A stretch of 63,385 nt of DNA, counting the filler, from Octopus bimaculoides (taxonomy: Eukaryota), in assembly GCF_001194135.2 (NCBI RefSeq). It is 5 parts of 4 records of this genome, joined end to end, with 100 filler letters (N's around TTAATTAATTAA, not from the genome) between each part and the next. Parts side by side here need not be neighbours in the genome. Positions count along the whole stretch, not along the records: positions 36,463 to 53,972 come from NC_068993.1; 4 more parts are not named here. The stretch is one strand, 5' to 3'. Positions 1 to 63,385 of the stretch are shown piece by piece. Position numbers and translations under genes: made by a program. The notes beneath the pieces were generated by a model. It was not told the origin of the DNA. It did not search any database and was given only the letters and a program-made list of their open reading frames with translations. The stretch's first letter is position 1, and each line of letters opens with the position of its first letter.

Positions 1-14482: not shown

Positions 14483-14640
14483 GACGGGCTTCTTTCAGTT
14501 TCCGTCTACCAAATACACTCACATGGCTTTGGTCGGCCTGAGGCTACAGTAGAAGACACTTGCCCAAAGTGCCACACAATGGGACCGAACCCGGAACCAT
14601 GTAGTTGGTAAGCAAGCTTCTTACCTCACAGCTCCGCCTG
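14250..14640 (-). mobile_element. SINE family A
   Basis: Reverse complement of the 45765-46185 copy, with internal (GATA)n. Confidence 0.85.
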
Positions 14641-15101
14641 AAGGATTGCTTTTCTAAATCTCTTCAGCATAATGATAAACCTATGCACAACATACAGAAT
14701 GCTACATATTAAATCGGGGTAGGGGTAGAATGTAGGTTAGTATGATGAACGTGGGTGTGATTGCGGTTAAAGGTGACAATGAATAGATCATTAATGTAAA
14801 TAACATAAGACGTAGGTGGAATGAATGATTTTAAGTAACATAGTTGGAGCTTTAATGTTGGTAAATAATTTAGTGCGTAGTTATGGTTACTATTAGTAGG
14901 TAACAGGTAGAATAGAAATATTTAAGTGGGCAAATTTGAAGCTTATCAATTCAAACGGCAACAGTTCGTTTTAAGAAAGTGATAATGTGAACTGTTCTCG
15001 AAAAAGTAAGTTAATATTGGCTTCAGTCCTTTTAGTATCGTCCCAAGGGTTGCTTGCACCCCTCCTACAACTTGGATTTCAGTACTCTTACAAATACAAG
15101 T

Positions 15102-15142
<41 letters not shown>

Positions 15143-16889
15143 NNNNNNNNNNNNNNNNNNNNNNNNNNNNNNNNNNNNNNNNNNNNNNNNNNNNNNNNNN
15201 NNNNNNNNNNNNNNNNNNNNNNNNNNNNNNNNNNNNNNNNNNNNNNNNNNNNNNNNNNNNNNNNNNNNNNNNNNNNNNNNNNNNNNNNNNNNNNNNNNNN
15301 NNNNNNNNNNNNNNNNNNNNNNNNNNNNNNNNNNNNNNNNNNNNNNNNNNNNNNNNNNNNNNNNNNNNNNNNNNNNNNNNNNNNNNNNNNNNNNNNNNNN
15401 NNNNNNNNNNNNNNNNNNNNNNNNNNNNNNNNNNNNNNNNNNNNNNNNNNNNNNNNNNNNNNNNNNNNNNNNNNNNNNNNNNNNNNNNNNNNNNNNNNNN
15501 NNNNNNNNNNNNNNNNNNNNNNNNNNNNNNNNNNNNNNNNNNNNNNNNNNNNNNNNNNNNNNNNNNNNNNNNNNNNNNNNNNNNNNNNNNNNNNNNNNNN
15601 NNNNNNNNNNNNNNNNNNNNNNNNNNNNNNNNNNNNNNNNNNNNNNNNNNNNNNNNNNNNNNNNNNNNNATCAGTTGATTGGTTCGGTGATATCGACTAA
15701 GACTAGATTCTCGCCCCTGGAAACTACTAGACTCGTGTTTAAATCGGAAATCCTTATATGCCGGTTGCTTCGAAGTTTATTATATTCCAGATATTCAGTA
15801 AATAATGTAAACTGATCCCTCCGTCGGGTTCGACGATGAGCAGTATTTCAGTTGTTCGATCAAAAGAACAACCTATTCGTTGCGTCAATGTGAATATGTC
15901 TGAGTATTCTACTGGCATTTGTATTTTTAATGTAATTCCCAAGCTGAATCAGCATAATATAATGTGTGACAAAAATTACCTTTCGTCCAACCGACAAACT
16001 TCTATACTGTTTAAAACTATCCAATTTCACTCACAATCCCTGAGTTGATCCGGGGCTGTGGTAAACAACATATATAAAAAAAACTATCAAAAGGACGGAT
16101 GAATCTAGTGTAGGTTCAACGACTGCCTCGCAATAGGACGCAATAGGCCCATAGAAATTCCGGGTTGATGTCCGGCGTGCTATTATACCACTGAGATTGA
16201 TGCACTCCTTAGCTTTTGTTAAAGTAGGTCTCTATAGCCCACTTCAAACACCAGGATACGTCTGCTCCGATAATCAGGTGACTTGGTCGGCGAATTCTCT
16301 GCGACAGTCGACTATCGACAAGATGAGCTGCTACGGATCTCACAACTCCAAAGTGTATATGCATGTGACTGGCGACCACATGTGAACTTGTATTCCCATT
16401 GAAACTCCGAACATGAACTCAACACCTCGACAGCCAATGATGACAATGGCTATGGCGTCCGCGCTATCCGACGCGCTTGCTCGTCCAGTAGGGCATTTTG
16501 CCATCGGATGTCAGCATTCGAGGAGAACGTAGTGAACTCGTTAGTCGGAGCTGACTTAACTCACCCTGGGTGAATGCCGGCGCAAGTACAAGTACAAAAA
16601 CGACATATATCCAAGGTACCTTTCAGTGGAGTTGAACCAAACACTCTATAACTCCGAAGCGAACGTCTTAGCCATCAACTATGCTTGTATCTCAGGTATC
16701 TAATGTGCGAGTTATTTCTCATAATTTATACAACTCGGGATAAGTATTAGACTACCCACAGTTATTAGAATAACAAATAGAATATTTATTACAATGTCGA
16801 GTTATAAGAGTATTGTCGTTGTATAAGTCCCTGCCTAGGGATGAATCACAAATGCGAGAGTTGGTATCTCGTCTTTGTTATTCAACTCT

Positions 16890-17290
16890 GTAAAGGCGCG
16901 TGACAAAGTGGTTAGGTTATGCGGCTCAAGATCGTGAGTTCGATATCTGGTGACACGTTGTGTCCTTGAGCATGGCACTTTATTTCATGTTGCTCCAGTC
17001 CACTCAGCTGGCAAAAAATAAGTAGTACCTGTAATTCAAAGAGCCAACCTTGTCACATTCTATGTCAGTTGGTATCTCCTCTTAAGGGTATACGTGTCTG
17101 TGTAGTGCTCAGTCACTTGCGCATTAATTTCAAGAGCAAGCTGTTCCACTGATCGAACCTAGAACGCGTGTTTGTGGAGTGTTTAGCCATTTGCACGTTA
17201 ATTTCACAAGCAGGCTGTTCCGTTCATCGGATCAACTGGAACATTTGTAGTCGTAACTGATGGAGTGCCTGTTGTACAACACTTCGGCAC
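16890..17290 (+). mobile_element. SINE family B
   Basis: gtggttagg...ttgagcatggcactttatttcatgttgctccagtccactcagctggcaaaaa as in the 41823 copy. Confidence 0.7.
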
Positions 17291-17945
17291 CGGTTATGTA
17301 AGAGAAGAGCTAATTCAAGTAATTACAAAACAAGTGGAAAAAGGGGTGGAACACTGAAAATGACAAGTGATTTGATGTCCAACAATAATGAGACCGTATT
17401 TTTCAAAATTCAGTAAGGGTTTGTAACTCATGTATCGTGCTTGGGATGTTTTGCGAGAAATAAAATGAGAGGTCGTTACAATCAGGACTTTCCCAAGAAC
17501 GTTATAAAGGATATAAATCATGTAAAACAGCTCCAAACAGAAATCGATTAAGGGTAACAGACACATTAATTATAGAAACTGAAAACGTATTTTCGACCAT
17601 TTGTCTACTTCGAAGATTTTTAATTGTAAAGGTGGAAAGAATTTGACTGAAATACGATGTAAGATTTTATTGGTGCTGGAAGTCATTAGCGTAGATTAAA
17701 AGAGATTAAAACTACGCTGAATCTCACTTTCAAAGTTCTTCATTTAACGGTCCAAAGGGTCTTTTGCCTCCCATGAGTCATTTGAAAACTCTGATGAAAC
17801 TCTGTGCATTCTTAATGAGGAAGGGGTTTTACTTCTGATGACGAAGCAGGGGCGTGTCTTGAGTATTTTAAACTTGGTGAAACCCAACCCATTCCAGCTT
17901 TGATATAGNNNNNNNNNNNNNNNNNNNNNNNNNNNNNNNNNNNNN

Positions 17946-17991
<46 letters not shown>

Positions 17992-18439
17992 CCCAGTACT
18001 TGACTCATACTTTATTAATGGATCCAAAAAGGATAAAAATGTAATGTTAACATCGGTGGGATTAGAACTCAAAGAGCCAGACCGATTTTACAAAACATTC
18101 TAGTCAACGCTCTAACAACTCTACCAACTCGATTTCTTCTCGTAAAGGATTATTTCAGCATTCCAAACACCAACAACAACAGTTTCATCCAACAACAGTA
18201 ATCACAAACACCAACAACTGTGCTAGCGAGTAATTCTCTACCTGGCCTCACGGTCTGCTAGAAATAGCAGTCGAACATCACTGAAATCACATGAAAATAC
18301 AATAACTTTAGTTACTCCTACTATGTCTTACCTTCCAGACTGCACTAGACATTTCACCAATTTTTCTTCCCAGAACTACAGTCTCCCGGATCTCTCTTTC
18401 TGTGTACATTTTCCCTAAAAGTGTAAAACTGTGGCAGTT

Positions 18440-18660
18440 GAAATATTGATTCCAAATTTTGGCCCAAGGCCAGTAATTTCGAGGGAGGAGCTAAGTCGAT
18501 TGCATCGACCCCAATGTTCAGTTAGTACTTAATTTAGCGACCCCGAAAATATGAAAAGCAAAGTCGACCTCAGAATTTGAACTCAGAACGTAAAGACAAC
18601 GTAAATACCGCTAAGTATTTTACCCGGCGTGCTAACGATTCTGCCAGTTCGCCGCCTGGG
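18440..18660 (-). mobile_element. SINE family C (Meta/MESC-like core)
   Basis: Reverse complement of gagttcaaattc...gtcgactttgc..ttcat..tttcggggtcg. Confidence 0.75.
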
Positions 18661-18661
18661 A

Positions 18662-18943
<282 letters not shown>

Positions 18944-19712
18944 TGCAAAGTAAAAAGTAGAGCACAGAAATTGCTTTTGAGCCCAAATAACGCTAGATTT
19001 GGCAATAATTGTTATCCCTTCGGGGGTCGATAAGATAAGAACTATTAAATATCCCGTTGACTTTACCTCGATCTCCTACAAATATCAGACGTGTTCTAAA
19101 CTAAAAAAGAAATCAAAATTTTTATATGATGTTCTATAAATAAATTTTAAAATGTAGTTTCAACTGCATAATATTTTAAATCTTTTTTTATTTTTTTAAT
19201 ATTTTTCTAATTTGTAACACGGGTTCCTAGAGACACATTGTTTCGAAAAACATTGATTTAACAAATGATATTTAAATGCCATTTCCATGATTCACTAAAA
19301 TATTGACTTTAATCCGTGCATTGTCATTAGTATCGCTACATATAGTGCTGGAAATGCGAATCAAACGGTATTCAGTAGTTGTTCAGATCGGACAATAAAA
19401 TTAACAACTATAATGTAAGGGAAGTAACTCGGATTGAACAGTCAATGTTCTCCATACTCTATATGTGGTGACTTCATAGTTTTAGTGGTCGGCAAAGCTT
19501 ATAATTGTCGATTTTCTACAGATTAAAAAGACATTTTGTATTTAAGGTTCTTTCAACATAGGTCAAGTCTATTCTTGATAGACTTGATTTTTGTTTCTAT
19601 TGCGAAAGTGTTCTGTCTAGTCAGCTTGTTGCATTGTTTCTTAAACAATTTCTATAATATGCCACTTGTTGGTTGACAGAACTCCAACATACTGTCTTTT
19701 TTAAAGGTCTTA

Positions 19713-19771
<59 letters not shown>

Positions 19772-21129
19772 CAGGCATATTTCGTTTCTCCCGTCCTTCG
19801 TCTGTGCAGATAAATCGAATACATATGGCTAGTCCTTTATGCTGTAATTAATTCAATTACTTTCCTTTGCAAATAATTTTTTGTAAGAATCCAATCCTTG
19901 ATTAAGCTTGCTTCCCAAAGAATACTACATCGTTCGAGTTCTTGGAGAGAAAATTAGGCAGTTTTTTTTATCGCTTCCCACGAAAAATGATATTTATTGT
20001 TCAAGGAACTGTGTTAGATTTCTTGATTGCAGTTTCAATATGTTTATAGAAACAAAAATCCTTATCCTAAACAACATCGTATCTTGTTCCTTTTCTTCTG
20101 TTTCAACCATACGATCTTTCATTTTATAGAAACATTTCAGATACCTTTGTCTTCATTATCTGTCAAATACTATAAGTTAATCGGGTAGGCTTATATATGT
20201 GCATTGGTACTAACTTCTGATAAACAATTAAATATATGTCTATTTATCTCATTTGTCAGTCTACCTCTCTCCTCATTTATTTATCATATATGTATCTCTG
20301 CTTAGCTATTGTTTATCTATCAATCTGCTGATTTATTTATTCATTTATTTCTATGCCTTTCTACTTATCTTTATAGGGTTTACTGAAAATCTCTCGAAAA
20401 TAGATTCTCTCAACATAAGCACACATTCAGTCACTCAAAAAGACACCACACTATCCAGATATATGTAAGATGATAAAATTGACGATTGGTCCATTGCAAA
20501 ACACGCATCCACCCCCTCTCATGAAGAAGCATGACATCTTTTACATCCTTTTGCAATCTCGAAAAACACAGACTTACTAAATGTTGTCGGAGTGTGCTAG
20601 ACAAGCCACTGTAAACTCTAAGCACAACAAATTAAACATAATGATTTGGGGTGGAGAAAAGAAAGTTGTACAGGAGTACAAATCAGTTGTCCAACAAATA
20701 TCCACAAAATGTTGAAGAAAGAACAAAACGAAAGCATCTATGCTAAACTAATGAAAACCAGCATAAACTAGCCCCAGTCTATCACTTTAGATTTATACCT
20801 GTAATTATTGGGGTGCTTAGTTATATGTCTAACGGCCTCGGCGCCAATCCTGAAAGGTTAGACTTCACAAAATCACAATGACCACGGTTAATTAGGAAAG
20901 CCATTGTGAAAACATGTAAAACATTCCAGAAATTTAGATTATAACAAAAGTATATAACCTACAGCTGTTGAAGAGGAAAATCAAACGTATCGATCTCATT
21001 GGTCTCAGAGGGTCTGCGAGATCCTATATGTACAGTCCTTTCTTTCTTCTGTACCAAATCAATTTAAAAACAAAAACGATATTGAGAATTAGACATTTTT
21101 TTTCTTTTACTTCCATTTCCTTACTCTTC

Positions 21130-21308
21130 AATTTCAAATTTTGGCACAAGGTCAGCAATTTCAGAGGGTAAGTCGATTACATCAACCCCATGCTCAACTG
21201 GTACTTATTTTTTTGACCCCGAAAAATGAAAGGCAAAGTTGACCTCGGCGGAATTTGAACCCACAATCGTTTTGTCCGGTCTGCTAACGATTCTTTGCCA
21301 GCTCACCG
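21130..21308 (-). mobile_element. SINE family C
   Basis: gaccccgaaaaatgaaaggcaaagttgacctcggcggaatttgaac. Confidence 0.75.
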
Positions 21309-21744
21309 AATGATGAAAATTATGATCAGGAAGATAGTTATGATGGTGATGTTAATGTAGTTTTGTTTGTTTGTTTGGTTTTTTTTTGTTTGTTTGTTTT
21401 TTTCTACATTCATGCACACGAATAGCTCTCCATCATCATCATGACCACTATCATCATCAACACTACCACCACCATCAACATCATCATCACCACAGTTCAG
21501 AGTTACCGGAGAAGACATTCTTCGGAGCCGCTTTAGCAGCATTATAGGTCATCGGGAAAATCACTGCACTGAACCTATAGTATATATTTATGTACATTAA
21601 GCCACAGCATATATAGATCAGAAATGGGTCCCCATCGTAAGATCCCCATCCCGAACAAGTACCCAGTGTTCCCATACCTTAAGATGACACTGACAATCTT
21701 TCTATTACATCACATGGAGTATCTCCGTGTTGGTTCAACTAAGA

Positions 21745-21997
21745 CATCGGTTCTCAACCATTTTTTACCTATGGACCTCTTTGATTCCTATTATACCCTA
21801 CTGAATCTCCATAGCCATTTGATGTATGCAAAAAAAAACCTACTCTATTTTTATAGTTAAATATTATTAGGAACTGTATAAAAAAATTTTAATATTTTGT
21901 GTATTGTAGAAGTATAAGCAATTTACTACACATAAATTTTAACACCAAAATCTTATATGGACTCCCAAGGGCCATATGGTCATCGGTTGAGAACCAA
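21745..21997. mobile_element. hAT/Charlie-like MITE
   Basis: catcggttctcaacc ... ggttgagaacc inverted termini. Confidence 0.7.
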
Positions 21998-22044
21998 GCA
22001 CTTGAATGTTTCAATTGGAGTTAAACCCCACCACTACCATCCAG

Positions 22045-22209
22045 AAAAAAGACAAACACACACTACATTCTGATTTCCTTAAAAAGAGAACCAGTGAATT
22101 CGTGATACCCGACCCACCACCTTACGATCCCGGTATTGACTCAATGTCAGTTTCTAGCATTAGAACAGATGCGTTGGAACTTTTAGCTCGCAGTAGTTGT
22201 GGAATTTAA
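22045..22209 (+). CDS. Possible terminal exon (KKDKHTLHSDFLKKRTSEFVIPDPPPYDPGIDSMSVSSIRTDALELLARSSCGI*)
   Basis: 54 open codons of non-repetitive, protein-like composition with a PPPY motif; acceptor is weak. Confidence 0.2.
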   Translation, partial: KKDKHTLHSDFLKKRTSEFVIPDPPPYDPGIDSMSVSSIRTDALELLARSSCGI

Positions 22210-23053
22210 CTGTCCTCCACTCGTTGCTCTGCTTTGATTTACAATAGAGGGTTCTTTTATCTGTTATCATTTACTTGTTTCAGTCATTTTTGACTGAATT
22301 CATGCTGAGGCACTGCCTTGAAGGACTTTAGTCGAACAAATCGCCCCCAGGACTTATTTTTTAAAGCCTGGTACTTATTCTAAAACTTATTCCAAATGCT
22401 TGCACAATAGTGAACTCCGCTAAAAGCACCCAAAGTGTCAAGAGGTAGTGCCATCTTAAGGCATAGGCACACTGGGCACTTGCCCGGGGGACTCATAGAT
22501 CTAGGAGCCCGATTATGATCTACGAATGTTGTGGCTTACACTCTAGGGCTCACAGCAGATGGTGTTAAACCGGGCGACGGATTATAGAATAAAATTAATT
22601 GTAAAAATAACAAGATAATTTTTTTTTTAAATAATAATTTTTAAAATTATATAAAATATAAACAAATGTAAAACTAAATCAACTAAATCTAAGAACGTAT
22701 TAAAAACTATTAGATACGTTATTGTTTGGTCTCGCTGTTCTGCATGCACCTCATGAATTATTAAAACTCAGGCAGAATACCAGAAAAATTAAAACAGTAC
22801 GGGAGAGTAAAAATAATACCAGTAATAAACCCTGTGTTTTTGTTGTTGTTTTTTTTTTTTACTTCTCATTTTCTCTTTTTAATAGTAAAACATCATTCAA
22901 AAACATTAATCAATAGAACAATAAAGTTGTCATCTTTGAAAAGTTTTAAGAGAAAGTTTTCAAAAAAGTTTTTTTAATGCGAAACTAAGGCTTTTTCTTT
23001 TCCTTGAAGTTTGAGAAATCCTTAACAACAACAAATATTTGAATTAAGCGTGT

Positions 23054-23189
23054 ATGATGGAGACAGCTTGTTCACACTCCGAATTGGATTATCGAATAAA
23101 ACAATGGGAGAAAAAATTGAGAGATTTATCGTTAGAAATTGTGAAATCTGGCAATAAAAAAATCCCTTGTCTGTTATTGCAAGTTAAAA
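23054..23189 (+). CDS. IQCB1: IQCB1/NPHP5 orthologue, coding exon 1 (MMETACSHSELDYRIKQWEKKLRDLSLEIVKSGNKKIPCLLLQVK)
   Basis: In-frame TAA 9 nt upstream of the ATG; phase-1 donor A|gtaagt; LRDLSLEIVKSGNKKIPCLLLQVK resembles the human IQCB1 ILSIAAEVAKSPEQNVPVILLKLK (recalled); probable acceptor at 23009 implies an upstream UTR exon. Confidence 0.8.
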
Positions 23190-23724
23190 GTAAGTTTGAA
23201 ATTGTGTCTATTTTTTAGCGACAGATTAACTGTTGCTTTCGAACCAGTTTATATATTGTGATAAGTCTGCTGATCTTTAAATATGATATAATATTTGATA
23301 TATATATATATATATATATATATTAGACACACACACAAAATGCATATACACTGCTTATAGTTTATATTCACTTTATATTTTGTAATGATCCATATGTCAA
23401 AGTCTTTCATCGTACACAGCATCGACAGACATTAAAATAACTTATAACAATTTGTTAGAAAATTGGTTAAAAATCGGTAGCAAGTGGAAGTTCCAGTATT
23501 ATTACAGACTTATGCTCTCAATACGTATCATACGATAGGTACTATATTTATTACTTTTATTTATCTCAAGTTATTTTGGCAACATTTTTTATTTTTTTCG
23601 TTTTGTATCACGATTAAAAAAACAAACACAAAAGAAAATATAAAGTTTATAACAGAAAGGTTGTCAACGTGGGGAGACTGAAAAACGATAACAAATGACT
23701 GCATAAGACTACAGCAGCTGGTTG

Positions 23725-23738
23725 GTTACCATAGCAGC
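23725..23738 (+). promoter_or_regulatory. Candidate RFX X-box (GTTACCATAGCAGC) flanked by two CAGCTG E-boxes
   Basis: One mismatch to GTNRCC-AT-RGYAAC; lies ~535 nt after the first coding exon of a ciliary gene. Confidence 0.45.
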
Positions 23739-24519
23739 TGTATGGCGCTATATGTTAATTTTTAGCTAAGAAAGTAGAAAGACCAGCAGTATTTGATTAT
23801 AGCGTGCCACTTCCACTAGATCGAAATCCATGAATTTTCAACTTTTTTTCTGTCCGCGATACACTAAACAACATACAAAAAGTGTCACGACAGACTATTA
23901 GCTTTTAAAAAGTTTTATAACTTTTACTTATTTTAGTCATTTGACTGAGGCTATGCTGGAGCATCGCCTCTTTTTTTTAAGCTTGGTGCCTATTCTATCG
24001 TTTCTTTTGCCGAACTGCTAATTTATGGGAACAAAGATACAAGTTGATAGATAAATAGGTGGAGGTAAAGAATACGCATACCACCCGTTTTCGGCGTAAC
24101 CTTAACCATAAACCTAACCCTAACCGCCGAAATCTTCGCAGATAGAACGTGCTTCTTTCAGTTCCCCTCTACCAAATCCTTCCACAAACCTTTGGTCAAC
24201 CCAAGGTACCACGCAATGGGACCGCCCCCTTTACCATGCGATTGGGAAGCAAACTTCTCACCACACAATCATACCTTTATAATTCTTGTTGCTTTTAGCG
24301 ATTATTAAAAACTGTTTTAAAACGGAAATGAATGCATGCATTGCACTCTGCCAGAAAGAAAACTAACATACATTCCTATAACAATCTGATAGTCACATTT
24401 AGGAGAATGTAACTGTATCAGACAGTATTTTTGTTTGTTTATTTTCATTGGAGGTTATGATTGATTTCTAACAGATCGAGCAACTGAATAGAGGTTCCAT
24501 CGCAGGGTAAAATAGTTTA

Positions 24520-24720
24520 GCTTTTTTACCAATCTCTCCTCTTCTGAGGATTGAATGCTGGAACTGTGTCAACACCTGCACTTCTAACACCCATTTCAGC
24601 CTCCTGCGTTCCATCTCTTGGATAAGAGCCAAGGTACTTAAATTTCTTCACTTGCCTCAGTAACATGCAGACTGCACTGGGAAGGCTTTCTTGAGAGAAC
24701 CAATGTCTCATTCTTCACAG
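24520..24720 (-). mobile_element. Degenerate RTE (Rex3/Expander-like) RT fragment
   Basis: VKKFKYLGS...DGTQEAEMGVR resembles the RTE FKYLG...EIDARI region. Confidence 0.5.
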
Positions 24721-25129
24721 CACCAATTCTTATCTCTGCTTTACAGCACTTGGCAGCAAACCCGTTCAGTCCATGCTGGAGATCAGCTTCTGATGAGCCA
24801 AGTAGCACCATGTTATCTGCAAATATCAGCCACTGATCCTACATTAGCTGATTGTAATACCTCTTACATAACAGAAGTGGGATTTTGTATGTCAATCCAG
24901 TTCTTAAAAATTAAGTAAAGTCAAACACCTACATTGAAAAGCTTCAACTTAGTACCAAGTAACATCACTTCATAGACCCTTCAGAGGACCTGCATTTTGG
25001 CTGCTTGTATTCATATCCATATTCTTTCAGTTATTACCCAAGATTTCCCTTCTTTTTGTGGACATGAGGTGCAACTAGGATTGAAAACTAACTCAAAGTG
25101 ATTGAAGTCAATGGCAATTGAAGTGCTCA

Positions 25130-25660
25130 GATATAGCAAGGTCACTGAAGATGATGAAATTTGACCTGAGATGCTAAAAGTCTTATGTGGAGAAGGTATT
25201 CTCTGACTGAGTCATGTATGCCAAGTCACTTGGACCTCTGGAAAGACACCAAAGAAATGGCATTCCATGGGGATAATCCCAATTTCCAAAAAGGCAGCTA
25301 AGAGAGAGTACACTAATTATAGAGGTATTTCCTTGTTGAGCCATCCCAATAACGTCTACACTAAGTGTCTAGAAAAGAGATGTAGAGAAATTGTCAAGCC
25401 AAGCTTTCTGATGAACAGTGTGGCTTCCATCCTGGATGCAGCATAACTGATCAAATATTCACTCTGCAGCAGGTCTTTCATATGGGGATATTGTCAAGAG
25501 ATGCATACTCGTTTTGTAGATCTCAAAAGGGCATGTGACCAAGGGACATGCTGTGAATGATTTTACTAGAGTTTAGAATTTATAGACAACTTTTGGCTGT
25601 CATGAAGTCCCTACATGAATGCCCAGAGATTTGTGTTCAGGTAACTGGGAGTGAACATAT
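25130..25660 (+). mobile_element. Degenerate RTE (Rex3/Expander-like) RT N-terminal fragment
   Basis: PEMLK..., IIPISKK, NYRGISLLSHP, EQCGFHPGCSITDQIFTLQQ motifs with stops and frameshifts. Confidence 0.75.
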
Positions 25661-25696
25661 AACATATTTTCTATGACAATATTATACTATTTCCTA

Positions 25697-27400
25697 AGGC
25701 GGTGAGCTGGCAGAAACGTTAGCACGCCAGGCGAAATGCTTAGCGGTATTTCATCTGCCACTACGTTCCGAGTTCAAATTCCGCCGAGGTTGACTTTGCA
25801 TTTCATCCTTTCGGGGCCGATTAAATAAGTACCGGTTACGCACTGGGGTCGATATAATCAACTTAATCTGTTTGTCTGTCCTTGTTTGTCCCCTCTGTGT
25901 GTAGCCCCTTGTGGGCAGTAAAGAAATAAGAAACGTTAGCATGTCGGGTAAAATGCTTAGTGGTATTTCATCTGTCTTTACGTTCTGAGTTCAAATTCTG
26001 CCAAGGTCGACTTTGCCTTTCATCCTTTCGGGGTTGATAAATTAAGTATCAGTTGCATACTGGGATCGATCTAATTGACTGGCCCCCTCCCCAAAAATTT
26101 CGGGCCTTGTGCCTAGACTACAAAAGAATGATTAGCATACCAAACAAATTACTTAATGACATTTCATCCCTTTCGGAGTTGATAAATTAAGTACCAGTTG
26201 AGTATTGGAGTCGATCTTATCAACCTATCCCTCCCCTGAAATTGTTGGCCTTGTGCCAAAACTTAAAAGCAATATTATACTATCTTCTTAGGCATCAAGC
26301 TGGCAGAATCATTAGCATGCCAAGCAAAATGCTTAGTGACATTTTGTCCATCTTTACATTCTAAGTTCAAATTCTACGAGGTTTTTGGGGGTTGATAAAA
26401 TAAGTACCAGTGGTATACAGGCGGTGGGAGGGATCTAATCGACTTACTCTCTCCCCAAAAATTGCTGGCCTTATGCCAACATTTGAAGCCAATATTATAC
26501 TATTCCTTGTGTTGTAGGTTGGTAGAATCATTAAGCCATTAGACAATATTCTTTGCAGTATTTAGTAAGTAATTGTTTTTTATATTCAGTTCAAATCCCA
26601 CCTAGATCAGCTTTGTTTTTCATCCAGGATCAGTTAAATAAAGTGTTACTGGAGTTGATTTACTCAACCATTCCCTTCCCCAAAATTTGTATCTTTGTGT
26701 CAATATTAGAAATCACTTATACAAATATTGGTTTCAAATTTTAGCTAAAGGCCAGCAATTTAAAGGGAGGGGGTTATATCAAGCCCAATATCCAATTGGT
26801 ACTTATTTCATCGACCCCAAAAGGATGAATGGCAAAGTCTACCCAGGTAGAATTTAAACTCAACGTAAAGACATGAAATGCTTAGCAGCATTTCACTTGG
26901 CATGGTAACAACTCTGCCAGCTCACTAGCTAATCAGTTATACAATATTACAATCCCTTCAAGGCTGTGAGCTGGCAGAAACGTTAGCACGCTGGGCGAAA
27001 TGCTTAGCGGTATTACGTCTGCCGTTACGTTCTGAGTTCAAATTCCGCCGAGGTCGACTTTGCCTTTCATCCTTTCGGGGTCGATAAATTAAGTACCAGT
27101 TACGCACTGGGGTCGATGTAATCGACTTAATCCGTTTGTCTGTCCTTGTTTTTCCCCTCTATGTTTAGCCCCTTGTGGGCAATAAAGAGATAAGAAACGT
27201 TAGCACACCAGGCAAAATGCTTAGCGGTATTTCGTCTGTCTTTATATTCTGAGTTCAAATTCCATTGAGGTTGACTTTGCCTTTCATCCTTTCAGGGCCA
27301 ATAAATTAGGTACCAGTTGCATAATGGGGGGGGGTCTAATCAACTGGCCCCCTTCCCAAAAATTTCGGGCTTTGTGCCTAGAGTAGAAAAGAATATTATA
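25697..27400 (+). mobile_element. Tandem cluster of ~8 SINE family C units (7 forward, 1 reverse) in IQCB1 intron 1
   Basis: Repeated ttcatcctttcgggg..gataaattaagtaccag cores; the dimeric unit 25697-26130 is repeated at 26962-27390. Confidence 0.85.
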
Positions 27401-27419
27401 CTATTTCTTAATCTTACAG

Positions 27420-27579
27420 GTTATTTGGATGATGAACAACTCCACACGAAAGAATATCCAGCCATTAAGAAGTTACTATGGAAATATAAATTCTTCCAGG
27501 CAATCCTTGTATTTCTAAAACGAGATTACAGGGTTGATGGAGGATGGACAACAGCAACGAAACTTTCGAAACTTCTCAG
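27420..27579 (+). CDS. IQCB1: IQCB1/NPHP5 orthologue, coding exon 2 (YLDDEQLHTKEYPAIKKLLWKYKFFQAILVFLKRDYRVDGGWTTATKLSKLL)
   Basis: cttacag acceptor, AG|gtaaaa donor, phase 1 to 2; DYRVDGGWTT matches human DYSRIQGGWTT (recalled). Confidence 0.88.
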
Positions 27580-27599
27580 GTAAAATTAAGCTTATCTTT

Positions 27600-28012
27600 T
27601 ACTTGTTTCAGTCATTGGATTGTAGCCATGCTGGGGCACCACCTTGAAGGGTTTGGTCAAGCAGATTGATCCAAGTACTTGCTTTTTTTAAAGCTTGGTA
27701 TTTATTCTGTCAGTCTCTTTTGCCAGATTTCTAAGTTACTGAGACATAAACAAACCAACACCAGCTGTCAAGCAGTTGTTTGGGACAAATACAAACACAC
27801 ACAGACACACACATACGTGTGTGTATTTATATACACAAACACACACACATACGCAAAATAGGCTTCTCTCAGTTTTCATGTACCAAATCCGATTGCAAGA
27901 CTTTGATTGACCCAGGGCTATAGTAGAAGACACTTGCCCAAGGTACTGCACTACAGGACTGAACCCAATACCACATGGTTGGGAAGTGAGCTTCTTAACC
28001 ACACAGCCACAG
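27600..28012 (-). mobile_element. SINE family A
   Basis: Reverse complement of the family A consensus seen at 45765. Confidence 0.8.
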
Positions 28013-28749
28013 CTATACCAATTAATGTTTTACTTTTTTTTTGTATTATGTGTGTGTGTGTGTGTGTTATTAACGACTTAATTTAAGCAGAGTACCAAAT
28101 ATATCTCATGGCATTATGTAATTTCTGTTCTGAGTCCAAGTCTTTCCAAAACCTTCTTTAATTATGATTCCATCAATATCAAGAATGTTTTCGAAGAATA
28201 TTAGACCAAGCTTTAGTATTTTATCAGTACTTTATTTTATCAATAGGGAAAGGATGAAAGGCAAAGTTCACCTCATTGGTAATTAAACTCAGAACATCAA
28301 GGGCCATAGCTAAATGTCAAAAGCATTTATATAATGCTCCGCTGATTCTACTAGCCCAGTGCTTTTCAACTTTGCCTTTCAGCCCTCTTGGATTGTTGCT
28401 TAATTCCAGGTCAACACTGATGGAACAGACCTAAAATCAAAGGCATCCCAATCAAGACCATTCTGTTTGTGTGTGTGTGCACGCGTTGCACACACATACA
28501 CACACAGAAGCAGGTGCTGAAAAGCTCCTGGCTCTAGTTAAAAGAAAATACATGAGGATCAGTTAATTATGATTTTGATGATGATGATTCTCCTCTCAGA
28601 TTCACACACTTATTGCAGCAGTCCTTCAGTTTTTCTTAAACTTTAAAAGAACTCAGAAGGTTAGGCCTTCAACCAGGTCTTTCAGAACACCCTTAAAGTC
28701 AGGAACTTTTCAACACTCCCTCATCTGTATATATATATATATATATATA

Positions 28750-29160
28750 TTCTTTTACTTGTTTCAGTCATGAAACTGCTGCCATGCTGGGGCACTACCC
28801 TGAAGAATTTTAGTCAAATGAATCAACCCCAGTACTTATTCTTTTAACGCCTGATACTTATTCTATCAGCCTCTTCTGCTGAACCGTTAAGTTACAGGGA
28901 CATAAACACACCAACACCAATTGTCAAGCAGTGGTGGGAGACAAACACAGACACAAAACACACACACACACACACACACNNNNNNNNNNNNNNNNNNNNN
29001 NNNNNNNNNNNNNNNNNNNNNNNNNNNNNNNNNNNNNNNNNNNNNNNNNNNNNNNNNNNNNNNNNNNNNNNNNNNNNNNNNNNNNNNNNNNNNNNNNNNN
29101 NNNNNNNNNNNNNNNNNNNNNNNNNNNNNNNNNNNNNNNNNNNNNNNNNNNNNNNNNNNN

Positions 29161-29198
<38 letters not shown>

Positions 29199-29380
29199 GC
29201 ACATGCACATATATACGATGGGCTTTTTTCAGTTTCCATCAACCAAATTCACTCACGAAGCTTTGGGCAGCCGAAGGCTACAGCAGAAGACACTTGCCCT
29301 AGGTGCCACACAGTGGGACTGAACCCAGAACCATGTGATTAAGAAGCAAACTTTTTGCCACACAGCCTTGCCTGCGCCTA
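28750..29380 (-). mobile_element. SINE family A (spans a gap in its internal microsatellite)
   Basis: Both ends match family A in reverse complement. Confidence 0.8.
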
Positions 29381-29406
29381 TATATATCATCTAGAACTTA
29401 GTTGGA

Positions 29407-29524
29407 GTTTACACCAATATCACATTAACAATGTCGTTGCTCACCTGCTCATTGAAATTAAGCAATGTCAAGCCTAATTAGTACTTAAACTGGTGACTGC
29501 TTCAGAAATTTAGGTACTGTAAAC
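29407..29524 (+). pseudogene. Decayed full-length 5S rRNA copy or 5S-derived SINE head
   Basis: Aligns without gaps by eye to the metazoan 5S consensus, e.g. taagcaatgtcaagcctaattagtacttaaactggtgactgc vs taagcagggtcgggcctggttagtacttggatgggagaccgc; ~118 nt. Confidence 0.7.
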
Positions 29525-30490
29525 ATCATTAATTTAGGCACAGACATAGCTGTGTGATTAAGAAGTTTGCTTTGCACTACTTAGTCTGAGATTCAATAAA
29601 ACTGCATAGCACCTTGGATATGTGTCTTCTGCTTTGGCCTCAGGCTGAAGTGTGTATACACACACACACACACACACACATATGTATATATATATATATA
29701 TAGGTACTGGTGTGGTGGTGTGGTATTTTGCTTCCCAACCACATGGTTCCAAGTGCGTGGCACCTTGAGCAAATGTCTTTTACTTCAGCCTCAGGCCAAC
29801 CAAAGCCTTGTGAGTGGATTTCACAGACAGAAACGGAAAAAATCTCATTGTGTGTGTTTACGTGTGTGTGTGTGTGTGTGTGTGTGTCTTTGTTGTTTAT
29901 GTTTGTCCCCCAACCACTGCTTGACAAATGATGTTGGTGTATTTACATACCTGTAACTTAGCAGATAGACAAAAGAGACTGATAGAATAAGTACCAGGCT
30001 TTAAACAAAATAAGTACTGGAGTTGATTCATTCAATGAAAATTCTTCAAGATAGTGCCTCAGCATGGCCACAGTCTAATGACTGAAACAAGTAAAAGATT
30101 AAAGATACATGCATTTTCATGCCAGTATGTGTTTTTGTTCCTGTATGTCTTTGCATTAACACTGCCTGGGCGGCGGATGATGTTTGTTTGTCCTGTAGCT
30201 CAGCTTACCTGCAGAGCAGTTATTCAATCATCTAGTTGAAAAAGATACTTTCATTTCTTTATCGTTGAAACCTGATGTTTATGGAAAAAATATTTCAATT
30301 GGTAGGTTATAAAGCTATTATCAACTTCTTTAATTTTAATGTTCACTACATTAAAAGTATTAACACTAACTTTATTGAATTTGATTGAATTTCTGAAATA
30401 AGTAATTATCATCATTATATACAGATTTATTTGAACTATCATATTTTCTGGCAGAAAATGTAAATATGTAAACATTTTTACTTATCTTGA

Positions 30491-32316
30491 AGTCAATGAG
30501 GAAACTAGGGCTAGATGAATGGTTAGTGAGAGCTGTGCAAGCCATGTACAAGAATGCTGTCGGTAAGGTAAGGTTTGGCAACGAGTAGTGAAGAATTGCA
30601 AGTAGGGATAGGGTCCACCAAGGATCAGTCCTCAGCCCCCTCTTATTCATCATGGTCCTCCAGGCAGTAACAGAGGAATTCAAGACAGGATGCCCCTTGG
30701 AGCTTCTCTATGCTGATGACCTTGCTCTAATTGCTGAATCACTATCAGAACTAGAGGAAAAGTTTCAGGTGTGGAAGCAAGGATTAGAATCGAAGGGCCT
30801 TAGAGTCAACCCAGCTAAAACCAAAGTCTTAATAAGTAGGAAGGCATCAAACCACAAATCCCTTCAGGTAGACGGCCCTGCTCAATCTATAGAAAAGGTG
30901 TAGGTAGAAACTCCATAAGATGTACCCAGTGTAAGCTATGGACACATAAGAGGTGCAGCCTTCAAAGGAAGGCTAACTGGGAAGATGGTTTTTGTGTGTG
31001 GCAAATGCTCAGGTGCTATAAACACTGAAAATGTGCAGAGAACAGCTTCTGTCACATTCCAGAGAGAAAAACTACAAGTTGTTCATAGCTTCCGTTACCT
31101 AGGGGACCAAGTCAGTAGCAGGGGTGGATGCTCTGAAAGTGTAGCTGCTAGAATAAGAATAGCCTGGGCAAAGTTCAGAGAGCTCCTACCTCTGCTGGTG
31201 ACAAAAGCCTCTCACTCAGAGTAAAAGGTAGACTGTATGACGCATGTGTATGAACAGCCATGCTATATGGCAGTGAAACATGGGCTGTGACTGCTGAAGA
31301 CATGTGTAAGCTTGCAAGGAATGAAGCCAGTATGCTCCGCTGGATGTGTAATGTCAGTGTGCATACACAACAGAGTCTAAGCGCCCTGAGAGAAAAGTTT
31401 GATTTAAGAAGCATCAGATGTGTTGTGCAAGAGAGATGACTGTGCTGGTATGGTCATGTGTTGCAAATGAATGAGGACAGCTGTGTGAAAAAGTGCCACA
31501 CCCTAGCAGTTGAGGGAACCTGTGNNNNNNNNNNAAGTGCCACACCCTAGCAGTTGAGGGAACCTGTGGAAAAGGTAGACTCAGGAAAACCTGGGATGAG
31601 GTGGTGAAGCACGACCTTTGAACATTAGGCCTTACCAAGGAAATGACTAGTGACCGAGACCTTTGGAGATATACTGTGCTTGAGAAGTCCCAACAAGCCA
31701 AGTGAGACCATAGCCCATGGCCTATGCCAGTGGGTGTAACCAGCCCACTTATGAATACCCCTCATTCATTGGACAATGAACTTTGCTTGCGAAGACCTAT
31801 TGAGGCAAGTGAAAACAAATCAAAATCACTGACATGGCCAATGACAGTATCTCCTGATTGTCACTCGTGCCAGTGGAACATTAAAAGCACATCCAAGTAT
31901 GATCGTTGCCAGGGCCACGGATTGGCTCCCATGCCGGTGGTACATGAAAAGTACCATTCAACTGTGGTCGTTGCCAGCGTTGCCTTACCGGCACATGCAC
32001 CGGTTGTACGTGCAAGTAACATTCGAGCGTGGTCATTGCCAGTGCCACCGGACTGGCTCCCGTGCAGGTAGCACATAAAAAACACCTTTTGAGCATGGCT
32101 ATTGCCAGAACCGCCTGACTAGCCCTCGTGCTGGTGGCACGTAAAAGCACCCACTACATTCTCAGAGTGGTTGGCGTTAGGAAGGGCATCCAGCTGTAGA
32201 AACTTTGCCAGATCAGATTGAACCTGGTGCAGCCTCTAGCTCACCAGTCCTCAGTCACACCGTCCAACCCATGCCAGCATGGAAAGCGGACATTAAACGA
32301 TAATGATGATGATGAT
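30491..32316 (+). mobile_element. 5'-truncated RTE-clade LINE (RT domain, C-terminus, 3' UTR ending in (GAT)n)
   Basis: GVHQGSVLSPLLF and LLYADDLAL RT motifs, FRYLG, LYGSETW; several stops and frameshifts. Confidence 0.92.
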
Positions 32317-33025
32317 ATATATGTAATCTTTTACTTATTTCATTCTTTCAACTGCAGGGCTGTGACCATGCTGGGGCACTGGTTTGAAGGATTTTACTTG
32401 AATGAATGAAGCCAAGTAATTATTTTTTATAGATATACCATGATGTTAGAGCTGTATAGTTTTCATGAAGTATTGTCTCATATGTTTTTGATTTTTTTTA
32501 AAACCAAACCAATGCATGTTATAAAACTAATACAGGTTGATAGTTTTACTTGGTTTTTCATTATTTCAGGGTTAGGCCCCTTCTTCATGAAATTATTGGA
32601 GTAAAGTTGTTATTTGCTAACTTCTCTGTCCTGTACACACACACTACAGAACAGAAAAGTCAGTGATGTACGTATATATCATCATCATTTAGTGTCTGTT
32701 TTCCATGCTGGCTTGGTTAGACAAGTTGACTGGAGCTGGAGAGCTGCACCAGGCTCCAGTCTATTTTAGCTTGTTTTTTTTTTGTATGGCTGGATGCCCT
32801 TCTTAATGCCAACCACTTCACAGAGTGTAGTGGATACCTATTACATGTCATTCCTATCCTCACATATTTTCTTCTATAGACAAACAGACAAATAGACATA
32901 TACATAAACATAAATATATATCCATAGACAAAAAACATGTGAGGATGAGGATAGGGAAAAGAGAAATTTCTTAAACGTATAAATGTAATTTGTGTAACTC
33001 CTGAACATTTTTATTTGTTTTCTAG

Positions 33026-33143
33026 TCAAATATGTACTGGTGTTGACTTTGCTGACTCAGTGGAATTCAAGGATGACTGTCTTCCAACTGCTAACAGAAA
33101 TATGCTTATGTTGGCAGTGAGAATACACGATGATCTGATGGAG
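33026..33143 (+). CDS. IQCB1: IQCB1/NPHP5 orthologue, coding exon 3 (QICTGVDFADSVEFKDDCLPTANRNMLMLAVRIHDDLME)
   Basis: ttttatttgttttctag acceptor, GAG|gtaggt donor, phase 2 to 0 in frame with exon 2; resembles human HCCVGLEPGEDAEEFYNELLPSAAENFLVLGRQLQ (recalled). Confidence 0.88.
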
Positions 33144-33249
33144 GTAGGTCAAAATCAAAAGATTTAAGAATTAACTCTTAAACAATTAAGTGCTGCACTG
33201 TGTCACAAAAATTCATTTATGCAATGAACTTTTTTTTTGTTTTTTCTAT

Positions 33250-33600
33250 TGTGTGGTAAGAAGTTTGCTTCCCAACTGTTTGGTTCTGGGTTCCATCCCA
33301 CTGCATGGCACCTTGAGCAAATGTCTTCTACTATAGCCCCTGACTGACCAAATCTTTGTGAGTAGATTTGGTAGACGGGAACCAAGGAAGACCCATTGTG
33401 TGTGTGTGTGTGTGCGCGCACGTGCCACAGCTTGACAACCAGTGTTGGTTTGTTCTCTAACTTAGCAGTTTGGCAAAAAGAGACCAATCGAATAAGCACC
33501 AGGATTAGAAATAAAAGTACTGGGGGTCGATTTATTTCACGAAATCCTTCAAGGCGTGCCCCAGCTTGGCCGCAGTCTAATGACTGAAACAAGTAAAGGA
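33250..33600 (+). mobile_element. SINE family A
   Basis: Matches the family A consensus. Confidence 0.8.
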
Positions 33601-34719
33601 TATAGAATAAAAGAATTCAGGAGCAGAAGGGCAATTCTTCTGACTCTTTGAGGGTTTGCAGGACTGGTGGTAAGGAAGGAAAAAGGTATCTTCAGACTGG
33701 AGACCTGGACTCCGCTAAAGGCATTCACAATGCCAGATAGTTGTTATTAAACCGGATGACGGATGAAAGCTTAGAAGATTAGTGTCTGCTCACTGCATCA
33801 AACGTTTATTTCATCAATGCAGAATTTCATAGAAAAGAGTTATGCAAGGGAAATAACTCTTTCCATCAGTATCTATGTAAGTAGGCTCATCTGTATGGAG
33901 TAACTTAACGTTAAGGAGTGGAATGTACAGTATCCCGTAATTTAGACCATCTCAAAGCTTTTTTTTATCACTACTTAAACTTCCTGTGACTAAAAAAGTG
34001 TTTATCAAGTATTTTTATATTAATCGCATAAACAAGAGAGTTTTAGTTTTGTAAAACTATTGTATCTAATGTGGGACACCTGGGAAAATGATTTTTTATT
34101 GAATCGTTTAACAGTTAAGGAACTGTCTTTTTTGCTTTAACCTTGCCGTGGTCAGTGTTCTATGAACAATATGATATTCTATATATGGCCACCTCCTGAT
34201 GCTTACTTTTGGTTTTGTTATTTTTAAATATGTATGAAAAGGTTGAAGAATAAATGTAATTTATTAGAAAAATAACATCTCAGAGAGAAGCTTAACTGAT
34301 CTCCCTATGCTATACTCTCAGTACATAAATATACTAGGTATACCTTCACCCTTTCTGGTGTATTAGCTACTTCTTTTTTTTCCATTTATCACTACACCCT
34401 CAATATGGCCCTAGGAAGTGAGTGGAAAAAATAACCACCAAAGTAGCATATGAGCCAAATGATGAGTCCAAGTCAATTGCAAATTTTAGATGAAGGTCTA
34501 AAAATATTGTTGATGGATTTGAGAAGTTTGCTGTTTCAAACTGCAACGAACCAATGAGAAAATACCTTGATATAATGCACGAACTTCGAATATGGTTATG
34601 TTTTTAATACGTGTTTGAAAGAAAATTCATTCTTCATATATTGACCCAGGTTTTATTCCTGCCATGGGAATACATTCTTTTATAGTTGAAAGGATTAAAT
34701 GCCACCATGGATGATAAAA

Positions 34720-35040
34720 TAAGTACCAATTGAGTACTGGGGAGGGTTATGTAATCGACTTATCCCCCCTCCCCCGAAGTTGCTGGCCTTGTACCAAAAT
34801 ATTAAACCGTTGTTGTTGTTGTTGTTAAGGTACTGAGCTAGCAGAATCTTTAACACGCTAGATAAAATGCTTAGCAACATTTCTTCTGTCTTTATGTTCT
34901 GTGTTCAAATTCCGCCAAGGTCAACTTTGCCTTTCATCCCTTCGGGGTCGATAGAATAAGTACAAATCAAGCACTGGGATTGATATAAACAACTAGCCAC
35001 CTCCCCTAAAATTTCAGGCCTTGTGACTATAGTAGAAAGA
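34720..35040 (+). mobile_element. SINE family C unit(s)
   Basis: gttcaaattccgccaaggtcaactttgcctttcatcccttcggggtcg. Confidence 0.75.
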
Positions 35041-35489
35041 ATTATTATTATTATTGGGGTTATCCTTCAGATCTCTGAAGATGATCAGCTTTATACTTCA
35101 TGAATCCTGGGGGGCCTTATTATGCCAATTTCAGCTTGGAATTCATAGTTACATTGGGGGCACATAATCACAGAGTCAGGACTCAGTGGGATTCATGCTT
35201 TCTATGCAACCCTCCTCTTTTTAGCTTCTCTGGTCATATCAAAGTATTATACTTCAGAGTAGAAAGCACTTCACCACAGTGAATGATCTTGAGCAAGATG
35301 TTCCCAGGTAGACTGCTCTGAGATATACATTTTCAAGATTGTCTTGAGCATGTCTTTGGATCTACTAGTTCACTACAGAAGATCAGTTTGGGGAGTCTGG
35401 GGTTGAGCATGCAAACTACATATCCACTACACTGCAGCTGAAAGGTTTTTTAGAGAAGCATACATGTTTGACATATTAGCTCTCTCAAG

Positions 35490-35695
35490 CTCAGTTGTAT
35501 TGGGAATTTTTCACAGGCATGTTATGCAAAAGTGATAGTGAAGGGAAAGCAAAGATAGCCAGCTTTACCTTTGGACATCTGCATCACAGGATCTGGAAAA
35601 GATCTGGTCTGACTACATAAAACAAAACTTGACATAATCAAAGTTGTCATGGTGACTACACTATGGTTGTGAAACCAGGACAGTTTACCAAAGAC
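35490..35695 (+). mobile_element. Degenerate RTE/BovB-like fragment
   Basis: KIASFTFGHLHHRIWKRSGL...TKLDIIKVVMVTTLWL resembles the RTE AFGRL..RVW...TKL.VY..VVL.TLLY region. Confidence 0.45.
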
Positions 35696-35699
35696 GTAA

Positions 35700-36110
35700 A
35701 CACATACATACATACACAGCAATACCGACATACACACATCACCTCACATCTCACCACCAAATCTAACTACAGCTTCTAACCTGTTAGTTCCATTCCTACA
35801 CACATACATCAATCACATAAACACAAACACACACACAATCACTCAAACTAGCCATTTTCACAATCTCCTGCCTTCAACAACTACTTTGTCTGTCTCTCCA
35901 CTTCCAGTCACTTCAGCCATGTAACAACACCTGCTTTTCTTGGACTATTTTTTTCTTTCTCTCCAGACTTTTCCTCTTTCTGATGAAGAACCATGCTCAG
36001 AATGTCACATAACTCCTCTTTTTTCCATCTTAAACTGAGCGTCATTCACTGTGTATGTCCTTTTGACTTTTGATTTTTTTTTCCCATTTCTGTTTTTATT
36101 TTTGATTTGC
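35700..36110 (+). mobile_element. Penelope-like element terminal region
   Basis: C/A-rich then pyrimidine-rich tail ending in tctgatgaagaaccatgctcagaatgtc. Confidence 0.45.
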
Positions 36111-36362
36111 TTTATATATATATATATCATCATCATCATCATCATCATCGTTTAACGTCTGCTTTCCATGCTAGCATGGGTTGGACGATTTGACTGAGGA
36201 CTGGTGAAACCGGATGGCAACACCAGGCTCCAATCTAATTTGGCAGAGTTTCTACAGCTGGATGCCCTTCCTAACGCCAACCACTCAGAGAGTGTAGTGG
36301 GTGCTTTTACGTTTCACCCGCACGAAAACGGCCACGCTCGAAATGGTGTCTTTTATGTGCCA

Positions 36363-36462
36363 NNNNNNNNNNNNNNNNNNNNNNNNNNNNNNNNNNNNNN
36401 NNNNNNTTAATTAATTAANNNNNNNNNNNNNNNNNNNNNNNNNNNNNNNNNNNNNNNNNNNN
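36363..36462. other. Unsized scaffold join (TTAATTAATTAA spacer) between the two convergent partial genes
   Basis: Same pattern as the other three joins. Confidence 0.9.
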
Positions 36463-36652
36463 ATATCACACTCATGTTAAGTGAGCGTGTGTGTGTGTGA
36501 GGATGTGTGTCTTCATGTGTGTAAGGAATTCTATTAGAGCGACAGAGTTGAAAGACCCTTACATAGCATCAGCAGTAAGCTAAGAAAAATCTTTACATGT
36601 CTGCATCAAACAGAAAAGCAAAAACTTAGTTTATCAATATATAATACATTTA

Positions 36653-37375
36653 GTGAGAGCTGTACGAGCCATGTACAGGGATGCTGTAGGTAAGGTGAGG
36701 GTTGGCAACAAGTACAGTGAGGAATTCCGGGTAGAGGTAGGGGTCCACCAAGGTTCAGTCCTCGGCCCCCTCCTCTTTATCATGGTCCTCCAGGCGATAA
36801 CAGAGGAATTCAGGACAGGATACCCCTGGGAGCTCCTCTATGCTGATGACCTTGCACTAATCGCTGAGTCACTATCAGAACTAGAGGAGAGGCTTCAGGT
36901 GTGGAAGCAAGGATTATAATCGAAGGGCCTTGGAGTCAACCTAGCTAAAGCCAAAGTCCTAATATGTAGGAAGGTAGACAAAACACAAACCCCTTCAGGT
37001 AGATGGCCCTGCTCGATCTGTAGCAAAGGCGTAGGTAGAAACTCTATAAGATGCACCCAGTGCAAGCTATGGACACATAATAGGTGCTGCAATATCAAGG
37101 GAAGGTTAACTAGGAAGTTAGTTTTTGTATGTGGCAGATGTTCAGGAGCAATAAACACTGAAAATGTGCAGATAGCAACTTCTGCCACATGCCGGTGGCA
37201 CGTAAAAGCACCCGCTACACTCTCGGAGTGGTTGGCGTTAGGAAGGGCATCCAGCTGTAGAAACTCTGCCAAATCAGATTGGAGCCTGGTGTAGCTATCT
37301 GGTTCACCAGTCATCGGTCAAATCGTCCAACCCATGCTAACATGGAAAGCGGACGTTAAACGATGATGATGATGA
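36653..37375 (+). mobile_element. RTE-clade LINE, RT fragment joined directly to 3' UTR (internal deletion)
   Basis: GVHQGSVLGPLLF...LLYADDLAL; same family as 30491-32316. Confidence 0.9.
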
Positions 37376-37829
37376 AGATTGCTCCAAATAATGCAGACAT
37401 CTGTCCTGATTGAGAGGCCTACCCACCAGAGAAGACATGTATGTGCGTGGATCAGTGGTTAGAGTGTCGGGCTCACAATTATGAGATAATGATTTTGATT
37501 CCTGGGTAGAGATGTGTGTTGTGTTCTTGAGCAAGATACTTTATTGTTCAAGTTCACTCAGCTGTAGAAATGAGTTGTGACATCACTGGTGCCAAGCTGT
37601 ATCAGCCTTTGCCTTTCCTTTGGATAAGATCTGTGATGTGAAGAGGGAAGGTTGGTATGCATGGGCAACTGCTGGTCTTCCATAANNNNNNNNNNCTAGC
37701 ATGGAAAGCGGACGTTAAACGATGATGATGATATATATATAATATGGCTACCAAAAGTATCAGACATCAATGGAGAATGAAGTGTGTGCTGGGTTACGAT
37801 GAGCAAATAAAGTGAGTCCACAGCTGTAA

Positions 37830-38300
37830 CCTACACCAGTGTCACATAACCAGCCCACTCAAAAGTACCTTGATCATAGGGCGACATGCTGTGCTTGAGG
37901 AGACCGATTGAGTCAAGTACATCAGCATCAGCAATATCAAAATCAAAATCAAATGGAAATTGTAGTTGTGAGTCCCATGCCGGTAGCATGTAAAAAGCAC
38001 TATCTGAACGTGGCCGATGCCAGTGCTGCCTTGATTGGCTTCCATTCCGGTAGCACATAAAAAGCACCATCCGACTGCTGTCGATGCCAGCTCCTCTGGC
38101 CCCTTGTGCCAGTGGCACACAAAAAGCACCCATTACACTCTCGGAGTGGTTGGCGTTAGGAAGGGCAATCTAGCTGTAGAAACACTGCCAGATCAGATTG
38201 GGGCCTGGTACAGCCTCCTGGTTTCCCAGACCCCAGTTGAACTGTCCAACCCATGCCAACATGGAAAACGGACGTTAAATGATGATGATGATGATGATTT
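37830..38300 (+). mobile_element. RTE LINE 3' UTR fragment
   Basis: Ends ccaacccatgccaacatggaaaacggacgttaaat(gat)n as in 32316. Confidence 0.8.
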
Positions 38301-38813
38301 TAACTCCAAGCTGTCATGCATCCTCACTTACCAAAACTGAGAAAAATGAAAATATAATTATATTTAATATGAGTGCAGGTGTAGCTGTGTGGTAAGTTTG
38401 CTTCCCAACCACATGGTACCTTGGGCAAGTGACTTCTACTATAGCCCCTGGCTAAACAAAGCCTGGAGTGGATTTGGTAGAGGGGAACTGAACAAAAAAA
38501 TCATTGTAGGTATATATGTGTACATGTGAGTGTGTGTGTGTGGGTGAAAGAGAGAGAATGTGTATATGTTTGTGTCTTGTTTTGCCATCACATGATTGTT
38601 ATACAAACAGTGTCATTCATTTTCAATATACTAAGAGAACATGTCTGGCCATGGGGAAATATTATCTTGTTTGGAAACAAGTGGGGGTTGGTGACAAAAA
38701 GGGCATCCAGCTGTAGAAAATCTGCCTCAATAAACTCCACCCAACTCATGCAAGCATGGAAAAGTGAACTTTAAAAATGATAATAATGATGTATAAACAA
38801 ATGAATTTCTTAC

Positions 38814-38980
38814 TTGGTTTTGATGCATTCAGTTTAATCTGTGTTATTTGTTGATACTTGGTCTCCTTATATGTGTAGTGGACTTTGAACTCTAAATGAA
38901 GTGATATGGTCAAGACTATCTCATCTCTGCTTAAATTCATCGAGGTCAGTGATTTTTGTAAGGAAGTACATTTCCTTGCT
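38814..38980 (-). CDS. Class I cytokine receptor-like gene, coding exon 4 (ARKCTSLQKSLTSMNLSRDEIVLTISLHLEFKVHYTYKETKYQQITQIKLNASKP): second half of the cytokine-binding FN3 domain
   Basis: gccattgcag acceptor, A|gtaaga donor, phase 2 to 1 in frame with exon 3. Confidence 0.72.
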
Positions 38981-41509
38981 CTGCAATGGCAACAGACATA
39001 CAACACATAAGGACATTGTAAACTTGTAATTACTATGATACAATACTACTATTTTAATTAGCAAATGTCATATGTTTTTTAGAGAAGAGAGAGCAAAATT
39101 GAGCCTTTGTTATTGAATCTAGTAGCAAATGGGATATAAATCGGCTCCAGGTAGAAATAAAACAATATCAGTCTGTATGAAAAAACAAACAAAAAATTTC
39201 ACCATTATCCCCATCACCACAGCACCACTAGCAACATAATCTCCTTCCTTCATTTAGGTAACACTGATCAAACTGATTCCACTATTTAACTATAAGAATG
39301 TTTATAAACACTTAAACTAGGAATTATTAAAAGAAATATTAGAAACTATTAATATTAAAGCAGAAGTGAAGAAAAAACAGACTATAGGTTAATGTCTGGG
39401 CCTTTGAAAAAAAGTCACTGCTAAGCAGTCATTGGATAAAATTTGGAAGTTTCTTTTGCTTCCAAAACTGTACACATCTTTCACCCAATCAGCAAAGATA
39501 TTTGTTTCTTCATTGATACTTCTGATAGTCTTTCAAAACTTTTCATAGTTCCAATTGTTTTATTTTCATCTGAATAAAAACTAGACAGTAAGTAAACAAC
39601 ACCAGATGTCTACTACATTTTGTTTATTGATTATAACTATTATGTCATTAGATATTTCTGTGTCATGATATGGGTCTGCCCAAATCCTAAACCTAAACAG
39701 AAATGCAGTACCTGCGATGAGCTTATAAACTTGTGACTTATTGATCAAGATATTGATATTTTCTTCATTTAACTATGAAAAAATATAGATAGAAGCTGTT
39801 TAATAACAGAACAGATTTATAAGTTCAATATCTTTACTCTTTCAAAGAGTCTAACACTTTAACCATCTTGTTACCCTATTTCTGTTGAATTACACTGGCT
39901 TTGTTTCAAAGAATGACTGGGTGGTTAAGAAAAATGTTTCACAACAACAAAGTTTCAGGTTCAGTCCCATTAGGTAGCAACTCCAGGCCAACAAATGCCT
40001 CGTGAGTGAATTTGGTATACAGAAACTGAGGAAGTCCATCGCGGGTGTTTGTGTGTATGTGTGTAGATCTTTGGGTTTGTCTCCTGCTCCTACTGGTATT
40101 AGTTTTTTTCTTATGTCCCTGTAACTTAGTGGCTCAGCAAAAACAAAAACCAAAGGAATAAGACACCAGAATTAAAAATAAATACTGGGATTGATTTTTT
40201 TAATAAAACCTTCAAGGTGCTATCCCAATGTGGTCACAGTTCAATAACTGAAACATATAAGGAGGTAGAGACCCCCTTTGGTCATGAATGACCATGCGAT
40301 TCCACCAAGAAAGTTCCTCTCTGAGGCACTAGTCCACGCAAGGTTGTTTATAGAAGATCACCAGTCACCCATGCATACCAGCCTCTCCTATCCATGCCAC
40401 TGATGTTATCTAAGGAAAGGCAAAGACCAATATAGCTTAGCACCAGTGACATTGCAACTCATTTCCACAGTCGAGTGAACTGGAGCAATGTGAAATAAAA
40501 TGTCTTACTCAAAAACACAACACTCAGCCTGGTCCAGCAATCGAACTCACTACCTCATGATTGTGAGTCCAATGCTCTAACCACTGAGCCATGTGCCTTC
40601 AAGAAGAAGAAATAGAATTTATCAAAATAACCATCATAATTTAGTTGGTGTTTAGAACACAAATTAAAATGAAATTTTGATTGAAGGTTTGTAATTTAAA
40701 CCAGTTTTAAATGGGGATTTTGTATCACAAAAGTGGGGTAGTTTCAAGATGGTCTTTTTATCAGAAGACTAAAGCAACCTTTAAAAACATGGATAAAATT
40801 GAAACATCAATGGCTTGAAATCCCATTTTCTATTTTATTGCAAGCATGATGAACGGTAAGAAGTTTGCTTCCCAATCACACAGTTTCAGATTCAGTCCCA
40901 CTGCATGGCACCTTGGGCTAAGTGTTTTCTATTGTGTGGGGGTGCTGAAAAGTTCCTGGCTTTGGTTAAAAGAAAATAAAGGATGATCATTTAATTATGA
41001 TTTTATTCAACATATTCCCCTCTCAGTTTCACATACTTATTGCAGTGGTCCTTCAGTTTTTCTAAGCCCTGTAAAATAATCTGGAAGGCTGGACTTCAGT
41101 AAGGGTTTTCATGATACCCTTAAAACCAGGAACTTTTCCCAGGCTGACCAAACCCTTGTAAGTGAATTTATTTGATGGAAACTGAAAGAAGCTTGTCATA
41201 TATATGTGTATGCATGTGTGTGCGTGTGCATGTATGTGTATGTGTACCAAATTTATTCACAGGATATTTTAAAAGATATTGGTTGACCCAGGGCTATAAT
41301 AGAAGATATTTGCCTATGGTGCTGTAGGACGGGAGTGGTCTCAAAAACATGATTAGAAAGTGAACTGCTTAACCACAGATGCACAAAATTGTACAATATG
41401 TACAATATAAAACAGACTTATCTAGATACATATACAAACATATATAAATACATGAATACATTTATCGCACAAATATACAGATAGACAGGCAGACAAATAT
41501 TTTACTTAC

Positions 41510-41648
41510 CTCTTATAAGACCAGCAAAAATCAACACCAACATTTTCCATATAATTGTATTTCTGTCCTAGACTCCATGAACAATTCAGAATTTGCCAGT
41601 CAAATACAATACACTTTATGGAATCCTTAGGAATTGGTACAAGTTTTT
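41510..41648 (-). CDS. Class I cytokine receptor-like gene, coding exon 3 (KLVPIPKDSIKCIVFDWQILNCSWSLGQKYNYMENVGVDFCWSYK)
   Basis: Long poly-T acceptor, AG|gtaagt donor, phase 1 to 2; C-x9-C-x-W signature of the cytokine-binding module; too short for the ORF track. Confidence 0.85.
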
Positions 41649-41822
41649 CTGGTTAAAAAAAAAAAGAAGAAAAAAAAACAAAGATAAATATCACCAGTAA
41701 AAAAACAGGCTTAACTGAAAAGAAATAAGACAAAACAAATACATAAGTATATACACACACACACACATATATATAAACATGTATACATACATATGTATAT
41801 ATATACATACATATATGTATAT

Positions 41823-42070
41823 GTGGAGGCACGTGGCTTAGTGGTTAGGGTGTCAACACCATGATCATAAGATTGTGGTTTCGATTCGTGGACCGGGCGA
41901 CGTATTGTGTTCTTGAGCAAAACACTTTATTTCACGTTGCTCCAGTCCACTCAGCTGGCAAAAATGAGTAACGCTGCGATGGACTGGTGTCCCGTCCAGC
42001 TGGGGAACACATACGCCATTGAAACCAGGAAACCGGGCCCATGAGCCTGGCTAGGCTTTAAAAGAGCGCA
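41823..42070 (+). mobile_element. SINE family B (young-looking copy)
   Basis: A-box gtggcttagtggttag and B-box-like gtttcgattc; body shared with 16890, 37440, 40260(-) and 47380(-). Confidence 0.8.
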
Positions 42071-42110
42071 TTTATTTATTTTATATGTATACACACACAC
42101 ACACACACAC

Positions 42111-42870
42111 AAGGTGTGATCAAAAAGTGTCCGACCTTTGGCCAAAAAAAAAAACAAGTAATATTAAAAAACTAACCATTTGTATTTGTTTTGGGAGTTT
42201 ATGCACTTCTGCCAGCATTCCTGCTACTACTGGAAACATTTCTGGAAATCACTTTTTGGGATATCGTAGAGCTGTGCTGTCAGATTTTGCCTAATGTCTT
42301 CTGCTGACTCAAATCTTCTCCCTATGAGTGCTTTTTTAAGCTTTGGGAATAGCCAAATGTCACACAGAGCCAAGTCTGGGGAGTAGGAAGCCTGATGAAC
42401 AAATGGTATGTTTTGCTTGACAAGGAATGCTTGGATGACGTGGGTAGAATGAGTAGGTGCGTTGCCATGGTGGAGTTGCTAGTTCTTTGCTGCCTACAGG
42501 CTGGGTTGTTTTCACTGCACAGCTTCACAAAGGCAACAAAGAACCTTTGCAATCATTTCATCATTTCTACTAGTCAATGGTCTGTCACAACGTGGCTCAC
42601 TATCCACTGAGGAGCAGCCATCTTTGAACCAGTTGTACCATTCCTTTGTGTTTTTCCCATAGCATCATCTCAAAAGGGCTTCTGAATCTTCTCGATAGTT
42701 CGGGCTTGTGTGTCACCAATTTTTTGGCAGAATTTGATACAACATCTTTGCCCAATGTGCTTGGTCATCTTGACTCAAAAAGATAAATTGCACAACACAC
42801 TCTTCATATTTATACTCAACATGTCACTGTGGGCAAATGGTGCAATCTACAGACACGAAAATTTTTGCCT
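42111..42870 (-). mobile_element. Degenerate mariner transposon
   Basis: Minus-strand HLFIRLPTPQTWLCVTFGYSQSLKK with frameshift corresponds to the HPPYSPDLAPCDFWLFPKLK motif; terminus aggtgtgatcaaaaagt. Confidence 0.65.
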
Positions 42871-44658
42871 GTATCGGCCTTTGCATTTCCCTTAGATAAC
42901 ATCAGTGGCATGGAGAGGGGAGGCTGATCTGCATGGGTGACTGCTGGTCTTCCATAAACAACTTTACTTGGACCTCTGCCTCAAAGAGGAACTTTCTAGG
43001 TGGAATCCCATGGTCATTCATGACAGATGGGGGTCTTTACCCCACTTTACCAATTCTTTAACTATTTTCATATGTTAAAATGATAATGATGACAATGGTA
43101 ATATATACAACATGCATATATGTATATACACACATACATGTTATATACATATATATATATCATCACTTTGCTACCCACTCATTAGGCATATATATAAGAG
43201 ACTGCATAAGGCCATCCTCATCACTCTATATACCCTCTCATCTCTAAGTATATGTATAACAAACAGTACTGAACCATCTGTATGTATTACTATCAACTTT
43301 ACTTTATCTGTGCTGCCATCAATCACTTTCTCTCTTCCTTCTGGAGCATTTCTGTTGGGCATTCATCACCTACTCTTACTATGCCCACATCTGCTATTGA
43401 CCATCGCTCCCCTCACATCTTAATAACTGCTTCTACTCTTTTCCTCTTGCTCCTTTCACCCATCAATTCCGGCCTTCTGGCTTTCCTCTGTTCCTCCTCC
43501 TTGATTACATCACCTGAGAAGTACACAACTTAGGCTTCTCTCTACACTTACAGTATACAGAGCCATTCCATCCCAGCAAGCCCTCTAGAGTGATAGGTGG
43601 TTTAGAAGTAAAGAAGGATTGTGATGCTCTTTACTGCTGTTTCACTGAAAACTTGACAATTTCTCCATTACTAGTGCCATGCCACAACACACTATAAAGT
43701 GGATGACGAATAAGTTGAGAAAGCATAAAGCTCTGCAGTCTTTTTAGTCCTGTGCCACTGAGAGTTTTATTCACTGCTCTAATGATGGTGCCAAGAGAAA
43801 TTGCACCCAGTCATCATCATCATCATTTACTGTCCATTGTCCATTGTTGGCATGGGTTGGATGGTTTGACTGGGCTGGCTTGCTGGAAGGCTGCACTAGA
43901 CTCCAGCCTGATTTGGCATGGTTTTCTATGACTGGATGCTCTTCCTAACGCCTTTGCATGACATGGGGGTACATTTATGTGCAACTGGCATGGGTGTACC
44001 CACCCATGCCAGTGTAAAATAGTGATAATAAGGACATGCAACCATTAAAGCCAAGCGAAAATGACATATGTCAAGCCAAGTGAAATCGTAGTCATGGCTG
44101 ATGACAGTGTCACAGAACTGGCACCCATGTTGGTGGCACATAAAATGCACATTTCGATTGTTGGGCCTCACATAGGCAATGTGGCCAATGCCGGTGTCAT
44201 GTAACTAGTACCCATGCCTATGGCATGTCAAAAGCACCTTTCAAGTGTGGGATTTCACAGAAGCAATGACAAATGACTGAGACCGTTGGCAATATGCCGT
44301 GCTTGATTAGAAAACACATCAAACCAAGTGAAATTTGAGTCATGGCAGATAGCGGTGTCATGCAACTGGCACCCATGTTAGTGACACATAAAAGCACCCA
44401 TTACACTCTTGGAGTGGTTGGCATTAAGAAGGACATCCTGCCATAAAAATCTTGTCAAATCAGACTGGAGTCTGGTGCAGCCCTGGTCAAGCAGCCAACC
44501 TGTGCCAGCATACAAAACAGACATTAATTGATAATGATGAGCACTAATCTATAGGAAAATGTAGCCTCCAATAAGAAATGACTCTAAGCACAATGAATCT
44601 TCTAGCCTTGAATATGAAATAATGACTATGATGATATATACAAAAACATGATACTTGC

Positions 44659-44904
44659 CTTCAACTTTAACCCATTGGCCAGCATGTACTTGAGCGTTTG
44701 AATATTTACACACAAAGCTGCCTTCCTCTTTACTACTATTGTAGCATTTCTTCAAAGAAGCACTTGTCTTGTTGAATGTTGTTTCATTTTGAGAAGAATT
44801 GGTAAAATACAGTGCTGAAGTGTCATTCAAAGTTGTGGAATTTAGTTTACAAGTAAATGTAATGCAATCTCCAACAAAGACAAATGGATCATTTGGTTCC
44901 AAAA
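44659..44904 (-). CDS. Class I cytokine receptor-like gene, coding exon 2: Ig-like domain (LEPNDPFVFVGDCITFTCKL...GSFVCKY...WVKVE)
   Basis: ttttctatttctttag acceptor; phase 1-1 exon of 246 nt; TFTC and GSFVC Ig cysteines; six N-x-S/T sequons; GC donor AAG|gcaagt. Confidence 0.85.
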
Positions 44905-45764
44905 CTAAAGAAATAGAAAATATGTCAATAAATTAATAAAACATGAAAAGTAGCCATTTCTTTGAGAATACAGAAAGTAACTTTTTCACAGAAGGTTTAC
45001 CCACTAACTGCTTGGGCAGCATAACAGCACATAGCAGTTTGGAGTATGCTTAGCACCGATCACCAATAAATAGAGCCGGAACCAACTGGACTTTATTGTT
45101 TTTTTTTTTTATTTTGTTATGTTCCACCTGTGATTATCCCAATCTTTAAAAGCAAATTGTTTTTACTTTTTTTTTTTTAAGCCAAATTTTTTCCTGCTGG
45201 TGTTGAAATACAAAAACTTAAAACTGAATATCAGCTGAATCAAGCATACCAGTTTTTGAGATCCTACAAAGGCCTTAGCCATGATACTGCATCCTCAAAT
45301 AAATTACAACAGCAGAAATTGATACCGGTGCTGGGGCCACGTTAAAAGTACTGATGCTGGTGCCACATAAAAAGCACCCAATACACTCTGTGGCATGGTT
45401 GGCATTAGGAAGGGCATCCAGTCATGGAAACAATGCTAGAACAGACAATGGAGCCTGGCCTTAACAGCATCAGTCAAACCATCCAAACCATGCCAGAGGT
45501 TAAATGATGAAGAGGATTTATAAATCACAAAGGAAAAACAAAATATTCAGTAATGGAGAGCAAGATGTAAGCTTTTGAAAGATCAAAACCATAATGTCAC
45601 AATACAGTAGTTCATCCCAGTGGAAAGGATTCCACTTCACTTATGCTGCTAATAAATGAGTAAACGTATATCCCAGTGTCACTTCATCATACCTTCTCTA
45701 AAACAATAAAGCCTTTGTCCCTGGTCTACTTATGTTATTCATAGACATGTGAACAAAACACATA

Positions 45765-45932
45765 CAGGCGCAGGAGTGGTTGTGTGGTAAGTAGCTTGCT
45801 TACCAACCACATGGTTCCGGGTTCAGTCCCACTGCATGGTACCTTGGGCAAGTGTCTTCTACTATAGCCTCGGGCCGACCAAAGTGAGTGGATTTGGTAG
45901 ACGGAAACTGAAAGAAGCCCGTCGTATATATG

Positions 45933-45966
<34 letters not shown>

Positions 45967-46185
45967 TATGTATATATGTGTGTTTGTGTTTGTCCCCCAC
46001 CATCGCTTGACAACTGATGCTGGTGTGTTTACGGCCCTGTAACTTAGTGGTTCGGCAAAAAGAGACCGATAGAATAAGTACTAGGCTTCCAAAGAATAAG
46101 TCCTGGGGTCGATTTGCTCGACTAAAAGGCGGTGCTCCAGCATGGCCGCAGTCAAATGACTGAAACAAGTAAAAGAGTAAAAGAG
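45765..46185 (+). mobile_element. SINE family A (near-intact copy)
   Basis: ggcgcaggagtggttgtgtggtaag head through aaatgactgaaacaagtaaaagag tail. Confidence 0.9.
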
Positions 46186-46351
46186 TATGTAAAACACTTC
46201 AGTGCCAAATCAATCGTGATTGAGTAGATCTGCACTGAAAGACATTCTGGCCATAGCCATGATATTTTTCTTTTCTTTTTTGCTGACATGAAATAAGAAG
46301 AAGAAGAAGAAGGAGGGCAAGAGGTAAAGGAGAAGAAGTGGCAGTACTTAC

Positions 46352-46412
46352 TTAATTTATCATAGCTATTAGTCACTGGGAGAAACAGGAGCAAGACTGA
46401 TAGAATCAACAT
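46352..46412 (-). CDS. Class I cytokine receptor-like gene, coding exon 1: signal peptide (MLILSVLLLFLPVTNS-YDKL)
   Basis: Hydrophobic signal peptide; A|gtaagt phase-1 donor in frame with the Ig exon; strong acceptor ctttctcttttcatgaccacag 8 nt upstream of the ATG. Confidence 0.78.
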
Positions 46413-46549
46413 ATTCAAAGCTGTGGTCATGAAAAGAGAAAGACAGAAAAAGACATTTAAGAAAAATAAAACTTCAAAAGGTGAAGAAAAAAAAGGCCAT
46501 AACATTTACTGTGATTATATTTAATTAAAAAGTATCTTTCCTATTTTTT

Positions 46550-47328
46550 TTATTTGTTTCAGTAATTGGATTGTGGCCATGCTGGGGCATTGCCTTGAAG
46601 GATTTAACCAAACAAACTGACCCCATAGCTTATTCTTTTAAAGTCTTGTACATATTTTATCAGTCTCTATTGCTGAACCTCTAAGTTACAGGCATGTAAA
46701 CAAACCAACACCAATTGTAAAGTGGCAGGGGAACACATACACATGCATGCATGTGTGTATGTATGTGTATGCATGTATGTATGTATGTGTATGTATGTAT
46801 GACAGGCTTCTTTCAGTTTCTTCTCTACCAAACTCACTCACAAAATCTTGTTCAGGTAATAGCTATAGTAAAAGATAGTTGTCCAAGGTGCCACGCAGCA
46901 GGACTGAACCTAAAACCATGTGGTTAAGAAGTGGTTAAGAACAGCCATGCCTGCACCTACATTTATAATGGAGTAGTATTTGTGCCAAAATAGTGCACTG
47001 TCTTGAAGGATCTATCAAACACATCAATCCTAGTATTTATATATTTTTTAAAGTCTGGTAATTATTCTATCAGTCTCTTTTGCCAAACCATTAAACAACA
47101 GCTATGTAAACAAACCAACACCGGTTGTCAAGTGGTGTGAGGACAAACACAAATTCACATACATATGACAGGCTTCTACACAGTTTCCATCTACCAAATT
47201 TGTTCACAAGGCATTGGTCATCCCAGAGCTATAGTAGAAGATACTTCTCCAAGGTAACACATAGTGGGAGTGAACCAAAAACCAGGTGGTTGCAAAACAA
47301 ACTTATTAACCACACAGTTATGTCTCCA

Positions 47329-47330
<2 letters not shown>
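46550..47330 (-). mobile_element. Two adjacent degenerate SINE family A copies
   Basis: Reverse-complement matches to family A. Confidence 0.7.
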
Positions 47331-47371
<41 letters not shown>

Positions 47372-47659
47372 GATGATGATGATGGACTCTCCTACCGAAG
47401 ATGACGTATGAGTGTTCAGCTTGTGCTGAATGACCTGCACAAGTGATTTGTTTATATTGACCAAATGTTCACACTGCACATTAGCTCAACGTTGCCTGAA
47501 CAGGTGCATGGAATGTAGCACACGTCACGTGTTGAAGTGATCACAGAGCAACATGAGATGAAGTGTTTTGCTCAAGAACACAATGCACCACTTAGTCTAG
47601 GAATTGAAACCACGATCTCACAATCATGAGTGCAACACCCTAACCACTAGGCCATGTGC

Positions 47660-47690
<31 letters not shown>

Positions 47691-47986
47691 TGCACTGGGG
47701 GAAAATGTGACTGAGATAAGGTCTGGGGCAAGAATATGGTCTTACAAGTCGTGAAATGAGATACTTTTGAATGTTTTCTTTTCTATTTTTTACTGCTTCA
47801 TCAGAAGAAGGAACACATGACTGTTTGCGGGGTTATCTAACAGGAAACCTGACACAAGTGTTTGCTACAGAGAGGGCTATTTTAAAGCCACTTTTAGGTC
47901 AAGTGGTGTTACAAAACCAGTTGACATATTAAGCCTACCATCCAGAAATACATATATACATACCATACATACATGTACAGTATGCA

Positions 47987-48017
<31 letters not shown>

Positions 48018-48019
48018 CA

Positions 48020-48271
48020 TCATCATCGTTTAACGTCCGCTTTCCATGCTAGCATGGGTTGGACGATTTGACTGAGGACTGGTGAAACCAGATGCCTACA
48101 CCAGGCTCCAATCTGATTTGGCAGAGTTTCTACAGCTGGATGCCCTTCCTAACGCCAACCACTCAGAGAGTGTAGTGGGTGCTTTTACGTGTCACCCGCA
48201 CGAAGGCCAGTCAGGCAGTACTGGCAACGGCTACGCTCAAAATGGTGTATTTTATGTGCCACCCACACAAG
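48020..48271 (-). mobile_element. RTE LINE 3' end
   Basis: Near-identical to 36125-36362; reverse complement of the RTE tail. Confidence 0.85.
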
Positions 48272-49836
48272 NNNNNNNNNNNNNNNNNNNNNNNNNNNNN
48301 NNNNNNNNNNNNNNNNNNNNNNNNNNNNNNNNNNNNNNNNNNNNNNNNNNNNNNNNNNNNNNNNNNNNNNNNNNNNNNNNNNNNNNNNNNNNNNNNNNNN
48401 NNNNNNNNNNNNNNNNNNNNNNNNNNNNNNNNNNNNNNNNNNNNNNNNNNNNNNNNNNNNNNNNNNNNNNNNNNNNNNNNNNNNNNNNNNNNNNNNNNNN
48501 NNNNNNNNNNNNNNNNNNNNNNNNNNNNNNNNNNNNNNNNNNNNNNNNNNNNNNNNNNNNNNNNNNNNNNNNNNNNNNNNNNNNNNNNNNNNNNNNNNNN
48601 NNNNNNNNNNNNNNNNNNNNNNNNNNNNNNNNNNNNNNNNNNNNNNNNNNNNNNNNNNNNNNNNNNNNNNNNNNNNNNNNNNNNNNNNNNNNNNNNNNNN
48701 NNNNNNNNNNNNNNNNNNNNNNNNNNNNNNNNNNNNNNNNNNNNNNNNNNNNNNNNNNNNNNNNNNNNNNNNNNNNNNNNNNNNNNNNNNNNNNNNNNNN
48801 NNNNNNNNNNNNNNNNNNNNNNNNNNNNNNNNNNNNNNNNNNNNNNNNNNNNNNNNNNNNNNNNNNNNNNNNNNNNNNNNNNNNNNNNNNNNNNNNNNNN
48901 NNNNNNNNNNNNNNNNNNNNNNNNNNNNNNNNNNNNNNNNNNNNNNNNNNNNNNNNNNNNNNNNNNNNNNNNNNNNNNNNNNNNNNNNNNNNNNNNNNNN
49001 NNNNNNNNNNNNNNNNNNNNNNNNNNNNNNNNNNNNNNNNNNNNNNNNNNNNNNNNNNNNNNNNNNNNNNNNNNNNNNNNNNNNNNNNNNNNNNNNNNNN
49101 NNNNNNNNNNNNNNNNNNNNNNNNNNNNNNNNNNNNNNNNNNNNNNNNNNNNNNNNNNNNNNNTAATACTGGTTCCCATATGCTATTCATATCTGCACTC
49201 GGATTGCTTAGGAGGTTGTTGTGTTCTAGCATATGTGCTGCCCCTTTCAGTTTTACACACACACACACTCGATAATAGAGACTCATAAAATACACTTTCA
49301 CACACACACACACATACATTATCTAACTCGTACATGCAAACACACAGTGACACAACTATTGTACTTCCAAATATTTACGTATGCACATATATCTTGCATG
49401 TATGTAACAAACCATCTACATATGTACACTTGAGAAAAAGATTCACTGTCATGCACACACATAATAAATAATATATAAGAGGATGATGAAGAATAAAATT
49501 ATATAATGCCTTGCTTTTATCTTGCTGGATAATAGATAAGTGGTACTGAGTTGAATTACTGCAATAGATACAAACCCTTTGCATGTTTAACTGTCCATGA
49601 TACTTGGTTTATTAGAAGCAGAATGAATCTTTGAAGGGCTGGGCTTTGATTTGTGTGTATATTTTAAAACTTCCAAGTTGTTTCCAGGATAATGTAAAAG
49701 TATTATCTACAAAAAAAATCAAGCATAAAAATATCCATATAAGTACAAATATACTTTCAGAAATAAATATAAATTACAAGCAATAATAAATCTCTGAATG
49801 AGGTATAAACAGTAGCAGCACGACAACGTGAAGTAT

Positions 49837-50198
49837 ATTTGCCACTTAAATGTGGCTAACCCCTAAGGGTGAATGCTACTGTAGCTTGTAGCCCCAGGAG
49901 AACATCTCCTCCAGCTGGCTATTGACACACTTTCTGTGCCCTGTCGGTATTTGCAAAGGGAAATCATCCTTCCCATCGTCGATCTGACGTGATACGCACA
50001 GACCCAGAAGGGTAAATACCCAGAAACCTGGGTCCGTGCGTATCACGTCAGGTCGACGATGGGAAGGATGACTTCTCTTTGCAAATACCGACAGGGCACA
50101 GAAAGTGTGTCAATAGCCAGGTGGAGGAGATGTTCTCCTGGGGCTACAAGCTACTGTAGCATTCACCCTTAGGGGTTAGCCGCATTTAAGTGGCAAAT
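49837..50198. mobile_element. Fold-back element/MITE: ~170-bp inverted arms with ~20-nt loop
   Basis: atttgccacttaaatgtggctaacc...gacccag / ctgggtc...ggttagccgcatttaagtggcaaat; about 7 mismatches counted by eye. Confidence 0.9.
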
Positions 50199-50452
50199 GT
50201 AAATTATAAGTTATACCATATTTACTGCAAACATGTACATTCAAAAGGAGCATTTAAGGGTAGGTTCTTCCTTTCTATTTCTCAGCATGAAGTGGATAAG
50301 AGATAAATCCCATCAAAACAGGCCCAATTGAAATGTTCCATATATTTGTCTATTACGTATAAGTTATGTCCTGGTTTCCTATTTTACACATGTTTGTATT
50401 TATGTGTGTACTGCAGACTTGTGGAGATATATTTCTATGTGTATTATATTTC

Positions 50453-50637
50453 AAAATTATGAATGGAAAAAATTATGAATGAAAAAATTAGGAAAGAAAA
50501 AATTATTAAGAATAAAAGGTTAAACTTTATATATATATAAAGTTTAACTTTATATATATATAAAGTTTAACCTTTTATTCTTAATAATTTTTTCTTTCCT
50601 AATTTTTTCATTCATAATTTTTTCCATTCATAATTTT
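50453..50637. repeat. Very AT-rich palindrome with doubled centre
   Basis: aaaattatgaatgg...aaggttaaacttt(at)n... mirrored by ...aaagtttaacctt...ccattcataatttt. Confidence 0.85.
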
Positions 50638-51699
50638 TTCATTCATATTTTTTTATTATTACGTTTGTAGAAATAAATAATCTTGTATTTTTCTATTATT
50701 CAATTGATCTTTAATCATAATTAAATAAACGTCTTTAGCTTTAAATAGTATAGCTTTAACTATTACACCGGTTAAATATGTACTAATTTTATCTTCATTA
50801 TTATTTTAAACTTAAACTTNNNNNNNNNNNNNNNNNNNNNNNNNNNNNNNNNNNNNNNNNNNNNNNNNNNNNNNNNNNNNNNNNNNNNNNNNNNNNNNNN
50901 NNNNNNNNNNNNNNNNNNNNNNNNNNNNNNNNNNNNNNNNNNNNNNNNNNNNNNNNNNNNNNNNNNNNNNNNNNNNNNNNNNNNNNNNNNNNNNNNNNNN
51001 NNNNNNNNNNNNNNNNNNNNNNNNNNNNNNNNNNNNNNNNNNNNNNNNNNNNNNNNNNNNNNNNNNNNNNNNNNNNNNNNNNNNNNNNNNNNNNNNNNNN
51101 NNNNNNNNNNNNNNNNNNNNNNNNNNNNNNNNNNNNNNNNNNNNNNNNNNNNNNNNNNNNNNNNNNNNNNNNNNNNNNNNNNNNNNNNNNNNNNNNNNNN
51201 NNNNNNNNNNNNNNNNNNNNNNNNNNNNNNNNNNNNNNNNNNNNNNNNNNNNNNNNNNNNNNNNNNNNNNNNNNNNNNNNNNNNNNNNNNNNNNNNNNNN
51301 NNNNNNNNNNNNNNNNNNNNNNNNNNNNNNNNNNNNNNNNNNNNNNNNNNNNNNNNNNNNNNNNNNNNNNNNNNNNNNNNNNNNNNNNNNNNNNNNNNNN
51401 NNNNNNNNNNNNNNNNNNNNNNNNNNNNNNNNNNNNNNNNNNNNNNNNNNNNNNNNNNNNNNTGTGTGTGTGTGTGTGTATGTTTGTGTGTCTGTGTTTG
51501 TCCCCCCCACCATTGCTTGACAACCGATGCTGGTGTGTTTACGGCCCCGTAACTTAGTGGTTTGGTAAAAAGAGACCGATAGAATAAGTACTAGGCTTAC
51601 AAAGAGTAAGTCCTGGGGTCGATTTGCTCGACTAAAGGTGGTGCTCCAGCATGGCCGCAGTCAAAAATGACTGAAACAAGTAAAAGAGTAAAAGAGTAT

Positions 51700-51890
51700 A
51701 AAGAAGATTTGGCAAGTCATCTTGATACAGCTTCTGTTTTCTGATTCCTCAAACAGAATTCAAAATGACTTGATCCATGTAGTTGAAAAAGTTACATTAA
51801 ATGAAATAGAAAATGAAGTAGATTAAATTTATAGCTACGTCTGCAGATGAAATGTCTACTTTATTGAACAATTCACAACTGTAAACTGTT
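51700..51890 (+). mobile_element. Degenerate hAT-type transposase fragment
   Basis: IQNDLI...FIATSADEMST resembles the IQNELI...FSILADETTD region of hAT/ZMYM1-like transposases. Confidence 0.35.
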
Positions 51891-51944
51891 TTGCATTGTG
51901 TTACTAAAGAACTATTTACCAGTTTTAATGATGTTAGTGCAATC

Positions 51945-52571
51945 TCAGGACAGAGCAATCTGACTGATAAAAATCAAACATCCAGTCAAAATCATGGTGT
52001 TTGGAGTGATCACTAGTGATGGTGATGTTATGCCATCTTCCCACACAGCCTCAGACTCAACATGGAAGCCAACATCAAGTACCTGGAGGAGGTAATGCTG
52101 TCCTGGGTCAAGAGGGTGTCTACTGGAAGACTCTAAACCTGGCAATAGGACTCTGCACCATGCCACACAAGCAGGATAACCCAGTCATGGCCATCAGACA
52201 ATTTCTGCAGCCACATCACCCCTAACATCTGACCACCTAACTCCCCAGACTGCAACCTCCTTGATTATTATGTGTGGGGTGCAGTTGAGCGAGAGACCAA
52301 CAAAACTCCTAACACCAAAGATAAACTGAAGGCAAAGATTATAGCAGCATTCTCTAACTTAAACAAGGAGAGCGACCACAAGAGTTGCAGGAGATCCTGA
52401 AATCGTCTGGTGGATGCGGTTGAAGCCAATAGCGATTTTGTTGAATAAATTTACTCTTTTGTATTTCAAGATATTTTTATGTAATTTTGGTAAATATGTC
52501 TGTTAAAATGAGATGTTGGTATTATTTTCGCTTTTGCATAATTTAAATGACAGTTTATTCACAGCACCCTG

Positions 52572-52573
<2 letters not shown>
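51945..52573 (+). mobile_element. Tc1/mariner (maT, DD37D-like) 3' half with terminal repeat
   Basis: KHPVKIMVFGVITSDGDVMP, QQDSAPCH-like and PPNSPDCNxLDYYVWGAVERETNK motifs with frameshifts; ends cacagcaccctgta. Confidence 0.8.
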
Positions 52574-52666
<93 letters not shown>

Positions 52667-53589
52667 AAAATATGTGCAAATATGCTTGTGGACATATAAT
52701 GTCTCTGCATGCTTATATATGCATGTATCTGTTAGTATGTGTGTGTGCATATACAATATGAGAAGCTATATGCATGTATATATGCGTGTGTATCTGTTTG
52801 TAAATTTATATCATTGCTATTATGTTAAACTGTCGTATGTCCAAATTGACCGAATGCAGTTTTGTCAATATTATTTTTGCTTGCAATAGCCAGTTCTTTT
52901 GGTCCAACAACTATCATATCCCCAGCTGCTTCATATGTCATGATATCAAAAATTGTCAAAGTGTAATACAACAGTTTTGCTATGGAATGGTGAAACTATT
53001 TTTTCGTTTTCTGAAAAAGCAACACTTTGGACTTACAACACTTTTGCATAATAAGAACAATATATATTTATGCACGAGAGTATGTGTGTGTGTGTGTGTA
53101 AGTATATATTTATATATGACTGTTTGTATGCATATATGTTTATGTTCACATGTCTAAGACTATTTCTCTATGTACTCCTTTTATTTGTTCTAACTTATAT
53201 TTTGTTTGTTTATATTTATCTATAATGCTTTATGACTTCTGAAAATGTCAGACTATTTCTGTTGCAAGACTTAGTCTGAAAATTTGTGTAATATAAGCTT
53301 TTTTTTTTATGTATACTTTTTAAAAGCACTCACTTTATACAACTCTTTAAATATGAACAAGACTTCCCATCTCTTATCTATCTACTTCTTTTCAGTTTCA
53401 AACATGGAAGTAACTATGAATATTTATCATTATATACAGTTGCAAGTTTTTCATAACACTTATGATTATGTAATTTATAAAGAATGACAAAAGATGACCA
53501 TCCCCAGATATAACAGGAGTTTCAACACATGATTTCACATTTAGAATCTTAAAAGTACATAAACTTATGTTAAACTTATTTTATGTAAT

Positions 53590-53972
53590 TACTAGCAGAG
53601 ATACCCGGCATTGCCCGTGTTACATGCAATTGAAAAATGAGACTTTTCTGTTATATTTTCTGTAAGGAACTGGAATACATATGATTCGAATTTCATCAAA
53701 ATTGCACATGAGGGTTCTTTCCCTCTTTACACACTCTAAAGAAATTCTAATCATGAGACATGTATCCCATACTATTGATCTTTATGCGCATATTCCAAAA
53801 TTTCAGTCTTCTGGAACCTGTGAAAAAGATTTTGCTCCTGCAAAATGGAGCTCATGGAGCTCTAAAATGTGGGAATGAAGGCCCCTATTGGGGGTGGGGG
53901 TGTTAATGTCAACCAGAGAAGTTGAATTGTTGGGAATGTTTTTACTTGGGTCTTATAGTATGCCTGTATATA
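53590..53972 (+). mobile_element. Possible non-autonomous Helitron-like element
   Basis: Starts actagcagagatacccggcattgccc, resembling Helitron-family non-autonomous termini. Confidence 0.35.
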
Positions 53973-54072
53973 NNNNNNNNNNNNNNNNNNNNNNNNNNNN
54001 NNNNNNNNNNNNNNNNTTAATTAATTAANNNNNNNNNNNNNNNNNNNNNNNNNNNNNNNNNNNNNNNNNNNN
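53973..54072. other. Unsized scaffold join
   Basis: TTAATTAATTAA spacer in 100 nt of N. Confidence 0.9.
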
Positions 54073-54109
54073 TATATATATATATATAGGAGGGAGAGAG
54101 AGAGAGGGA

Positions 54110-54157
<48 letters not shown>

Positions 54158-54544
54158 GCGTCTTACGTTTAAACATTCACAAAAATGTGCCTTTTGTCTT
54201 CATTCCAGCTGTTTAATTGCTATTTTGTGCCTGTATATACGCATAAAACGAGAAAAGCAGTACATAACTTCATATCTCCTCAACTTTAGTCTGGAAGTTA
54301 AAACATGTCACAACTAACCTTGTACTGTGATTGGCTATTTCACTGGACTTGCTATATTCACAAAACAGGTTTGATTCCTTCATCTTATGCAAAGAGAGCT
54401 CGTATTTTTCTATATTTTTTAAAGGTGACTAAGTAAATATTGATATGGACTAAATCTCTCCCCTTAAAATTGCTGGTCTTTTGCCTAAATTAAAAGCATA
54501 TTATTATTATTATTATTATCATTATTATTATTATTATTATTATT

Positions 54545-54865
54545 GTTCAGTAGTTTTATTTTTATAACGTGCTTTCACTTCACTACCAAGCGCAGCTCTG
54601 TGCGCCTTGGGTATGTGCTGTGGTTTGCTGTGGTGCTCTTATGGTTACTGTATTGAAAGTGTTTTGCGTAGAATATGTGCAGTACCCAGTAGTGCAAATT
54701 TCTGTATGTTATATATATTTGTAAGTCCTGGTGTTTTTGTTATGTATTTGTCTGAATATTTTTTATTATACCTAAGGCACCTACTATGATAGGAATTGTT
54801 TCTGTTTTTAGATTCCACATTCGAGTTATCTCTATTTCCAGGTCTTTGTATTTTGAAAGTTTTTC
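54545..54865 (-). mobile_element. R4/Dong-clade LINE 3' end abutting (TTA)n
   Basis: KLSKYKDLEIEITRMWNLKTETIPIIVGALG...QKFALLGTAHILRKTL. Confidence 0.8.
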
Positions 54866-55139
54866 NNNNNNNNNNNNNNNNNNNNNNNNNNNNNNNNNNN
54901 NNNNNNNNNNNNNNNNNNNNNNNNNNNNNNNNNNNNNNNNNNNNNNNNNNNNNNNNNNNNNNNNNNNNNNNNNNNNNNNNNNNNNNNNNNNNNNNNNNNN
55001 NNNNNNNNNNNNNNNNNNNNNNNNNNNNNNNNNNNNNNNNNNNNNNNNNNNNNNNNNNNNNNNNNNNNNNNNNNNNNNNNNNNNNNNNNNNNNNNNNNNN
55101 NNNNNNNNNNNNNNNNNNACATAGTGTTGTTGTAGAGAA

Positions 55140-55306
55140 TGTTTAAGAAACCATAAGAAAATTATGTGCTTGTTTTAAAATTTGAGATCACATAGACAGT
55201 ATTTTACGTAGGATATGGGCAGTTCCCTTGAGCACTATCTTTTGAACTTCAGCCATTTTGGGGTTTCCTGGTATCTGAGCTAGGTAGTAATCAGCCCGTT
55301 TCGCTG

Positions 55307-55310
<4 letters not shown>
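55140..55310 (-). mobile_element. R4/Dong-clade LINE 3' end (second variant)
   Basis: Frameshifted EVQKIVLKGTAHILRKIL-like tail next to (TTA)n. Confidence 0.6.
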
Positions 55311-55385
<75 letters not shown>

Positions 55386-55386
<1 letters not shown>

Positions 55387-56490
55387 GAAGACGTCGCACA
55401 GTATCCAATATTGTGATGTTGTTGATTGAAGATATTGTGTCTACCGGGGTTTTGTACTGCTTGTCAATTACATCAAGGACCTCAGACTGACAGTACTTAA
55501 TGCAATATGCTTGCAGATCCAAGTAAAGCCGATTTTTACAATACACCTAAATTGTAGGGTATTTCTAAAGTTTCCAGATTATTTTTTATCATCATTTTCT
55601 CTTTATCACAGGTTTTGTGGGACCTCTTGGAGTTTTGCATGCGTTAGTGCGCTCACTATCTGCAGCCTACGGTACCATGCTATTCGTTCTATTCAATTGT
55701 CTAATAATTTCCTGATTATTCTGGCCGTGCCAAGGAGGCACACCTTTTGTAACAGCTCTACCAAGCACTCTATTCTGATTTCCTTTATATTCCTCTTGAT
55801 GCCTTCTGATATTGTTCCCAAGGACCCAACAATAATTGGTATTATCTTCACCTTCATTTTCCATAGCCGGACTATTTCGTACTTAAGAGGGTTATATCTA
55901 TCTCTCTTTTCGCTTTCCTTCTTGACTATTAGTGGGTCAACTATGTAGCATATGTGGTGCCCCTTGTCCCCCACCGCTAGGTCCGGTCTGTTATGCTCTA
56001 GCACCTGATCTGTTTGGATTGGGAAATCCCAGAGGATTTTGTTAGTCACCGACTCTGTCACTCTCTGCAGTTTGTGCTCATAGCTATTTTAGCCCCCACT
56101 TTTCACAGTTTCCAATGTAGCACTTTCGTTACTTGGTCGTGTCGCCACAGCTTGAAGTGGCTTGAAGCAAGTCTAGGGCATTCGCTCGTGATATGGGCAA
56201 TGGTTTTATCTACTCTATTGCAGATGCAGCACAACGGAGACACTTGTTCATTCCTTAGGTTGACCCTCCAGTTCGTAGCAAGAGCTTGGTCCTGCGCTGC
56301 CTGTATAGTGCTCTTGGTCTCTCTTTTTAAGGTTCCTTTCATCAGCCAATCGCACCTATTTTTTCCAGCAACTTCTGTTGTGGCTACATGGATTGATTGT
56401 GTAGTTCCTTCTTGGGTAATTCTTCTTCGTGTCCATTTTTGTATGTTTTCCTTTGTTTTTCCTTTTTTGTTTGCTCTCATGTTGTTATTT
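55386..56490 (-). mobile_element. R4/Dong-clade LINE: CCHC zinc knuckle + restriction-like endonuclease region
   Basis: QAAQDQAL...PLCCICNRVDKTIAHITSEC...RHD; ILWDFPIQTDQVLEHNRPDL...IIPIIVGSLG...LLGTARIIRK. Confidence 0.9.
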
Positions 56491-56496
56491 ATATTA

Positions 56497-56760
56497 TAGA
56501 CGTCGCACAGTATACATTATCGTGAGGTTGATGATTGAAGATATTGTGTCAACCTTTTCTCTTTCTTTCCTGATGTTATGCTGATCTCCTGGCACTGCCA
56601 TGTCAATTTTTAGGCACTCTTGTTTGTCCCTCCTAAAGGTTACTATATCCAGCCTTCGGTGCTCTAAGATCTTGTCCGTCTGGAAATCAAAGTCCCAGAG
56701 AGTTTTTGCCTTCTCCTTTTCGTCCATTACCTTTTCTGGTCTATGTTGTTACCAAGCAGC
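56497..56760 (-). mobile_element. R4/Dong-clade LINE fragment with internal deletion
   Basis: TLWDFDFQTDKILEHRRLDIV...IDMAVPGD; 3' tail shared with 55386-55445. Confidence 0.75.
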
Positions 56761-56810
56761 CGTAACCTCCAATCCATACTTCTGGCATAGTAGCCAGTGG
56801 AGGTTTGGGG

Positions 56811-57182
56811 CTTATTACTGCCTCCGCCTTAGCGAAGGTGGCGGTATTGTTTTCAGTCGTGTTTGTTTAATAGTTTGGCCGTGGACAAGATATCTCAATA
56901 ACCGCTGGATGGATTCGAATGACACTTTCAGAGAGTTTAGCCGCGTGACTGGCATGAACTGATTAGATTTTGAGATCGATCCTGTATCGGACAAGGATTC
57001 TGGATTATTTTTTGTTTCTTTACTTAATTTTTGAGAGCGGAAGGGTTCATTTTTAGTATTCTCGTTTGTGAGAGCAATCAAGTTTATTTCAAATATTCTC
57101 ATTTTAAAAATCATCTCTGACTAAACGTTGAGAGGACGTTGGTGTTGCCTTGGCGGAGGTTTGTGCTCTCTGAGTGCTCTTG

Positions 57183-57185
<3 letters not shown>
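56811..57185. mobile_element. Non-autonomous element, possibly Crypton-like
   Basis: ttattactgcctccgcc at the left end and cttggcggaggtttgtgctctctgagtgc at the right end; superfamily assignment from memory only. Confidence 0.35.
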
Positions 57186-57240
<55 letters not shown>

Positions 57241-57241
<1 letters not shown>

Positions 57242-57360
57242 GTTCAGTAGTTTTATTTTTATAACGTGCTTTCACTTCACTACCGAGCGCAGCTCTGTGC
57301 GCCTTGGGTATGTGCTGTGGTTTGCTGTGGTGCTCTTATGGTTACTGTATTGAAAGTGTT
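57241..57360 (-). mobile_element. R4/Dong 3' tail, near-identical to 54545-54665
   Basis: Direct sequence comparison; abuts (TTA)n. Confidence 0.8.
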
Positions 57361-57469
57361 ATTATTATTTATTTTTTTTCTTTTTTTTATATTTTTAAAA
57401 GGATTGACGTAACTCTTCACAAAGATAAACAGTCAAGACGAAGAGCGCGATTCGATTGTAAGATATTTT

Positions 57470-58444
57470 ATTAGTCGAACGATATTTCAACAGCTCAAAA
57501 ATAGTTTAAATGATTTCGCAGTGGAGACCTGATCCTTGAAGATCGTGAGCATGGTGGACGCCCATCTGTCATCGATGACGGTCAATTAAAGACCGTCATT
57601 GAGAAAGATCCACGTAAAACCACTCGAGAACTGGCAAAAGAACTTCAAGTTTGCCAGAAAACTGCCTGCAACTATTTGCATGCGATCGGAAAATAAAAAA
57701 AGCCTGACAAATGGGTACCATACGATTTGAATTAAAATCAGAAAATGGACAGATATGAAGTTTGCTCGTCGCTTCTTCTCCGTAACCAGACCGATCCATT
57801 TCTCGGCCATATTGTAACTTGCGATGAAAAGTGGATTCAGTACAAATATACAAAAATGTTCTTCGCAGTGGTTGGACCAAAATGAAGTTCCAAAAGTCTT
57901 CCCTAAACCCGAGCTCTTCAAAAAGAAGGTTATGGTGACTCTTTGGTGGTGTACTGCTGGACTCATCCACTGTAACTTCTTAAAACTCGGAAAAACCATT
58001 ACTGCAGAAGCATATTGCCATGAAATTGCTAAAATGAACGGAAAACTGCCACCCCTCTGTCCCAGACTGGTCAACACAAGAGGGCCAATCATTCTTCATG
58101 ACAATGCTTGACCACACGTTTCATTAATGATGCTCCAGAACTTGAGGGAACTTGGCTTCGGAGTTCTTTCCCGCCCAGATCTTTCTCCTACCAACAATCA
58201 CTTTTTCAAGCACCTTCATGGTTTCCTACGAGAGAAGGAATTCAAAAATCAAGCCTGAAAATGCGTTCAAAGAGTCATCAGCTCCAGAACTCCAAATTTT
58301 TATGTTACCGGAATAAACAAACTTGTAATTCGTTGGCAAATACGTGTTGATTATATTTTGATGAATAAAATTTCCGTATTGTTGAAATATATTGTGATGA
58401 ATTTCATGTTTCAAAACCTTGCTTACTTTTTACTCAGCCTGATA
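57470..58444 (+). mobile_element. Mariner (DD34D, Mos1/SETMAR-like) transposase pseudogene with 3' terminus
   Basis: GRPS, WVPYDL, IVTCDEKWI, KVMVTLWW, ILHDNA motifs with stops and frameshifts. Confidence 0.9.
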
Positions 58445-59021
58445 ACTCTGAGCCAAAAATGAATATTCCGATACAATGTAAGATATAGTCTTATCTATAA
58501 TATCATACATACTACATTTTGAGTGAACAGTCTTGCTGTTCTATCATTGTCTTGATCCAATTTTCCTGTGTTGCCAAAGTCATTCTCCAGTCTCTTTCTT
58601 CAAATCTATTCTCTTTAACCAAAACCAGCTGCCCTATCATCCTTTATGTCTTGTAGTTTTGAAAAATATTAAGTGAAGCTTTTTTCCTTCAATTTGATTT
58701 CATCTTTTTTAGCATTTACAGGGTCAAAAAGGAGACAGACACTGAGACAATATGGGGCTCCACAGTCAGTTAATTTGAGGACGATAGACCGATCTAAGGT
58801 TTTTAAAAAATGCATTAAACATGACATGATGCAGTAAATTCCGAAAGGAAAACATTTGGCTGAAGATCGGAATGAGGTAATTCATACCCCTAACCGTGAA
58901 ATGTCGTACCAAATTAATTAAAGGCAGGTTTGTTTTTTACTCTTCTCTTCTGTTTTTTGTTCTGTGTGTACCATAAATATCGCTATCAATTAGAGAAAAA
59001 TTTGTAGTTTTGGAATCAGTA

Positions 59022-59121
59022 NNNNNNNNNNNNNNNNNNNNNNNNNNNNNNNNNNNNNNNNNNNNTTAATTAATTAANNNNNNNNNNNNNNNNNNNNNNN
59101 NNNNNNNNNNNNNNNNNNNNN
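59022..59121. other. Unsized scaffold join
   Basis: TTAATTAATTAA spacer in 100 nt of N. Confidence 0.9.
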
Positions 59122-59681
59122 ACACAACCCACATCTACTTACATACCCCTCCTCTACTCCCACCAGCAGCCTAACCCACCCCACCCTTGCTTTCCCCACT
59201 CTCGCCTCCCCCCACCTCCCTCACCTCCCAACACTATCACACTACACCACTACACCATACACCACCATACCACACAACACCACATCACATCACATCACAT
59301 CACCACGCATACACTAGCAATGACCACTTACCAGCCCCACATCCACACACCTACACACACACGCACACGTCAAGGTAACCAGCCCTCTTCCACACGTACA
59401 TAATGCTCTCTTATACATACGAACGCGCACCTTCGTTTTGGGATCACCACTACTTTATTATCTCCCCTTCTTCCTAGCTCTTCTGTGTGGACCCTCTGTC
59501 CGGCATTCGCCATGATAGATCGCTAGCCACTACACATTCTTTATTTTCACTCCTTGTGGCTTTTTGTGGAAGAGCGTAGGCTCGAAACGTTAAAGACTTT
59601 TTCACTTCCCGAACGTTAATCTAATACATCTGTTTGTTGTCTACACCACCTCTTTTCGTCTTTTGTTTTTTTGTGACTTCT

Positions 59682-59685
<4 letters not shown>
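59122..59685 (+). mobile_element. Penelope-like element terminal region
   Basis: C/A-rich body and gaagagcgtaggctcgaaacgtta end motif. Confidence 0.55.
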
Positions 59686-59732
<47 letters not shown>

Positions 59733-60597
59733 AGTGCGTGTGTGTGTGTGTGTGTGTGTGTGCATGTTTGTGTGTTTGTGTTTGTCCCCCCACAACATCG
59801 CTTGACAACCGATGTTGGCATGTTTACCGCCCCGTAACTTATCGGTTCGGGAACATGACCGATAGAATAAGTACTAGGCTTTCAAGGAATCTAGTGAGGA
59901 CCTCAAATGACTACTGGACAGTGTTGTAAGTCAACTTTAATGCAGTAACCTAATATGTACTGACCACTATATGTATATGATATATGTGTGTGTGAGTATA
60001 TGTGTGTATGTGTGCGTGCCTGTGTGTGCCTCTGTGTGTTTGTGTGTACATTATTGATTCTCCCAACGACTGTGAGGCGTGATAAGTCGGACATACACTT
60101 TGAATGAACATGTACAGTGTCAAACGATTGTACAAAGACGTGTGCTCTTAATGAAATTCTTAAGCAGAATCGAAGTAAGAAGGTGATGAATGTTGACATT
60201 CGAATTTAAACTGCTGTCCATCCGGCATGCTTCTAAATAATCTCTGTCCACCTAATGTCACTCAATTGGGGACTTCCTGAGGTCTTGGTAAAGACACTTC
60301 AGAGGACAGTAGTTGTATCGAAATTGGGAGTTTAGTGATTGCAATGCGAAATTATTAATAATTAATTTATGCCTGCATCAGTAGACACCCAGCAAACACA
60401 ACTTCAAAATGCATATATGTATATGGACACCGAATGTCATACATAGATTAAATATATATATGCCGCAGCATGGCCACAGCCTCAGGGCCGAAACACACAG
60501 GCTAAAAGGATGAAAGATTATATACATGTATACTTGGGTGTGTATGCATATATCAAAAGTTTTACATATATATGTGTGTGTGTGTGTGTGTGTTTCC

Positions 60598-60663
<66 letters not shown>

Positions 60664-60789
60664 GTAGCTATCTATCTATTTATCTATATATGAATACATT
60701 CATATATTGATATGTAAGTGTATATATGCACAGATACACAGAGAGAGACACAATGACACACATATTCACAGGAAAACGTTCTTTATCGT

Positions 60790-60909
60790 AAACCAATGAG
60801 ATAGGAAATAGAATTCTTGGGGAAGAATTCAAAACGCGATGATTAACGATTGGAGAATGAAATAAAAAAGAACGGTACTTCCGGAAAATGAAAGCTATTT
60901 CCGGTGAGT
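60790..60909 (+). promoter_or_regulatory. Candidate promoter/first-exon end: CCAAT (60793), ATTGG (60849), ETS-type ACTTCCGG (60877), donor CCG|gtgagt (60903)
   Basis: Motif clustering within ~120 nt of non-repeat sequence; inference only. Confidence 0.35.
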
Positions 60910-61104
60910 ATATCAGACCACAACAGTACGAAGGTACATTTTGTATTTAAATGCAACGATTTATATTGGAGCTTCATTTATCTTAAACAAGGTGAGACAG
61001 AATATAATATTGATTTTCCCCTACGATTTATCTGTAAAGTTTCTTTGCTATAATGCCTTAGACAAAAGTATCCATGCTTGCATTTTTATGTGTTCTAAGG
61101 TGTT

Positions 61105-61151
<47 letters not shown>

Positions 61152-61679
61152 GCACACTTCACACACGCTACACACACGCGCGCCCATGTATAATGCACAC
61201 ATGCATAAATTCCTTCCTACATACCTACTTGCTTACGAATTCACGAATGTACACATACACACAGTCATTCATACCATGTATACCTTACTGATTTATATTG
61301 TTTCAGTCATTAGACAACGCCCATACTGTAGCACTATCTTGAAGTATGTTGTCGATCACTATGTATTTTAAAGTTAGGCAGTTATCCTATTGTTATATTT
61401 TGCAAGTTGAATCCATGCATATAAAAAGAAAACAGAAGTTTAAAGAATTATGTGGAATGAGTGGATATACCCGGGTCTTGACCGAGCACTTGCTTGAAGT
61501 CTATTAACAGTGCGTACTCCGGTGGGAACTACATTAGTTCCATCTTCCTAATCATGGATACTGTGAGTTGGAGGACTATAAAGTCTAAAACATTAATCAG
61601 AATGAAATAAGCTAAAAACAAACCATGCGAAAATCTGTGACACTGATGAAAGCTACATATAATAATCTTTCCCACTCTC

Positions 61680-62070
61680 AGCACAAGGCCCGAAATTATC
61701 GGGGGAGGGAGGCCAGTCGATTAGATCGACTCCAGTACGCAACTGGTATTTAATTTATCGACCCCGAAAAGATGAAAAGCAAAGTCGACCTCAGCGGACT
61801 TCGAACTCAGAACGTAAAGACAGACGAAATATCGCTCATCATTTCGCCCGGCGTGCTAACGTTTCTCATTTCTTTACTGCCCACAAGGGGCTACACACAG
61901 AGGGGACAAACAAGGACGGACAAACGGATTAAGTCGATTATATCGACCTCAATGTGTAGCTGGTACTTATTTAATCGACCCAGAAAGGATGAAAGGCAAA
62001 GTCGACCTCGACGGAATTTGAACTCAGAACGTAGCGGCAGACGAAATACCGGTAAGCATTTCGCCCGGCC
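61680..62070 (-). mobile_element. Dimeric SINE family C
   Basis: Reverse complement of the 25697-26130 unit. Confidence 0.85.
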
Positions 62071-63385
62071 GCCCTGAAAGCTGCATATAATAATAAAAGC
62101 TATTCCTTGCCAAATATTGCCTTTCAGTATCGCAACCATGTAAATATGGAATATATTTCGCTAGAAATTTATATATTCTGTGGTTTATATATTCGGAAAC
62201 CTAAATTATTCTGGTACATCTAATAATCTTATTAATGTAATTATATTCGATAATATATTAAATCAATCAAGATATACGTACTTTGGGCACATTTATGTGT
62301 AAAATAGGTACTGATGAAATCATAAATATGTAAGGTATGTAAGATGGTAGAAATAGGAAAAAATGTAATTATTACAACAGGAAGGAGAAATATTTAGTCT
62401 GAAAAGATAAAATTGTATATTGTATAATGAAAAGTACGGAAATGGACCATATATATAATTAGAGATCTGTTCTGTTAAGAAAAAAATGAGACTATCACAT
62501 CTGCAAACACTGCTTAAATTCATTGTGCAACACAATCAAACTATAATAATAACGTTTGTAGCGTTTCAAAAACAACAAAATAAAACAAGTAAACAAAACA
62601 AAAGTAGGAGATCAGCAAAAACAACAGTGAAAATAAACCAACTGAGAATAAAACGGAGCAAAATTAACAAAACCGACAGCGCAGTAATGAAAATATACAT
62701 AGAAAAGCAAAACTATTTGTGGAAAAAAAGAAATCTGTTACTAAAAAGCATTGCTTTCAATATGGAAGTAAATCTCTCACATCATAAATTTAAGATTTGC
62801 AATGTAGGTGAACATCATACCACTATCTCATTGATGTGACCTCGTAAACATAGAGCAAATTACATCTAAGCTAGAGAAAATATGTATGATTAAGTACTTT
62901 TGCTCTGGACTATAATTTTCATTTGAAATGTTCAGCCTTTCGGATTAATGTCCATGTTAAATGTATTCTTTTAATACATTCTACGTTCATTGTTTCTCTT
63001 TAATTCACAAATCTAAGATTGAAAAAGAAATTCTAATAAGATGTAATTTTTTCTCACTCTATTATTTCAGATGTTTTTCATTCAAATTGAACGATCGATA
63101 TATGAAGTCAATAGTGAATGTTCTTCCGCAAAATTTCAAGATTTATTTTAAAATATTTTAAATAAAATAAAAAAACAAAACAAAACAACATACTGTACAT
63201 TTGCAGAGAAATCGATTATTGCTGATTGCGAATATTTAAGATTGAGAAAAATGATATATATTATCTAAGGAATTCTACTATAAAAATTATCTGTTTCGAC
63301 ATTGTTTAGAATATTCTGCTCGAGCTAAGTGATATAAATAAGAAATTCAAGTATAATATATATATATGTATATATATATGTATAA

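Follow-up and report, generated by a model that had tools for sequence, protein, structure and literature searches.

Vertebrate gp130 (IL6ST) combines an Ig domain, a cytokine-binding module (CBM) composed of domains D1 and D2, and three FN3 domains; it crosses the membrane by a single transmembrane (TM) helix, its tail contains no kinase, and its Box1 reads IWPNVPDP. LIFR carries two CBMs, and IL-12Rβ2, a chain of a vertebrate heterodimeric receptor, displays WSNWS as its version of the WSxWS motif, which deviates in accepted members of the class too (YGEFS in the growth hormone receptor (GHR), incomplete in Domeless). Across the CBM, intron phases of 1-2-1-0-1 are typical of class I receptors. 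The Drosophila receptor Domeless (‘Cytokine receptor’ in UniProt), which has no N-terminal Ig domain, is an invertebrate receptor with a CBM and FN3 domains and is compared here by description. It is attributed to Brown et al. 2001, as cited in PMC13203501 and PMC12284397; its CBM is encoded by one exon, and a conserved splice structure has been stated for cytokine receptors (PMC1963337). The 1-2-1-0-1 pattern has been documented for class II helical-cytokine receptors (PMC8863823), and gp130/IL6R-like receptors of molluscs have been surveyed before (PMC13203501).

The window analysed here, a 63,385-nucleotide stretch of Octopus bimaculoides DNA (filler included), holds the promoter-proximal part of LOC106880493, that is, its first four coding exons, which encode the signal peptide, the Ig domain and the two halves of D1 (Table 1). 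Very probably these exons encode the N-terminal portion of a gp130/LIFR/Domeless-type receptor of class I, for which we propose JAK/STAT coupling and a secreted ligand, and of which the 393-aa database form is a truncation. The relevant piece of the window is 100% identical to chromosome CM046613.1 and terminates, on the intron 4 side, at a 1007-N assembly gap. All four minus-strand exons lie, with their phases, where the preliminary description had placed them. Spliced together, they encode 204 aa that start with MLILSVLLLFLPVTNS and contain the Ig-like domain and KCIVFDWQILNCSW, giving the signal peptide-Ig-C-x9-C-x-W ectodomain start that had been described. The product is identical to residues 1–204 of XP_052828325.1 / UniProt A0A0L8FXU5 (‘uncharacterized protein LOC106880493’, Octopus bimaculoides), with exon 1 supplying residues 1–20, and an exhaustive phmmer search with exon 2 retrieved the O. 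bimaculoides protein at 1.9e-46. Because the gene had been annotated beforehand in RefSeq and UniProt, nothing was ‘recovered’, as the earlier wording had it.

Table 1. Features of the LOC106880493 locus in the window (a slash marks a junction).
Feature	Position	Strand	Length (nt)	Phase or intron type	Content
Coding exon 1	46352..46412	(-)	61	ends in phase 1	start codon and signal peptide (MLILSVLLLFLPVTNS/YDKL)
Intron 1	44905..46351	(-)	1447	GT-AG	microsatellites and SINE-like repeats
Coding exon 2	44659..44904	(-)	246	1-1	N-terminal Ig-like domain
Intron 2	41649..44658	(-)	3010	GC-AG	transposon and SINE debris
Coding exon 3	41510..41648	(-)	139	1-2	first half of CBM domain D1
Intron 3	38981..41509	(-)	2529	GT-AG	
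Coding exon 4	38814..38980	(-)	167	2-1	second half of CBM domain D1
Intron 4, first part	36463..38813	(-)	2351 (6549 in chromosome)		

Exon 1 opens with an ATG that has A at -3 and closes at the donor TAA/GTAAGT. Exon 2, with four Cys and six N-glycosylation sequons, lies between the acceptor TTTCTTTAG/ and the GC donor AAG/GCAAGT; the phase needed by exon 3 can be obtained from no GT donor. The GC-AG nature of intron 2 is a refinement absent from the preliminary description. Exon 3 (acceptor poly-T AACCAG/, donor GAG/GTAAGT) encodes C115-x9-C125-S-W and Cys144 and, as the preliminary description had noted, does not appear among the mechanically listed ORFs; its sole in-frame start codon lies 14 codons upstream of an intronic stop. 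Exon 4 (acceptor TTGCAG/, donor CAA/GTAAGA) encodes Cys153, and its product ends ...LNASKP, immediately N-terminal of the D1–D2 linker. The portion of intron 4 in the window contains no coding exon; a reverse-transcriptase fragment lies within it at 36653–36919 (+).

The complete architecture can be read from the Octopus vulgaris orthologue (822 aa; 87% identical over 379 aa, residues 14–392), which NCBI and UniRef name ‘cytokine receptor isoform X1’, a name that may derive from Domeless. Exon boundaries and phases are identical between the two species, down to the GC donor of intron 2. The database models differ: that of O. bimaculoides ends at residue 393, and the complete one of O. vulgaris runs on through FN3-4 and FN3-5 to the TM helix and tail. 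The O. vulgaris protein consists of a signal peptide, an Ig domain, a two-domain CBM, three FN3 domains (three matches in Pfam), a TM segment within residues 591–620 (helix ~596–618) and a 204-aa tail. A single-pass type I topology is indicated by the signal peptide in window exon 1 and by the TM segments of the O. vulgaris and Argonauta proteins; in O. bimaculoides the DNA covered extends to exons 10–12, which lead up to the TM exon and are intact. Read partly in O. bimaculoides and completely in O. vulgaris, the whole gene encodes a membrane glycoprotein of type I whose six extracellular domains (Ig, D1–D2 and three of FN3 type) follow the order found in gp130, with which it also shares the single TM helix and the kinase-less tail.

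Sequence comparisons place this ectodomain among class I receptors. With D1 alone, LIFR_N (PF18207) was the top Pfam family (E=1.2e-4; 22.7 bits against a gathering cut-off of 24.1 bits), followed by TSLPR_D1 at E=0.18; in the PDB, 10 of the 13 matches were class I receptor D1 domains (LIFR, gamma-c, IL-31RA and gp130 making up the top 10), the best being LIFR D1 (8d6a_B), and the reversed D1 sequence retrieved no cytokine receptor from the PDB. The four D1 cysteines (C115-x9-C125-S-W and C144-x8-C153, two predicted disulfides) all align with those of LIFR D1, as does the C-S-W motif; the second pair is missing from the Argonauta protein. LIFR differs in having two CBMs, the octopus protein having one. 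The C-x9-C-x-W motif and the second Cys pair are also shared with D1 of gp130, and a by-eye alignment to gp130 gives the lead that the octopus C3 may lie closer behind C-x-W than that of gp130. A profile of octopod CBMs gave gp130 as its top 10 PDB matches, then gamma-c and IL-31RA; the best match (E=3.5e-4) was colinear with gp130 D2–D3 over positions 10–180, although sequence identity to gp130 is only ~15%, and the reversed profile gave 0 hits. For the full-length octopod profile, the top receptor-specific match was IL-12Rβ2 (PDB 8odz_D; E=1.5e-6), colinear in one alignment over ~340 residues from D2 to the membrane-proximal FN3 domains; the lowest single PDB E-value belonged to titin FN3 domains. 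In Pfam, generic fn3 passes and no cytokine-receptor family reaches its curated cut-off; exon 2 matched Ig_3 only at E=0.05. Intron phases are the same in O. bimaculoides and O. vulgaris (1-Ig-1-D1a-2-D1b-1-D2a-0-D2b-1), which splits the CBM 1-2-1-0-1 as in Ciona and vertebrate gp130, unlike the single-exon CBM of Domeless.

Structure prediction points the same way. AlphaFold2 modelled the CBM of O. bimaculoides with a mean pLDDT of 70.5 (80–90 in D2, ~55–60 in D1), and in a Foldseek search of the PDB with this model ranks 1–22 were all class I receptor CBMs (E 4e-9 to 7e-8, TM-score 0.41–0.49), those of gp130 among the top matches. Given that the MSA behind the model held only 3 sequences, we have moderate confidence in the fold match, which suggests that the CBM fold, an elbow of two beta-sandwich domains, is present. 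The class I assignment of the preliminary description is upheld by the D1 and CBM profiles, by these Foldseek ranks and by the NCBI name of the O. vulgaris orthologue.

The signalling parts depart from those of gp130. No WSxWS occurs in the protein of O. bimaculoides, of O. vulgaris or of Argonauta; at the position of WSNWS in IL-12Rβ2, both Octopus species have YSEPY and Argonauta has LSKPY (D2, near whose C-terminus the motif normally sits, lies outside the window). In the region of Box1, the membrane-proximal, proline-rich JAK-binding motif psi-x-x-x-psi-P-x-P (KKFVDKIPFEYP in O. vulgaris, KKYADEIPIDIG in Argonauta), only ‘IP’ is conserved, and the stretches K-I-P-F-E-Y-P (O. vulgaris) and E-I-P-I-D-I (Argonauta) share one conserved proline; the octopus has IPFEYP for the longer gp130 motif. 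YxxQ, the STAT-docking motif of gp130 (a STAT3 site there) and of Domeless, is found in neither the O. vulgaris nor the Argonauta cytoplasmic tail. Among the features that the preliminary description had named for a full mRNA, the TM helix is present in O. vulgaris and Argonauta, but WSxWS is replaced by YSEPY (Octopus) or LSKPY (Argonauta) and Box1 is reduced to one conserved proline. Since WSxWS and YxxQ are absent and no canonical Box1 is seen, JAK/STAT coupling is something we only infer: a secreted ligand would be bound by the CBM elbow together with the Ig domain, and ligand-driven dimerization would activate a kinase, most likely the one JAK of molluscs, that sits on the part of the tail next to the membrane. 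This kinase would phosphorylate tail tyrosines to which STAT would be recruited.

The same absences (WSxWS, full Box1 and YxxQ), together with generic fn3 as the only passing Pfam family and titin FN3 as the top PDB E-value of the full-length profile, would also suit a gp130-shaped Ig/FN3 surface receptor that has lost or never had JAK/STAT coupling and instead uses other adaptors on its tyrosine motifs or serves in adhesion or as a co-receptor. The tail does contain conserved motifs, Y-[IL]-[KR]-A-[VF]-P-S and G/D-Y-V-x-[DN] (three repeats in Argonauta), and we know of no STAT-docking consensus that they match. We nevertheless regard such an uncoupled receptor as unlikely, given that the CBM-specific matches are gp130, gamma-c, IL-31RA and IL-12Rβ2 and not adhesion proteins, that GHR and Domeless also deviate at WSxWS, and that a KK-x-x-D-x-I-P stretch is located at the position of gp130 Box1. 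It is a rather speculative possibility that the octopod receptor has a true class I CBM with rewired signalling parts, in which a tyrosine module peculiar to the lineage (Y-[IL]-[KR]-A-[VF]-P-S ... G-Y-V-x-D-N) was tandemly amplified in Argonauta; if so, its docking code, and perhaps its ligand class, would be undescribed for any cytokine receptor.

The preliminary description had also allowed for a soluble decoy resembling CRLF1, and the RefSeq and UniProt models (393 aa, starting with a signal peptide and lacking a TM segment) suggest such a secreted product for O. bimaculoides; we consider it highly improbable. The model stops at AAAG/GTTAGC, read as GGT TAG: reading continues over a donor (AAG/GTTAGC) at which O. 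vulgaris splices and meets the stop two codons further on, in the intron. A 100-N gap follows 270 nt later, and only exon 9 (aa 393–438) is missing there; beyond the gap, exons 10–12, which encode later FN3 domains, are intact and open, with 78–81% amino-acid identity to the O. vulgaris orthologue, and a second gene model begins 84 nt beyond the first. Both the 393-aa length and the split into two gene models are attributable to this gap, and we read the 393-aa model as an annotation truncation, not a soluble receptor. The decoy option thus fails on the TM helix of the O. vulgaris orthologue and on the conserved downstream exons in O. bimaculoides itself, although a read-through product may exist as a minor isoform.

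The membrane-receptor gene is also under constraint. Every splice junction is kept in O. vulgaris, that at the GC donor of intron 2 among them, and a comparison of the two species gives a dN/dS of 0.31 for the four window exons, 0.14 for exon 2 (Ig) and 0.37 over 392 codons. No interspersed repeat family overlaps the four exons, which, together with the RefSeq/UniProt identity, the O. vulgaris junctions and the dN/dS values, places them far beyond chance. A decaying duplicate whose gene-model match is merely a computational prediction might agree with the incompleteness of the O. bimaculoides model, but is scarcely credible given frames that are open and splice sites that are all conserved across two species, the low dN/dS overall and in the Ig exon, and the lack of any stop or frameshift in the 11 O. 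bimaculoides exons seen (11/11).

The receptor gene is already known, and the discovery value is small: the gene is catalogued, its orthologue carries the name ‘cytokine receptor’ and mollusc receptors of this kind have been surveyed. The O. bimaculoides entry, at present called ‘uncharacterized’ or ‘Fibronectin type-III domain-containing’, can be given a new name that marks it as a class I cytokine receptor similar to gp130 and Domeless. With no ligand described for them, to our knowledge, and without the usual WSxWS, YxxQ or full Box1, cephalopod receptors of this type offer a reasonable starting point for studying what sets off JAK/STAT signalling in lophotrochozoans.

We read the minus strand between positions 38700 and 46600, with exon boundaries set by script, and recovered four coding exons whose splicing gives a product of 204 aa that starts with a signal peptide (MLILSVLLLFLPVTNS), continues with an Ig-like domain bearing the usual G-x-F-x-C motif and a domain with C-x9-C-S-W and a second Cys pair, and contains nine N-glycosylation sequons. 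Boundary mapping gave the phases 1, 1-1, 1-2 and 2-1 proposed in the preliminary description, which had also pointed out that exon 3 is missing from the mechanical ORF list; this exon has no early start codon and is missing for that reason. A point not in that description is that intron 2 is a GC–AG intron with the full GC-donor consensus (AAG/GCAAGT), which is kept in O. vulgaris as in O. bimaculoides (L002, the DNA compared for this intron, 12358–15569); no GT donor with the phase needed by exon 3 lies near the end of exon 2. Translation from an in-frame ATG further upstream, at 46505, would place 31 more residues (MLWPFFSSPFEVLFFLNVFFCLSLFMTTALN) before the signal peptide. The start codon is at 46412 in both the RefSeq and O. 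vulgaris models, and CCACAG/ near 46422 on the minus strand is a potential acceptor, so a 5′UTR intron may end there.

Features of the receptor gene and of the repeats around its exons (window positions unless L001, the contig encoding the database protein, is named; a slash marks a splice junction)
Feature	Position	Strand or orientation	Details
Exon 1	46412-46352	minus	61 nt; ATG with A at -3; donor TAA/GTAAGT
Exon 2	44904-44659	minus	246 nt; acceptor TTTCTTTAG/; donor AAG/GCAAGT
Intron 2	44658-41649	minus	GC-AG
Exon 3	41648-41510	minus	139 nt; long T run before acceptor; donor GAG/GTAAGT
Exon 4	38980-38814	minus	167 nt; acceptor TTGCAG/; donor CAA/GTAAGA
Upstream in-frame extension	46413-46505	minus	
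Exon 10	L001 33172-33354		open frame
Exon 11	L001 34890-35060		open frame
Exon 12	L001 39998-40147		open frame
RVT_1-matching ORF	36653-36919	plus	intron 4, antisense to gene
SINE-like repeat	37446-37545, 41832-41931	direct	
SINE-like repeat	40494-40591, 47546-47660	inverted	
Second repeat family	37188-37380, 38122-38299, 38686-38726, 44365-44481, 45391-45446, 48016-48211	both	introns 1, 2, 4 and upstream of gene
Broken ORFs	42227-42760	minus	intron 2
Foldback element	49834-50201		174-nt arms, 20 nt apart
AT-rich perfect palindrome	50453-50637		92-nt arms, 1-nt spacer

An exhaustive HMMER protein search with the straight translation of exon 2 placed first (E = 1.9e-46) an O. bimaculoides protein of 393 aa (P0001; XP_052828325.1, UniProt A0A0L8FXU5), named "uncharacterized protein LOC106880493 [Octopus bimaculoides]" and "Fibronectin type-III domain-containing protein", whose residues 1–204 are identical to the spliced four-exon model. 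With the spliced 204 aa as query, a word-indexed search gave no protein match, though the identical protein is in the same collection. The contig encoding this protein (L001; GCA_001194135.2, CM046613.1:17859432-17902090) contains the window piece at 2441–19950 on the reverse strand with 100% identity, the piece ending exactly at a 1007-N gap. Third among the exon 2 matches was a 947-aa protein of Argonauta hians (P0003), which as a query led to the 822-aa "cytokine receptor isoform X1 [Octopus vulgaris]" (P0057). P0057 and the O. bimaculoides protein share 87% identity in an ungapped alignment of 379 aa. Short ORFs of 96–120 aa on ENA/Logan contigs of public assemblies (P0023 and P0025) are similar to the Ig exon at E about 5e-4 and could be its counterpart in other molluscs; one member of a cluster occurs on 885 contigs.

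The preliminary description had raised a soluble CRLF1-like decoy as one form that the product might take, and the 393-aa database model does end early (…DKSKG, then a stop). The DNA at that point reads TCA AAA G/GT TAG, so the model runs two codons beyond the exon 8 donor AAG/GTTAGC, which O. vulgaris uses for splicing to exon 9. A 100-N gap starts 270 nt downstream of the end of the model (at L001 32930–33029, within the region 32654–33029) and hides exon 9 (aa 393–438), the sole exon not found; exons 10–12 follow in open frame with 78–81% identity to the orthologue. The one gene carries two annotated models, the second of which begins 84 nt after the first. The 393-aa product is an annotation truncation, not a decoy, although a minor read-through isoform is conceivable as an additional product.

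The complete protein of O. vulgaris has a single hydrophobic segment within residues 591–620, corresponding to a transmembrane (TM) helix at about 596–618, and three Pfam fn3 matches, and therefore the layout is Ig, a two-domain cytokine-binding module (CBM; D1, encoded by exons 3 and 4, and D2), three FN3 domains, TM helix and a cytoplasmic tail of 204 aa—the same arrangement as in gp130. Exon boundaries, mapped exactly in both species, are the same in O. bimaculoides and O. vulgaris, with phases SP/1/Ig/1/D1a/2/D1b/1/D2a/0/D2b/1/FN3-3a/0/FN3-3b/1/FN3-4a/0/FN3-4b/1/FN3-5a/1/FN3-5b/?/TM/2/../0/../0, in which "?" is the unmapped junction after FN3-5b. The gene is under purifying selection; dN/dS between the two species was 0.37 (392 codons), falling to 0.31 when only the four window exons are counted and to 0.14 in the Ig exon. 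In addition to the C-x9-C-S-W of D1, a second such motif, C-x8-C-x-W (CDKENHFRNCTW), occurs beyond the CBM, in FN3-like domain 4 (P0057 432–443, P0003 444–455).

LIFR_N was the only Pfam family with E < 0.01 for the spliced 204 aa. D1 alone matched LIFR_N at E = 1.2e-4 (22.7 bits; cut-off 24.1 bits) and TSLPR_D1 at E = 0.18, and nothing else among 24,736 Pfam families. Against PDB sequences, phmmer with the whole 204 aa returned only weak Ig matches and spurious ones, and D1 had to be split out; D1 alone gave 13 matches, the first ten of which were LIFR, gamma-c, IL-31RA and gp130, in every case where the receptor's own D1 begins, with all four D1 cysteines paired with LIFR cysteines. Reversed D1 matched no receptor in the PDB, only one phage protein. 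A profile from the three octopod CBMs put gp130 in the first ten places (best E = 3.5e-4) in a single colinear alignment over profile positions 10–180, followed by gamma-c (0.004) and IL-31RA (0.011); the reversed profile had no match at E ≤ 10. The match of the full-length octopod profile to IL-12Rβ2 (E = 1.5e-6) was colinear, ran from D2 as far as the last FN3 domain and put octopus YSEPY opposite WSNWS. In a large protein collection, the profile of the three-sequence alignment yielded a single further sequence, a distant FN3 protein from a spider.

A first AlphaFold model (379 aa, two-sequence alignment) was given little weight because its pLDDT was 43 and its Foldseek list contained generic Ig/FN3 proteins as well as cytokine receptors, at TM scores of about 0.2. 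The second model, of the O. bimaculoides CBM from the three-sequence alignment, reached pLDDT 70.5 (D2 80–90, D1 about 55–60), and ranks 1–22 of its Foldseek search against the PDB were all class I receptor CBMs (E 4e-9 to 7e-8, TM 0.41–0.49), including gamma-c, gp130, TSLPR/IL-7Rα, IL-31RA and IL-27 complex chains; the first non-receptor, L1CAM, stood at rank 23. The AlphaFold/Foldseek check suggested beforehand has thereby returned a cytokine-receptor CBM fold, and the proposed class I receptor of gp130/LIFR/Domeless type is borne out by LIFR_N, the gp130 and IL-12Rβ2 profile matches and Foldseek ranks 1–22. Membership of the gene product in the class I fold family is well supported.

Class I cytokine receptors have CBM phases 1-2-1-0-1, and those of the octopus CBM agree with this pattern as reported for helical-cytokine receptors. 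In the literature the pattern is stated for class II receptors (PMC8863823), and we found no such statement for class I; for class I it is supported by a splice structure conserved from the Ciona gp130-like receptor to vertebrate class I receptors, and the Drosophila Dome CBM differs in being a single exon (PMC1963337). A class II receptor was considered and rejected, since all family and structure matches are class I and the cysteine pattern C-x9-C-x-W belongs to that class.

No repeat family of the piece overlaps an exon; 36463–38813 (minus strand) holds repeats only and no further exons, and ARAGORN and Rfam had no match over the piece. An 88-aa ORF matching RVT_1 (Pfam E = 1e-8, profile positions 106–175) represents part of a retroelement's reverse transcriptase. 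A SINE-like repeat of about 100 nt has a tRNA-like head (…GTGGTTAGAG…GGTTCGATTC-like boxes) in several copies, in which ARAGORN called no tRNA and Rfam found nothing, and a second interspersed family (translation …FLQLDALPNANHSESV…) has at least six copies. The broken ORFs in intron 2 (for example, …CDIWLFPKLKKALIGRRFESAEDIRQNLTAQLYDIPKSDFQKCFQ) may be the C-terminal part of a mariner-type transposase; transposase-like ORFs there and upstream of the gene matched no Pfam family. The foldback element (arms 95% complementary) is found some 3.5 kb before the start codon, and the palindrome (arms 100% complementary), 180 nt from a 643-N gap, could represent a genuine hairpin or else an error of assembly.

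Of the signalling motifs named in the preliminary description, the TM helix is present in the O. vulgaris orthologue, WSxWS is absent from all three proteins (O. bimaculoides, O. vulgaris and Argonauta) and Box1 is found only in reduced form (KIPFEYP in O. vulgaris, EIPIDIG in Argonauta). YxxQ is in neither the O. vulgaris nor the Argonauta tail, and Argonauta lacks the second D1 disulfide. Both tails share the motifs Y-[IL]-[KR]-A-[VF]-P-S and G/D-Y-V-x-[DN], three times in tandem in Argonauta. There, the units of about 42 aa (P0003 about 740–905) read S-Y-L-K-A-[VF]-P-S plus G-Y-V-[TI]-D-N, and O. vulgaris has one copy of the same unit (P0057 about 755–800). Judging from family behaviour and from the fact that molluscs have both JAK and STAT (PMC13203501), the receptor would couple to JAK/STAT.

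Nearest among known proteins is the O. vulgaris orthologue, which already bears the name "cytokine receptor"; the nearest relatives that have been characterized are vertebrate gp130, IL-12Rβ2 and LIFR and insect Domeless. Mollusc gp130/IL6R-like receptors that combine a signal peptide, Ig, an IL6R domain, FN3 domains and a TM helix are already reported in a 2026 survey (PMC13203501); we found no described cephalopod Domeless/gp130 receptor in the literature. The receptor finding is correct, but already known, and the interest that remains lies in the divergent signalling motifs and in the ligand.
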